Counted from the stretch's first letter, positions 1 to 64,000 are shown. The stretch: 64,000 bases of DNA from an uncultured Pseudomonadota bacterium (GCA_902771695.1 CACXXP010000008.1:1886-65885), one strand, 5' to 3'. The notes: generated from the letters alone by a model not told the origin. Made by a program: numbers and translations.

Positions 1-701
1 TATGCACTGGAAATACCAAGGCATATTTGAAGTGTTCTACTTCCGCAGAATCAACGGATACCACATATTATGTGTGCCAAGACTTGGGTTCCAATACTTC
101 ATTGAGTGGCAAGATTGATGGTAAGGTTGATGCCAGTACAATGAATAGTGCCATTAGTGCAGCAACAAGTGCTGCAACATTAGGCGAGTCGTTGAAAGAT
201 ACATTCGTAAAACCAAGTGCATTGAATGGGTATGTGACAACAAGTGGTTCGGGCAATAATAGTATAGGAAAAGTACTTGAATCAAATAATGTTATAACAA
301 CAAGAAATATTGAAAACAATATGCCAAGTAATGTTGTTACAACAACCAATGGTAAACTGGATGATACCTTGTTGACTGGTAATGGTATTATAACAACAGG
401 TAACTTAGCGACTAATAATATTGTGACGACAAGCGGTCTTAATTCTAGGCTTAGTAGTTACGTTCAAACAGGCAGTGTGAAAGATCAATTGGAAAGTGAG
501 ATGAGTGGTCAAAAACTGGTTACCACGACCTCATCAGAAAACACTATAGAAGGTGCTGTTGCTGGAATATTTACTGCTATCGCAAACGCAACAGCGACAA
601 CTAGCGGTGGTAAAACTACTTATTCATATAATGGCCAGGATGTAACAGGGTTGGTAACCGCCTTTAGTGGTGCTAAAAATGCAGCTGACACTAGAAACTA
701 G
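1..701 (+). CDS. C-terminal part of a larger repeat-rich (fibre/adhesin-like) protein; reading frame is open to the window edge
   Basis: No stop in this frame from nt 3 to the TAG at 699-701. Ser/Thr/Asn/Gly-rich with recurring N-[VI]-[VI]-T-T motifs (NVITT, NVVTT, GIITT, NIVTT, KLVTT). The TTG at 27 is only the ORF-finder start. Confidence 0.5.
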   Translation, partial: CTGNTKAYLKCSTSAESTDTTYYVCQDLGSNTSLSGKIDGKVDASTMNSAISAATSAATLGESLKDTFVKPSALNGYVTTSGSGNNSIGKVLESNNVITTRNIENNMPSNVVTTTNGKLDDTLLTGNGIITTGNLATNNIVTTSGLNSRLSSYVQTGSVKDQLESEMSGQKLVTTTSSENTIEGAVAGIFTAIANATATTSGGKTTYSYNGQDVTGLVTAFSGAKNAADTRN

Positions 702-748
702 AACGCCAAGACAATAGTAAAAGTCGAAAGACAATACTAAAAAGTGTG

Positions 749-776
749 ACACCGGGCATTTGCTCGGTGTTTTATT
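749..776 (+). terminator. Rho-independent terminator candidate after the partial repeat protein
   Basis: Hairpin ACACCGGGC-ATTT-GCTCGGTGT followed by TTTTATT. Confidence 0.5.
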
Positions 777-802
777 ATAATAATTTGATTGTGGAATATC
801 AC

Positions 803-835
803 ATAAAAACAATTCCCCGACTTTTGTCGGGGAAT
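803..835 (-). terminator. Rho-independent terminator candidate for the XRE regulator gene
   Basis: 10-bp stem ATTCCCCGAC/GTCGGGGAAT with a TTTT loop. On the minus strand it is followed by TTGTTTTT. Confidence 0.55.
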
Positions 836-857
836 GTTAACCTAACCACTTGTTGCC

Positions 858-1277
858 CTATTCTGCACTGGATGCAAAACTTTTCAGCATTTCCATTATC
901 GCCGCACGCTGTTTATCAGATGACAATTTCCAATACAGACGTATTAATTCCAAACTTTCGGTGCGTGTTAATGGGTCATCATCACTGGGCTGGTGCGCAC
1001 GCATTGAACGGGTTGCCTTGGTTTCGTCTGGCATATTTCCCGGCAGACCAATAAAGAAAAACGATACAGGTGTTTGCATCGCACGACCGATTTCAAATAA
1101 ACGCGATGCAGCCACACGATTGTCTGCATTTTCATATTTCTGAATTTGTTGAAAAGTGACCCCACATTCACGCGCCAAATCCTTTAATGACATGCCCATC
1201 ATGGTGCGTCGCAACTGCATGCGATGCCCGATGTGTTGGTCTATTGCATTTGCTGAAACTGGTTGTTTGACCGCCAT
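858..1277 (-). CDS. XRE-family helix-turn-helix transcriptional regulator (139 aa from the MAVKQ start)
   Basis: HTH_3-like core GHRMQLRRTMMGMSLKDLARECGVTFQQIQKYENADNRVAASRLFEIGRAM. The internal ATG at 1277 is preferred over the ORF start at 1310. Confidence 0.8.
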   Translation of the reverse strand: MAVKQPVSANAIDQHIGHRMQLRRTMMGMSLKDLARECGVTFQQIQKYENADNRVAASRLFEIGRAMQTPVSFFFIGLPGNMPDETKATRSMRAHQPSDDDPLTRTESLELIRLYWKLSSDKQRAAIMEMLKSFASSAE

Positions 1278-1409
1278 GTTTTTCCCCTTTTGTAATTTCC
1301 AAGGACGCATGTCCTATGCATTTTTTATACTATTTTTCTTTTTGTTTTGCAATTAAAAAAGCCATGTGTTATTGTGTGTGCAACATAGATAAAAAAATGG
1401 AGAAAAGAA

Positions 1410-2882
1410 ATGGGAAAACCAGTCGTTTTATGTATTCTGGATGGTGTTGGCTATCGCGAAGTGCGTGCGCATAATGCCGTAGAATTGGCCAAGATGCCGT
1501 TCTTTGATGGGTTGATAAAGAAATATCCGAATTCGTTGCTGCGTGCATCTGGAACCGCCGTCGGTTTGCCGGGAAATTTAATGGGAAATTCCGAGGTTGG
1601 ACATATCTGTATCGGCGCAGGTCGTGTCGTTATGCAATATCTGTTACGGTTTGCACGCGAAGATTGGGCCAAGAATAAACCACTGAACAAATTTATTGCC
1701 GATGTAAAACGTGATGGCGGTATTGTGCATTTCGCAGGTCTGATGTCCGATGGGCGCGTGCATTCAGATGTTAGAGATGAAATGAAGATTGCAAAATATG
1801 TTTTGGATTCAGGCCTGCGTGTTTGTATTCACTTTATTGGCGATGGACGCGATACGCCACCAAAGTCCGCATTAAAGTATGTTCGCACAATTAAACGCAT
1901 GTTGGCACCATATTTTGCCGATGGGCGCGCATTCTTTGGAACATTGTCTGGGCGGTATTGGACGATGGACCGTAACAAGAATATGGATCGTACGGAATTG
2001 GCGTTTAATGCATTGGCGCACGCAAAATCTGACCAGACCGCAGATTCTATTGAAAGTGCAATCAAAGATTCTTATGCGGCCGGTGTCACAGATGAATTTT
2101 TCAAGCCAACCGTTATAGCCCCAACCAAAATTACAAAACACGATGGATTCATTTTCGGCAATTATCGCAGTGACCGCGCACGTCAAATTGTACGTGCTAT
2201 GTTGGATACAGGGGCGCATATGTTATGCTTTTCACAATATGGCGAAGGATTAAATGAAAAATGCCCTGCACTGCTGTCTGATATTCCGGTAAATAATACT
2301 TTGGGTGACGTTATCGCGGCGGCCGGACTTTCCCAGTTACGTATTGCCGAAACTGAAAAGTATAATCATGTGACATATTTCATGGATGCCGAACGCACTG
2401 TGGATTTCAAGGGCGAAGAAAAAGTGCTGATAGATTCCCCAGCCGTTGCGACATTTGACATGAAACCAGAAATGTCCGCAAACGAAATCACGGCGGCATT
2501 ATTACCACGGTTGTCAAAGTTTGATGTGGTTTTGATGAACTTTGCCAATGGCGATATGGTTGGTCATACCGGAAACGAAAAGGCAACAATCGCTGCAATG
2601 GAATGTTTGGATAAACAATTGTCCCAGATTGTTCCAGCGGTATTGAAACTGGGTGGCCAAATGTTGATTATTGCCGACCACGGTAACGCCGAAACCATGT
2701 GGGATGATAAAAATAACACACCTTGGACCGCACATACGAATAATAAAGTGCGCGCAATTATGGTATCCGAACCCGCGGTCAAGAAAATTAAAAATGGCGG
2801 TCTGGCCGATGTTGCACCGACAATCTTGAAAATGCTGGGCGTAAAACAGCCAAGTGATATGACCGGTAAAGCGTTGATATAG
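1410..2882 (+). CDS. gpmI: 2,3-bisphosphoglycerate-independent phosphoglycerate mutase
   Basis: LDGVGYRE..., GLPGNLMGNSEVGHICIGAGRVV and ADHGNAE motifs typical of iPGM; 490 aa; GGAG-like SD upstream. Confidence 0.9.
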   Translation: MGKPVVLCILDGVGYREVRAHNAVELAKMPFFDGLIKKYPNSLLRASGTAVGLPGNLMGNSEVGHICIGAGRVVMQYLLRFAREDWAKNKPLNKFIADVKRDGGIVHFAGLMSDGRVHSDVRDEMKIAKYVLDSGLRVCIHFIGDGRDTPPKSALKYVRTIKRMLAPYFADGRAFFGTLSGRYWTMDRNKNMDRTELAFNALAHAKSDQTADSIESAIKDSYAAGVTDEFFKPTVIAPTKITKHDGFIFGNYRSDRARQIVRAMLDTGAHMLCFSQYGEGLNEKCPALLSDIPVNNTLGDVIAAAGLSQLRIAETEKYNHVTYFMDAERTVDFKGEEKVLIDSPAVATFDMKPEMSANEITAALLPRLSKFDVVLMNFANGDMVGHTGNEKATIAAMECLDKQLSQIVPAVLKLGGQMLIIADHGNAETMWDDKNNTPWTAHTNNKVRAIMVSEPAVKKIKNGGLADVAPTILKMLGVKQPSDMTGKALI

Positions 2883-2883
2883 A

Positions 2884-2909
2884 AAATCCCGCAAATGCGG
2901 GATTTATTT
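2884..2909. terminator. Bidirectional hairpin terminator between convergent gpmI and the 235-aa ORF
   Basis: AAATCCCGC-AAAT-GCGGGATTT with A/T runs on both sides. Confidence 0.6.
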
Positions 2910-3611
2910 CTGCCTTACATATTTACTGATTACATCATTGATGGTTTTGTTATCCAGTATCTCAAACCAATTGTCTTGTTCATTGTCCAATACCAATACT
3001 TCATCTTGTTCGTGAACAGAAAAGAAACTGCTAGTTGATGGAACAATTATAGAATAATGACCAGAATGCGAATTAACCAATAAATGTTTGTATGATGTCG
3101 CGCCATCAAATGCCCCCGCACTGTCTGCATCTAAAACAACCATTTCTTGCGTATATTTTGCTTTTTCGTCATAAATATATTGCGTTTTTTGGGTTAGGTT
3201 TTTGACAATATGTAATTCAACTGAATTGTCGGGATTTTTCCACAGGGCGGTTGTTATAATATCCCCACGGGTTAATTTTAGATTTGATAGCGGATTGTGT
3301 ACGACGCCTTCGAAGATACCATATTCCACACCAAACAAAGTAACTTTTATAGATTCATTTTTATAGAAATCACGACATGTAGCCAATTCAACCCGGGCCA
3401 TTTTGGTACGTTTGTCATTATATAGATTTTCTATGGGTTCTATATGGGTGGAATCCTTTTTAATCAATGCACCAACCTGCAAGTCTAATTTTGTCCTGAT
3501 AATGCTTGTTTTAAGACAATTTGGTTCACCAACAAAAATTAGGGTATATGTGTACGGGCGTTCGGCCTGTTCCACTTTCTTGTCAACAACAATCCATTTA
3601 TTTGTTAACAT
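2904..3611 (-). CDS. Hypothetical protein, paralog A of a tandem pair (235 aa)
   Basis: Long ORF. Collinear similarity to the next gene (MLTNKWIVV/MFKNRWIIT, IEPIENLY/LEPLENRY, LTRGDII/IKRGDNI, KHLLVNSH/KHIFINSH, EQDEVLV/EQDQILI). Confidence 0.6.
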   Translation of the reverse strand: MLTNKWIVVDKKVEQAERPYTYTLIFVGEPNCLKTSIIRTKLDLQVGALIKKDSTHIEPIENLYNDKRTKMARVELATCRDFYKNESIKVTLFGVEYGIFEGVVHNPLSNLKLTRGDIITTALWKNPDNSVELHIVKNLTQKTQYIYDEKAKYTQEMVVLDADSAGAFDGATSYKHLLVNSHSGHYSIIVPSTSSFFSVHEQDEVLVLDNEQDNWFEILDNKTINDVISKYVRQK

Positions 3612-3622
3612 ATCATTTGCCT

Positions 3623-4513
3623 TTATCTGCGATGTACGTGGGTATTTGTTGCCAATAATTGTGTCCGCATATTATCCAAGGTTTTGTTCGCACGTATTCT
3701 GTATAAAATCTCACCAATATTTTTATCCAAATATTGCTCTATCAGTATTTGGTCCTGTTCTTCTGATAAAAATTCGGATTGGTATTCGTCAACCAGACAA
3801 CTGATAACCCCAAATTTATGGCTATTTATGAATATATGTTTTTGTACATCATAATCCATTGTTATTGGCGTAATACCTGTGACAACCACCATGTCGCAAT
3901 CCCCAAAATTACTTTTTGATTTTGTTTTCTTGGTTTTTGGAAAAGATTTTGCTTTTCGTTTCGTTGTCAGATTATATAACACACGGAAATAAGGCCCAAC
4001 CAATTCTTCTGGTTCATGATGTCTTTGCATTTCTTGACTGGTTCCCAATATATCTTGCAAAATTGGGTCGCTGTATTCGTCATCATCATCGTCATCGGAT
4101 TCTTGGGGCCAAACAAAATCCGCCATATCATACCGACGTTGAACCAAAATATTATCACCACGTTTTATGTTGAACGGCATACCTTGTTTGTCAATAATAA
4201 CGGGAAATTCACCGAAACGTTGCCCGAATACGCTGATTTTTGTTGCATATGGATTTACTACTTTGGTTGTTGTTGTGTATTCTACGGTGGCAATATCTGT
4301 ATTAAGATATTTATAACGATTTTCCAAAGGTTCCAAATCATCATCAGTATAAGTACCAATCGGCAGGTTGCGTTTAGACAATATACATTTGGTCCATATA
4401 TCGTATTCTTCTTTGGCATCATATTCATCCACAGAAACGATAGTGTAATTGAAAAACCGCGGACGGTTTGCCACAGGAAACTTCTTGGTAATAATCCATC
4501 TGTTCTTGAACAT
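3623..4513 (-). CDS. Hypothetical protein, paralog B with an acidic (DDDDDDE) and a basic (KRKAKSFPKTKKTKSKS) insert (296 aa from MFKNRW)
   Basis: Paralogy to 2904..3611. The start at 4513 aligns with the paralog N-terminus and removes the overlap with the upstream gene; AAGGGA lies upstream. Confidence 0.6.
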   Translation of the reverse strand: MFKNRWIITKKFPVANRPRFFNYTIVSVDEYDAKEEYDIWTKCILSKRNLPIGTYTDDDLEPLENRYKYLNTDIATVEYTTTTKVVNPYATKISVFGQRFGEFPVIIDKQGMPFNIKRGDNILVQRRYDMADFVWPQESDDDDDDEYSDPILQDILGTSQEMQRHHEPEELVGPYFRVLYNLTTKRKAKSFPKTKKTKSKSNFGDCDMVVVTGITPITMDYDVQKHIFINSHKFGVISCLVDEYQSEFLSEEQDQILIEQYLDKNIGEILYRIRANKTLDNMRTQLLATNTHVHRR

Positions 4514-4529
4514 TTTTTTACACATCCCT

Positions 4530-5177
4530 TTAACGTTGTATTTGTGCCACAATCCTTCCTTGGTATAATTTGACAATATCGCCGGGGGCCAATCCATACA
4601 CCTGACCTTTTGGGGCCACATATACATGACCTTTTGAATCCGCGATGAAAAATTCTGTTCTGGGTATCAAAGATGCACGGTTTATATCGTATTTAGTGTT
4701 TTTTATATGAGTGGACCCAAAACCAGGCATATATACTTGCTGGTAATGAGAAATGTGCAAAATCAACCCAAGCTCGTCCTGGGCTGATGCAAATTCTTGC
4801 CGAAATTTTTGTATTTGGGCGTTTTGGGTAAGATTCTGTTGAATCCGATCGTAATGGCATTCAGAATTTGATGTTTGGGGCTGATATTTAACAGAATATG
4901 TTTCAACTTGGATAACATCACCATTATTTACATGCGGGTTCGTCAAAAAATAAAATTTGCGACGTTTTTTATTTTTTGTTTCGGCCAACACTTCATATTT
5001 TGCGGGATATACCACAATAGCCGACCGCGCAAATGGATCGCCGGTTGGCTCATTCGGATCGTTAAAAATGGTTTGGACACCTTCCACATATGCTTCCCAT
5101 CCACGCATATGATCTGGGAATTGACTGAAATTCCACGGTGTTACCAAAAGTACTTTTGCTTGAATTATATCTGTCAT
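4530..5177 (-). CDS. Hypothetical protein (215 aa), first gene downstream of tadA
   Basis: Uninterrupted ORF on the same strand, tightly spaced with its neighbours; no recognisable motif. Confidence 0.55.
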   Translation of the reverse strand: MTDIIQAKVLLVTPWNFSQFPDHMRGWEAYVEGVQTIFNDPNEPTGDPFARSAIVVYPAKYEVLAETKNKKRRKFYFLTNPHVNNGDVIQVETYSVKYQPQTSNSECHYDRIQQNLTQNAQIQKFRQEFASAQDELGLILHISHYQQVYMPGFGSTHIKNTKYDINRASLIPRTEFFIADSKGHVYVAPKGQVYGLAPGDIVKLYQGRIVAQIQR

Positions 5178-5198
5178 TGATGGTGTCCTTTTGATTTT

Positions 5199-5648
5199 TT
5201 ATTCCTTTTTACGCCGTTTGGCAAAGAATTCCCGCAATAATTCGGCGGATTTATCCGCGTATTCGGGCATTTGAATAATATTCGGATGCCACAGATGCCG
5301 ATCATTATCAAATATGCGCGCATTGGATGTTATTCCGCCGCCCTTTTCGTCCGTTGCAGCAAAATAGATATTACGAATACGCGCAAACGATATTGCCGTG
5401 GCACACATTGCGCATGGTTCCAACGATACATATATATCGCAATCGTCCAAGAATTTTACACCCAACTTTTTGCAGGCACGATTTATTGCAACTATTTCTG
5501 CATGTAACGTGGGGTTTTGCCGCCGTTGAACCATGTTTTCGCCCCGCGCGATAATTTTCCCATCACGAACAATTACCGCCCCAATTGGAACGTCACCATT
5601 TTCGCCGGCATGAATCGCCAAATTAAAAACTTGCGTCATGATATTCAT
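5199..5648 (-). CDS. tadA: tRNA-specific adenosine(34) deaminase
   Basis: CDA-fold zinc motifs HAEIVAI and LEPCAMCATAI. The start was moved to an internal Met (MNIMTQ) to avoid overlapping rsmD. Confidence 0.85.
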   Translation of the reverse strand: MNIMTQVFNLAIHAGENGDVPIGAVIVRDGKIIARGENMVQRRQNPTLHAEIVAINRACKKLGVKFLDDCDIYVSLEPCAMCATAISFARIRNIYFAATDEKGGGITSNARIFDNDRHLWHPNIIQMPEYADKSAELLREFFAKRRKKE

Positions 5649-5666
5649 GGTTGTAAAATTTACTAT

Positions 5667-6230
5667 ATGAATTCTAATTTGCAAGTTATTTCTGGGGAAT
5701 TTCGTGGGCGACGGCTGACATTGCCCCCGTTTGCACGCCCAACCCAGAACATGGCACGCGGTGCAATATTTAACATGTTGGGGACAATTATACCGGTGGG
5801 CGATAAAATTACCGCATGGGACGCCTTTGCGGGATCTGGGGCATTGGGCATAGAAACCCTGTCACGTTGGGCAAATTCAACGGCAATTTTTACCGATATT
5901 TCAGATGAATCCATCAAAACTATAAGAAAAAATACCGCTGATATTGCGGCAAATCGTATTCGTATTATCAAAGCGGATGCCACAAATATCGTCAAAAATT
6001 ACGCCAGCGACGTAAATTTGATATTTATTGACCCGCCATATGAAAATGCCACCGTTGGTCCAGATTTTTTAACGAAATTGGCAAACCATGTACGTTCCGG
6101 CACGATTGTTGTTCAAGAAATTGAAAAGATTGTCCCATTTTTACCCGATACGAATAAATGGGAAATTTTACGCGACAAAACATATGGTCGTGCACGATTT
6201 CTGATTTTGCGTAGCAACGTTAACAAATAA
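5667..6230 (+). CDS. rsmD: 16S rRNA (guanine966-N2)-methyltransferase
   Basis: ISGEFRGRRL, DAFAGSGALGIE and IFIDPPY motifs. The ATG at 5667 (MNSNLQVISG) matches the family N-terminus. Confidence 0.85.
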   Translation: MNSNLQVISGEFRGRRLTLPPFARPTQNMARGAIFNMLGTIIPVGDKITAWDAFAGSGALGIETLSRWANSTAIFTDISDESIKTIRKNTADIAANRIRIIKADATNIVKNYASDVNLIFIDPPYENATVGPDFLTKLANHVRSGTIVVQEIEKIVPFLPDTNKWEILRDKTYGRARFLILRSNVNK

Positions 6231-6323
6231 CTTGATTTTTTATAAAATTTGGTAAATAATATCGTCCGCGCAACACCCTTGGAGGTTGCGTGTAAACATA
6301 AATTGCAAATAAAAGGACAAAAA

Positions 6324-6950
6324 ATGGCAATTGAATTGAAAGCAGAAATTCGCAATGTTGCTGGCAAGGGGGCCGCACGTGCAATTCGTAAAAATAAAAA
6401 CATCCCCGCCGTTATCTATGGTGAAAAGAAAGACCCAATCGCAATCGAGATTTCTGGTCGTGACTTTGCGCCAATTGTGGTAATTCCGGCGTTACGCACA
6501 AAATTATTCCATATTACAACCAAAAATGGCAAAGAAGACGCCATGTTGATGGACATTCAATATCATCCGGTGTCTGATAAAATTGTTCATGTAGATTTCA
6601 AACGCATTGATGTTGCAAAACCTGTATGCGTGTCTGTTCCGGTTGAAGTTATCAATGCCGATACATCCAAGGGATTAAAATTGGGTGGTGTATTGAACTT
6701 TGCGGTTCGTAAGGTCGCATTGGTCGCATTGGTTGATAAATTACCAGAAAAAATCATTTTGGATTTGCAAGATTTGAATATCGGTGACACTGTTCACGGT
6801 TCTGACCTTGTGTTGCCCGAAGGCGTTTCCTTGGGATTGCACCAGGCAGAATTGGCATTCGCCACAATCGGTGGTAAAATGCCAGAAGAAGCAGACACCA
6901 AGAAAGCAGCCGCAGCGGCCGCCCCAGCGGCAGCACCTGCAAAGAAATAA
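6324..6950 (+). CDS. rplY: 50S ribosomal protein L25 (Ctc form)
   Basis: MAIELKAEIRNVAGKGAARAIRKNKNIPAVIYG N-terminus; Ala/Pro/Lys-rich tail; AAAAGGA SD before the ATG at 6324. Confidence 0.9.
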   Translation: MAIELKAEIRNVAGKGAARAIRKNKNIPAVIYGEKKDPIAIEISGRDFAPIVVIPALRTKLFHITTKNGKEDAMLMDIQYHPVSDKIVHVDFKRIDVAKPVCVSVPVEVINADTSKGLKLGGVLNFAVRKVALVALVDKLPEKIILDLQDLNIGDTVHGSDLVLPEGVSLGLHQAELAFATIGGKMPEEADTKKAAAAAAPAAAPAKK

Positions 6951-6972
6951 TTGGTGTTTATATCAAAAATTT

Positions 6973-6998
6973 AACCGCTCGTTTGGGCGGTTTTTTTA
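6973..6998 (+). terminator. Rho-independent terminator after rplY
   Basis: AACCGCTC-GTTT-GGGCGGTT followed by a T7 run. Confidence 0.65.
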
Positions 6999-7021
6999 TA
7001 ACTAAATTTTATTCCTATGGT

Positions 7022-7051
7022 CTTGAAATGGGGTTTTGAATAACTATATTT
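7022..7051 (+). promoter_or_regulatory. Possible sigma-32 (RpoH)-type heat-shock promoter of dnaK
   Basis: CTTGAAA (7022-7028), 15 nt, then CTATATTT (7044-7051), about 35 nt upstream of the dnaK ATG. This resembles the CTTGAAA-N13-15-CCCCATNT class. Confidence 0.35.
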
Positions 7052-7086
7052 GTGTCATACAAGAAGAATTCAAATAGGAGTGAATT

Positions 7087-8985
7087 ATGGGAAAAGTATT
7101 AGGTATTGACCTTGGAACAACGAATTCCGCCATGTCTTTTATGGATGGAAGTGATCCAAAAATTATTGAAAACGCCGAAGGTGGTCGTACAACGCCATCT
7201 GTTGTGGCAATCACATCAAATGGCGACCAATTGGTCGGTGTGACCGCCAAAAACCAGGCCGTCACAAACCCTGAAAATACTATTTATGAAATTAAACGTC
7301 TGATGGGTCTGCGTTTTGACAGCCCGGCCGTCAAAGAAATCATGGGCCGCGTTCCGTACAAAATTGTTGCCGGTGATAACGGTGACGCATGGGTGGAAAT
7401 AGACGGCAAAAAGTACGCACCGTCACAGATTTCTGCAATGATTTTGGCAAAATTAAAGAAAGATGCCGAAAGCTATTTAGGTGAAACAGTGACCGATGCG
7501 GTTATTACTGTGCCGGCATACTTCAATGATTCTCAACGTCAGGCAACAAAAGACGCCGGTCGTATTGCGGGTCTGAATGTGTTACGTATTGTTAACGAAC
7601 CAACCGCCGCCGCATTGGCATATGGTTTGGATAAAAACAAAGATGGCACAATTATCGTTTACGACCTTGGGGGTGGAACGTTTGATGTGTCTGTATTGGA
7701 AATTGTTGATGGTGTGTTTGAAGTTAAATCAACCAATGGTGATACAGCATTAGGTGGTTCGGACTTTGATGCCCGCGTGTTAAAATATTTAATTGATGAA
7801 TTCAAATCACAAACTGGCATTGATTTGTCTGGCGATAAATTGGCGTTACAACGTCTGAAGGAAGCCGCTGAAAAAGCCAAAATTGAATTGTCTTCTAAAA
7901 CAACGGCGGATATCAACCTGCCCTTCCTTACCGCCGATGCATCGGGTCCAAAACATTTCAACACCAGTATCACGCGTGCAAAATTGGAATCTTTGGTTGC
8001 AGATTTGATTGAACGCACAATTGAACCTTGTCGCAAGGCATTGAAAGATGCGGGTATCGAAAAATCACAAATTAACGAAGTTATATTGGTTGGTGGTCAA
8101 ACCCGTATGCCAAAGGTTGTTGAAACAGTTAAAGAATTCTTTGGTCGCGAACCACACAAGGGCGTTAACCCAGACGAAGTTGTCGCAATGGGTGCCGCAA
8201 TTCAGGGTGGTGTGTTAAAGGGCGATGTCAAAGATGTTCTGTTATTGGATGTTACGCCTCTGTCATTGGGTATCGAAACATTGGGTGGTGTGTTCACACG
8301 TCTGATTGACCGCAACACAACAATTCCAACCAAGAAATCCCAGGTCTTTTCAACCGCCGAAGACAACCAATCGGCCGTGACAATTCGTGTATTCCAAGGC
8401 GAACGCGATATGGCCGCGGACAACAAATTGTTGGGTCAATTTAATTTGGAAGGTATCGCCCCGGCACCACGTGGCATGCCACAAATTGAAGTGTCTTTTG
8501 ACATTGACGCCAACGGTATCGTTCACGTATCGGCCAAGGATAAAGGCACCGGTAAAGAACAGGCGATTTCTATTAAGTCTGACGGTGGTTTGTCCGAAGA
8601 CGAAATTAAACGCATGGTTGATGAAGCCGCCGCAAACGCCGAAGCCGACAAGAAAAAACGTGAATTGGCCGAAGCGAAAAACACGGCTGAATCCGCAGTG
8701 AATTCTATTGAAAAATCACTGAAAGAACATGGCGATAAAGTAAGTGCCGCAGACCGCGATGCCATAGAAGCCGCCAAGAAAGAATTGGCCGATGAATTGG
8801 CAAAGCCAGATGCCACAGCAGAAAGTCTGAAGGCAAAAACAGATGCGTTAACCGAAAAAGCCATGAAGTTGGGCGAAGCGGTTTATAAAGCACAGCAAGA
8901 AGCACAAAATGCCGCAGGTGCAAACACAGAATCATCTGAAAATAAATCAGATGGCACACGTGATGCTGACTTTTCAGAAAAATAA
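7087..8985 (+). CDS. dnaK: Molecular chaperone DnaK (Hsp70)
   Basis: [17 protein letters not shown] and [11 protein letters not shown] signatures; 632 aa; AGGAG SD. Confidence 0.97.
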
Positions 8986-9007
8986 TCCGTTAATATTAAT
9001 GGGTATT

Positions 9008-9037
9008 AAAATCGCCGGAATTCCGGCGATTTTTTTA
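9008..9037 (+). terminator. Rho-independent terminator after dnaK
   Basis: ATCGCCGG-AATT-CCGGCGAT followed by T7. Confidence 0.75.
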
Positions 9038-9143
9038 TCTGGTAGTGCATTGAAAAAAAATATATAAAATTCTTGACCGAACAACCGCATTTATTCTAAA
9101 ATTCATTATGGAATAAACCTTGTTATAGGGGAAAGGGGGAAAT

Positions 9144-12100
9144 TTGCGGCATTTAATCAGTTGTATTTTTGCTGGGCTCTTGGTGTGTACGCTCGATTTT
9201 GGTGCGGCACGTGCTGATGATTTTACAATTACCTATGAATTAGATGACGGAACAAACTATGTGAACGCACCGGCAAGTTATACCGAAGGAATTGGTGCAA
9301 CAATTGATGGTATTCCAACCAAAGCAGATAACGTCTTTGCCGGATGGTGCACAGACAGTGCACTTGAAACCTGCGCCATAACACAAACAATTGACACAAA
9401 CGCGACCGGCAATAAAACATTCTACGCCAAATGGACAGCGTGCCCCGCGTGTGCAACAATCAACGCAACCTGTACATTATCGGTTATAAACAATACTTGC
9501 ACATATACCACGGCATGCGAAGCCGGCTATGACAATATAATAAACAATGGGGCCTTTAACGCAAGTTGCGGTATTCCGACATGTATTGGTGCAACATTTT
9601 ATGATACCGCACTTGAAGACTGTACCCCATGTCCGACAGGATATAACGTTAATACAACCCCAGGCAAGACGGATGTTACCCAATGCCAAACACAATGTGC
9701 TGCCGGTACTTTTGTTGAATTTCCGGGTATTTATGGGTATACACACATTGAATATCTGGAAAGTGATGGCAAACAGTTTATTAATACTGGATTCACACAC
9801 CCCGCCGGCACCACCAACGTTCGTGGCGAAATTCGTATAGGCACAGGATCAACCAAAATTAACAAAAACGTTAACTTTTTAGGGAATCAGACCACTAATG
9901 TGGGGGGCTATTCTGTTGGGTGGGCGCCATCAGTATTTAAATTGTGGATGGAGGTTGGTGGTGGTCGATTAAACAGTGCCCCACAGGATCTTCTTGTAAA
10001 CTCCGTTCATGATCTTTCTTTTGAAATTACACCAGACACGCGTTATTTGACCACTGATGGCGATACCGTAGAAGGGCCCCATACAGGCACCATTGTAACC
10101 AATACCCCTATTCATTTGTTTGATAATGGTATGCATCAAACAGAACAGATATTTATAGGACGTATGTACTATATCAGATTATATGAAAATGGTGTATTGG
10201 CCCATAATTTCTTGCCAGTAAGGGAAAACGCCACTGGCAGAGTCGGTGTATATGATACTGTTACAGGCAGATTCTTTACCAACAGTGGAACCGATGAATT
10301 TTCATACGGTGACGATGTTACAACCATATGTGAAAATGTTGGCACAGGCCATTATGTCGGGCAACAAGTTGTGAACTTTGGTTCAGTGGGAATCAAAAAA
10401 GCATGCCCAGCCGGAACTTATTCAGATATTGAAAATGCCACCAGTTTGTCTGATTGTACCCCATGCCAAGGCGCAACATACAGCAGTGCCCCAGGGGCAG
10501 CAATGTGCAGCACATGTCCAACCGGATATAATTATAATAAAACAAATGGTAAAACGTCTGTGACACAATGTCAGATACATTGTGATGGCGGTCAATATTT
10601 GCCGATGGCAATTGTTGGACCATATACAGAGTTGGAATACATTCAAACATCTGGGACACAATGGATTAACACTGATCTTATGGTATCCAATTTAACAAAT
10701 CCGATTATGTCAATGACATTTCAATACCTTGATACGACCAAGGGAAAACAAACTGGGGCGGTTAAAGAACCACAATCATTTAAATTTGGAATTTCCAACG
10801 GCGGTCAATTTTTGTGTCAAAGTGCGGGCAGTAACAGCGAAGTGACATTCGGGCCCGCGGACACAGAAAAACACACATTCTTGCTAAATTCGCAAAATGC
10901 GACATGCAAACTGGATGATACAACATTGAACCTGACCGTTGGTAATTTATCAAACTTAACAGGTCTTATTACTGTTGGATCGGTTAGCGCCAATAAACAA
11001 CGTGTTGGAAATGTAAAAATCTATGATTTTGAACTTATTAGTAATAATTCCGTCGTTAGACATCTTATTCCCGCACGCCGTAACAGCGATAATTTGCTTG
11101 GAATGTATGACACCGTAAACGATGAATTCTATTCTAATGCGGGAACAGGGAGTTTTGTTGCAGGAGATGATGTAAATATTCAACTGTGCACAAATGTTGG
11201 TATTGGATATTGGGCACCAGAATCCGTGACAAATTATGGCAACGGTGCACCGCGCACAGCATGCGAAGATGGAAAAACAACCATGATAACCAATGCGACA
11301 AGTGCATCACAATGTGTTGATGACATCCAAGAATATACCGTAACGTATTCTTGTGGTGCGGGCACTGGGAACGCGCCATCAAACGCAATCGCCAAAGACG
11401 CGACATCATTTACCCCGGCGGCAAATAGTTGTTCACGTAATGGATATATCTTTACTGGTTGGGGGGTATCGGACACTCAAGATATTGTACCGGCGGGGGT
11501 CGCATTTGTATGGGAATACGACGAAGACAAAACCCTTACTGCGCAATGGTCTGAATGTGAGGCATGTAATCCGACAAATGCAACATGCAGCTATACGGGT
11601 ATTGTTAATAATGTTTGCACATATACAACAACCTGTGATTTGGGATACGGCAACATACAAAATGATGGTCAATATAATCCGATATGTACACTAATCTTAT
11701 GCGAAAATGCAACATATATGAACAATGGTGTGTGCACCCCATGTCCAGCCGGGTATAATGCCAATACCACACCGGGCAAAACGGCAAATACCCAGTGTCA
11801 AATACATTGTGATGGTGGTTCATACATTGCAACCGCAAATGATACATCGTGTTCCAATGTAGGTGTTGGATACTGGGCCGCAGAAAGCACCATAAATTAC
11901 GGTTCTGTTGGCACCCATACGGCATGTCCCGCAGGATTAACAACCGTTGGATATGGTCATGGTGCCGATGAAGAAAATGATTGTGGACGCAAGTTGCACA
12001 TTGATAATACCGTATTCTATACACGTCGAAACAAGGTTACCACCCCATCGTTGAATTTCATGACAGAAAACGGTGATACATTCTATTTAAGTTTAAGTAC

Positions 12101-12200
12101 AACAAATCATAATCTGTCACGCATGCATGCGAACTATCAAGGAATAAACTATACCGCATATGATGACAGTTTAATTCATAATGAACGCACATTTGAATAA
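9144..12200 (+). CDS. Large secreted modular surface protein (1018 aa) with Listeria-Bacteroides-type repeat units, Cys-rich repeats and two lectin-like modules
   Basis: Signal peptide MRHLISCIFAGLLVCTLDFGAARA. Two F/YT(I/V)TY...F(A/T)GW...(A/T)(K/Q)W units. Three CTPCPxGYNxNxTxGKTxxTQCQ(I/T)(H/Q)C repeats. Two Y(T)x(I/L)EY(L/I)(E/Q)(S/T)xGxQ(F/W)INT ... (V/M)YDTV(T/N)xxF(F/Y)(T/S)N(S/A)GT(D/G)xF modules. TTG start with GGGGGA SD. Confidence 0.75.
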   Translation: MRHLISCIFAGLLVCTLDFGAARADDFTITYELDDGTNYVNAPASYTEGIGATIDGIPTKADNVFAGWCTDSALETCAITQTIDTNATGNKTFYAKWTACPACATINATCTLSVINNTCTYTTACEAGYDNIINNGAFNASCGIPTCIGATFYDTALEDCTPCPTGYNVNTTPGKTDVTQCQTQCAAGTFVEFPGIYGYTHIEYLESDGKQFINTGFTHPAGTTNVRGEIRIGTGSTKINKNVNFLGNQTTNVGGYSVGWAPSVFKLWMEVGGGRLNSAPQDLLVNSVHDLSFEITPDTRYLTTDGDTVEGPHTGTIVTNTPIHLFDNGMHQTEQIFIGRMYYIRLYENGVLAHNFLPVRENATGRVGVYDTVTGRFFTNSGTDEFSYGDDVTTICENVGTGHYVGQQVVNFGSVGIKKACPAGTYSDIENATSLSDCTPCQGATYSSAPGAAMCSTCPTGYNYNKTNGKTSVTQCQIHCDGGQYLPMAIVGPYTELEYIQTSGTQWINTDLMVSNLTNPIMSMTFQYLDTTKGKQTGAVKEPQSFKFGISNGGQFLCQSAGSNSEVTFGPADTEKHTFLLNSQNATCKLDDTTLNLTVGNLSNLTGLITVGSVSANKQRVGNVKIYDFELISNNSVVRHLIPARRNSDNLLGMYDTVNDEFYSNAGTGSFVAGDDVNIQLCTNVGIGYWAPESVTNYGNGAPRTACEDGKTTMITNATSASQCVDDIQEYTVTYSCGAGTGNAPSNAIAKDATSFTPAANSCSRNGYIFTGWGVSDTQDIVPAGVAFVWEYDEDKTLTAQWSECEACNPTNATCSYTGIVNNVCTYTTTCDLGYGNIQNDGQYNPICTLILCENATYMNNGVCTPCPAGYNANTTPGKTANTQCQIHCDGGSYIATANDTSCSNVGVGYWAAESTINYGSVGTHTACPAGLTTVGYGHGADEENDCGRKLHIDNTVFYTRRNKVTTPSLNFMTENGDTFYLSLSTTNHNLSRMHANYQGINYTAYDDSLIHNERTFE

Positions 12201-12232
12201 AACACCCCGCTCTTTTCAGCGGGGTGTTTTAT
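12201..12232. terminator. Bidirectional terminator between the surface-protein gene and gdh
   Basis: AACACCCCGC-TCTTTTCA-GCGGGGTGTT followed by TTTAT. Confidence 0.7.
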
Positions 12233-12242
12233 CAAGAAATTA

Positions 12243-13496
12243 TTAACACCAACCACGCAATTTCATTGCCGTGGCCACGCGTTTAATAGAATACATGTAT
12301 GCGGCTTCACGCATGCTGACCTTGTATTCACATTTGATTTTATAAATTGCATCAAATGCGGTTGTCATGGCGGTATGTTCTTTTTCTTCTACCTGTTGTT
12401 CTGACCAGTAATAACCATATCTGTTTTGCACCCATTCAAAGTATGACACGGTCACACCACCCGCATTTGCCAAGATGTCTGGGACAACCATAACACCGTT
12501 TTTTAACAATATTTCTTCACCTTCCAGTGTGGTTGGTCCATTTGCACCTTCGACCACCAATTTGGTTTTAATCAGTGGTGCGGTGTCTTTGTTGATTGTG
12601 TTTTCCATTGCACATGGTGACAATACATCTACATCCAATGCCCAAAATTCATCAGCACTGATTACCGATGCACCTGCAAAGTCCTTGATACTGCCGTTAT
12701 TATTGTTTTTATATTCCATCAACGCGTCAATATCCAACCCGTCCGCATTAAACAGAATTGTGTTCCATTCGGCGATTGCGACAATTTTGGCACCCATATC
12801 GTGTGAACATTTGGCGGTAAAACTGCCGACATTACCAAAGCCCTGAATTGCAATTTTTGCACCACGAATATCTTTGCCCATTGTTTTTAATGCAGACGCG
12901 ATTGTAATAGAAATCCCCAAACCTGTTGCCTTGGTACGTCCCAAAGAACCATTTAATTCAACCGGTTTACCGGTAAATGTTCCAAACGAATTATCACCAG
13001 ACAATTTGATATATTCATCTATCATCCAAGACATGATTTGGCCGTTTGTATTAACATCTGGGGCCGGAACATCGCACTTTTCACCCAAGATAGGATAAAT
13101 TGCATCAACATATCCACGCGACAGACGTTCCAATTCGCCGACCGATAATTCTTTTGGGTCAACGATGATACCGCCCTTGCCGCCCCCATATGGCAAACCG
13201 GTCACCGCGCATTTAAATGTCATCCAAATAGAAAGCGCGGAAACTTCGTCACGTGATACAGCGGGATGAAACCGAATGCCGCCCTTGGATGGACCCAAGG
13301 CCGTGTTATGCTGCGCACGAAATCCAGTAAATGTCTTGATTGTTCCATCGTCCATCTTGACCGGAATCTGAACCTCTACAATACGTGCGGGGTTCTTTAA
13401 TATTTCATAAACGTTTTTATCCATTCCCAATTTGTCGCATGCGGCTTTTACACGTGCCTGGGCGGCAATTAATGGATTTGTATTTTCATTTGACAT
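12243..13496 (-). CDS. gdh: Glutamate dehydrogenase (Glu/Leu/Phe/Val dehydrogenase family, 417 aa)
   Basis: GLPYGGGKGGI active-site Lys motif and a GFGNVG dinucleotide-binding loop; GGAGA SD. Confidence 0.9.
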   Translation of the reverse strand: MSNENTNPLIAAQARVKAACDKLGMDKNVYEILKNPARIVEVQIPVKMDDGTIKTFTGFRAQHNTALGPSKGGIRFHPAVSRDEVSALSIWMTFKCAVTGLPYGGGKGGIIVDPKELSVGELERLSRGYVDAIYPILGEKCDVPAPDVNTNGQIMSWMIDEYIKLSGDNSFGTFTGKPVELNGSLGRTKATGLGISITIASALKTMGKDIRGAKIAIQGFGNVGSFTAKCSHDMGAKIVAIAEWNTILFNADGLDIDALMEYKNNNNGSIKDFAGASVISADEFWALDVDVLSPCAMENTINKDTAPLIKTKLVVEGANGPTTLEGEEILLKNGVMVVPDILANAGGVTVSYFEWVQNRYGYYWSEQQVEEKEHTAMTTAFDAIYKIKCEYKVSMREAAYMYSIKRVATAMKLRGWC

Positions 13497-13575
13497 ATAT
13501 ATCTCCTGTTAAAGTATGATATAGATATACGACCAAACAGGCGAAAAATCAAATACAAAAAATATTCTTTTCCAC

Positions 13576-13604
13576 TGGACAAAGCATACGATACATTATA
13601 GAAT
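13576..13604 (+). promoter_or_regulatory. Sigma-70-like promoter candidate for tRNA-Gly
   Basis: TGGACA - 17 nt - TAGAAT, ending 15 nt before the tRNA 5' end. Confidence 0.4.
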
Positions 13605-13619
13605 GTGAACGCTTTATCT

Positions 13620-13693
13620 GCGGGCGTGGTATAATGGCAGCACGAAAGCTTCCCAAGCTTTAGACGAGGGTTCGATTCCCTTCGCCCGCACCA
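13620..13693 (+). tRNA. tRNA-Gly (anticodon CCC)
   Basis: Cloverleaf GCGGGCG/CGCCCGC acceptor stem, anticodon loop TTCCCAA, GGTTCGATTCC T-arm, encoded CCA. Near-identical in layout to enterobacterial glyU. Confidence 0.92.
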
Positions 13694-13697
13694 AAAA
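13675..13697 (+). repeat. Direct repeat copy 1 (tRNA-Gly T-arm/acceptor 3' end plus 4 nt): ATTCCCTTCGCCCGCACCAAAAA
   Basis: Identical 23-mer recurs at 13835-13857. Confidence 0.95.
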
Positions 13698-13700
13698 TTT

Positions 13701-13725
13701 AATCGGCCTTGTGCCGATTTAATTT
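13701..13725 (+). terminator. Hairpin terminator after tRNA-Gly
   Basis: AATCGGC-CTTGT-GCCGATT followed by TAATTT. Confidence 0.45.
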
Positions 13726-13834
13726 ATGGTATGCGACGACGGAAGCGAACCCGATAGAGTTGCGCAGCAACAAAGGGTTTGGAACAAGCAAAGCGCAGTG
13801 AAAGGGGCCCATGAACGAAGTGAATGGGAATTAC

Positions 13835-13857
13835 ATTCCCTTCGCCCGCACCAAAAA
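13835..13857 (+). repeat. Direct repeat copy 2 of the tRNA-Gly 3' end (att-like)
   Basis: Exact 23-nt match to 13675-13697, but no tRNA 5' half precedes it. Confidence 0.95.
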
Positions 13858-13859
13858 CA

Positions 13860-13886
13860 AAACCGGCATTTGCCGGTTTAATTTTT
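13860..13886. terminator. Bidirectional hairpin terminator (ends the minus-strand HNH operon)
   Basis: AAACCGGC-ATTT-GCCGGTTT, followed by AATTTTT on plus and TTTTGTTTTT on minus. Confidence 0.6.
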
Positions 13887-13894
13887 GACATACA

Positions 13895-14485
13895 TTAGCG
13901 ATGAAAACTAAGACACCCATCACACCAACCATTCATACGTATATGATTGCGACGCGGTTCCTTTCTTTCATTACGTTTGCCAGACAACGTCAAACCACGG
14001 GGCTTGCCGGTTTTTTGTTTTTTTGTTCTTTCTGGTTGGATATTATATTTGGCTTTTAATTGTTGCAACATTACAGATTCAACGTGACAAAAGCACTCTT
14101 CCTTTATTTGCGATCCCTTTTCAACATTGCACGTTGTACACATTGGTGTCATATTTTTAATATCATCGGGGCCACCAATAGATTTTGCAAACACATGGTC
14201 CCATGAAAAGCACCTAAAATCTGTCAGTTCCCGCCCACATGACGAACATTTTGGTGGTTGTCCATGTGCCGCCAAGATACGATACAGATTTTTGATATCC
14301 CCAGGGGTTAATTGGTCTTTCAATACCATAATACTTGTCAAAATTCCTGCGACTTCTTGGGCGCATTTTTGTGGTTGATTTCGCACCACAGAAACATGAC
14401 TTATTATTTTAATATCCCTTGGGGTAAATTGATTTGTTAACAACCCTATATTTGTCAAAACATCGGTTATTTCTTCATCTGTCAT
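13895..14485 (-). CDS. HNH-motif endonuclease-like protein with a duplicated N-terminal ~35-aa unit and a basic tail (196 aa)
   Basis: CSSCGRELT...WDHVFAKSIGGPDDIKNMTPMCTTCNVEKG (CxxC...DH...N...CxxCN). Internal repeat LTNQFTPRDIK...QPQKC / LKDQLTPGDIK...QPPKC. Confidence 0.7.
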   Translation of the reverse strand: MTDEEITDVLTNIGLLTNQFTPRDIKIISHVSVVRNQPQKCAQEVAGILTSIMVLKDQLTPGDIKNLYRILAAHGQPPKCSSCGRELTDFRCFSWDHVFAKSIGGPDDIKNMTPMCTTCNVEKGSQIKEECFCHVESVMLQQLKAKYNIQPERTKKQKTGKPRGLTLSGKRNERKEPRRNHIRMNGWCDGCLSFHR

Positions 14486-14501
14486 AATATATGTCCCGTT
14501 T

Positions 14502-14750
14502 TTATTTTCTGTTTGCCAATTTAATCTGTTTTGCCTGCTCTTCCAATTCCAGCATACATTTCCAATATTTCCGCCACAAAGATTTAGTTGGATGATTCTT
14601 TTTTAATACACGCACATAATCATTAATGTCCGCATTATACGGAAACGTCTGGGATAGCACCTGAAAACGTTGAATCATTTCTTGCCAATCTTGATTAAGT
14701 TGGTCATTGCCGCCACTCTTGGAATCCACTATTGGATATTTTATCGCCAT
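14502..14750 (-). CDS. Hypothetical small protein (82 aa from MAIKYP)
   Basis: GGGGGAAAAT precedes the ATG at 14750; 11-nt gap to the upstream gene and 16-nt gap to the HNH gene. Confidence 0.5.
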   Translation of the reverse strand: MAIKYPIVDSKSGGNDQLNQDWQEMIQRFQVLSQTFPYNADINDYVRVLKKNHPTKSLWRKYWKCMLELEEQAKQIKLANRK

Positions 14751-14761
14751 ATTTTCCCCCA

Positions 14762-16024
14762 TTACCATGAACGACCGTTCCCACGGGTACCATTGCGTTG
14801 CCATGCACGCATTTCCGCAATTTTATTCTGTACTTCTTTGGTTGGATTTTTAATCACTGATTCCGCCCGGGCAATCAGTCGGTCCGCATCAAAACGCAGT
14901 GGGTTTATCTTGTCCAACAACCACAGTTGCATCCATGCAGGTTGATTTTTTATGTTTGCAATATACCACATATCACTTTTCAGATTTCGCAAATCATCAT
15001 ACATTTTTTGGACGACAACCGATGGCTTTTTTATTAAACTGTATGTTATATCTAAATCCCAATCTTGAATGTAACTATTCTCGGCAAATGCTGTTTGCAA
15101 TGCCAGCATCTGAATTGCATCATATTGAAACGGAATTGCCCCAATCGCATATGGTGCGTTTGTGACAGCACGTTCTTTGACCGCCTTGGATGGGGCCGGT
15201 TTATGCATGTGTGATATAGCAAAATCGCCGTTTGGTTCAATATCACGTTGGCTATGATGCGAAACAAATAATAATCTGAAGCGTTCCAAATCTTGGCCTG
15301 TCAAACAATTACTGTTTGTTTCCACAATATCCACAAATTTCGGTAAATCCCAGCCCGCAATTATACACCACCCGATGTTTTCCCATCGATTCAATATATC
15401 CTTTACGCGTGCCCTGGACAATGACAATTCACCTCTTATCAGGGCATCAACCTCCATGTCCGGGGTACGTTTTTCGGGGGTAATATCACTAATTTTCAGT
15501 TTACCTTGTCTCAGAGCTTCTTTTATAGTAGACTCTGATGGGTTGTTTACGAATTGCAGATTGTGTTTGGCATTACGACGTTTCAACACCAATTCTTGCA
15601 TTTTTTCACTTGGGTGTTCAATCATTGAAATCATGGACGGCATATAGTTCAGAACAACCATAATTTCTTCTTCTGTTAAAAACTGATTTACCTGATCTGA
15701 ACCCGCTTCCCGCATCTTTTCATACAACACAACCGACAGGTCTTGAAATTCCTGCATAAATTCTGGTTCGTCTTTTAATTGAATTGCAACCAACAGATGC
15801 AAACTAACGCGATCCGGTGCATAACGATTATAATGATTTTTGCTTATTGTTTTCTGGACAATATCGTTAAAATGCCGAAGGACCTTTTGTGTTGTGAAAT
15901 AATATCCAGCCTGAGTACCTTTTAATAAATGCATACATGCATCACATACATTTTTATACATAAAGTATTCTTGCTTGGTCGCAAAATTTTTTATCCTTAA
16001 TTCATTGGCTGCGTCACCGTCCAT
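14762..16024 (-). CDS. Hypothetical helical-repeat protein (420 aa from MDGDAAN)
   Basis: AAGGGG SD before the ATG at 16024. Recurring motif [IV]-x-[NH]-[PQ]-[STP]-x-x-x-[QIM] (IEHPSEKMQEL, VNNPSESTIKEAL, IKNQPAWMQLW, IKNPTKEVQNKI). Confidence 0.6.
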   Translation of the reverse strand: MDGDAANELRIKNFATKQEYFMYKNVCDACMHLLKGTQAGYYFTTQKVLRHFNDIVQKTISKNHYNRYAPDRVSLHLLVAIQLKDEPEFMQEFQDLSVVLYEKMREAGSDQVNQFLTEEEIMVVLNYMPSMISMIEHPSEKMQELVLKRRNAKHNLQFVNNPSESTIKEALRQGKLKISDITPEKRTPDMEVDALIRGELSLSRARVKDILNRWENIGWCIIAGWDLPKFVDIVETNSNCLTGQDLERFRLLFVSHHSQRDIEPNGDFAISHMHKPAPSKAVKERAVTNAPYAIGAIPFQYDAIQMLALQTAFAENSYIQDWDLDITYSLIKKPSVVVQKMYDDLRNLKSDMWYIANIKNQPAWMQLWLLDKINPLRFDADRLIARAESVIKNPTKEVQNKIAEMRAWQRNGTRGNGRSW

Positions 16025-16034
16025 AATTGACCCC

Positions 16035-17198
16035 TTATTTTGTTGGAATTTGCAATAATTGTTTTGGATATATAAGGTTTGGATTATCAATACTGTTGCG
16101 TTCTGCGATCATTGTGTACAGTGTTCCACGGCGCAAAAAGTTTTTTGCAATTACCCACAGACAATCACCACGACGTACAGTGTAAAATGTATCACTGTCG
16201 CCTGTGGTTTCTGGCATAATAAAATTATGATTTACCGTTGCAACCGTATGTCCAGAATCATCGTGCAAACGAACCGTTAAATTATATTCTGCGCCCGGTT
16301 TTAATTCACCGATATCGGCACCAACACCAAAACTTTTATAATCAGATACACGTGCATCACCAACATATTTATCATCTAATGATAATGACACACGAAAACG
16401 GGGCAATGCTTCGCCCGTCACAATGATACGACCGGTATCCAAATAATCTATTTTTGACACGGTCAAATCACCATCTTTTAATACAGATGGCGACTGCATA
16501 ACCTTGCTGCCTTCTTTGGTCATAAGCAATGACACAGAATTACGATAATCGGCATCAGATATATACAAGAATAATTTATCGGCCGATTTCATCGTTGGTT
16601 TAACACCCATCAATTCAATTGTATAATTACCAGGCGCAAGTTTTGGGGTATAAACAAATTCGCCGTTATTGTCAGTTCTTTCGGTTGCAACAATTTTATT
16701 GTTCACAACAATGGATATATTCTTGTTCGCCTGCCACCGACCGGCAATAACAACCAACCCATCATATTGAATGCGCGCAACATCAAATGTCGGTATGTTT
16801 GTCGGTTCAGAAATTTTTTTAACCGTGCCTTTGGACACGGTTTCAACAGGAACAGGTTTTGCGGCATTCAACACAACAATCTTTTGTGGTGCAGATGAAC
16901 GTGCAAAAACAATCCATATTGTCACCAGCAAAACAATAAATGCACACAAAATCGGGAACCAATAATCACGCAACACAGAACGATTATTGTTGTCATCACG
17001 ACTGCGCATGGTGCGTGTTTCGCGTGGTGTTTCTTGAACAGTATTGTTTTCCACAGAACTGTTACGGGCACGCAAAAAACGGCGTGTAAAGCTGCGCCGA
17101 CGGGCAAGCCAACTGTCCTGCTGTGCAATTGCATCTTCAATTAAAACATCGGTTGATCGTTTTGTTTTTCCCATAACGGCGGTATTATTGTTTGCCAT
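16035..17198 (-). CDS. LysM-domain membrane-anchored peptidoglycan-binding protein (387 aa)
   Basis: C-terminal LysM YTVRRGDCLWVIAKNF...NLIYPKQLLQIP. One N-terminal TM (WFPILCAFIVLLVTIWIVF). AAGGAGA SD before the ATG at 17198. Confidence 0.8.
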   Translation of the reverse strand: MANNNTAVMGKTKRSTDVLIEDAIAQQDSWLARRRSFTRRFLRARNSSVENNTVQETPRETRTMRSRDDNNNRSVLRDYWFPILCAFIVLLVTIWIVFARSSAPQKIVVLNAAKPVPVETVSKGTVKKISEPTNIPTFDVARIQYDGLVVIAGRWQANKNISIVVNNKIVATERTDNNGEFVYTPKLAPGNYTIELMGVKPTMKSADKLFLYISDADYRNSVSLLMTKEGSKVMQSPSVLKDGDLTVSKIDYLDTGRIIVTGEALPRFRVSLSLDDKYVGDARVSDYKSFGVGADIGELKPGAEYNLTVRLHDDSGHTVATVNHNFIMPETTGDSDTFYTVRRGDCLWVIAKNFLRRGTLYTMIAERNSIDNPNLIYPKQLLQIPTK

Positions 17199-17309
17199 AT
17201 TCGTATCTCCTTTGGGCGATATTATTTTTGTTATTAGACAAAATAGCATAAAAAAGTTTTCTTTGTCAACTTATTTATGATATAATCTGGCTGAAATTAG
17301 GGAGAAAAC

Positions 17310-18389
17310 ATGAAAAAAATTGGAATTATGACAACGGGTGGCGATTGCAGTGGTTTGAACAGCGTTATAAATCGGGTTGTATTGGGCGCAATAAAGCGCA
17401 AATGGCGGGTTTGTGGTATTGTTGATGGCACAGATGGTCTGTGTACTTGTCCACCAAATGTAATTGATATGACAACCGAAACATTGCCAATTGAAGTCGC
17501 ACGCATCGCAGGCAGTTTTCTGCATAACGGCAACGCATGTATGATGAATTTTGAAAATGCCGCAGAAACAGGTCGCTTGGCCCAATTTAACAAAATGTTA
17601 AAGAAATCATTTGGGGCACTGAATCTGGACGCATTGGTTTTAATCGGCGGAAATGGCAGTTTTTCACTGTCATACAAAAACACAGATATTTATTCTGGTC
17701 TGTCTTTAATCTGTATTCCCAAAACCATAGATTTTGATATACCGTTGACCGATAAAACAATTGGGTTTGATACGGCGGTAAATGAATTAACGCGATATTG
17801 CGACCAATTATTACTGACCGCACGCAGTCATCATCGCTGGTTTGTGGTGCAAACGATGGGGCGTGATTGCGGACGTTTGGCATTAAATGCCGGCGTTGCA
17901 ATTGGGGCCGATGCAATTATTGTACCAGAAATCAAATTTGATATAGATAAATTGGTCCGTCATATTCAACATGTTCCACGCGATTACGGCATTATTATGG
18001 TATCCGAAGGTGTGACACTGCGCGGACATTCGGGACGTCCCGCAGATATGATTTCGCGAAAATTGACAGCCGCAGGTGTACAAAATCGCGCTGCATTTCC
18101 GGACTATATTCAACGCGCCGGTGACACAACCGCCGCCGACAGAATATTGGCCGCCAAGATGGCAACATGCGCATTGAACGCAATTGAAAACAATGAAACA
18201 AATGTTATGACGGCGTTGCGTGGTGGCGAATGTGTGACCGTGCCATTGTCTGATTTCTATGCCGCCGGCGACTTGTCACGCGACCCAAATATTCGCGATT
18301 TGTACACATCAAACGCGTATATTGAACCAGATGATCCGTTGCTGGATGTCGCAAATGCAATGAATATCTATATTGGTGAAATGAAATAA
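17310..18389 (+). CDS. pfkA: 6-phosphofructokinase
   Basis: MKKIGIMTTGGDCSGLNSVI, IGGNGS and MGRDCG motifs; GGGAGA SD. Confidence 0.9.
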   Translation: MKKIGIMTTGGDCSGLNSVINRVVLGAIKRKWRVCGIVDGTDGLCTCPPNVIDMTTETLPIEVARIAGSFLHNGNACMMNFENAAETGRLAQFNKMLKKSFGALNLDALVLIGGNGSFSLSYKNTDIYSGLSLICIPKTIDFDIPLTDKTIGFDTAVNELTRYCDQLLLTARSHHRWFVVQTMGRDCGRLALNAGVAIGADAIIVPEIKFDIDKLVRHIQHVPRDYGIIMVSEGVTLRGHSGRPADMISRKLTAAGVQNRAAFPDYIQRAGDTTAADRILAAKMATCALNAIENNETNVMTALRGGECVTVPLSDFYAAGDLSRDPNIRDLYTSNAYIEPDDPLLDVANAMNIYIGEMK

Positions 18390-26864: not shown

Positions 26865-27377
26865 ATGAATCAGGCCAAGAAAGATTTTTATAAAAACGCA
26901 ACCCAAAATTTGTTATCGCAAATTACCAAAATGGGTTTGTCATCTCAAGACACGCAGAAGGCCGTATTTTATACAAAACTTTTTCGCGAAGCGTTTACAT
27001 ACGACGAGATTAAACAATATACATTTATAGAACCAGGTGCAGACATATGGGATTTGGGTTATGATTCCGCCGGTTTTTGCCGTATTGCCAGCACCGTCTT
27101 TTCAATTGCGTTGGGATTTAACGATTGGAAACTTATGAAGGTGGATGCAGACCAATGGGACGGCAACGCATCACATCACTATTTAAAGCATATCCCAAGT
27201 GGCCAATTCTTTGATTTAACCTATGACCAATTCGCAATTTCTGGGATGAATGTTCCATATGAAATCGGCAAACCCGCCGCATACAGATTATACCCAAATA
27301 ATGACATCATGCGTTTTGCCAATGCATTAAGCATTGATATTATCGGCATGTTAAAAAACCAAGACAAAAGACAATAA
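26865..27377 (+). CDS. Hypothetical protein (170 aa)
   Basis: ORF trimmed to the first Met after the tsaD stop (an ATG at 26853 is also possible); no recognised motif. Confidence 0.5.
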   Translation: MNQAKKDFYKNATQNLLSQITKMGLSSQDTQKAVFYTKLFREAFTYDEIKQYTFIEPGADIWDLGYDSAGFCRIASTVFSIALGFNDWKLMKVDADQWDGNASHHYLKHIPSGQFFDLTYDQFAISGMNVPYEIGKPAAYRLYPNNDIMRFANALSIDIIGMLKNQDKRQ

Positions 27378-27380
27378 ATA

Positions 27381-28619
27381 ATGTTACCAACACCAGAACC
27401 TTTTGTTAAACCTGATATGATTTTTTCGGTTTCAGATGCATCCGCATTATTGAAAAAAGTTGTAGAAACCGCGTTTCCAGTTATTAAAATTCGTGGTGAA
27501 TTATCACAGATTACGCGTGCGACATCGGGTCATATGTATATGACAATCAAAGACGCAAATGCCGCGATGTCTGTGATTATATGGCGTGGAACACCAATCA
27601 AATTTGCGTTAACCGATGGACTGGAGGTTATAATTACAGGGCGTCTTACCACCTATCCATCACGCAGTAATTATCAAATTGTTGCATCGGATATTGAAAT
27701 GGCGGGCGTTGGCGCGATTCTTAAGATGTTGGAAGAGCGCAAACAAAAATTGGCGCGCGAGGGATTATTTGATGCGTCGCGCAAGAAACCACTGCCCAAA
27801 TTACCAACAACCATTGGTGTCGTTACCAGTCCAACCGGTGCCGCGTTTCAAGATATACAAAACCGCCTGCGTGAACGTTTCCCTGTGCATGTTATATTAT
27901 ATCCTGCAACGGTCCAAGGGACAACCGCCGCCGCGGAAGTCGCCGCCGGTGTAGAATATTTCAATCGCGCAAAAAATGTTGATGTAATCATCGTTGCACG
28001 TGGTGGTGGTTCATTAGAGGATTTATTGCCTTTTTCCGAAGAAATCGTTGTACGCGCCGTTGCAAACAGTCAAATTCCCGTTATAACCGGCGTCGGGCAC
28101 GAACCTGATTGGATGCTGGTTGATTTTGCGGCCGATTATCGTGCCCCGACTCCAACCGGTGCCGCAGAAGCTGTTGTTCCAACCAAAATATCACTGATTC
28201 AAGAATTGGATAACCTGGGACATCGGTTGTCGTCCGCATTTACTGTGCGGGTACAAAATATGCGCACACGAATTGAAAATATAAATATAAAAAGCCCGCA
28301 TCAAATGGTTATGGAACACGCGCAACGACTGGATGATATAACACGAACATTGGGTATTATCATAAATGCAAAAATGGCAAATGCGCACAGCAAAATGGAA
28401 ATTGTATCAAAAATGCCCGATATATTAACCAACAAGATGGCAATGTTGACACGCGCAGTGGAACACAGTGGTCAGATGCTGAATTCTTTGGGATACAAAA
28501 ATGTGTTGGCGCGTGGGTATGCTATTGCGCGCGGGGCGGACAACACAATTATTTCTTCGGCCGCAAAGGCAAACCAGGTTACCAGTATTGAATTTGCCGA
28601 TGGTATTGGCAACATATAA
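27381..28619 (+). CDS. xseA: Exodeoxyribonuclease VII large subunit
   Basis: OB-fold N-terminus (IKIRGELSQITRATSGHMYMTIKD), VVTSPTGAAFQDI and ARGGGSLEDL motifs. Confidence 0.9.
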   Translation: MLPTPEPFVKPDMIFSVSDASALLKKVVETAFPVIKIRGELSQITRATSGHMYMTIKDANAAMSVIIWRGTPIKFALTDGLEVIITGRLTTYPSRSNYQIVASDIEMAGVGAILKMLEERKQKLAREGLFDASRKKPLPKLPTTIGVVTSPTGAAFQDIQNRLRERFPVHVILYPATVQGTTAAAEVAAGVEYFNRAKNVDVIIVARGGGSLEDLLPFSEEIVVRAVANSQIPVITGVGHEPDWMLVDFAADYRAPTPTGAAEAVVPTKISLIQELDNLGHRLSSAFTVRVQNMRTRIENINIKSPHQMVMEHAQRLDDITRTLGIIINAKMANAHSKMEIVSKMPDILTNKMAMLTRAVEHSGQMLNSLGYKNVLARGYAIARGADNTIISSAAKANQVTSIEFADGIGNI

Positions 28620-28679
28620 TAAATTGACTTTACGTTTTTTTACGATAAAATCCATGTAATTCAAGGCGAGGAATTATAG

Positions 28680-29018
28680 ATGAGCAAGAAATCAAAAAGA
28701 ATAAAATCTGAACTGATACAGATTTTGCAATCTCCGGACATACATATAAGATATACGGATTTAAGCCAATACGCAACTAAACCTGACGCTTGTTATTTTG
28801 TAGACCAAGGCATAACGTGTAAATTCGAAATGAATATAGAACCCAAAAGATTTGGAATATCAGCTTACACAATAATCATGGAAAATGGCGATAAATTTTC
28901 ATGCCTTGCACGACCAAATGCAGTGTTTTTCCATCGCCCAGTTGCAGATGACATTTTGGAAGTATATCGCACATTAAAGTTGCGACATTTAATACAAAAC
29001 TCACAAAAAAGAAAATAA
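28680..29018 (+). CDS. Hypothetical protein (112 aa)
   Basis: GAGGAA SD; no recognised motif; convergent with recN. Confidence 0.45.
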   Translation: MSKKSKRIKSELIQILQSPDIHIRYTDLSQYATKPDACYFVDQGITCKFEMNIEPKRFGISAYTIIMENGDKFSCLARPNAVFFHRPVADDILEVYRTLKLRHLIQNSQKRK

Positions 29019-29024
29019 TAAATT

Positions 29025-30677
29025 TTACTTTATCAGTGTTTTGGCGGTGGCCAATGATTCTGGGGTTATTTTTGCACCACTGATTATACGCGCAATTTCA
29101 TTTAACCGATCTTCACCTGTTATTTCATGAACGTTTGTTGTTGTAATTTCGCCGTTGGATGTCTTTTCTATCTTGAAATGTTTATCGGCAAAACCTGCGA
29201 CTTGGGCTGAATGCGTTATAACCAATGCCTGGGAACCCGCGGCCAGACGATTTAACCGATTGCCAACCGCACTGGCGGTGGCACCGCTGATACCGGTATC
29301 AACTTCATCAAAAATGAATGTGTGGGCGGTATTTTCGCCCGCCAACACAACACGCAATGCCAACATCAAACGCGCCAATTCACCCCCAGATGCTGATTTA
29401 TGCAACGGTGCAAACGGCATACCCGGATTGGTTTTTATCATAAAAGTTATATCATCGTGTCCCGTTGCACCCGGCGATGTTTCACCAATTTCAACACTAA
29501 AATCAGCATTACCGAGTTTTAAATCTGGTAATTCACGCAGTATTTGTGTTCGTAATTCTGTCGCCGCCGTCATGCGTTCATTTGTTAATTTTTTTGCCAA
29601 CGTATCATAGTGTTGCTTTGATTTTATAACATCTGACTTTAATTTTTTTAATTCCGCATCAGAATTGTTTATTGTATTTAATGCGACTTCCATTTCCGCC
29701 AATTTGTTTGGCAATTCATCTGCAACCACATGATGTTTTCGCGCCACCGCACGTATTGCAAATAACCGTTCTTCAATAGAATCAACCGTGTCGGTATCTA
29801 TGTCATCAGGCGCAATTTGCCCCGCAACATTTGCAACCATCTCTGCCGCGTTATACAGTGCATCTATTTGTTCCGAATACGGATTTGGATCGGTCTTGAT
29901 ACGTTCCAAAATATGCGCAACCGCAAATATCTGCGCATCCAATGTATCGCCACCCCGGCCCATCGCTGCAACCGCATCATTCAGTATAGTGGCATTTTTC
30001 TGGGCATTTATAATATCTGTGCGCCGGTCAGACAGTTCTTGTTCTTCCCCAGGTTTTACATTTAATGCACGTAATTCCGCAACATTATGTTCCAGAAATT
30101 CTTGTTCCATTGCAGATTTGGCAAGAAAATCTTGCACTTCATCCAACCTGACCAATGCGGAATTGTATGTATGGTATGCATCGCGCACATTTTTCAATAA
30201 ATCATCAAATCCGGCAATATTCTTGGTCGCGAAATCATCCAACGCATTACGATGCATTGCCGGGTTTAATAATGCATGATTGGCAAATTGCCCATGAACC
30301 TCTACCAATTCATCGCCAATCACTTTTAATGTCTTAACAGATACCGGTGTATCATTGACCCATGCACGACTTTTACCATCGGTTCCCAATGTTCGCCGCA
30401 AGACCAACATACCATCTTCATTTTCAATACCATATTCGTTCATAATACCGGTAACAGCATCATTGATCGTATCAAATTCAGCAATCACGGTCGCCATATC
30501 AGTTCCATGACGAACCAATCCGGCATCTGCCCGCCCACCAAGTGCCAAGGATAACGCGTCCAGCAATATACTTTTGCCCGCCCCGGTTTCACCGGTTAAA
30601 ATATTTAATCCTGCACCAAATTCAAGATTTAGTTTATCTATTAATACAACATTAGAAATATGCAAACACGTTAACAT
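29025..30677 (-). CDS. recN: DNA repair protein RecN
   Basis: GETGAGKSILLDAL Walker A, SGGELARLMLAL signature and FDEVDTGISG Walker B. Confidence 0.93.
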   Translation of the reverse strand: MLTCLHISNVVLIDKLNLEFGAGLNILTGETGAGKSILLDALSLALGGRADAGLVRHGTDMATVIAEFDTINDAVTGIMNEYGIENEDGMLVLRRTLGTDGKSRAWVNDTPVSVKTLKVIGDELVEVHGQFANHALLNPAMHRNALDDFATKNIAGFDDLLKNVRDAYHTYNSALVRLDEVQDFLAKSAMEQEFLEHNVAELRALNVKPGEEQELSDRRTDIINAQKNATILNDAVAAMGRGGDTLDAQIFAVAHILERIKTDPNPYSEQIDALYNAAEMVANVAGQIAPDDIDTDTVDSIEERLFAIRAVARKHHVVADELPNKLAEMEVALNTINNSDAELKKLKSDVIKSKQHYDTLAKKLTNERMTAATELRTQILRELPDLKLGNADFSVEIGETSPGATGHDDITFMIKTNPGMPFAPLHKSASGGELARLMLALRVVLAGENTAHTFIFDEVDTGISGATASAVGNRLNRLAAGSQALVITHSAQVAGFADKHFKIEKTSNGEITTTNVHEITGEDRLNEIARIISGAKITPESLATAKTLIK

Positions 30678-30695
30678 GTCGGTATTATGACCCTT

Positions 30696-31145
30696 TTATA
30701 TCACATTTTCCAGTGTAAAATCATTGGTCCACAATATCTTGCACGCGACAGAATACCCCGGATATACATCTGCAAGCAATCGGCGATATTCCGCCAATTG
30801 TTCAATATATTTCTGATAAAAACGTTCTTTATCTATATCTGTCTTGTAATCTATAACCACTATTGTTTTTGTATTGTGGTTTATGTACAGACGATCTATT
30901 CTGCGACTTAGAAACCGACCGTCCAGGTATCCCGCAATTGGAACCTCGGTTCGTGAAAGCGGCCCCATGTATTCGACCAATTCTTTATTTTGCGCAATCC
31001 GGTCAGCAATATCGGCATCACCCGTTGCATATCCGGCCTTATCAAAAAATATATGCTGCATACGCGCATGCATCGCTGTCCCAGACATCGTGGCATAATC
31101 TTGACGCAATTTATCATTGATTAAATCCGTTATTTTATTTGCCAT
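30696..31145 (-). CDS. PD-(D/E)XK nuclease domain corresponding to the AddA C-terminus, encoded as a separate 149-aa ORF
   Basis: GTAMHARMQHI ... RRIDRLYI ... IVVIDYKTD ... QLAEYRRLL (RecB-family nuclease motifs). The ATG overlaps the helicase ORF stop by 11 nt in another frame. Confidence 0.7.
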   Translation of the reverse strand: MANKITDLINDKLRQDYATMSGTAMHARMQHIFFDKAGYATGDADIADRIAQNKELVEYMGPLSRTEVPIAGYLDGRFLSRRIDRLYINHNTKTIVVIDYKTDIDKERFYQKYIEQLAEYRRLLADVYPGYSVACKILWTNDFTLENVI

Positions 31146-33648
31146 AGTTATCTATCCTTATTTTGTCTTCATCAACATATACATCATCGCGTTTGGATAA
31201 CACATCCCACAACATTCCATGCCACGACAATTCAGGTGCCGCTTTATTTGTGGTAAACCCGTAAACATAGAGTTCATCACGCGCACGTGTCATTGCAACA
31301 TATAACAAACGAAAACTTTCTTCTATGGTCTTGCGCATGCCTAAATTCTGTAATTCGCTAAATTCTTCGCTTTCTTCCTCTGTTTTTGAAGGCGTCCATA
31401 CCCATACTGGGTAATCTGGATTATCAGTTTCAATATCATAAAACTTATCTACCTTTGGTGTGACGGTCGTATCTATTAAAAACACAACTGGTGATTGCAG
31501 ACCTTTACTGCCGTGAACCGTGACAATACGTACGCCATCGCCCGCATCCATATCACGTTTAACTTCACTGGCACTGGTTATAAACCATTTAAGGAAATGT
31601 CGTAATGTGCCTGGACGCGTTCTTTCATACGCAAGACACATCGTTAAAAATTCTTCTATGGGGTCTATGATTTGTGTTCCAAGTGCCGCAATCATATTTT
31701 CGCGTATGTTGTAATGATCCAAGACATACATAAAAAAGGTGTATGGGCCCGCAACATTGTACTGGTTCATAAAATCAATCAACACATTATAAACATCCGG
31801 ACGCATTGTCTTAACAAATTCCCATACTGTCCGCCGTGGCGCATTCTTATCGGTACGACGCAACCGTTCTGTTTCAGCATTGCGCGCAGCACAAATGTTA
31901 TAAACATCAGAATCTGTTAACGCAAACATTGGACTTTTCAACACGCATGCCAAACTGTAATCGTCATCGTTATTTATACAGAACCTTAATAAATTCATCA
32001 AATCGCGCACAACCGGAAATTCAGGCAAAACAACACGGTCACTGCCCGCGACAGATATTCCACGGTGTTTCAATTCATTTGCCATCATCGTAACCAATTG
32101 ACTGCGCCGTTGCACCAGAATCATTATATCGCATGGGCTACGCCGGCCAGTTTTAACCATATTTTCTATTTTATCAGCAATTTCTGAAATATATTGGCGA
32201 CGCATCAAAGTCGTATCGCCGTCGGCAGATGATAATAATTTATGTACCTCAACCGCCCCGGTATCCCCAATCCGAAAACACTTATGTGGATTGTTTATAA
32301 AACCTGTTTTTTCAATCACAAACGCATCACCAAAAAACATATCAACCGTATCTAATATGGGCTTTACGGACCGAAAATTTTGGGTTAATGCCGGCTCACC
32401 AATTTGTCGTGCATTGTTTTTGATATAAGACGCTATTTTATCACGACTGGCTGCAAAAGCATTTGGGTCGGCACCTTGGAATCCGTATATAGATTGTTTG
32501 GTATCACCAACAACGAACAAAGATCGTGGCAACCCTTGGCGATCGCCTTCGGCAAAGAAATCGCCCGCCAACATTTGCAATATTTCCCATTGAATTGGTC
32601 CGGTATCTTGGGCTTCGTCCACCAATATATGCGACAAAGATAAATCCATTTGTGATAAAACCCACCCCATTGTTTCTGGATTAGAAAACAATCGGTGCGT
32701 ATATAAAATCAAATCTTCAAAATCCAAGACATTATGTGACTGTTTTAATTCTTGATACGTTTTCGCAAATGCCGCAGCCAAATCAAAAAGTGCGATTGTA
32801 TCATCGTAAATTTTTTTATTTATCAGATAGTCATTGTATTCACGCACACGATTTATTTCGCCAATCAGATAATCGTAATTCAATCCCCGTTTTACATTAC
32901 CATTTGCACAAAGATAGCAATTTTTATATTTAGAAAAATCTATAGTTTTTTCAATAAATTGTTTTATACAATTAACAGCATCTATTAATGCCTTGGTTGG
33001 TTTTTTCTCGGTTTCGGCACATAAAACTATGTTTTGCATATTATTGCGGTCAAAATACCAGTTTTTTTCAGGACCAAGATTTAGTTTTTTCTTAATTGTT
33101 TCAATAAAATATTTGCGATAGTTAACAAAATCATTTGCCCGGAAAAAGTTTTTATATTGCTTTTCTATATTTTCCAATAAATCAGCAAATTTATACTCTG
33201 AAACGACACCGATAATATGTTCAAACGCATTAATCGTATTTGAATCCAATGTTGTTGAATTAACAACCTGCTCTAATGCGCTATGTAATAAAACTTTTTG
33301 GGGCGCATCAGATATCAAAGACCAAGACGGAGATATGCCGGCTTCGGTCGGAAAACGATGTAAGATTTCTTCGCAAAAACCATGTATGGTTTTAATCTTT
33401 AATATTTCTGGACTATCAATATACCGAAAGAAAATAGCGCGTGCATGTTTAATATCTGCATCAGTTGGAATAGAATTTGTTGTTATGCCACATAATAATT
33501 CACGTAATTCATCATCCGATGCCATGGCCCAACCGCGCAATGCCGCCAAAATACGATTGCGCATTTCGCCCGCGGCTGCATTGGTATATGTCAAACACAA
33601 TATTCCGCCCATATCATCTTTGCTGCGTATTTGTTGGTTCTGCAACAA
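31135..33648 (-). CDS. addA: AddA/UvrD-family helicase body lacking the Walker A N-terminus (probably a decaying addA)
   Basis: Motifs Ia (ILCLTYTNAAAGEM), II (VDEAQDT), III (VGDTKQSIYGFQGA) and VI (VAMTRARDEL) are present. No GxGKT/S anywhere. The ORF opens only 12 codons before motif Ia. Confidence 0.65.
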   Translation of the reverse strand: MLQNQQIRSKDDMGGILCLTYTNAAAGEMRNRILAALRGWAMASDDELRELLCGITTNSIPTDADIKHARAIFFRYIDSPEILKIKTIHGFCEEILHRFPTEAGISPSWSLISDAPQKVLLHSALEQVVNSTTLDSNTINAFEHIIGVVSEYKFADLLENIEKQYKNFFRANDFVNYRKYFIETIKKKLNLGPEKNWYFDRNNMQNIVLCAETEKKPTKALIDAVNCIKQFIEKTIDFSKYKNCYLCANGNVKRGLNYDYLIGEINRVREYNDYLINKKIYDDTIALFDLAAAFAKTYQELKQSHNVLDFEDLILYTHRLFSNPETMGWVLSQMDLSLSHILVDEAQDTGPIQWEILQMLAGDFFAEGDRQGLPRSLFVVGDTKQSIYGFQGADPNAFAASRDKIASYIKNNARQIGEPALTQNFRSVKPILDTVDMFFGDAFVIEKTGFINNPHKCFRIGDTGAVEVHKLLSSADGDTTLMRRQYISEIADKIENMVKTGRRSPCDIMILVQRRSQLVTMMANELKHRGISVAGSDRVVLPEFPVVRDLMNLLRFCINNDDDYSLACVLKSPMFALTDSDVYNICAARNAETERLRRTDKNAPRRTVWEFVKTMRPDVYNVLIDFMNQYNVAGPYTFFMYVLDHYNIRENMIAALGTQIIDPIEEFLTMCLAYERTRPGTLRHFLKWFITSASEVKRDMDAGDGVRIVTVHGSKGLQSPVVFLIDTTVTPKVDKFYDIETDNPDYPVWVWTPSKTEEESEEFSELQNLGMRKTIEESFRLLYVAMTRARDELYVYGFTTNKAAPELSWHGMLWDVLSKRDDVYVDEDKIRIDNYGK

Positions 33649-33685
33649 TTTCTTGTTCGGGTGAAAGTTGTGCTTTTTTTATCAT
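33614..33685 (-). pseudogene. Orphan 23-codon remnant of the original addA start
   Basis: AAGGA SD + ATG, MIKKAQLSPEQEIVAEPTNTQQR*, in a different frame and overlapping the first codons of the helicase ORF. Confidence 0.4.
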
Positions 33686-33774
33686 TTATGTCCTTGCTTT
33701 ATTCTGCAAATTCTAGTATAAAAGTATAAGAACTGCAAGAGATATATCTGTAACGCTTTCTATGGGGGGTTAAA

Positions 33775-35700
33775 ATGGATTTTAATAACACAGTACTTAT
33801 CATTTCCGCTTGTTTCGGCGGTATTTTATTTGTTTTGTTGATTGCTTTATATTTCATATCACGCAAATCACAACGTGTTATGCAATCTATGATTGATATC
33901 ATTACGGCCCCGAATCGTGCCCGCATCCAAGACGCATCACGCGTGTTGCAAACAATCATGGCTGATGAAATCAAAAAAATTTCTGATTGTTTCCAAACAA
34001 TGCACACAACGTTACGAACGCAAATTGTTGCCGCAGATGAACTGCGCGAAAAATTGGGAACACAAAACGAAGAATTGGTAAAAATTGCCAACGAAGCGGT
34101 TGCGCGCGTTGCGCAAATGTCTGGGCGTATAGATAATACTGTATCGGGTTTGCGCGAAATTGTAAATTCTGAATCATGGACCGATGTCACAAATGCCACA
34201 GACCGTTTTGCAAGCACTGTTGAAAATACATTAACACAGATTACAAACACGACCACAGATTCCACAAATAAAATAACCCAAATGGACGCCAGCATAGAAA
34301 AATGGACCGAAACCAGTGAAAAACTGACCGATGTATTGCAAAAATCTATTGACGATAATGCCGAACATTTTACCAAGATGGCAAATGAATCCGAAACCAT
34401 TCAAGAACGCATTTCAGAACTTGCAAAAAATACTACCGATGGGTTTTCCGCAATCAAAGATACCGCATCAAATTATGAAGACGTATTAAAGGATAATAAT
34501 AAAATCATCAGTTCGTATCTCGCCAAACTTGATTCATTTGATAAACAAAGTAAGAAGCAATTAACCACACAATCAACAACTCTGACAAATACTGCCAATT
34601 TGTTAAGCGCCCAGGTTCTTATTACAGAATCCGCAATTGAAAAACAGGTACGGAAATTGAAAGACGCCGTTGAAACTGTTATTACCAGTGCAACCGAAAC
34701 AGAAAGCGCCGTCCGGGGCATATCCACAGAATTGTCTGGTCTAACCAATCACTTTGAAACAGAAATCAAAGATTTTGCAACCGATGTTGTTTCTGAACTA
34801 AAGACAGTATCTGGGGTTGCAGACACGACATTAAAGGATACAAAGACATCTGCGAACGCATTCTCGGAATCTGTCAAGGCAATGGCAACAGGTGTTCGTG
34901 AAACACTGATTGAAATGAATACGGCACACACACAATTGGCCGGTCAATCCGAAGGGTTGATAAAGATGACAACGGATACAACCGCGCAATTAAAGCCATT
35001 ATCTGAACTGATTGAAAAATACTATGTTGCCCTGCCCGATTTGGTTAAAACATCGGGTGATGCCGGAACATCGTTGGCACAAATTGTATCTGAACTGGAC
35101 AACAAGATTGCCGGCATTCGTGCAACCGTTGAAGAATCATCGGTATCGGTATCTGAATCTGCGGCGAAACTGGACAGCCTGGCCGGACAATCGCGTCAGC
35201 AAATGATAGATTTGATGGCCGATTATGCCAAGGCCGTCGAAACCATGCAGACATTGAATAAACAAATGATGGTTGCACGTGCGGCTGCACCAATGGATGC
35301 AATTGGCACCGTTCCAACCACCGCCCCCCGTGTCAGCAGTCGCGATTTTGTCGCCCAATCAACACATGAATTCGACAAGATGTATGAACAAACATTGGAT
35401 TTAACACGTGCAATGGGATCCGACATTCCTGACGTTGTATGGAAAAAATATCATGATGGCGACAAAACAATATTCGCAAAATGGATGGCAAAAATGGTCC
35501 GTGCGGCCGACAAAAAACAAATTCGCGATTTAATCAAATCTGATTCTGTGTTTAATTCCCAGGCAACACAGTTCGTCCGCAGTTTCGACAAGATTATGAC
35601 AGCGGCGAAACAAACCGATACACCAGATAAATTGGCGGCGGCGTTATTGAAAACCGATTTGGGAATAATTTATTCCGCATTGGCACCGCAAATACAATAA
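33775..35700 (+). CDS. Membrane-anchored coiled-coil protein (641 aa)
   Basis: N-terminal TM (VLIISACFGGILFVLLIALYFI), ~450 aa of Thr/Ser/Glu/Lys-rich heptad-like sequence, and a distinct C-terminal globular region (DVVWKKYHDGDKTIFAKWMAKMV...). Confidence 0.7.
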   Translation: MDFNNTVLIISACFGGILFVLLIALYFISRKSQRVMQSMIDIITAPNRARIQDASRVLQTIMADEIKKISDCFQTMHTTLRTQIVAADELREKLGTQNEELVKIANEAVARVAQMSGRIDNTVSGLREIVNSESWTDVTNATDRFASTVENTLTQITNTTTDSTNKITQMDASIEKWTETSEKLTDVLQKSIDDNAEHFTKMANESETIQERISELAKNTTDGFSAIKDTASNYEDVLKDNNKIISSYLAKLDSFDKQSKKQLTTQSTTLTNTANLLSAQVLITESAIEKQVRKLKDAVETVITSATETESAVRGISTELSGLTNHFETEIKDFATDVVSELKTVSGVADTTLKDTKTSANAFSESVKAMATGVRETLIEMNTAHTQLAGQSEGLIKMTTDTTAQLKPLSELIEKYYVALPDLVKTSGDAGTSLAQIVSELDNKIAGIRATVEESSVSVSESAAKLDSLAGQSRQQMIDLMADYAKAVETMQTLNKQMMVARAAAPMDAIGTVPTTAPRVSSRDFVAQSTHEFDKMYEQTLDLTRAMGSDIPDVVWKKYHDGDKTIFAKWMAKMVRAADKKQIRDLIKSDSVFNSQATQFVRSFDKIMTAAKQTDTPDKLAAALLKTDLGIIYSALAPQIQ

Positions 35701-35730
35701 AAAATTTACTGTTTTTCGCTTCTTTACACT

Positions 35731-35751
35731 TGCACCGTTTGGTGCATTTTT
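35731..35751 (+). terminator. Rho-independent terminator after the coiled-coil gene
   Basis: TGCACC-GTTT-GGTGCA followed by TTTTT. It lies inside the ORF-track start of the next gene, which argues for a later start. Confidence 0.55.
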
Positions 35752-35774
35752 GCTATGATTTTTGTATAAGGGGA

Positions 35775-36854
35775 ATGAACGAAACTTCAAGCATTTGTAA
35801 CATGTTGAATCTTATGCGTTTTTTACGTGTGCCGATTGTTATTTGCATCGGCGTTCTTGGGTGTCTGAACACAGCCCCAGCTTTTGCATGCACAAGTGAT
35901 GAATTGACCTTGGATGATGGTTCCTGTGTCCCAGTTCAGTTTACGATGTATATCGCTCCAAAATCTGATGACGAAGACCAGTTTGAATTTCAATTCAACT
36001 TTACAGCATACGGCACAATGTATATTGATTGGGGTGACGGTAGCAAGGTTCAAGAAATTACAACAAATAATGCCAATAAGTATCGTAATGCGAATCATAT
36101 ATTTTATGGCCCCAGTACTGTGCGACTTAGTGGCGATTTTACAGAATATTATAAGAAATCTAGTCATAGTGCTAGCTATGCTACGCTAAGGCTGTATGAC
36201 AATGATTATCTTGTCGGTATATCTGGCAGTTTGGGCGCCTTATTTCCAACCCAGGGTAACGGTTCACAGCCACAACAACAACCATCATTTTATCAAACCT
36301 TTGCAAATTGCAGTAATTTAAAGGGGCCCATACCACCAGAATTGTTTAACGGTATATCTGGAACTGCTCGGCAGTTCATGTTTACAGAAATGTTCTCGGG
36401 ATGTACAAATCTTAATGGTTATATACCATACAACCTGTTTCCCGATAGTAACACCCTAAGCGGCGTATCAAGTTCAAATATGAACTATATCTTTAATAAT
36501 GATCCAGCATTAGCAACGACATCTACCGGATGTCCAGAGGGAACGACACGGGTAACAGTTGGATACGAAAATTTTTGGAACAATCATATTGCCTGTAAAC
36601 CAGATGCAGTGGCATGTGACCATCCGTATAGTGGCGAATGCCCCGATTTGTGTCCCTTTGCCAGTGAATTAAAGGCCAGTAATGGGGCGTCTATTCCATT
36701 GTTTGCGGAACGCGTGACAACACACACACTGTGCGTAAAAAAGGATAACACAACTTGTTATATACCATTGGAAAACGGGATTGGCGGCACGGGCAGTCTT
36801 AATGTCAAAAACGGTAATGATATATATCATGCTGGACAAATAGATACTCTGTAG
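35775..36854 (+). CDS. Secreted repeat protein with F-x-x-C-(S/T)-N-L-x-G-x-I-P repeats (~359 aa; start uncertain: 35775, 35802 or 35814)
   Basis: Signal peptide LRVPIVICIGVLGCLNTAPAFA; FANCSNLKGPIPPELF / FSGCTNLNGYIPYNLF (BspA/DUF285-like LRR flavour); C-terminal tail similar to that of the 1018-aa protein. Confidence 0.6.
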   Translation: MNETSSICNMLNLMRFLRVPIVICIGVLGCLNTAPAFACTSDELTLDDGSCVPVQFTMYIAPKSDDEDQFEFQFNFTAYGTMYIDWGDGSKVQEITTNNANKYRNANHIFYGPSTVRLSGDFTEYYKKSSHSASYATLRLYDNDYLVGISGSLGALFPTQGNGSQPQQQPSFYQTFANCSNLKGPIPPELFNGISGTARQFMFTEMFSGCTNLNGYIPYNLFPDSNTLSGVSSSNMNYIFNNDPALATTSTGCPEGTTRVTVGYENFWNNHIACKPDAVACDHPYSGECPDLCPFASELKASNGASIPLFAERVTTHTLCVKKDNTTCYIPLENGIGGTGSLNVKNGNDIYHAGQIDTL

Positions 36855-36858
36855 CATA

Positions 36859-36882
36859 AAACGGGGATATTTGTCCCCGTTT
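36859..36882. terminator. Bidirectional hairpin terminator
   Basis: AAACGGGGA-TATTTG-TCCCCGTTT between convergent genes. Confidence 0.65.
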
Positions 36883-36890
36883 TATATTTC

Positions 36891-37571
36891 TTACCTTTTA
36901 CGATTAAGAAACTCTTTTTCTTGGCGTTCCCGATCGATAATCATATTGTTATATAATTGTAATAAAAATCTGTCTAATGACGCACTTGGAATACCTTCAC
37001 GTGGACACAACATATAATCCACGGTTAATTTTGCCCGCAGTATATCAAGCGCGCCACACGTATTCATATCACGTACCTTTTTATCATTTTTCATATTGGC
37101 ACGCTTTTTTACCACACCACCATCGTTTTCAGGTGGAATAAACCACGCCACCTTGATATTATAGTCGGCTGTTTCTTTGTGTTCCCTGAACCATTTTGCC
37201 ATATCTGCGGCATAACGCGGTTCAATAACATCGTAAACCATATTCCGCCCAAGATTATCCTTAATTTCGCGTTCTGGAACCCCATAGAACCATTTCGGGT
37301 CGCCTGGTTCCCATACAGCCTCGTTCACCCACAGAAACGTGGCCAATGGTTCCTTTGGTGAGATTTTTCCGTCTTTGTCTTTCTGTTCAAAATAAGATTC
37401 ATCCCGAAAAAAATATGGGTTACCTTCGCTTTCATTATCGTCTGGACGCATCGGACGTGTCGTGGCCGAACGCAGACTATAGAACAATCCATCTGGTTCA
37501 AGGCGTGTGCGTTTAAATAGCGTCTTACCCGAAGCAGATGGTCCAATAAGAAGTAATAAAACTGGTAGCAT
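36891..37571 (-). CDS. Guanylate kinase-like P-loop protein (divergent, 226 aa)
   Basis: LIGPSASGKT P-loop and SATTRPMRPDDNESEGNPYFFRDESYF (compare S-x-TTR-x-x-R-x-x-E-x-x-G-x-x-Y-x-F). The C-terminal half is not typical of Gmk. Confidence 0.5.
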   Translation of the reverse strand: MLPVLLLLIGPSASGKTLFKRTRLEPDGLFYSLRSATTRPMRPDDNESEGNPYFFRDESYFEQKDKDGKISPKEPLATFLWVNEAVWEPGDPKWFYGVPEREIKDNLGRNMVYDVIEPRYAADMAKWFREHKETADYNIKVAWFIPPENDGGVVKKRANMKNDKKVRDMNTCGALDILRAKLTVDYMLCPREGIPSASLDRFLLQLYNNMIIDRERQEKEFLNRKR

Positions 37572-37599
37572 ATTTTTCTCCTTTCTGTTTGTTATCTAT

Positions 37600-37624
37600 T
37601 AAAAGGGGCGTCAATGACGCCCCT
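37600..37624 (-). terminator. Rho-independent terminator after rpoD
   Basis: GGGGCGTC/GACGCCCC stem, followed on the minus strand by TTTTAAT. Confidence 0.6.
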
Positions 37625-37629
37625 CTCAC

Positions 37630-39717
37630 TTAATCCTCTAAAAAGCTGCGAAGCTTGCGTGCACGCGTTGGGTGTTTCAGCTTGTTTAGTGCCTTTTGTT
37701 CAATTTGACGGATACGTTCACGGGTCACACCAATATAATCACCAACTTCTTCCAATGTGCTGGTTTTGTTTGTGCTCATACCGAAACGTTGACGCAAAAC
37801 AGTTTCTTCTTTTGGATCCAATTCAGACAGAATCTGGGTCACAATTTTACGCAAATTCTTTTGTGCCGCCGATGTAAATGGATTCTTGGCCGTTTCATCC
37901 GCAATGATTTCCATACGCGAACTGTCGTCTTCGGAACCAACAGGTGCCTCTAGCGAAATTGGTTTCAGATTTACTTTCATGGCCTTGTGTATTTTATCCA
38001 CCGGCAAGTATATAATCTTGGACAATTCTTCGGCGGTTGGTTGGCGACCATATTTATGCATAAATTGACGCGATGCACGTTGAATTTTGTGTATATTGTC
38101 AATCATGTGCACCGGGATACGAATTGTACGTGCCTGGTCGGCAATACTGCGCAAAATCGCCTGTTGTATCCAATTGGTCGCATATGTTGAAAATTTATTA
38201 CCCAAACGATAGTCAAATTTATCAACGGCCTTCATCAAACCAATATTACCGTCTTGAACCAAATCAGAAAAGTCCAAACCCAAACCACGATTACTGCTTT
38301 TCTTGGCAAATTTAATCACAAGACGCAAATTGGCCTCTATCATTTCGCGCTTTGCACGGGCCGCTTCGGTTTGACCACGGCGGACCAGTTCAACAACCTT
38401 TTTATATTCGGCGGTTGGTTGTCCGGTTTCACTTGCAATTGCGGTAATATCGTTTTGTATTTTGATAATATCATCCCCGTGTTTCTTGGCAAAATTGACC
38501 CACACATTACTTTTGTGCTTTAACAATTTTTTAACCCAATTGCGATTCAATTCGTTACCAGTATATTCAGCCAAGAAATCTTCACGTTTAATCTTGTTGG
38601 CCATGGCCAGACGCAACAGTTTGCCTTCCAGCCCCATCAGCAATTGGTCACGTTCTGTCAATTTTTCCATGATTTCTGCAATACGGTCATCATTAAGGCG
38701 AATCTTGCTGACATTTTCAAACAAGGCCAGACGCATTTTGTTATATTTGTCTTCCAATTTGTCATCAGGTTTGGACGATGTAAGCAATTTTTCCATACGC
38801 ATTGCCTGCAGTTTTTGCATGCTGTTGAATGTGCGCTTTATTTTTGCAAACAAATCCAACACCATTGGCATCAGGGCTTCTTCCATTACAGGAATTGGAA
38901 CCCCAGATGTACTGCGCGGTGTATCGTCTTTTTTGACGCCGTCTTCGTCCAATTCATCTTCGTCTTCATCAACATCTTCATCATCGCCACTGACAGATTC
39001 TTCCAAATCATCCAAATCGTCATCGTCCAGTTCATCAACCTGGTCCACGCCCTTGGATTTCAATGTTTCAGAAATTGCCGCCAATGATTTTTGTTCGGAA
39101 TCAGACGAATACATTGCTTCCAGATTCACGATATAGCGCAAACGAATATCTTCATTTAACAACTGTTGATACCAATCCAGCATCGCCTTGATTGTCATAG
39201 GACTTTCGCACAGGCCATAAACCATTAAACGAGATGCGGCTTCGATACGTTGGGCAATTGCGACTTCGCCGGCGGCGGTCAACAATTGAACCATACCAAT
39301 TTGTTTCAAGTATGATTGGACAGAATCTTGAACACCCAACACCAATGTGCCGGTCTGACTGCGTTCCAATTGTTTGGCGTAATGTTCGTAATCTTCGTCG
39401 TTAACATCAACCTGTTCGGCATCAGCATTCAGCAGATTACGATATTTTTCTGCATTTTCATCGGAATCGTCATCGTAATATTTTTCAATGTCTTTGGCAT
39501 AATTTTCAGTTTCCAAAATTTCCAACCCCAAATCTTGCTTGAAAAATTCAAGAACTTCGGGCTGTTCATCGGTCGGAATTTCATCAGCATCAACCGCAGA
39601 ATTAAAATCCATTTGGGACAGATAGCCATTTTCCATAGAGGATGCGGCAAGTTTTTGCAAGTTTTCTGGCAGAGAATCTACCAATAAACGTGTTGCTTCA
39701 TCTATTTTCTTGGACAT
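37630..39717 (-). CDS. rpoD: RNA polymerase sigma factor RpoD (sigma-70) with a long acidic region-1 insert
   Basis: Region 2 ([37 protein letters not shown]) and region 4.2 ([24 protein letters not shown]). Confidence 0.96.
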
Positions 39718-39749
39718 TAAAAACCCTTACATTTGTTGGTTTTATAATA

Positions 39750-40277
39750 TTATTTTTTGCTTTTGTTTGCCTTGGCAACCGCATCATGTAATGCAGATTC
39801 AGAAATCAACCCCAACACGATTGGGTTTTGGACCTGAATATCTGCGTAATTCTTGTGTGTTTTATTACGAACAGATGCCACGGTTGGATTTGTACTGCGC
39901 ATCAAACGTGCAATTTGACCGTCCGACAATTCAGGACAATTCTTCAGAATCCACATAATACCGCCCAAACGGTTTTGACGGTGCAATTTTGGTGTATACC
40001 CAATTCCCTTTTTGTTTTGTGCATTCTGGGCATTAACAATTGTTTCCAATAATGTAAGGCGTGCGTTCGGGTCTTCTTCACATTTTTTAATATCTTCACG
40101 CGTCAGTTGACCGTTCAAAATTGGGTCCAACCCTTGCATTTTTTGGGTTTCTGCATCCGCAATATTTTTAACCTCTAATTCATGCAAGCCGCAGAATTCA
40201 GCAATTTGTTCAAATGTTAATGCAGTATTTTCAATCAACCACAATGCAGTGGATTTTGGCATATATGGGTAGTTCAT
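39750..40277 (-). CDS. DUF1013 / TrcR-like alphaproteobacterial regulator (175 aa)
   Basis: MPKSTALWLIENTALTFEQIAEFCGLHELEVKNIADAE ... LTREDI pattern recalled from the DUF1013 family. Confidence 0.7.
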   Translation of the reverse strand: MNYPYMPKSTALWLIENTALTFEQIAEFCGLHELEVKNIADAETQKMQGLDPILNGQLTREDIKKCEEDPNARLTLLETIVNAQNAQNKKGIGYTPKLHRQNRLGGIMWILKNCPELSDGQIARLMRSTNPTVASVRNKTHKNYADIQVQNPIVLGLISESALHDAVAKANKSKK

Positions 40278-40352
40278 AGAATATCCTCTTGTTCGCTGTG
40301 GCTAAATATAGCACAAAATGTGTCATATTCAAGCGGTTTTTTGTAAAATATT

Positions 40353-41771
40353 TTATTGTTTTTTTACAAGTTTAAATCCGCCGAGAATATCCATCACCGT
40401 CCACCCAGACGCATCTATTTTACCGCGCAATTCATCAGCCAATGCGAAATCACGATTCTTCTTGGCATCTGCACGTTTCGCGGCCAATTCTTGAATTTCG
40501 GCCGGGGCGGTTTCTGATTCCGCCGCACGCAATTTGTTTGCGCGATCGCGCAGTTGCAACCCCAACAAATCATCAACAAAATCCAACAATGATAATTTTG
40601 TCGCCGGATTTATGGTTTGGTTTTTCAACATATCTTGAACAACGACCAATGTTTCCGCGGTTTTCAGGTTGTCGGAAATCGGCGTCAAAATCTTGTCATG
40701 CCATTCGTTATACAAATCTTGGTTGACCGGTTCCGTATCGCCCGCGGCCATTAAATCGGCAATTTTACGAACCATGTTTTTATAGCCCGCCGCCGCCGCA
40801 TCCAATGATTCAAACGAGAATTCCATAGGTTGACGATAGTGCCCGGTAAGCAACAAATAACGAAATGCCATTGGGTCATAACCTTTTTCTATCAGCCCAC
40901 GCACCGTATAGAAAGAACCAGAAGATTTTGCCATTTTTCCATCTTTCAGCAACAACCACGCCCAATGCACCCAATAATTAACCCATGGTTTACCGACGAC
41001 TGGTTCGGATTGTGCAATTTCGTTGGTATGATGAACCTTGATATGTTCTTGGCCGCCACTGTGGATGTCAAAATGATTGCCCAGGTATTTCATACTCATG
41101 GCACTGCACTCTAGATGCCATCCCGGAAAACCAACGCCCCATGGGCTGTCCCATTCCATTTGGCGTTTTACATCGGTCGGCGAAAATTTCCACAACGCAA
41201 AATCTGTAATATTGCGTTTATTATTGTTTTCAATACGGGCACCACCACGTAATTCTGACAAATTCTGGCCACCTAATTTACCATAATCGGATAATTTTGA
41301 CGTATCATAGTAAATACCATCGCCCGGAATTTCGTACGTAAACCCAAGTTTTTCAAGTTTCTGAATCAGTTCAATTTGTTCTTTGATATGGTCGGTTGCA
41401 CGTGGCATATGTGTTGGTCGCATAATATTCAACAAATCCATATCAGTTAAGCAACTGTTTATATATTTGTTTGCAATATCCCAAACAGACATATTTTCAC
41501 GGGCCGCACCCTTTTCCATTTTGTCTTCACCGGTGTCTTCGTCACTGGTCAAATGTCCGACATCCGTAACATTCATAACATGATTAACCGTATATCCATT
41601 CGCCAAAAACATACGTTTTACCATATCTCCATTGAAAAAAGCACGCATATTCCCCAAATGTTGGTCCCAATATACCGTTGGTCCGCAATTGTAAAATCCA
41701 ACATAATTTGGGGTGATTGGCACGAAATCTTCTACTTTGCGTGTCATTGTATTGTAAAGTCTTATTTGCAT
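40353..41771 (-). CDS. cysS: Cysteine--tRNA ligase
   Basis: YNCGPTVYWDQHLGNMR (HIGH-type) and KMAKSSG (KMSKS) motifs. The start at MQIRLYNT (41771) is preferred to the ORF start. Confidence 0.93.
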   Translation of the reverse strand: MQIRLYNTMTRKVEDFVPITPNYVGFYNCGPTVYWDQHLGNMRAFFNGDMVKRMFLANGYTVNHVMNVTDVGHLTSDEDTGEDKMEKGAARENMSVWDIANKYINSCLTDMDLLNIMRPTHMPRATDHIKEQIELIQKLEKLGFTYEIPGDGIYYDTSKLSDYGKLGGQNLSELRGGARIENNNKRNITDFALWKFSPTDVKRQMEWDSPWGVGFPGWHLECSAMSMKYLGNHFDIHSGGQEHIKVHHTNEIAQSEPVVGKPWVNYWVHWAWLLLKDGKMAKSSGSFYTVRGLIEKGYDPMAFRYLLLTGHYRQPMEFSFESLDAAAAGYKNMVRKIADLMAAGDTEPVNQDLYNEWHDKILTPISDNLKTAETLVVVQDMLKNQTINPATKLSLLDFVDDLLGLQLRDRANKLRAAESETAPAEIQELAAKRADAKKNRDFALADELRGKIDASGWTVMDILGGFKLVKKQ

Positions 41772-41930
41772 AACAAAATCCTTATATTTTAGTGTTGATA
41801 TAATAACAGATATATTAAAAATAGGCAAACAATATGTTTGCAAAAAAGTAACTTAACAACAACAGTAAAAATTTATAAATGGAACTGTCATAACGCAGAT
41901 ATTGTTTCAGATTTATCTGTAAAAGTCAAT

Positions 41931-42845
41931 TTAATTTTCATTTGCCCGCGGGTGGCAATGTTCATAGATATTCATTATTTCTGACATGTTGACCTTGGTA
42001 TAAAGTTGCGTAGTGGAAAGCGATGAATGCCCCAATAATTCTTGCAAACTGCGCAAATCTGCGCCATCGGACAGTAATGCTGTTGCAAAAGTATGTCGCA
42101 ACGCGTGCGGTGTTACATAGTCCGGCAATTGCAAATAACAGCGCAATTTTTCAATAACTTTTTCCGCCATGCGTGCCGACATCGGCAACCCGCGAACGCT
42201 GCGAAACAATTCATCGTCCGGCGCATTGCCACATGGGCGCGCGGCAACATATTTTTCAATTGCACGATATACCGCCGGTAATACGGGAACAATACGTTCT
42301 TTGGACCCTTTGCCCACAATGCGTAATGTATCAGGATGTCCCGCAATATCGGCATTGGTAATGGATAATGCTTCGGATATTCGCAAACCACATCCAAACA
42401 ACAACGTTACCAACGCCCAATCACGTGCGGCAATCCACGGTTCATCGTTATCTATTTCACGAATTGCACCACGCATATCGGCGACATCCGATACTTCCAA
42501 TGCCTTGGATAATTTTTTAGGAATTTTTGGCGAAGATACAACACCAACGGCGTCATTCTTGATGTTTTTATGTTTTGCCAAATACTTATAAAAACTGCGC
42601 AACGAAGACAATGCACGTGCCGTTGATTTGAAAGACAACCCGCGTTTTTGCCTGTCGGCAAGCCATGAACGAAATGTTATCGTATCTGCACGTGCAAGGT
42701 CCGCCAATTCCAAATCTGTTCCACAGAATTTTCCATAAAATCGGCAAAAATCGTCCAAATCTGCCCGGTACGCATCCGCCGTATGTATGGAATATTTGCG
42801 CGTGTTTAATATATATTCAATAAAATCATCAATGACCGTGTTCAT
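41931..42845 (-). CDS. Tyrosine recombinase of the XerC/XerD family
   Basis: GCGLRISEAL (Arg), HALRHTFAT (H-x-x-R) and LLGHSSLSTTQLYTKV (His, Tyr); TAATG coupling to the upstream gene. Confidence 0.85.
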   Translation of the reverse strand: MNTVIDDFIEYILNTRKYSIHTADAYRADLDDFCRFYGKFCGTDLELADLARADTITFRSWLADRQKRGLSFKSTARALSSLRSFYKYLAKHKNIKNDAVGVVSSPKIPKKLSKALEVSDVADMRGAIREIDNDEPWIAARDWALVTLLFGCGLRISEALSITNADIAGHPDTLRIVGKGSKERIVPVLPAVYRAIEKYVAARPCGNAPDDELFRSVRGLPMSARMAEKVIEKLRCYLQLPDYVTPHALRHTFATALLSDGADLRSLQELLGHSSLSTTQLYTKVNMSEIMNIYEHCHPRANEN

Positions 42846-43573
42846 TATTTGATTTCAAATATGGCCGAAACATTGACCGTGACTTCTGTATCTTTGCCGG
42901 TAATTGCGCCGCCCGCATAACTTGCCGTATCCATTGCCATTTCCGCCTTGGCCATGCGGAAATTTGCCGTTGGACGAACAGTGTAAGAACCGCCAGTTGA
43001 ATAAGACACCGCCAACATTTTACCCGCCTTTTTATCAACGCCCGCCGCCAATGCATCTGCGCGTTCACGTGCATTTTTAACCGCCGTTTCAAGACACGAT
43101 TCCATAATCGGCTTTAATGTTTCCGCAGATGTGAACATACGCAGGTTAGATACAAACACATCTGGTTGCCCCGCAAATTTTGTTAAAACTGTTTCTATGG
43201 TATCTATACTTTTTGCCGACACATCCAATGCGATATTTGTTTCAATACCAACAAATTCAGATTTTTGTGTTGTGCGGTTCCACTCGTTTTTTTCATAAGA
43301 ATTAAATTCACTGGTTTGAACCTGAACATCTAGTGTTTTAAGATATTCGTTCATTTCTGCAACCTTTTGCGATGCCAGTTTCATAGATTTTGCGGCACTT
43401 TTATCAACGACCGACACACGAATCGTTATCGCGGTTCTGTCCTTGGGTGCAGACGTCAAACATTCGCCCCCAACCGATATGGTTCGTGGTTCTGCCAAAC
43501 GATTTATTCCCCATACGCCCAATACACAAACACATAATCCTATTGCCAAAATACCCGCTGTTTTTTCTTTCAT
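42845..43573 (-). CDS. SIMPL/DUF541-family periplasmic protein (242 aa)
   Basis: Signal/anchor GILAIGLCVCVLGVWG; overall layout of 26-kDa periplasmic immunogenic protein homologs (recognised by eye). Confidence 0.65.
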   Translation of the reverse strand: MKEKTAGILAIGLCVCVLGVWGINRLAEPRTISVGGECLTSAPKDRTAITIRVSVVDKSAAKSMKLASQKVAEMNEYLKTLDVQVQTSEFNSYEKNEWNRTTQKSEFVGIETNIALDVSAKSIDTIETVLTKFAGQPDVFVSNLRMFTSAETLKPIMESCLETAVKNARERADALAAGVDKKAGKMLAVSYSTGGSYTVRPTANFRMAKAEMAMDTASYAGGAITGKDTEVTVNVSAIFEIK

Positions 43574-43635
43574 GATAATTCCCCTTTTGTTTATTATATT
43601 TATACGGCGACATTATACTCTTTTTTGGAATTAAA

Positions 43636-43664
43636 TAAAAGAAAAATCCGCCATTGGCGGATTT
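43636..43664 (-). terminator. Rho-independent terminator after rpsD
   Basis: AAATCCGCC/GGCGGATTT stem, followed on the minus strand by TTTTCTTTT. Confidence 0.65.
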
Positions 43665-43688
43665 GTAAATGGTATGTAATGTTTCCAA

Positions 43689-44321
43689 TTAACGCGAATA
43701 GAATTCAACGACCAATTCAGGAAACATTTGAACCGGATATGGAACATCTGCAAATGCCGGAACACGTGTAAATGTTGCAACGAAATTTGCACTGTCCAAA
43801 TTGATGTAATCTGGAACATTACGTTCGCCAGATTCCAATGCCAAAACGACCAATGGCATCTGTTTTGCTTTTTCACCAACGGTAATAACATCGCCTGGTT
43901 TAACCTGATAAGAAGCGATTTTTACACGTTTGCCATTAACATAAACGTGACCATGGCTAATTAATTGACGTGACGAAAACACCGTCGGCGCAAATTTTGC
44001 ACGATACACAACGGCATCCAAACGACGTTCCAACAAACCAATCAAGTTATCTGGTGTGTCGCCCTTCATATTGTTTGCTTCCAAATAATATGCACGGAAC
44101 TTCTTTTCACCGATATTACCATAGTAACCTTTCAAGGTCTGTTTTGCACGCATCTGCTTTGCATAATCGGTCATATTACCGCCACGCGAAGTTGGACCAT
44201 GCTGACCCGGTTTGTATTTACGTTTGTTAAACGGTGATTTTGCCTGGCCCCACAGGTTTACACCTAAACGGCGACCAATTTTCAATTTACGGGTATTACG
44301 TTTTGCCCCATCTCTTGCCAT
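43689..44321 (-). CDS. rpsD: 30S ribosomal protein S4
   Basis: [22 protein letters not shown] and [11 protein letters not shown] motifs; the start at MARDGAK (44321) is preferred. Confidence 0.93.
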
Positions 44322-44477
44322 AATTTTATCCTTTTGGTTTTTATGGTGCCGGACATTTGACAGAAACCTTATCACAATCGGGACCAAAATGCACCGATGC
44401 TTAATCAGTTCTGAATTACCCAGCGGCGTTCATACTATACCATTTATTATGGAAAATCAAGTAAAATCGTATGATTC

Positions 44478-45524
44478 CTAGCGACCGTTAAATTTATTTT
44501 TAACATAATCTGCCACAACATCTGATTTGCATTTACGCAGGAACGCCAACTGTGCGTCCACAACCGCATCACCAGTACAGAACCGCATTGGCATATTATT
44601 TACCGATATCTGCAGATTATACATGCGTTTATGTATTTTATCTAACTCTTGATCATCATCAGGATATGGCCGTGGATTCAGGCGAATTTTATCATCCCCC
44701 GACATATACACAACCGGGGAATTCGCGCCACGTTGATAGAATATTCCGCCCACCCCAGCATCATAATCCAAACTGTATTTCTGAACATATTTTGTTTTGC
44801 ACACAGGGTTGTTCTTGAACTGACTAAAAATTGGTTGATACAGAATAATTTGATTGTCCGATGGTGCAAAATCTTTGATGACCGGATGTGTCACTTTTTC
44901 ACGACCTGCCTGTAATTTTCCTGATGTCCGCCCCCCAGACACCAGTGTCACATCAGTTATAATCGGAAAACCTAACTTATTTGACACCAGGTTTTCGCAC
45001 GACGCACTGGTAAAAGAATAATTGTTTATCAACATTTGGAAAACCGACGGAGAATAGACAAATATCGGCGAATCCAAACCTTCAATCAAAATGCCCTTGT
45101 CCGTCGCCGGCATATCTATTTTTTCAACAATCAACGCCCTGTCCAGTTTACCAACACGGGTGTCTATGGAAATTTTCGGTTGAAAATCGTATTTTTCTGG
45201 ATTCAGGTATGCACCCGCCAACCACAGCCCAACACGAACTTTATCAAACCAATCCAACAACGTGTTGATTTCTGTGGCATTTACCGATACCCCACCCAAA
45301 ACCTTTTGCATTACCAATTGGGCCGCAGATTCAAATTTAGAATACCGCTCATTGCAAGCCGTACACGCCGGCATGGTAAAAGCCATAAATCCAATTTTTT
45401 TATCCGGGGAATCAATAATCGGGGATTTTGTGCGACCGGTTTCACGTATAAGCCATTGCGGAATCACGTGTTCCTTGTTTTTATCAACCGGACGATGCCC
45501 ACAAAATACACACATTTTTCGCAT
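44478..45524 (-). CDS. HNH-motif N-terminal domain protein with an uncharacterised 250-aa C-terminal region (348 aa)
   Basis: CVFCGHRPVDKNKEHVIPQWL ... MPACTACNERYS (CxxC...EH...CxxCN). Confidence 0.55.
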   Translation of the reverse strand: MRKMCVFCGHRPVDKNKEHVIPQWLIRETGRTKSPIIDSPDKKIGFMAFTMPACTACNERYSKFESAAQLVMQKVLGGVSVNATEINTLLDWFDKVRVGLWLAGAYLNPEKYDFQPKISIDTRVGKLDRALIVEKIDMPATDKGILIEGLDSPIFVYSPSVFQMLINNYSFTSASCENLVSNKLGFPIITDVTLVSGGRTSGKLQAGREKVTHPVIKDFAPSDNQIILYQPIFSQFKNNPVCKTKYVQKYSLDYDAGVGGIFYQRGANSPVVYMSGDDKIRLNPRPYPDDDQELDKIHKRMYNLQISVNNMPMRFCTGDAVVDAQLAFLRKCKSDVVADYVKNKFNGR

Positions 45525-45623
45525 TTATGCCTCTTTCATGCGGACAAATATAATACATTATTATATTTTTGTCAATAAATATAATTGAAAAACCATCGCA
45601 AATATCAAACAATGTTTATTTTA

Positions 45624-46202
45624 TCAACGTCCTGGTAATGTAATTAATTCACGGGTATATGTGTAAATATCTGCATATTTTGGATTATGTTGTGATACTT
45701 TGACATGCAGATCCAATCTTCGTTTATCATAACCATACTTTTCCCAGAATAACTGGCTGGCACGATTTGTAGATTTTACGCACGCATATATACTTTTCAA
45801 TTGCAGATTGGTAATACAGTAATCTTCCAGTTCTGTCATTGCTTCTATGGTTTCTGTATTACCACGAAATGCAAGCCCCCATACCTCTGCCCTTTTGTTT
45901 ACGGTATCTATATCATCCAATCCGCATAATCCACCAATCTTGTTTTTAGAATTATAAACAATGAATTGTTGATCATAACTTATTGTTGAATCCAACCCGT
46001 GCAGGACTTTTACAAACCGTGTATCTGCAAGTCGTTTAACCACAAACCAATAAAACCTTAATTTGTTTGGTGTGATGTCACGAGCCGCCCACCAAAACCA
46101 TGGCGACAACCTTGCCCGATTGTTATCCAACAAAATATACAGTTGGTTACAGTTCAGCGTAAAGGTCACAAGATTTAACTTTTTCAATGCCAAAACATTC
46201 AC
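45624..46202 (-). CDS. GNAT-family N-acetyltransferase (RimJ/RimL-like, 192 aa)
   Basis: NKRAEVWGLAFRGN...TEAMTELEDYCITNLQLKSIYACVKSTNRASQLFWEKYGY. Confidence 0.65.
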   Translation of the reverse strand: MNVLALKKLNLVTFTLNCNQLYILLDNNRARLSPWFWWAARDITPNKLRFYWFVVKRLADTRFVKVLHGLDSTISYDQQFIVYNSKNKIGGLCGLDDIDTVNKRAEVWGLAFRGNTETIEAMTELEDYCITNLQLKSIYACVKSTNRASQLFWEKYGYDKRRLDLHVKVSQHNPKYADIYTYTRELITLPGR

Positions 46203-46225
46203 CTTAAAAAAAGTATTGTAACCTT

Positions 46226-46738
46226 TTAATGTTGCATAATATCGTTTGCCAATGTTATCAAATTTGAACGACGGCGTTGTTCCATTTCTCTATACCGGTC
46301 ATTATTATTTGCAAGGTATTTTTGTTTGGCCGGTTCAGCGAATAATCTGCACATATATGGAATAAGACCATCACTGCCAGACATTTCAAACAAATTACCA
46401 ATATTCAGTTGATATTCCGTAGTAAAATCGTGCCATGGTCTGGCTTCGGTTCTTGGAACATTTGGTGTTAAATCTTTCGGCCCCTCTTTTATGTATATTC
46501 TTTGGTTAAGCAGTGGGCTGGTTATACGATATTCCCATTTCTCACTGCCGGGCTCGCACCATGACCAATATGGCCGGGGGGCAATTTTATACTTACTTTT
46601 ATATACTGCATCTAATATTAAAAACGCCGAATACAGTTCCTCAAATCCGCGCATCTGATACAGCCGAATTTGTTCTTGGATTTCCGGCGGATATGTATAA
46701 GAAACATCACCTGTGGGGATATTTATTATTACTGGCAT
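46226..46738 (-). CDS. Hypothetical protein (170 aa)
   Basis: ORF with 23-26 nt gaps to both neighbours on the same strand. Confidence 0.5.
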   Translation of the reverse strand: MPVIINIPTGDVSYTYPPEIQEQIRLYQMRGFEELYSAFLILDAVYKSKYKIAPRPYWSWCEPGSEKWEYRITSPLLNQRIYIKEGPKDLTPNVPRTEARPWHDFTTEYQLNIGNLFEMSGSDGLIPYMCRLFAEPAKQKYLANNNDRYREMEQRRRSNLITLANDIMQH

Positions 46739-46764
46739 ATTAAACTCCTTTTTATCTAGGGGAA

Positions 46765-48048
46765 TTAAAACGCTTCGCTGCGTTCTTTAACCGTAATCGC
46801 TTTGACACGCACCATGTTCAACAAATCTAGGGATGGTTTCATTACATCATAATTGGCCAATACTTGTTGGGTCTGGGGCAATATGCGTGTGACTTCTTGG
46901 GTATAATAATTATACGTTTGGCGCAGATATTGCTTTATATACATTTTGGACGCTGTTTCCGCCATTTTTTCAACCGCTTCATCATAATACCCTAAACTAC
47001 GGCCCATATAGATTAAATCTATAAACACTTTATCGTCCAACCGTTCATACGTTTTATGTGTCCATCCCGATTGCAACACTTGAAAGAAATGTGAATTGCG
47101 TGGCAATAATTTGCTAAGTTCATCATATACTATGGGGTATTGGTAATCTGGAATTTGTCCCGTCCATTCATTTGGCGATAAAGCCATCGCACGCTTTACA
47201 TTATCTTTAAGGTCTTTATATAAAATTGGCCGTTTGCCGCAAATATAGAAATTGTCCAAAAATTTACAATTTAATGTTTCAAAGACACGATGATGTTCCC
47301 AATCATCTTTCGTTTCCAACGCAGCCAACATTACCGATTTTATATTATTCAATTTGCGTAATTCGTCATCAAACAACCGCATGCCAATTTTTTGTACATC
47401 GTTAAATTCACGCTTGGTTTGCTGGCTTACCAAATATTTATACACATTTTCCAACGCGGCAATAAACACGATAACCCGCACTGATGCAACATCAAATTTA
47501 TCCAAACCATTCTGAAACGCATTTGGCAAAGGTGCATTGTTGGGATATTTTGATGACGCCTGTCTGAATGTGCGATGGGCGCGCGCAATATCGGGCTTGC
47601 GCGCCATGCGTTCTTGCCGAGTTTTATCTGCATTTAATGTATCACAGTATAATAGATGTGCATTGCTGTTAAAATTGCCAATACTATGTGTAATAAAGTG
47701 CAATTTGATTGCCGGGTCAATATCAGAAATTGACGTTTTGGCTTTTTTCAGTGCAACAATACTTTCTATGTTTTGTATATTTGCCTGACCCGATGGACGA
47801 TCCGCCCATTGTTTTTCTATATTCAACACATGTTCCAAGAATTTTTCATTTGGGTTCAATGTATCATAGAAATCAACTATTTCCTTTTTTGCCGCATATA
47901 TACGTACCTGTTCACGATTTATATCCGCATATTGCGGGCCCAAACTGTAATCGGACTGTGCGCAATCCAAGTTATTTGTTAGTTCCCATACAAACAAATC
48001 AAATTTTATCATATCGCCGATTTTCGCGATTTCTTCTGGTTTTAACAT
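46765..48048 (-). CDS. Hypothetical protein (427 aa from MLKPEE)
   Basis: AAGGGG SD before the ATG at 48048; no recognised motif. Confidence 0.55.
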   Translation of the reverse strand: MLKPEEIAKIGDMIKFDLFVWELTNNLDCAQSDYSLGPQYADINREQVRIYAAKKEIVDFYDTLNPNEKFLEHVLNIEKQWADRPSGQANIQNIESIVALKKAKTSISDIDPAIKLHFITHSIGNFNSNAHLLYCDTLNADKTRQERMARKPDIARAHRTFRQASSKYPNNAPLPNAFQNGLDKFDVASVRVIVFIAALENVYKYLVSQQTKREFNDVQKIGMRLFDDELRKLNNIKSVMLAALETKDDWEHHRVFETLNCKFLDNFYICGKRPILYKDLKDNVKRAMALSPNEWTGQIPDYQYPIVYDELSKLLPRNSHFFQVLQSGWTHKTYERLDDKVFIDLIYMGRSLGYYDEAVEKMAETASKMYIKQYLRQTYNYYTQEVTRILPQTQQVLANYDVMKPSLDLLNMVRVKAITVKERSEAF

Positions 48049-48166
48049 AACAACCCCTTTTTTGAGGGAAGTTACCACAAAATCCGCCGCTGTCAATGAA
48101 ATATTGGGGTATCAGTGGTATGATTTTTTGATTCACATACGAAACAAATATGCTAATATTCATGCT

Positions 48167-48736
48167 ATGTTTGATATCACAGATAAATATTTTATAGAAA
48201 AATTGAATAAACACCTGAAAAATGGCGGAGTAATTGCTTTCCCAACCGATACAGTTTGGGGGTTGGGTGCCATGCCCAACCAAACGGGTGCGGATGCATT
48301 ATTTGAAATAAAGCAACGACCGCACGAAAAGCACCTGATAATTATGTCCGATTGTTTAGAACATATACAAAAATACATGTCGGGCTATCCGGATATCGCA
48401 TTTGATTTGGCAAAAAAATATTGGCCGGGCGCATTGACCATTGGCGTTCCTGTCCAAGACACACAAACAATGTCTTTCGGCGCCGTACGTGTTCCAAACT
48501 ACAAACCATTTCAAGATTTATGCCGTGTAATTGACGGTCATTGTTTGGCAACCAGTTCTGCAAATATATCTGGGCAACCGGTATTGACCAATCCAGACGC
48601 CATACGCGCCCAGTTTCCCGATATAATCGTTATTGATAATGCCTATGACAAAATGGGTGGAAAGCCCAGCACTGTTGTCATACTGGATGGCGATAAAATG
48701 AACATTGTCCGCCAAGGTGCCGTGGTTATAGAGTGA
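48167..48736 (+). CDS. tsaC: L-threonylcarbamoyladenylate synthase (YrdC/TsaC type, 189 aa)
   Basis: GGVIAFPTDTVWGLGA, KQRPHEKHLIIM and TSSANISG motifs. Confidence 0.85.
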   Translation: MFDITDKYFIEKLNKHLKNGGVIAFPTDTVWGLGAMPNQTGADALFEIKQRPHEKHLIIMSDCLEHIQKYMSGYPDIAFDLAKKYWPGALTIGVPVQDTQTMSFGAVRVPNYKPFQDLCRVIDGHCLATSSANISGQPVLTNPDAIRAQFPDIIVIDNAYDKMGGKPSTVVILDGDKMNIVRQGAVVIE

Positions 48737-48910
48737 TATTAATTAATTCAAATAGTGGCCAGTATTATATCATAAAAAGTAAAGGCAAAAAAATAGTTTC
48801 TTGGCCTTGATAAACAACAAACAAAATCTATAAAAATCTTGTTCCGGCGATTTTTATGATTTTTTTAATTGTTCATCTGCGTATTGTGTGCTGCACTTGC
48901 GTTCGCACAC

Positions 48911-48926
48911 ATCCCTTCATCCCGCC
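48911..48926 (+). repeat. Inverted, degenerate copy of the tRNA-Ser(GGA) 3' end
   Basis: ATCCCTTCATCCCGCC versus the reverse complement of 48975-48991 (ATCCCTTCATCTCCGCC): 16 of 17 with a 1-nt gap. Confidence 0.7.
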
Positions 48927-48935
48927 TGTTAAAAC

Positions 48936-48961
48936 CAAAAAATCCGCAAATGCGGATTTTT
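48936..48961. terminator. Bidirectional hairpin terminator (3' of tRNA-Ser on the minus strand)
   Basis: AATCCGC-AAAT-GCGGATT flanked by A and T runs. Confidence 0.65.
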
Positions 48962-48973
48962 AAAGTTTTAATC

Positions 48974-49064
48974 TGGCGGAGATGAAGGGATTCGAACCCT
49001 TGATACGGTTGCCCGTATACCACATTTCCAATGTGGCGCACTAGACCAACTATGCGACATCTCC
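48974..49064 (-). tRNA. tRNA-Ser (anticodon GGA)
   Basis: GGAGATG/CATCTCC acceptor stem, anticodon loop TTGGAAA, long variable arm (TATACGGGCAACCGTATC), GGTTCGAATCC T-arm, encoded CCA. Confidence 0.9.
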
Positions 49065-49098
49065 GAATGTTACCAACTATGCGACATCTCCGAATGTT
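49045..49098. repeat. Perfect 27-bp tandem duplication covering the first 20 nt of tRNA-Ser(GGA) plus 7 nt of its leader
   Basis: ACCAACTATGCGACATCTCCGAATGTT occurs at 49045-49071 and again at 49072-49098. Confidence 0.95.
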
Positions 49099-49109
49099 AA
49101 TATTTTTTC

Positions 49110-49499
49110 TTAATCTTCGTCAGATCCGTCTTCGGCGACATCATCTTCAACCAATTCAGACGCATCAACTTCTGGTTCTTCGGTTGCCAATGTTTCTTCC
49201 AATTCGGCATCTATTTCACGCAATGCCGGATCAACACTGTCCACTTCTAATGTTTCTGCGGCACTTTCAACCGTTGGTGTTTCCTTATAAGATTGCACGA
49301 ATTCATGTCTGATTGCGGCAATATCTAATTTGCCACTGGCGATTTCGCGCAATGCCGTCACCGTTGGTTTATCGTTGCCACGGTCCACAACCGGTGTGGC
49401 CCCACCGTTCAAATCACGAACACGTTGTGATGCCAACATCCCCAGTTCATATCTGCTTTCCACAAATGGTAATGTGTCAGAATTAGTTGTGCGTGCCAT
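49110..49499 (-). CDS. rpoZ: DNA-directed RNA polymerase subunit omega
   Basis: SRYELGMLASQRVRDLNGGA ... TVTALREIASGKL; acidic C-terminal tail. Confidence 0.88.
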   Translation of the reverse strand: MARTTNSDTLPFVESRYELGMLASQRVRDLNGGATPVVDRGNDKPTVTALREIASGKLDIAAIRHEFVQSYKETPTVESAAETLEVDSVDPALREIDAELEETLATEEPEVDASELVEDDVAEDGSDED

Positions 49500-49559
49500 A
49501 TTAAAATCCTTTGTTGAAATATATTTTCATCTCGTTATAATGCCCCATGGATAGTCAAA

Positions 49560-50798
49560 ATGCAAGCAGAAAATAATAAAAATGACATAAAAACATTATC
49601 TTTCGGGTGCCGACTGAACGCGTTGGAATGCGAAAAGATAAAAAATATACTGATAAACCGCGGAATTTGCGCGGTGGTTGTTAATACTTGTTCGGTCACC
49701 GGCGAAGCTGAACGTCAATGTGGGCAAACCGTCCGCAAAATTGCACGCGAAAATCCGAACACTGTTATTTTTGTGACCGGGTGTGGCGCAACACGCAACC
49801 CAGAACTGTTTAGTAAAATTCCGGGCGTGGTTGTTATTCCTAATGCCGACAAAATGAAACCGGAATCATATGTTATACCAAGAAATATTTCCACCCTGGC
49901 GTGTGAATTGAATGTGAAAAACGCCGACACCGAAATTTCCAAGCAATTTATTCAGATACAAAACGGATGCAACCATGATTGCACGTATTGTGTGACACGT
50001 TTATTACGCGGGCCGGCCGTATCGTTTGAATATAACGACATTTTGGCCGATGTCCGCAGTGCCACCGCCGATGGATTTGGCGAAATAATACTGACGGGGG
50101 TGGATACCGCATCTTATGTCAAAATGTATGATGGACATCCTTTTTTATTGGCCGATTTGTGCAAAAAAATATTGGATGACGAACCACGGGTGCAACGTTT
50201 GCGTTTATCTTCGGTGGACCCGGCGGCCCCGACAATTCGTGATATTATTGGCATGATGAAATCTGACGCGCGATTTATGCCACATTTGCATTTGTCTATG
50301 CAGTCGGGATCTGATACCATTTTGGCATCTATGCGACGCCGGCATACCGCCCAAACCGTACGCGATTTGGTTAAAATGGCAGATGGAAAAATTAGTTTCA
50401 GTTGGGATATAATCTGTGGATTTCCCGGCGAAACCGAAGAATTGTTTAATCAGACCGCAGATTTGGTTCGCGAATTAAAACCAATAAAAATACACGCGTT
50501 CCCCTATTCTGCCCGTCCTGGAACGGTTGCCGCAGATATGCCAAACCAAATTAACCGTAACATATCCAAAAAACGCGTCAAAATCATAACAGATATTGCG
50601 GATAAAAACCTGAACGAATTTATGCAGACACAAATTGGCAAAAATGTTCAGGTATTGGTTGAATCACATAATAATGCCCGCACACCCGATGATATACCGG
50701 TCCACATTGACGGTGCAATGGTTCCGGAACGCACCATATGCGATGTAAAGATTACGGGAATCTCGGACGGCATATTTACCGCCGTAAAAAATAATTAA
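49560..50798 (+). CDS. mtaB: Radical-SAM methylthiotransferase of the MiaB/RimO family, MtaB-like
   Basis: N-terminal FGCRLN...NTCSVT Cys triad and radical-SAM CNHDCTYC motif; 412 aa with a TRAM-like end. Confidence 0.82.
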   Translation: MQAENNKNDIKTLSFGCRLNALECEKIKNILINRGICAVVVNTCSVTGEAERQCGQTVRKIARENPNTVIFVTGCGATRNPELFSKIPGVVVIPNADKMKPESYVIPRNISTLACELNVKNADTEISKQFIQIQNGCNHDCTYCVTRLLRGPAVSFEYNDILADVRSATADGFGEIILTGVDTASYVKMYDGHPFLLADLCKKILDDEPRVQRLRLSSVDPAAPTIRDIIGMMKSDARFMPHLHLSMQSGSDTILASMRRRHTAQTVRDLVKMADGKISFSWDIICGFPGETEELFNQTADLVRELKPIKIHAFPYSARPGTVAADMPNQINRNISKKRVKIITDIADKNLNEFMQTQIGKNVQVLVESHNNARTPDDIPVHIDGAMVPERTICDVKITGISDGIFTAVKNN

Positions 50799-50843
50799 AA
50801 AAATCTGTTGGCATTGACATTTGTTGCTGTTATTATTCAAGAC

Positions 50844-52019
50844 ATGAAGAAGTTATATATCACATTTTTATCGCTGCTTATGACAGTTCCTGCGTTTGCA
50901 GAATTCAAGACAACCGCAAAATCGGCGTTTCTAATTGACTATGATTCTGGGGCTGAAATCGTTGCCAAAGAGGCCGATACCCTGATGCCACCATCGTCCA
51001 TGTTGAAACTGATGACATTGGCGGTATTGTTTGACGAAATCAAGGCCGGTCGCATCAGTTTGGACGAACGCATAAATGTCAGTGAAAATGCCGATTATCA
51101 AAACCCACTGTGGTACCCGGCCAGCAAAATTTGCCTGGTCACTGGGCAACAGATAACTGTGCGGGATGCTATTTTGGGTCTGATTGTATTATCGGGTGGT
51201 GATGCATCGGTTGTGGTTGCAGAAAAAATCGCTGGATCTGAAATCAAATTTACAGAAAACATGACCCGCAAGGCACGTGCCATCGGTATGCCAATGTCCA
51301 CATTCGGAAATGCAAGCGGGTTGCCAAATGATAACAACATGATGACCAGTCGTGAACTTGCCACATTGGCATATCATTTGATTTCTGATTATCCAGATTT
51401 GTACCCAATGTTTGCAACCAAACGCTTTGAATTTAATGAATATAAAACTGATTGGTGTCGCGATTGGGGCCGTACCCATACTGTGAATTACAATAAATTG
51501 CTGTTCATTATGCCGGGCGCAGACGGTCTGAAAACCGGCCACACCGACAAGGGTGGATATGGCATGGTGGCCAGTGCCAAGGTCGGTGGTCGGCGTTTGA
51601 TTGGAATTATAAATGGGTTCAAAGGCAAAGGCCACGATGCATTGGCATCAGAAATGAAAAAATTGTTAACCTACGGGTTTACAACGACTGTTTCACGCGT
51701 GTTTTATCATGCAGGCGATGATGTGGTTGCGGTTCCTGTATGGTACGGTCGCAAAGACACGGTTATGGCAACTGTTGATAAAACATTTGCGATTACAGCC
51801 AATAAAGACACAGGGCTTGGTGGTATTCGGGTAATGGCACGATATAATGACCCTGTGGCCGCCCCTGTCAATGTTGGTGATGATGTTGGCGAAATTGTCG
51901 CAGAACAGAATGGGAAAATAATTGCACGTGGAAAATTGGTTGCACGTGAACATGTGGGCAAAATACAATTCCTGGCACGCGCATGGAAGAATATTATGGT
52001 TATGATATTTGGAAAATAA
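50844..52019 (+). CDS. D-alanyl-D-alanine carboxypeptidase (PBP5/6 class)
   Basis: Signal peptide MKKLYITFLSLLMTVPAFA; SSMLK (SxxK) and KTGHT (KTG) motifs. Confidence 0.88.
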   Translation: MKKLYITFLSLLMTVPAFAEFKTTAKSAFLIDYDSGAEIVAKEADTLMPPSSMLKLMTLAVLFDEIKAGRISLDERINVSENADYQNPLWYPASKICLVTGQQITVRDAILGLIVLSGGDASVVVAEKIAGSEIKFTENMTRKARAIGMPMSTFGNASGLPNDNNMMTSRELATLAYHLISDYPDLYPMFATKRFEFNEYKTDWCRDWGRTHTVNYNKLLFIMPGADGLKTGHTDKGGYGMVASAKVGGRRLIGIINGFKGKGHDALASEMKKLLTYGFTTTVSRVFYHAGDDVVAVPVWYGRKDTVMATVDKTFAITANKDTGLGGIRVMARYNDPVAAPVNVGDDVGEIVAEQNGKIIARGKLVAREHVGKIQFLARAWKNIMVMIFGK

Positions 52020-52020
52020 A

Positions 52021-52920
52021 ATGGCAAAAAAGACCGCACCCCTTTATAATTTTCCGCATCCGATGGACAATGACATACTGATTGGCCACGACACAACACT
52101 GAATGCCTTTATGGATGCATGGAACAACCGGGATAATTATCCATTGCACCCGGTGTGGATGTTGACCGGAACACGTGGCATTGGCAAAGCAACATTGGCA
52201 TACAAAATTGCCAAAATGGTTTACGGCAATGTCGGTGATTTCTTTATTATAGATATGGATCGCAATATTGATAAAGATGGCAAGGTTAAATCAGACGGCA
52301 AATCTATTTCTGTATTTACTGTACGTGCCACCATTGAAAAAATGCAAATGTCGTCTATGTCGGGCGAATGGCGTGTTGTACTGATAGATTCTGTGGACCA
52401 ATTGACCACAGCGGCGGCAAACGCGATTCTGAAATTGTTGGAAGAACCACCGGCCAAGACATTATTCTTGCTGGTGACGCACCAATTGTCCAACGTGTTG
52501 CCAACCGTTCGTTCACGTGCACGCGTGGAAAAAATGCGTCCACTGTCTATGTCAGACCTGCGGCGTCTGTGCGCCAAATTTATGCCAGATGATATAATAG
52601 AAGATGAAACCTTGCGTTTGGCAAATGGATCTTTTGGCCGAATTGCAAATATAAAACAATCTGGGGGCGATGTCGTCTATGACGACCTGTTGAAATTGGT
52701 TCAGAATAAAAAATCAACCGCCGCAGATTCAATGAATTTGGCACGAAGAATTGCACCTTTTCCGGAACTGCACACGATATTATTAGACATTGTTGCAAGG
52801 TTTGGATTGGCAGAACTTTATCCAATGGCAACATCCACAATAAACGATATAAATCGCGTCAATTTGGAACCGGAAATTGCCATATTCAAGGTTATAGAAG
52901 AGATAAAAAAATGCTTATAG
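52021..52920 (+). CDS. holB: DNA polymerase III subunit delta'
   Basis: HPVWMLTGTRGIGKATLAYKIAK P-loop-like segment; NAILKLLEEPP; VRSRA sensor. Confidence 0.8.
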   Translation: MAKKTAPLYNFPHPMDNDILIGHDTTLNAFMDAWNNRDNYPLHPVWMLTGTRGIGKATLAYKIAKMVYGNVGDFFIIDMDRNIDKDGKVKSDGKSISVFTVRATIEKMQMSSMSGEWRVVLIDSVDQLTTAAANAILKLLEEPPAKTLFLLVTHQLSNVLPTVRSRARVEKMRPLSMSDLRRLCAKFMPDDIIEDETLRLANGSFGRIANIKQSGGDVVYDDLLKLVQNKKSTAADSMNLARRIAPFPELHTILLDIVARFGLAELYPMATSTINDINRVNLEPEIAIFKVIEEIKKCL

Positions 52921-53678
52921 ACACTCATTGCCATTTGACGTATGAAATAGATAATGACGCCGGCGTTGACGGGGTTATTGAACGCGCCAAATCCGCGGGG
53001 GTTGGGGTTATCATATGCCCGACCGCCGATCCTGAAGATATTCCCACAGCTATTAAAATTGCTGAAACTTATGATAATGTGTTTGCAACAATCGGTATTC
53101 ACCCCGAACACGCTGATTGCAATGCGGATGATTTTATTACCAGTGAAATTCTTTCGCATCCGCGGGTATTGGGGGTTGGTGAAATTGGTCTGGATTATCA
53201 CGGTGATGATATAAAACCACGCGACACGCAAATTAAATTGTTTGAACGTCAATTGGAAATGGCACGCGATGCCAAATTACCGGTGGCAATTCACACACGC
53301 GACGCCGAAAATGATACCGCAGAAATATTAAATAAATATTCTGATATCGGTGGTGTTATGCATTGCTTTACATCTGGTTGGGATTTGGCAAAGAAAATGT
53401 TGGACCGCGGATTCTTTTTTTCCGCAAGCGGTATTTTAACCTTTAAGAACGCAGCCGAAATTCGTGAAACATTTAGCAAAATTCCAATTGAACGCATCGT
53501 CATTGAAACAGACAGTCCATATTGCGCACCTGTTCCATACCGCGGGAAAGTGTGCGAACCAGCGTTTGTGGTTGAAACCGCGCGGGTAATGGCGGAAATA
53601 AAAAATATACCATTTGAAAAATTGTCTGATATAATGTTAGAGAACGTAAAAAAACTGTATCCGAAGATAAAGATTTAA
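52911..53678 (+). CDS. tatD: TatD-family metal-dependent deoxyribonuclease
   Basis: MLIDTHCHL, GEIGLDYH, AIHTRDA, VMHCF and ETDSPY motifs. Confidence 0.9.
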   Translation: MLIDTHCHLTYEIDNDAGVDGVIERAKSAGVGVIICPTADPEDIPTAIKIAETYDNVFATIGIHPEHADCNADDFITSEILSHPRVLGVGEIGLDYHGDDIKPRDTQIKLFERQLEMARDAKLPVAIHTRDAENDTAEILNKYSDIGGVMHCFTSGWDLAKKMLDRGFFFSASGILTFKNAAEIRETFSKIPIERIVIETDSPYCAPVPYRGKVCEPAFVVETARVMAEIKNIPFEKLSDIMLENVKKLYPKIKI

Positions 53679-53680
53679 TC

Positions 53681-54148
53681 ATGCCCAGACAAATGATAAA
53701 ATTTGGTGCCGTTTCTGAAAACCGCAAAGCGCGGTTCAATTATACTGTGGAAGACACGATTGAGGCCGGCATATCATTAACCGGGGCGGAAATTAAATCT
53801 GTGCGGTATGGTTTGGTTTCAATTGTTGATGGTTTTGTTCAACACAGGGGCGGTAATTTATTCTTGGCCGGCGTTGAAATTCAGCGTTTGCCAACGGCGG
53901 CACGGTATATAAACTTTGATGAACGTCGCCCGCGTCAATTGCTGTTGCACCGTGCACAGATAAACCGCATGATTGGTAAATTGAACGAAAAAGGCGCGAC
54001 CATATTTCCATTAAAACTGTATTTTAATAATCATGGTCGGTTAAAGGTTTTGTTGGGTGTTGGTTATGGTAAAAATCGCACCGACAAACGTGAAACCATT
54101 AAACGTCGCGAATGGGAAAAGGCCAAGGCCCGTTTATTAAAGGGCTAA
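53681..54148 (+). CDS. smpB: SsrA-binding protein SmpB
   Basis: NRKARFNYTVEDTIEAGISLTGAEIKSVR ... RPRQLLLH ... IFPLKLYF. Confidence 0.93.
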   Translation: MPRQMIKFGAVSENRKARFNYTVEDTIEAGISLTGAEIKSVRYGLVSIVDGFVQHRGGNLFLAGVEIQRLPTAARYINFDERRPRQLLLHRAQINRMIGKLNEKGATIFPLKLYFNNHGRLKVLLGVGYGKNRTDKRETIKRREWEKAKARLLKG

Positions 54149-54233
54149 AATACCTGTTTTCATAAGAAATCTGTCTTGGGGAAAAAATGCGCCACTTGTG
54201 TTATTCTGAAAACATAACACAGGGAGGTTTCAT

Positions 54234-54992
54234 ATGAACAAATCACAACATAAATGCGATTGTGGGTGCCACCATATGCCAAAAATTGGCGATGTTGCCC
54301 CAGAATTTGGCGCGAACACAACAAATGGGTATATTCAATTTCCGCATGATTATCGCGGACGTTGGGTTGTTCTGTTTTCGCACCCTGGTGATTTTACACC
54401 AGTATGCACCACAGAATTTATAACTTTTCAATCAATGATAGATGAATTTCGGGCATTAAACACAGACCTGGTTGGATTATCCGTTGATTCAAACGCATCA
54501 CATATCGCATGGATTCAAACAATAAAAAACGATATTGTTTTTATGGGTTGGAAAAATGTTGATATTTCTTTTCCTATTATTGCCGATACCACCGGCAAAA
54601 TTGCCCGCATGTATGGTATGATTCATGATGCAGCGGGTGATACAGATACGGTGCGTGCGGTGTTTATAATTGACCCACGTGGCATTATACGCGCAATACT
54701 GTACTATCCAAAGGCCATTGGGCGCAACATTACCGAAATTAAACGCATCTTGATTGCGTTACAGACATCTGATGCTTTTCATGTTGCAACCCCGGCAGAA
54801 TGGATACCCGGCGAAGATGTTATTACACCGGCGCCAAATACGACATCCGATGCCATATCACATAAATCTGGTAAAGACAATGAAAGAAATTGGTTTTTGC
54901 GATTCAAGATGATAAGTCCCGATATGATTTTGAACAAAATTACCAATCGCAAATTTATATCCAATGACAAAAAGACAAAGAAAAAGAAATAA
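54234..54992 (+). CDS. 1-Cys (Prx6-type) peroxiredoxin with a Cys/His-rich N-terminal and a Lys-rich C-terminal extension
   Basis: FSHPGDFTPVCTTEF peroxidatic-Cys motif. GGGAGG SD supports the ATG at 54234, giving the leader MNKSQHKCDCGCHHMP. Confidence 0.88.
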   Translation: MNKSQHKCDCGCHHMPKIGDVAPEFGANTTNGYIQFPHDYRGRWVVLFSHPGDFTPVCTTEFITFQSMIDEFRALNTDLVGLSVDSNASHIAWIQTIKNDIVFMGWKNVDISFPIIADTTGKIARMYGMIHDAAGDTDTVRAVFIIDPRGIIRAILYYPKAIGRNITEIKRILIALQTSDAFHVATPAEWIPGEDVITPAPNTTSDAISHKSGKDNERNWFLRFKMISPDMILNKITNRKFISNDKKTKKKK

Positions 54993-54996
54993 AAAT

Positions 54997-55021
54997 GGGC
55001 GATATTTTCGCCCTTTTTTTA
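54997..55021. terminator. Bidirectional hairpin terminator
   Basis: GGGCGA-TATTT-TCGCCC followed by T8; sits between convergent genes. Confidence 0.65.
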
Positions 55022-55372
55022 TTAAAACACCAATGGCCAATCACGAATATCGGCCGGCATAGATTCTGATTCTGGGTGCCATTGAAATTGTTCCATGATA
55101 ACGTGTTTATCTTTTGTGAACTTAACACCCTCTTCTTTTAATGCCTTGTATTGTTGCTCAAAGAATCCAGAACCACACAAAGACCCATCCTTGAATACCA
55201 CACGATGCCATGGCAAATGCCAACTTTTTTGATTGTTTGACGCATAACCGACAAATCGCGCCATGCGTGGCCGCCCAATCAATGCAGCAATTTGTCCAAA
55301 TGTCGCAACACGCCCCGACGGAATTTTGGCGACAATATCGTAAACCTGGTCATAAAAACTTTTCTGTGACAT
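55022..55372 (-). CDS. Alkyltransferase-like (ATL) protein / MGMT-family DNA-binding domain without the catalytic Cys
   Basis: IPSGRVATFGQIA ... LPWHRVV: the canonical PCHRV has Trp in place of Cys. Confidence 0.8.
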   Translation of the reverse strand: MSQKSFYDQVYDIVAKIPSGRVATFGQIAALIGRPRMARFVGYASNNQKSWHLPWHRVVFKDGSLCGSGFFEQQYKALKEEGVKFTKDKHVIMEQFQWHPESESMPADIRDWPLVF

Positions 55373-55386
55373 GCAATCTAACCTTT

Positions 55387-56184
55387 CTATGCGGCACGAC
55401 CGTATCCACGCCCCATCATACCCAACATGTTTATATTCATTGTACGATTACGATTTACCTCTTGCATGGTCAACATTGCGTCTATGCGTTGTTTGTAATC
55501 ATCGCGCTTCATATTGGCATTTAATTCCAGCGGATTATTCTTGTACAATTCTTTGTTTTGATGTGGATCGGTATAGTTACGTATCGCTTCTTCACGAACA
55601 TCAGCGTCCAGTGGACTGATTTCTGCGATAAATATATCGGCCAAATGTGTAAATTCATGACGCAAATCCATCAAAAATTGCAATGGATTGTCTTTATATG
55701 CCACCTGTTCCATGTTTATGCGCAAATCTTTACTGGATGTGATACACATACCATCGTTCGGTTTAGCGTTTTCCATTTGGTTGACCGATATTTCCGGCAT
55801 TTTCGCCATTTCCATTGTGATTTTTTCATCAAATTCATCATTGGTTGGCTTGTATTTATCACCATCACGCCGATAGATTGGAACCTGGTGTCGTGTGATA
55901 TCGCGACTGATATTATTCAGAAACACATTTAAAATATCCGCCGCCAACTTTAACTTTTCGGCATCAGATTTTTCTTTCCAATTTTGGAACCGTCCCGATA
56001 TAGTTTCGTGATTACACGCATCTATGAACCGAGTGGTTATGTAATCGGAAAACTTTTCGCATTTTTCACGATCCATTTTGGGTGGCAGTTTTGGTTGCTC
56101 TGGGGTTTGTTGTTTGGATTTTATAACCTCTATCCCACGCAGGATTTGTTCAAGGTCTACATTACGATTTAACATCTGTGTCAT
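55387..56184 (-). CDS. Hypothetical protein with an HExxH motif (265 aa from MTQMLN)
   Basis: Perfect AAGGAGG SD before the ATG at 56184; LMDLRHEFTHLADIF; no signal peptide. Confidence 0.55.
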   Translation of the reverse strand: MTQMLNRNVDLEQILRGIEVIKSKQQTPEQPKLPPKMDREKCEKFSDYITTRFIDACNHETISGRFQNWKEKSDAEKLKLAADILNVFLNNISRDITRHQVPIYRRDGDKYKPTNDEFDEKITMEMAKMPEISVNQMENAKPNDGMCITSSKDLRINMEQVAYKDNPLQFLMDLRHEFTHLADIFIAEISPLDADVREEAIRNYTDPHQNKELYKNNPLELNANMKRDDYKQRIDAMLTMQEVNRNRTMNINMLGMMGRGYGRAA

Positions 56185-56327
56185 GGCGGCCTCCTTTGGT
56201 TTCATGGGTAACCCCCACACGCTCATATATAGGTAAAAACCAATACACGTCAAGGGGCGCACCTGCGTAAATTGATTGATATTTTTTTATCAATATAGTA
56301 ATATTTTCATGTAGCAAAGGAGAAACC

Positions 56328-56939
56328 ATGAAAAAGATTCTTTTAACATCTGTTGCGGCGGTTATGGTAACAATTGTCGCAAATGCAAAAACTGCCCCGT
56401 ATGTATCAATACACACAGGATACACAAAACCAACGACGAGTCTATCAGTAAAAGAAGACGGGAAGTACAACCTTGGTGAATATTTTTCTGATGATTTTGC
56501 ATATGATGTATCCGGCGCCGTTGGTATTAAATTGGATATTTCGTCCATGTTTGATGTCCGGGCCGAAGCCGAATATGACTTTGTTAATGGGTTTGTTTTT
56601 GCAACAAGTGGCGTATGGCAACGTTCACATACCACGTTATTTAATGCGTATCTTGATTTGAAAAACAATACACCACTTACCCCATATATCGGGGGTGGTA
56701 TTGGTTACCAATGGAACCATTCCAGCGAGGCCATATTTACTAACCGAACAGTTTATAAATCCATGGCATATCAGATTGGAACAGGTTTTGCATTTAATAT
56801 AACAGACAATCTGTCGATGGATTTAGGGTATAGATATCTGTGGTCATTACATAAATTTAACTCTGATGACGGTTTGTACCATTATCATACTACCAATACT
56901 TATCACCAATTCCGCATTGGTGCAATGTATGCATTTTAG
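56328..56939 (+). CDS. Outer-membrane beta-barrel protein (OmpA-like/porin family, 203 aa)
   Basis: Signal peptide MKKILLTSVAAVMVTIVANA; alternating amphipathic strands; C-terminal ...FRIGAMYAF. Confidence 0.75.
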   Translation: MKKILLTSVAAVMVTIVANAKTAPYVSIHTGYTKPTTSLSVKEDGKYNLGEYFSDDFAYDVSGAVGIKLDISSMFDVRAEAEYDFVNGFVFATSGVWQRSHTTLFNAYLDLKNNTPLTPYIGGGIGYQWNHSSEAIFTNRTVYKSMAYQIGTGFAFNITDNLSMDLGYRYLWSLHKFNSDDGLYHYHTTNTYHQFRIGAMYAF

Positions 56940-56958
56940 AAATCAATATTTTCAAACC

Positions 56959-56985
56959 AAAAATCCGCGTAATGCGGATTTTTTG
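56959..56985 (+). terminator. Rho-independent terminator after the OMP gene
   Basis: ATCCGC-GTAAT-GCGGAT followed by TTTTTGTT. Confidence 0.7.
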
Positions 56986-57024
56986 TTGATTAAAATTCCA
57001 TAATGTGATATTTTTCCCAATACC

Positions 57025-58230
57025 ATGAGAGAGGATAAAATCCAACATAGATTAAACAGAACAGAACGAATACTGGTATATTTTTCGGTATTTCATGGCA
57101 TTGCACAGTTATTTTTAGGAACATTTGTTGTATCGTTTCTGATACGCAATTCAATCAATGAAATCGTATCTGTATCACTGTATGATTTATTTTTTTATTT
57201 GGCGATTATGCTGTCGTTCATATTAATGATAAATCGGTGCAAGCATGGCAATATCAAGGTTATTTTTGGTTCACATATCATCGTTCAAATGGCGTTAATA
57301 ACTTTGATTGCGTTGCTTGGCACACATGCGGCAAATTGGGTAATGATTCTGGGGATACTGCATGGTGTGCAACACGCGCTGTATAGTATGGCCCAACAAC
57401 AAATGATTATTGATAAGGTTCCCGCCAAACGCATGATGTTTTTTTATGGTACCGATACCGCCGTTACAAATATCGTAAAAATACTTATTCCAATTACGTT
57501 GGGGGCATTGATAACCATTGGTTCGTTGCAAAATATGGCATGGGTGTTGGTAATTATGGGTGCAATTGAATTGGGGTTGCTGTATATGATGCCACCAATA
57601 CAAAACCACGACGCCAATCATGCAAATTTGTCCGGTTTTGTCAAAAAATCATTAAAATTACCCTGCATCCGCAAATTGTTTCAGGCCGAATTTCTGCGGG
57701 GTTTGGCATATGAACTGGAAACAGTGGGCATATTATACATCGTCTATGTTTTCCATACCGATATGAATCTGGGGGCATGGACAACGGTTTTTGCATTGGT
57801 TACGGCGGGCGCAACATGGGCATTTGGACGTTTTTGTTCTAAACGTGACTTTACGTGGGTTATTGGGGTTTGTTCCGCATTGTTGACCGGTGCAATAATT
57901 TGCCTGATGTTTGATGTTAATCGTTTCACGACATTGGCATATTCTGGGACGTTGACATTGGGAATTGCGATGATGGATCAAGTTTTATCTGTCAATGTAT
58001 TAAACCTGGCCAAGACAAAATTTGTAACGCAAACGTATCGTGCAGAATACCTGGCCGCGCGTCAGGTTATATCCTTTGTCGGACGTTGGGGTGGAATTAT
58101 TGCATTGTTATACGTTGGTGTATTTGGTGGATACGATATATTACCATATTTGATTATTCTGCTGGTGGCGGCACGTGTATCAGCGGCATTTATATACGCC
58201 CAAATTGGAAATTATACAAACACTGATTAA
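57025..58230 (+). CDS. Polytopic inner-membrane transporter (MFS-like, 401 aa)
   Basis: About 10-12 hydrophobic segments along the whole ORF; no diagnostic motif recognised. Confidence 0.6.
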   Translation: MREDKIQHRLNRTERILVYFSVFHGIAQLFLGTFVVSFLIRNSINEIVSVSLYDLFFYLAIMLSFILMINRCKHGNIKVIFGSHIIVQMALITLIALLGTHAANWVMILGILHGVQHALYSMAQQQMIIDKVPAKRMMFFYGTDTAVTNIVKILIPITLGALITIGSLQNMAWVLVIMGAIELGLLYMMPPIQNHDANHANLSGFVKKSLKLPCIRKLFQAEFLRGLAYELETVGILYIVYVFHTDMNLGAWTTVFALVTAGATWAFGRFCSKRDFTWVIGVCSALLTGAIICLMFDVNRFTTLAYSGTLTLGIAMMDQVLSVNVLNLAKTKFVTQTYRAEYLAARQVISFVGRWGGIIALLYVGVFGGYDILPYLIILLVAARVSAAFIYAQIGNYTNTD

Positions 58231-58258
58231 ACCTATGACAAAACGACATAGGCCCCTG

Positions 58259-58696
58259 TCAAAATTCGCAGACCATCAAATTATCGCCATTTGCAAAGGT
58301 ACAAACAACACGAAATCCATTTCTTACAAGGTGCCATGCCTTTTGCGTGACACACAAAATTTTCTTGCCTTGATGTTGTTTAACTATTTTTATTCTTTCA
58401 TCGTTCAATAATTTGCCAACACCGATGCCACGGTAATTTACACAAACCATTGCCCACGCAAATTCCCATATATCAAAATCCAGTCCGGAATTCATTAAAC
58501 ACGCCAAACCAATTATATTCGTGTCCGTCTCATCCAAAACCACGACATATTCATATGGAATATTCTTGTCAAATTCATTACGAAACTCTTGCGCGGTATC
58601 ATCGTCATAAACGTCACGCACCAAATGAACCATTTTTGTTTTGATATCTTGTGGCATATCGCCCGAATTCTTAAAGTGCAGAACTTTATAATGCAT
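58259..58696 (-). CDS. GNAT-family N-acetyltransferase (145 aa from MHYKV)
   Basis: VCVNYRGIGVGKLL motif A. The ORF-track N-terminus runs into tRNA-Ser, so the start is moved to 58696. Confidence 0.7.
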   Translation of the reverse strand: MHYKVLHFKNSGDMPQDIKTKMVHLVRDVYDDDTAQEFRNEFDKNIPYEYVVVLDETDTNIIGLACLMNSGLDFDIWEFAWAMVCVNYRGIGVGKLLNDERIKIVKQHQGKKILCVTQKAWHLVRNGFRVVCTFANGDNLMVCEF

Positions 58697-58724
58697 ATTT
58701 AACTTGAATCTAATAAATTTAATC

Positions 58725-58815
58725 TGGCGGAGATAGGGGGATTCGAACCCTCGATACAGTTTCCTGTATACACGATTTCGAGTCGTGCGCATTCAACCAG
58801 CTCTGCCATATCTCC
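58725..58815 (-). tRNA. tRNA-Ser (anticodon CGA)
   Basis: GGAGATA/TATCTCC acceptor stem, anticodon loop CTCGAAA, long variable arm (ATACAGGAAACTGTATC), GGTTCGAATCC T-arm, encoded CCA. Confidence 0.9.
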
Positions 58816-58858
58816 GGTGCGAGCATTATAACCAGACCCAATTTAATTTGCAAGGCAT

Positions 58859-60013
58859 TTATACTTCAAAATCGTAATTTTTTATGGACTTTACAATTGC
58901 CGCGACCAATTTATCTTGGTGTGACGATGTTTTTAATAATTTTTCTTCGGCCGCATTGGACAAATGGCCACATTCAATCAATGCACCCGGCACAGTTGAA
59001 CGCAATACCGCCAACGGTGCATGACGAACCGCCGGTCCGGCCTGTTGCTCAATACCCGCACGATTAAACGCACGTGCGCACCCATTTGCGTATTCTTCAG
59101 ACATTTCCGCCACCGCATGTTGTTGCAATGCAGAAAGCGCAACACGAATATCTTTGGAAAAACTTTCAAAACCACTGACATCTATTTTATCAGCAGCATT
59201 TTCGGCATCCGCCAATTTTTGCGCTTCTTCGTCAGATGCCTTTTCAGACAATGTGTAAATTGAAAAACCCTTGACCGAACGGCTTGGGTTTGCGTTGGCA
59301 TGAATAGACAGGAATAAATCTGCCTTTTTCTTTTCGGCAATTGCCGCGCGATCAGCAAGTTTCAGATATGTGTCATCACTACGCGTCATATATACCGTAA
59401 ATCCCGCATCACGCAACGCCGAACGCAATTTGTGCGCAACCGACAAAACAACCGTTTTTTCTTTGGTTCCGCCCTTGCCTATGCAACCCGGATCTTTACC
59501 ACCATGCCCGGCATCCAACACGACTATATGTTTTTTGGTCGCCGGCGCAGATGAATCATTTGCCGCCGCAGTGCTTGATTTTACCGCATTACTGCCCGCG
59601 ACAAAATCAATTACCAAACGATAATCGTTATCGCCATTTGGTTCCAATATCATTATCTGATTCTTGGGAATTTCATTAATTGGTTTACGTAATTCCGCAA
59701 TAATATTTAATGCATCGCCAACCTGGGCCTGGGTCACAGATTTTACCAATGTTCCCGATGCCCATTTCGTTTCCGCAGAATCGTTTTTCGTGGTATTAGA
59801 TATCTTGATTGTCAGTGTATTTTCACCATAAACCAATGTATATGACGGGCGCCCAGATGTTTCAACAACTATACGTGTTTTGCCACCCGGTTGCACACCG
59901 GTCCGCATAGAACGCAATGCATTACGCGCCGCAAATGCCATGCGTGGCAATAACCCGGCAATAACCACACTAACACCGGTAATTTGTAAAAGATTCCTGC
60001 GCGATACCTTCAT
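58859..60013 (-). CDS. amiC: N-acetylmuramoyl-L-alanine amidase (AmiC-type with AMIN domain, Tat signal)
   Basis: MKVSRRNLLQITGVSVVIAGLLPRMAFA twin-Arg signal; VVLDAGHGGKDPG, SIHANA and amidase_3 C-terminal motifs. Confidence 0.88.
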   Translation of the reverse strand: MKVSRRNLLQITGVSVVIAGLLPRMAFAARNALRSMRTGVQPGGKTRIVVETSGRPSYTLVYGENTLTIKISNTTKNDSAETKWASGTLVKSVTQAQVGDALNIIAELRKPINEIPKNQIMILEPNGDNDYRLVIDFVAGSNAVKSSTAAANDSSAPATKKHIVVLDAGHGGKDPGCIGKGGTKEKTVVLSVAHKLRSALRDAGFTVYMTRSDDTYLKLADRAAIAEKKKADLFLSIHANANPSRSVKGFSIYTLSEKASDEEAQKLADAENAADKIDVSGFESFSKDIRVALSALQQHAVAEMSEEYANGCARAFNRAGIEQQAGPAVRHAPLAVLRSTVPGALIECGHLSNAAEEKLLKTSSHQDKLVAAIVKSIKNYDFEV

Positions 60014-60114
60014 GTCAGGGAATATTATATCAGAAAAAAGTGCTTTTTCCAAAAATAAAATGAAAAAATCCCGATTAATAACCGAGATAATTTTTTTCTA
60101 CGATTCAATTTGCA

Positions 60115-61356
60115 TTATTTATAGATACATGTCGCAAATTGCTGGGCAACGATACTCTGTTCCCCAGATGTCATCTCGGCAACTGGGACCATATAGCAAC
60201 GTGTTGAATCACGCAAAACAAACAACTTTGTACCTTTTTTGTACGCCTTTTGCATGTCATCCATTTGTGCGGATGTAAAGAACGCATTTTGCGTCAACAC
60301 AGAATTGGTCAGCCCCGCCTGAACCACTTGGTTTGCGGTTGCATAGTCATATATTTCTGTCCGCGATCTGATTTCTTTATACAGCTCTACTGCTGGGGCA
60401 TCAGTTTTTTTTTGTGCGTCTGGGAATGCAACCGTTGCCGCAACAACCGCCGCCGCTTGTAAATTAGTCAAACCATTTGATGTTTCACGTTGTGGCAAAT
60501 TTAATTGCATATCTTCACCGCACGCCAAATTCATACGGTTCGTATATGATGCCAAAACCGCATCAACCGCCGTTTCCCAATCACTGCCCTTTTTATTCAA
60601 ATCCAAACTGACAATCTTTTCGGCCCATCCCCATATATTTGCACCGACATTTCCCGCATTTGCAAATCGTGACACCATTTCTGCAGATCCACCCGGAACA
60701 CCGGCACCGCAGAAATCGGTCAACTGCGACATTAACATACTGGATGTTTCATTGCCATATGCCAATGCGACCGAATGACATGTCATTGCGGCCTCTAATT
60801 CCTGGCGACGTTCCAAACATTGCGGTGAATGTGCCTTGGTTAATTCGGTTGCCATATTTGACATAGACAACCACGCCATAATTTCTTGTTGAACATACGA
60901 TGGGCAAAGGTGCGCCGCCGTATTCAACCCACCAACACCCATTTTCGTGTTTGCAGCAAAATTGGGCAACAACACATCACGGTCATTACGCAGACACAAC
61001 AATGCATAATTGTATAATTCACTTTCTGTTACATACGCACAGCGACCGTTAACCTGGCCCGGGACAACAGTAATGTCACCACAATAATCAGACAAACATT
61101 TGTCTATCTTGGTGCGACATGCCGTATCAACATCCGGAACATTTACCATGTAATATGTATTTCTTTGATTGGTTTTATATGCATTTGCAAGCCCCTGATT
61201 GCCACGCAAATTATTTGATGTATTCGTTGTATTGGTTATCATTCCACGCGCCGTACCCGACGTATTTGCCGTGACAGAACCCGCAGAAACCCCATACGCG
61301 TGCGTTCCCATAACACACATACAAATCGCACCAACAGCAGTATATAAATGTTTCAT
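60115..61356 (-). CDS. Secreted hypothetical protein (413 aa from MKHLYT)
   Basis: AGAGAGG SD; signal peptide MKHLYTAVGAICMCVMGTHAYG. The longer ORF-track N-terminus would overlap prfB. Confidence 0.6.
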   Translation of the reverse strand: MKHLYTAVGAICMCVMGTHAYGVSAGSVTANTSGTARGMITNTTNTSNNLRGNQGLANAYKTNQRNTYYMVNVPDVDTACRTKIDKCLSDYCGDITVVPGQVNGRCAYVTESELYNYALLCLRNDRDVLLPNFAANTKMGVGGLNTAAHLCPSYVQQEIMAWLSMSNMATELTKAHSPQCLERRQELEAAMTCHSVALAYGNETSSMLMSQLTDFCGAGVPGGSAEMVSRFANAGNVGANIWGWAEKIVSLDLNKKGSDWETAVDAVLASYTNRMNLACGEDMQLNLPQRETSNGLTNLQAAAVVAATVAFPDAQKKTDAPAVELYKEIRSRTEIYDYATANQVVQAGLTNSVLTQNAFFTSAQMDDMQKAYKKGTKLFVLRDSTRCYMVPVAEMTSGEQSIVAQQFATCIYK

Positions 61357-61455
61357 TGAAACCTCTCTCTTGTGGAACATTTTATCACATATGAATCCAA
61401 AAGGCAACAGTTCATTTATGGTTGATTTCAGAAAAATTGCTGGTAAAATAGAACC

Positions 61456-62527
61456 ATGATTTTGATGAATGACACCTTGAACGAAATCTGCGAAAACCTG
61501 AATTCTATTCGGGGGTTTCTTTGACCCCGATAATTTACAGAAACAAATTGCCGTATTAACAGAACAATCTTTGTCACCGGATTTATGGAACGACCCGGAT
61601 GCCGCGCGTGCATTATTGCAAAAAAAATCATCCAAAGAACGCGAGTTGAATGACTTTCTTGCCATGGAACAAGAATATGAAAACTTGAAAGAATTGTATG
61701 CAATGGCGCCCGAAGATAATGATGTCATAAATGCGATTCAGAAATTGTCGGATGCCGCCCAACACGCGAAATATATAACCTTGTTTAACGACCCGGCCGA
61801 TGGCAACAATGCATTTTTATTTATCCAGGCGGGTGCCGGTGGAACCGAAGCACAAGATTGGGCACAAATGATTGCCCGCATGTATATGCGTTGGGCCGAA
61901 CGCCACGGTTTTGGCGTAGAAATTGTGGAAGAACACATTGGCGATACCGCCGGCATAAAAAGCATGACAATGCGAATTGTTGGTGAACGTGCGTATGGGT
62001 GGTTGCGTAATGAAATTGGTGTTCACAGATTAGTACGCATTTCGCCATTTAATGCGAATGGCAAACGTCAAACCAGTTTTGCATCCGTAAATGTGTGGCC
62101 AGATGTTGATGATTCCATACAAATAGATATCAACGAAAAAGACCTGCGGATTGATACATATCGTTCATCGGGTGCCGGGGGACAACATGTTAATAAAACT
62201 GACAGTGCGGTTCGTATTACCCATATTCCAACGGGCATTGTCGTCACATGTCAAAATGAACGCAGTCAATTCCAAAACAAAGATATGGCAATGAAAATCT
62301 TGCGGTCCCGTCTGTACGAGCTAGAAATGGAAAAACGTGCCGCCGAAGAAGATGCCGCCAAGGCCGCCCAAAAGAAAATTGAATGGGGCAGTCAAATTAG
62401 AAACTATGTTCTGTACCCATATCAATTGGTCAAAGACGTTCGCACCGGCGTTGAAAACACTGATTCAACCGCAGTTTTGGACGGTGATTTGGATGCATTT
62501 ATGTTAAGTTTATTGCAACGCGGTTAA
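61456..62527 (+). CDS. prfB: Peptide chain release factor 2 (requires a +1 programmed frameshift at 61519-61525)
   Basis: Frame 0 reads MILMNDTLNEICENLNSIRGFL then TGA. The +1 frame continues DPDNLQKQIAVLTEQSLSPDLWNDP... with SPF and GGQ motifs. Confidence 0.92.
61511..61525 (+). promoter_or_regulatory. prfB autoregulatory +1 frameshift site
   Basis: GGGGG TTT CTT TGA C: an internal SD-like element, 3 nt, then the slippery CTT and an in-frame TGA followed by C. Confidence 0.88.
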
Positions 62528-63204
62528 TATTGTCTCTTTTCTATTTTTATATTCAAAATATCTTGGATATCGTATAAATCACAAATCTTTTCACCAAAGT
62601 TATATGTATTCATACCACCAACAGATTCACATTTCGAATCAAGGGTTCTAACGCAACTGCCCGAAAGACCATAAGTAAGGCTTTTAGTATCAGGGTGCAG
62701 TAATTCATTACTTGGGGTTCCACCAATTATCTTGCAAACCTCTATTAATGTATTATTCAATTCTTTTTTTATATTTTTTTCGTTAAATGCTGTTATTTGT
62801 ATTATTGGTTTATTTTCTTTCTGGGCGTTTCCATCATTTTTTTCGGCATCTGGTTCTTTTTCTTGGATATCCTTATCTGAAATAAACACAACATAATGAC
62901 CCTCAGATGCGCACGCAAAATGAATATCACTAATTTTTTCAAATTTACAATCAGAAACCCCATATTTTACTTTGGCATAAAGTTTCAACAGTGCAGTATA
63001 AAGCTTAGAATCTGAAACGGTTTTGGGTTGATAGAAACTGCAATATCTGTTATTTTCTGCTTCACAGGCATTCTTTGGTACGCATTCATCATTTGCGGCA
63101 ACCCACACCATATTTTCATCGGCGGCACATTTATCTTTCGCGTTTAGTGCACAAAATGCCGACAAGGATAAAAACATACAAAATAATGTGAAAATGTATC
63201 GCAT
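62524..63204 (-). CDS. Secreted Cys-containing hypothetical protein (226 aa)
   Basis: Signal peptide [22 protein letters not shown]; multiple spaced Cys; central Lys/Glu-rich linker. Confidence 0.55.
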
Positions 63205-63232
63205 CTAAAATCCCCCCGTCTTATAATATATC

Positions 63233-63309
63233 TGGCGCACCCAGCGGGATTCGAACCCACAATCTCTGCCTTCGGAGGGCAGCGCATTATCCAGTTGTGC
63301 TATGGGTGC
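63233..63309 (-). tRNA. tRNA-Arg (anticodon CCG)
   Basis: GCACCCA/TGGGTGC acceptor stem, anticodon stem-loop CTGCC-CTCCGAA-GGCAG, GGTTCGAATCC T-arm, encoded CCA. Confidence 0.9.
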
Positions 63310-63411
63310 AACGATGAATATTATATATTAATGTGATGAAAAATCAACATTTTTCAAGTTGATTTCCACTGAATTATCATATATTCTGCGGGTATATAGG
63401 GTTAAATTTAT

Positions 63412-63870
63412 ATGAAGTCATTGCTGATTTTTAGTTGTTTATTTCTTGGCGCGTGTAATAGCGTGTATCTGAAACCTGGCACAATGGAACCAGGCACCAA
63501 GGTTTATGCATCCCGTGGTGGATATTCCATGTCTCGCAGTATAAAAGAAAAATTAGAAGAACACGGTTTCACCGTCACCGTTGGAAAATTGCAAAATGAA
63601 TATTCGGTTGATGTAGATAAATTTGAAATGCCCAAAGACACCAGTTATATTGTCCGCGTAAACGAACACGAAGAATCTTTCTTGCCATGGTGGTGCATGT
63701 TTAACGGATTTTGGTGGTGGAAGTTTAATGTTTCCATCGCAAATCAAAAAACAGGCGAAGAAATACTTTCTTGGCGGGGACGCGGTTGCCAAAACAGTTC
63801 TTTGCGTAAATTGAACAGATTTCTGGACGAATTAGAAATAAAAAACAACAAGGATGGAAAGCATGAATAA
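63412..63870 (+). CDS. Lipoprotein (152 aa)
   Basis: Lipobox LFLGAC at the end of the signal peptide MKSLLIFSCLFLGAC. Confidence 0.6.
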   Translation: MKSLLIFSCLFLGACNSVYLKPGTMEPGTKVYASRGGYSMSRSIKEKLEEHGFTVTVGKLQNEYSVDVDKFEMPKDTSYIVRVNEHEESFLPWWCMFNGFWWWKFNVSIANQKTGEEILSWRGRGCQNSSLRKLNRFLDELEIKNNKDGKHE

Positions 63871-64000
63871 AACAGAAAAGGTTGCACACGAAAATCTTAG
63901 AGCAGAAAAAATGCAACAGAAACGTCATAAGCAAGAGGAAAAACGTAAAAATTCCCTGCCCCCATTTTTAATGGTGCGTTCAGGTCTGGCAACCAGTTGG
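63863..64000 (+). CDS. Start of an ORF running off the window (MNKTEKVAHENLRAEKMQQKRHKQEEKRKNS...)
   Basis: GGATGGAAAG purine-rich stretch upstream; the ATG overlaps the previous stop; open to the window end. Confidence 0.3.
   Translation, partial: MNKTEKVAHENLRAEKMQQKRHKQEEKRKNSLPPFLMVRSGLATSW

What the first reader, a model, noticed from the sequence alone, without database searches (positions are those of the whole stretch)
13620..13886. tRNA-Gly 3' end duplicated 160 bp downstream across a GC-richer insert (att-like scar or unrecognised RNA)
The 23-mer ATTCCCTTCGCCCGCACCAAAAA (T-arm 3' strand, acceptor 3' strand, CCA and 4 nt) occurs at 13675-13697 within tRNA-Gly(CCC) and again exactly at 13835-13857. 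Each copy is followed by a different hairpin that ends ...TTTAATTT. The second copy has no tRNA 5' half. About 108 nt of the sequence between the copies (13727-13834) is roughly half G+C by my count, conspicuous in AT-rich surroundings. A 51-codon ORF (13726-13881, MVCDDGSEPDRVAQQQ...) spans the insert and repeat 2 but has no SD. Exact direct repeats of a tRNA 3' end are the signature of attL/attR sites of tRNA-targeting integrative elements. Here almost nothing remains between them, or the real island is the adjacent HNH operon (13895-16024). Alternatively the GC-rich piece is a small structured RNA co-transcribed with the tRNA.
Basis: partly seen in the sequence, partly recalled or inferred. 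Interest (0 to 1): 0.6.

Follow-up and report, generated by a model that had tools for sequence, protein, structure and literature searches.

The report
tRNA-tailed structured non-coding cassette
The stretch between the two copies of the tRNA-Gly end is not a random scar: it belongs to an undescribed family of small, folded, non-coding cassettes that accumulate behind certain tRNA genes in this gut bacterial genus, each ending in an exact copy of that tRNA's last 19 bases.

Summary
The 23-mer occurs exactly twice (13675-13697 and 13835-13857; 0 expected by chance).

The insert is one member (subtype "A-short") of a family found in about 45% of sampled genomes of the genus (Ca. Enterousia, order Rs-D84). 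One further hit lies in a sister genus. No Rfam family matches.

Every unit has the same anatomy:
- a hairpin;
- a 5' module partly antisense to the tRNA's 3' part;
- a GAACCC/GGGTTC hairpin;
- a variable, hairpin-rich insert;
- the tRNA's last 19 nt (A58 to CCA).

Units follow tRNA-Gly(CCC), tRNA-Trp(CCA) and, in the sister genus, tRNA-Gly(UCC). These tRNAs share the T arm GGGTTCGATTCC. Units are often in tandem and of mixed subtypes.

The helices covary, and the fold is better on the tRNA strand. A metatranscriptome contig joins a tRNA to a related unit.

Integrase-bearing islands use the same tRNA end in relatives, so the "att" reading is half right. However, the cargo is a conserved structured RNA, not debris.

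Function is unknown. My best reading is a read-through co-transcribed small RNA cassette, inserted by recombination at the tRNA 3' end.

The parts
13576..13604 (+). Sigma-70-like promoter of the tRNA (TGGACA-17-TAGAAT). It is the only promoter-like site upstream of the tRNA and cassette.
   Evidence: The CTGGACA ... TATAAT-like pair is also seen upstream of the tRNA in relatives.
13620..13693 (+). tRNA-Gly(CCC), intact, with T arm GAGGG-TTCGATT-CCCTT.
   Evidence: ARAGORN; Rfam tRNA, 63.2 bits.
13675..13693 (+). Repeat copy 1: tRNA positions A58-A76 (ATTCCCTTCGCCCGCACCA).
   Evidence: The boundaries come from 79 repeat pairs in relatives.
13701..13719 (+). Hairpin 1: terminator-like on both strands and part of the inserted unit. 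In arrays every unit carries one.
   Evidence: The empty tRNA-Trp site in this genome has no such hairpin.
13727..13752 (+). 5' module TGGT-AT-GCGACG-AC-GGAAG-CGAACCC, an imperfect reverse complement of tRNA positions 51-76. It supplies the 5' strands of the closing helix and of hairpin P2.
   Evidence: The motif KGAAKNGAACCCGR occurs in 105 of 201 genomes of the genus, against about 10 hits for the reversed-pattern control.
13746..13781 (+). Hairpin P2 (CGAACCC / GGGTTTG), with inner hairpin GTTGC-GCA-GCAAC at 13759-13771.
   Evidence: 95.5% and 100% of cells are paired. The inner stem shows UA<->CG covariation; variants GTCGC/GCGAC and GCCGC/GCGGC occur. The strain SNP 13780 T>C turns a G.U pair into G-C.
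13782..13834 (+). Variable insert, subtype A-short. It holds the conserved GTGAAAGGGG (13798-13807) and hairpin P4 CCCAT...ATGGG (13808-13828), followed by AATTAC.
   Evidence: Alignment of 16 A-short units. P4 shows CG<->UA and AU<->GU<->GC changes.
13835..13853 (+). Repeat copy 2: exact copy of tRNA A58-A76. It forms the 3' strand of the closing helix; the exact repeat runs on to 13857.
13860..13879 (+). Hairpin 2: a bidirectional terminator-like hairpin shared with the convergent HNH gene.
13726..13881 (+).
   Evidence: Listed. There is no conserved ORF in homologous units.

Best explanation
What it is:
- Positions 13694-13853 are one unit of a genus-wide family of small (about 135-200 bp) non-coding cassettes.
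- These cassettes sit directly 3' of tRNA genes whose T arm reads GGGTTCGATTCC.
- Each unit brings a hairpin, a structured body and a copy of the tRNA's last 19 nt (A58-CCA), so the tRNA end appears twice.

The functional form (inferred):
- I infer it is an RNA made on the tRNA strand, by read-through of the leaky first hairpin from the tRNA promoter.
- It folds into a cloverleaf-like four-way structure.
- A 5' module that is partly antisense to the tRNA's 3' part pairs with the tRNA-identical tail to form the closing helix. That helix ends at ...ACCA.
- Hairpin P2 and one or two variable arms branch off between positions that correspond to tRNA 57 and 58.
- The tRNA-identical tail probably gives the RNA a tRNA-type 3' end for trimming and stability.
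- At the DNA level the tail is also the homology or att core through which the cassette is inserted, duplicated and exchanged between species.

Shown here:
- the family and its anatomy;
- presence/absence polymorphism;
- covariation and strand bias of the fold;
- use of the same tRNA end by integrase islands.

Inferred, not shown:
- transcription of this particular copy;
- processing at CCA;
- the insertion mechanism;
- any cellular role.
For: Family and anatomy:
- The 5'-module motif occurs in 105 of 201 genomes of the genus, and the motif plus P2 in 97 of 301 genomes of the order. All of the latter are in the genus except one in a sister genus, with 0 control hits.
- 82 of 201 genomes carry at least 2 exact copies of the 19-mer.
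- There are 79 unique units with the same order of parts.
- They follow tRNA-Gly(CCC), tRNA-Trp(CCA) and tRNA-Gly(UCC), each ending in the local tRNA's own 19 nt.
- tRNA-Gly(CCC) and tRNA-Trp(CCA) are the only tRNAs of this genome with GGGTTCGATTCC.
- The left edge of identity is at A58 in 55 of 79 pairs, and one base further out in 18 more. The right edge is exactly at CCA in 35 of 79.

Insertion polymorphism:
- This genome's tRNA-Trp site is empty.
- Empty tRNA-Gly sites exist in relatives.
- Tandem units are of different subtypes.

Structure:
- Subtype B: 39 pairs, 96.8% of cells paired. 13 pairs have double changes against 7.0+-1.4 in shuffles (0 of 500 reach it). The covariation score is 0.239 against 0.119, and slid controls are at most 0.05.
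- Subtype A-short, the window's own: covariation score 0.086 against 0.055 (0 of 500).
- Trp subtype: 8 pairs with double changes.
- The 5' module follows tRNA variants at positions 66 and 67: GGCG:CGCC becomes GGCA:TGCC, and GGTG:CACT occurs.
- Consensus folds are better on the tRNA strand: -41.8 against -35.0, -28.1 against -18.7, and -25.7 against -22.1 kcal/mol. G.U pairs outnumber A.C pairs in the two alignments with a predicted consensus, 92 against 12.

Conservation:
- Units are 90-98% identical between species whose flanks on both sides do not align.

RNA:
- A 247-nt metatranscriptome contig spans a tRNA, the hairpin and 140 nt of a related unit, while the neighbouring coding DNA has depth 0.
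- The only promoter-like site lies upstream of the tRNA.
Against: - Expression of this exact copy is not shown. One RNA-library contig covers only 13809-14041 and could be the 3' end of the HNH mRNA or contaminating DNA. Contigs carry no strand information.
- Hairpin 1 looks like a good terminator, so read-through may be rare.
- The window's unit on its own does not fold better than shuffles (z = -1.1).
- Its lowest-energy fold uses an alternative pairing of GUGAAAGGGG with the tail, rather than the family closing helix.
- Duplex energies between 5' modules and tails are not clearly better than composition-matched shuffles for the Gly units, and are not specific for the unit's own tRNA.
- In the A-short alignment the closing helix is only 50.7% paired, because of two registers of the 5' module.
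- Perfect identity of the tail with the local tRNA is more easily explained by DNA recombination than by any RNA function.
- No cellular role can be named.
Confidence: 0.6

Rival explanations
1. Folded single-stranded DNA recombination cassette. The conserved fold is that of the DNA strand. The 5' module and tail form a hairpin that mimics the double-stranded tRNA gene end (the attB of the island integrases). A tyrosine recombinase acting in trans inserts and excises the cassettes, as with integron attC sites or the folded attP of CTX phage. Any RNA is incidental.
For: - There are arrays of up to four units.
- At least five unrelated cassette types (A, B/B2, C of about 95 nt, D, and a 50-nt mini) are all bounded by the same 19-nt core.
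- The edge at 57|58 is sharp.
- Integrase islands use the same tRNA end.
- A 30%-identical homologue of that integrase is present in this genome.
- The G305 island is flanked on both sides by the same cassette array.
- A strand-specific fold fits one DNA strand as well as it fits RNA.
Against: - No recombinase is linked to the cassettes.
- The island attR has a different left edge (C61) and classical arm repeats that are absent from the cassettes.
- No circular junctions or excision joints appear in four DNA metagenomes.
- Many conserved G.U pairs and an RNA contig fit RNA more simply.
- By my own knowledge, integron integrases are not known in Alphaproteobacteria; this was not tested.
Confidence: 0.17
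2. Inert scar. The insert is what is left of a larger integrase-borne island after internal deletion between attL and attR. It is carried along without function.
For: - Real islands occupy this tRNA in relatives.
- Truncated 5' modules lie at the distal ends of several arrays.
- These are small genomes, presumably with a deletion bias (my own knowledge).
Against: - Independent deletions would not give the same end points, the same order of parts and covarying helices in about 100 species and at three different tRNAs.
- Units are far better conserved than the flanking non-coding DNA.
- The island ends (arm repeats, integrase promoter) share nothing with the cassette.
Confidence: 0.08
3. Decaying tandem duplicate of tRNA-Gly (a pseudo-tRNA) that suffered an insertion in its T loop.
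For: - The unit contains tRNA positions 47/49-57 (…GAGGGTTCG) and 58-76 in the right order, split at 57|58.
- An earlier first-stage note on another genome read it this way.
Against: - The 5' part is antisense to the tRNA 3' part, not a copy of the tRNA 5' half. This is clearest in the Trp units: GGGCAGAGGAAGCGAACCC against the reverse complement GGGCAGAAGGAATCGAACCC.
- There is no D arm or anticodon arm.
- ARAGORN and Rfam tRNA models do not score it.
- The same design recurs at tRNA-Trp.
- Strong conservation argues against decay.
Confidence: 0.05
4. Cis-acting leader or attenuator that controls the downstream gene or tRNA maturation, through alternative pairings of the three tRNA-end-like segments (tRNA tail, antisense module, second tail).
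For: - At tRNA-Trp the units lie between the tRNA and secE-nusG.
- Subtype A contains several mutually exclusive pairings with the tail: GGAA, GCGAAAGGG and GGGAAT.
Against: - At tRNA-Gly the downstream genes differ from species to species and are often convergent, as here with the HNH gene on the minus strand.
- Tandem arrays make no sense for a leader.
Confidence: 0.05

Closest known systems
Genomic islands and prophages integrated into tRNA genes by tyrosine integrases (Islander-type islands; PMC4383910)
   Same: - The tRNA gene stays intact.
- A displaced copy of its 3' end marks the far junction.
- Tandem occupants are possible, and presence varies between relatives.
- The same tRNA end is used by true islands in this genus.
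   Different: - The occupant is 137-180 bp and has no integrase or any other gene.
- Its sequence is a conserved, covarying fold.
- The repeat is cut exactly to A58-CCA.
- The unit contains an antisense copy of the repeat.
Integron gene cassettes with attC sites
   Same: - Both form ordered arrays of small, unrelated cassettes.
- Each cassette ends in an imperfect-palindrome site whose structure, more than its sequence, is kept.
- The fold is strand-specific.
   Different: - No IntI, attI or Pc was found or linked.
- There are no GTTRRRY core boxes.
- The anchor is a tRNA gene.
- The cassettes have no ORF.
- The taxon is one in which integrons are not known (my own knowledge).
tRNA-like and tRNA-linked small RNAs: tmRNA, bacterial Y-RNA-like YrlA, and sRNAs released from tRNA 3' external spacers (3'ETS-leuZ) (own knowledge)
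   Same: - It is an RNA with a tRNA-derived acceptor-type terminus.
- It is probably made from a tRNA transcript.
   Different: - No Rfam model matches.
- There is no T loop and no D-loop analogue.
- The real two-piece tmRNA and SmpB of this genome are elsewhere.
- The tail is an exact copy of the neighbouring tRNA rather than an independent mimic.
Small palindromic repeat elements of reduced alphaproteobacterial genomes (Rickettsia palindromic elements) and MITEs (own knowledge)
   Same: These are also about 100-200 bp, non-coding, hairpin-forming, and patchy between species.
   Different: - The cassettes are not dispersed. There is one site class per genome (tRNA 3' ends); this genome has one copy plus one diverged solo copy.
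- They have no terminal inverted repeats with target-site duplication of a few bp.
Retroviral / LTR-retrotransposon primer-binding site (own knowledge)
   Same: - The 5' module is complementary to the 3' end of a specific host tRNA.
- The copied tRNA segment starts at position 58.
   Different: - No reverse transcriptase is linked. RT genes are present in only 24 of 61 genomes, and absent from this genome and two others that carry units.
- The sense copy of the tRNA end has no counterpart in retroelements.

Membership tests
tRNA-integrating genomic island (tyrosine integrase) | Direct repeat of the tRNA 3' fragment at the far junction, with the tRNA gene regenerated | tested here: met
tRNA-integrating genomic island (tyrosine integrase) | An integrase gene (and other cargo) lies between the repeats | tested here: not met
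   137 bp lie between the copies. The only ORF is not conserved. Integrases of this genome are at C1, C8 and C11, with a fragment at C14; none is at this locus.
tRNA-integrating genomic island (tyrosine integrase) | Presence/absence between related genomes at the same tRNA | tested here: met
Integron cassette / attC | Array of cassettes, each ending in an imperfect palindrome with a conserved fold | tested here: inconclusive
   Arrays and conserved folds are present, but the palindrome spans the whole unit and is interrupted by a 50-100 nt insert.
Integron cassette / attC | R/L core boxes (GTTRRRY) and an adjacent intI-attI-Pc platform | tested here: not met
   The core ATTCCCTTCGCCCGCACCA has no such box. 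No recombinase gene lies next to the tRNA in the window. IntI itself was not specifically searched for.
tRNA / tmRNA / other Rfam RNA families | Covariance-model match | tested here: not met
   Only the bona fide tRNAs score. No family reaches E<=1 on any unit type. The tmRNA is at C8:69794-70134 with 170 bits.
Structured non-coding RNA (generic) | Compensatory base changes above controls, with strand asymmetry | tested here: met
Structured non-coding RNA (generic) | Detected transcript with defined ends | tested here: inconclusive
   Metatranscriptome contigs cover a related unit joined to its tRNA and only the 3' third of this unit. There is no strand or end information.
MITE / palindromic repeat element | Many dispersed copies, with terminal inverted repeats and a short target duplication | tested here: not met
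   One full copy and one diverged copy are present in the genome. All copies in relatives are at tRNA 3' ends.
Retroelement primed by tRNA / retron | Linked reverse transcriptase | tested here: not met

The most novel reading that the evidence does not exclude
Enterousia carries a tRNA-anchored cassette system for small RNAs.
- Families of folded RNAs each borrow the last 19 nt of a host tRNA as their own 3' tail and carry an antisense copy of it.
- They are stacked behind the tRNA gene in exchangeable arrays and are transcribed from the tRNA promoter.
- They spread between species by using the universally conserved tRNA sequence itself as the recombination handle.
- The tRNA-mimicking tail would make them substrates or decoys for enzymes that read tRNA 3' ends, such as processing nucleases, the CCA enzyme, synthetases, or toxins that attack acceptor ends.
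Probability: 0.3. Interest if true: 0.85.

Novelty: new variant of a known kind. Interest (0 to 1): 0.66.

Why it matters
If the reading holds, it adds three things.
- **A new RNA family.** It is absent from Rfam, has a well-supported fold, and shows an unusual design: a 3' tail identical to the neighbouring tRNA, closed by an antisense module.
- **A new kind of occupant for tRNA att sites.** The insertion logic known from integrase-borne islands (regenerated gene, displaced 3' end) would also operate on gene-less units of 70-200 bp that form arrays.
- **A possible route of gene flow.** In about 1-Mb genomes with little recognised mobile DNA, the tRNA sequence itself may act as portable homology. 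This would parallel the displaced rimM end described in the same window.

It is also of practical use for annotation. These repeats should not be taken as boundaries of missing islands.

Tried and rejected
- **Reduced or permuted tmRNA:** rejected. The genome has a normal alpha-type two-piece tmRNA (170 bits) and SmpB elsewhere.
- **Known RNA family:** no Rfam hit at E<=10 in the window or E<=1 in five other unit types.
- **Protein-coding ORF 13726-13881:** rejected, as it is not conserved.
- **HNH operon as the island bounded by a third repeat:** no further copy is found with up to 5 mismatches. The operon holds an HNH protein and two proteins without a Pfam match.
- **tRNA-primed reverse transcription (5' module as primer-binding site):** RT genes are patchy and absent from genomes that carry units.
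- **Thermodynamic stability of the single sequence:** not significant (z = -1.1).
- **Test that 5' modules pair specifically with their own tRNA tail (duplex energies):** inconclusive. Both tails are C-rich and the modules G-rich. Only position-specific covariation supports the helix.
- **Excision or empty-site joints within the species:** none in four DNA metagenomes.
- **Expression of Trp-type units in four RNA runs:** that organism was not present, so the result is uninformative.
- **Pattern scan of all public genomes:** swamped by chance hits outside the genus. It was useful only for naming the genus.

Full report
**1. The observation**

- tRNA-Gly(CCC) lies at 13620-13693.
- The 23-mer ATTCCCTTCGCCCGCACCAAAAA occurs at 13675-13697 and 13835-13857 and nowhere else in the window, even with three mismatches. 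None is expected by chance.
- Each copy is followed by a terminator-like hairpin, at 13701-13719 and 13860-13879.
- The 108 nt before copy 2 are 51.9% G+C, against 41.1% for the window.
- The 51-codon ORF exists but is not maintained in homologous units.

**2. Organism and first exclusions**

- The window is contig C8:1886-65885 of a 0.97-Mb genome.
- Record titles of matching relatives, together with the literature, place it in Candidatus Enterousia. This is order Rs-D84, Alphaproteobacteria, gut bacteria with reduced genomes (PMC12306168).
- The sequence is held by bovine gut metagenomes.
- The tail with a tRNA 3' end suggested a tmRNA. However, the genome has a normal two-piece alpha tmRNA at C8:69794-70134 (170 bits) and SmpB.
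- No Rfam family matches the insert or any of its relatives.

**3. A family, not a one-off**

- BLAST against 40 relatives showed the same arrangement in many species of the genus.
- Reading the loci gave a common anatomy, in this order:
  - the tRNA;
  - a hairpin;
  - a 5' module (TGG..GYGGCG..GGAAKN GAACCC);
  - a loop, with or without an inner hairpin;
  - GGGTTCG;
  - a variable insert of 50-100 nt;
  - ATTCCCTTYGCCCGCACCA.
- The 5'-module motif occurs in 105 of 201 genomes of the genus, against about 10 hits for the reversed control.
- Motif plus GGKTYG occurs in 97 of 301 genomes of the order. All are in this genus except one in a sister genus, with no control hits.
- 82 of 201 genomes hold two to four exact copies of the 19-mer.
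- In about 80 fetched loci the module lies 47-55 nt after tRNA-Gly(CCC) or tRNA-Trp(CCA), and a copy of that tRNA's own last 19 nt follows 155-200 nt after the first.
- In the sister genus the host is tRNA-Gly(UCC).
- All hosts share the T arm GAGGGTTCGATTCC. In this genome only tRNA-Gly(CCC) and tRNA-Trp have GGGTTCGATTCC.
- 79 unique units fall into subtypes: A-short (the window's, 16), A-mid, A-long, B, B2 and Trp.

**4. Junctions**

- Among the 79 repeat pairs, identity starts exactly at A58 in 55 and one base earlier in 18.
- Identity ends exactly at CCA in 35. Most others run only a few A's further.
- 15 pairs extend 30-120 nt, through the hairpin and into the next 5' module.
- The copy equals the local tRNA, including lineage variants (C66T; G67A with C69T).
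- This genome's tRNA-Trp site is empty: secE follows directly with no hairpin. Empty tRNA-Gly sites exist in relatives. The unit, including its hairpin, is therefore an insertion.
- Tandem units are usually of different subtypes, so they are not simple recent duplications.
- Other, unrelated short cassettes are bounded by the same 19-mer:
  - a 50-nt unit with a 69-bp period;
  - a roughly 95-nt type, up to three in a row at 115-bp spacing;
  - a type beginning CCAATTTTC.

**5. True islands at the same site**

- In G090 a 15.1-kb island lies between the tRNA and a displaced end, GGTCCCCTTCGCCCGCACCA. It carries a 526-aa tyrosine integrase directly after the tRNA, plus restriction-modification genes. 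An A-type unit follows, distal to the island.
- In G305 a 3.4-kb HipA island has the same right end, with classical arm repeats. It is flanked on both sides by the same cassette array.
- This genome has a 30%-identical homologue of that integrase at C11.
- The tRNA end is thus a real attachment site in the genus. However, the island ends share nothing with the cassettes.

**6. Structure**

- Single-sequence folds of nine units gave a recurring cloverleaf: a closing helix of 5' module with tail, GGAA:TTCC, hairpin P2, and arms within the insert.
- RNAalifold on 16 B units predicts 39 pairs, 13 of them with compensatory double changes.
- On that alignment 96.8% of cells pair. The count of 13 compares with 7.0+-1.4 in shuffles (0 of 500). 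The covariation score is 0.239 against 0.119, and structures slid by 1-3 columns score at most 0.05.
- The window's own subtype gives 0.086 against 0.055 (0 of 500), with covariation in the inner hairpin and in P4. Its closing helix is poorly aligned because two registers of the 5' module exist.
- The Trp subtype has 8 pairs with double changes and several invariant U.G pairs.
- The 5' module follows the tRNA at positions 66 and 67. GGCA accompanies T66 in 6 of 7 units of that class, against 2 of about 35 with C66. GGTG accompanies A67.
- Consensus folding is better on the tRNA strand in all three alignments. G.U pairs far outnumber A.C pairs in the two alignments with a predicted consensus.
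- A strain SNP, 13780 T>C, converts a G.U pair in P2 to G-C.

Caveats:
- The window's sequence alone is not unusually stable (z = -1.1). Its lowest-energy fold pairs GUGAAAGGGG with the tail instead.
- Duplex energies do not show tRNA-specific complementarity of the 5' module.

**7. Conservation and exchange**

- Units are 90-98% identical between species whose sequences on both sides of the tRNA-unit block are unalignable.
- This means either strong selection or recent exchange. The data do not separate the two.
- Within this species the arrangement is constant in four DNA metagenomes, with no excision joints.

**8. Expression**

- The only promoter-like site lies upstream of the tRNA.
- In one gut metatranscriptome a 247-nt contig spans a tRNA-Gly, the hairpin and 140 nt of an A-long unit. 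The unit has depth 7-40, while the adjacent coding DNA has depth 0.
- For the window itself, one RNA-library contig covers 13809-14041.
- This is suggestive only. There is no strand or end information.

**9. Mechanism**

- Reverse transcription primed on the antisense module is unlikely.
- Two DNA routes remain:
  - site-specific recombination at the 19-nt core by an island-type integrase acting in trans;
  - homologous exchange using the tRNA (1-57) and the tail (58-76) as arms.
- The second route would need no enzyme of its own.
- The strand-specific, covarying fold with conserved G.U pairs argues that the selected entity is a single strand of tRNA sense, most simply RNA.

**10. Verdict**

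- The att reading is right about the site and wrong about the content.
- The RNA reading is the better one.
- Function remains unknown.

Noticed in passing
Own genome G000:C16:17990-18175, minus strand (locus L002); outside the window: A diverged solo copy of an A-type unit lies between two genes, with no tRNA next to it. Its tail reads AATCCCGTGCTTCCGCCA, which looks like the 3' end of a selenocysteine-type tRNA (my own knowledge). ARAGORN finds no such tRNA in the genome. It may be the only remnant of a lost selC.
   Followed up: partly
G090:C2:37400-55400 (L262): A 15.1-kb island at tRNA-Gly(CCC) carries a 526-aa tyrosine integrase (with a DUF6538 N-terminus), two C-5 cytosine methylases, an NgoFVII-type restriction enzyme, a Rep-like protein and a 1601-aa protein without a Pfam match.
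   Followed up: partly
G305:C50:6400-10682 (L202): A 3.4-kb HipA-toxin island has the same right end as the G090 island. It is flanked on both sides by the same array of about 390 bp of small cassettes.
   Followed up: partly
G124:C1:150662-151024; also G004:C8:23078-23234 (L247) and G019:C6 (L255): Other cassette families use the same 19-nt repeat. A roughly 95-nt type sits three in a row at 115-bp spacing. A 50-nt type has a 69-bp period. A roughly 130-nt unit beginning CACCGAAGCG... is repeated three times without the tRNA end.
   Followed up: partly
window 13895-16090, minus strand: The convergent three-gene group ends at hairpin 2. It holds a 196-aa HNH protein, a 100-aa protein and a 442-aa protein; the last two have no Pfam match. 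It is absent from this position in relatives where rpsP follows the tRNA-Gly array directly (G010, G024).
   Followed up: partly
Just beyond the window: G000:C8:69794-70134: The two-piece (permuted) alpha-type tmRNA has the tag ANDNRLLAMAA. ARAGORN missed it; the Rfam model found it.
   Followed up: yes
Genus-wide: Reverse transcriptase genes of about 330-380 aa and about 500-550 aa are present in 24 of 61 genomes of about 1 Mb. They are probably retron or defence types and lie at other loci.
   Followed up: no
G012 (L010) compared with the window: The tRNA-Gly gene is inverted relative to gdh between species, and its neighbours differ widely. The tRNA plus cassette block sits in non-homologous contexts.
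   Followed up: partly
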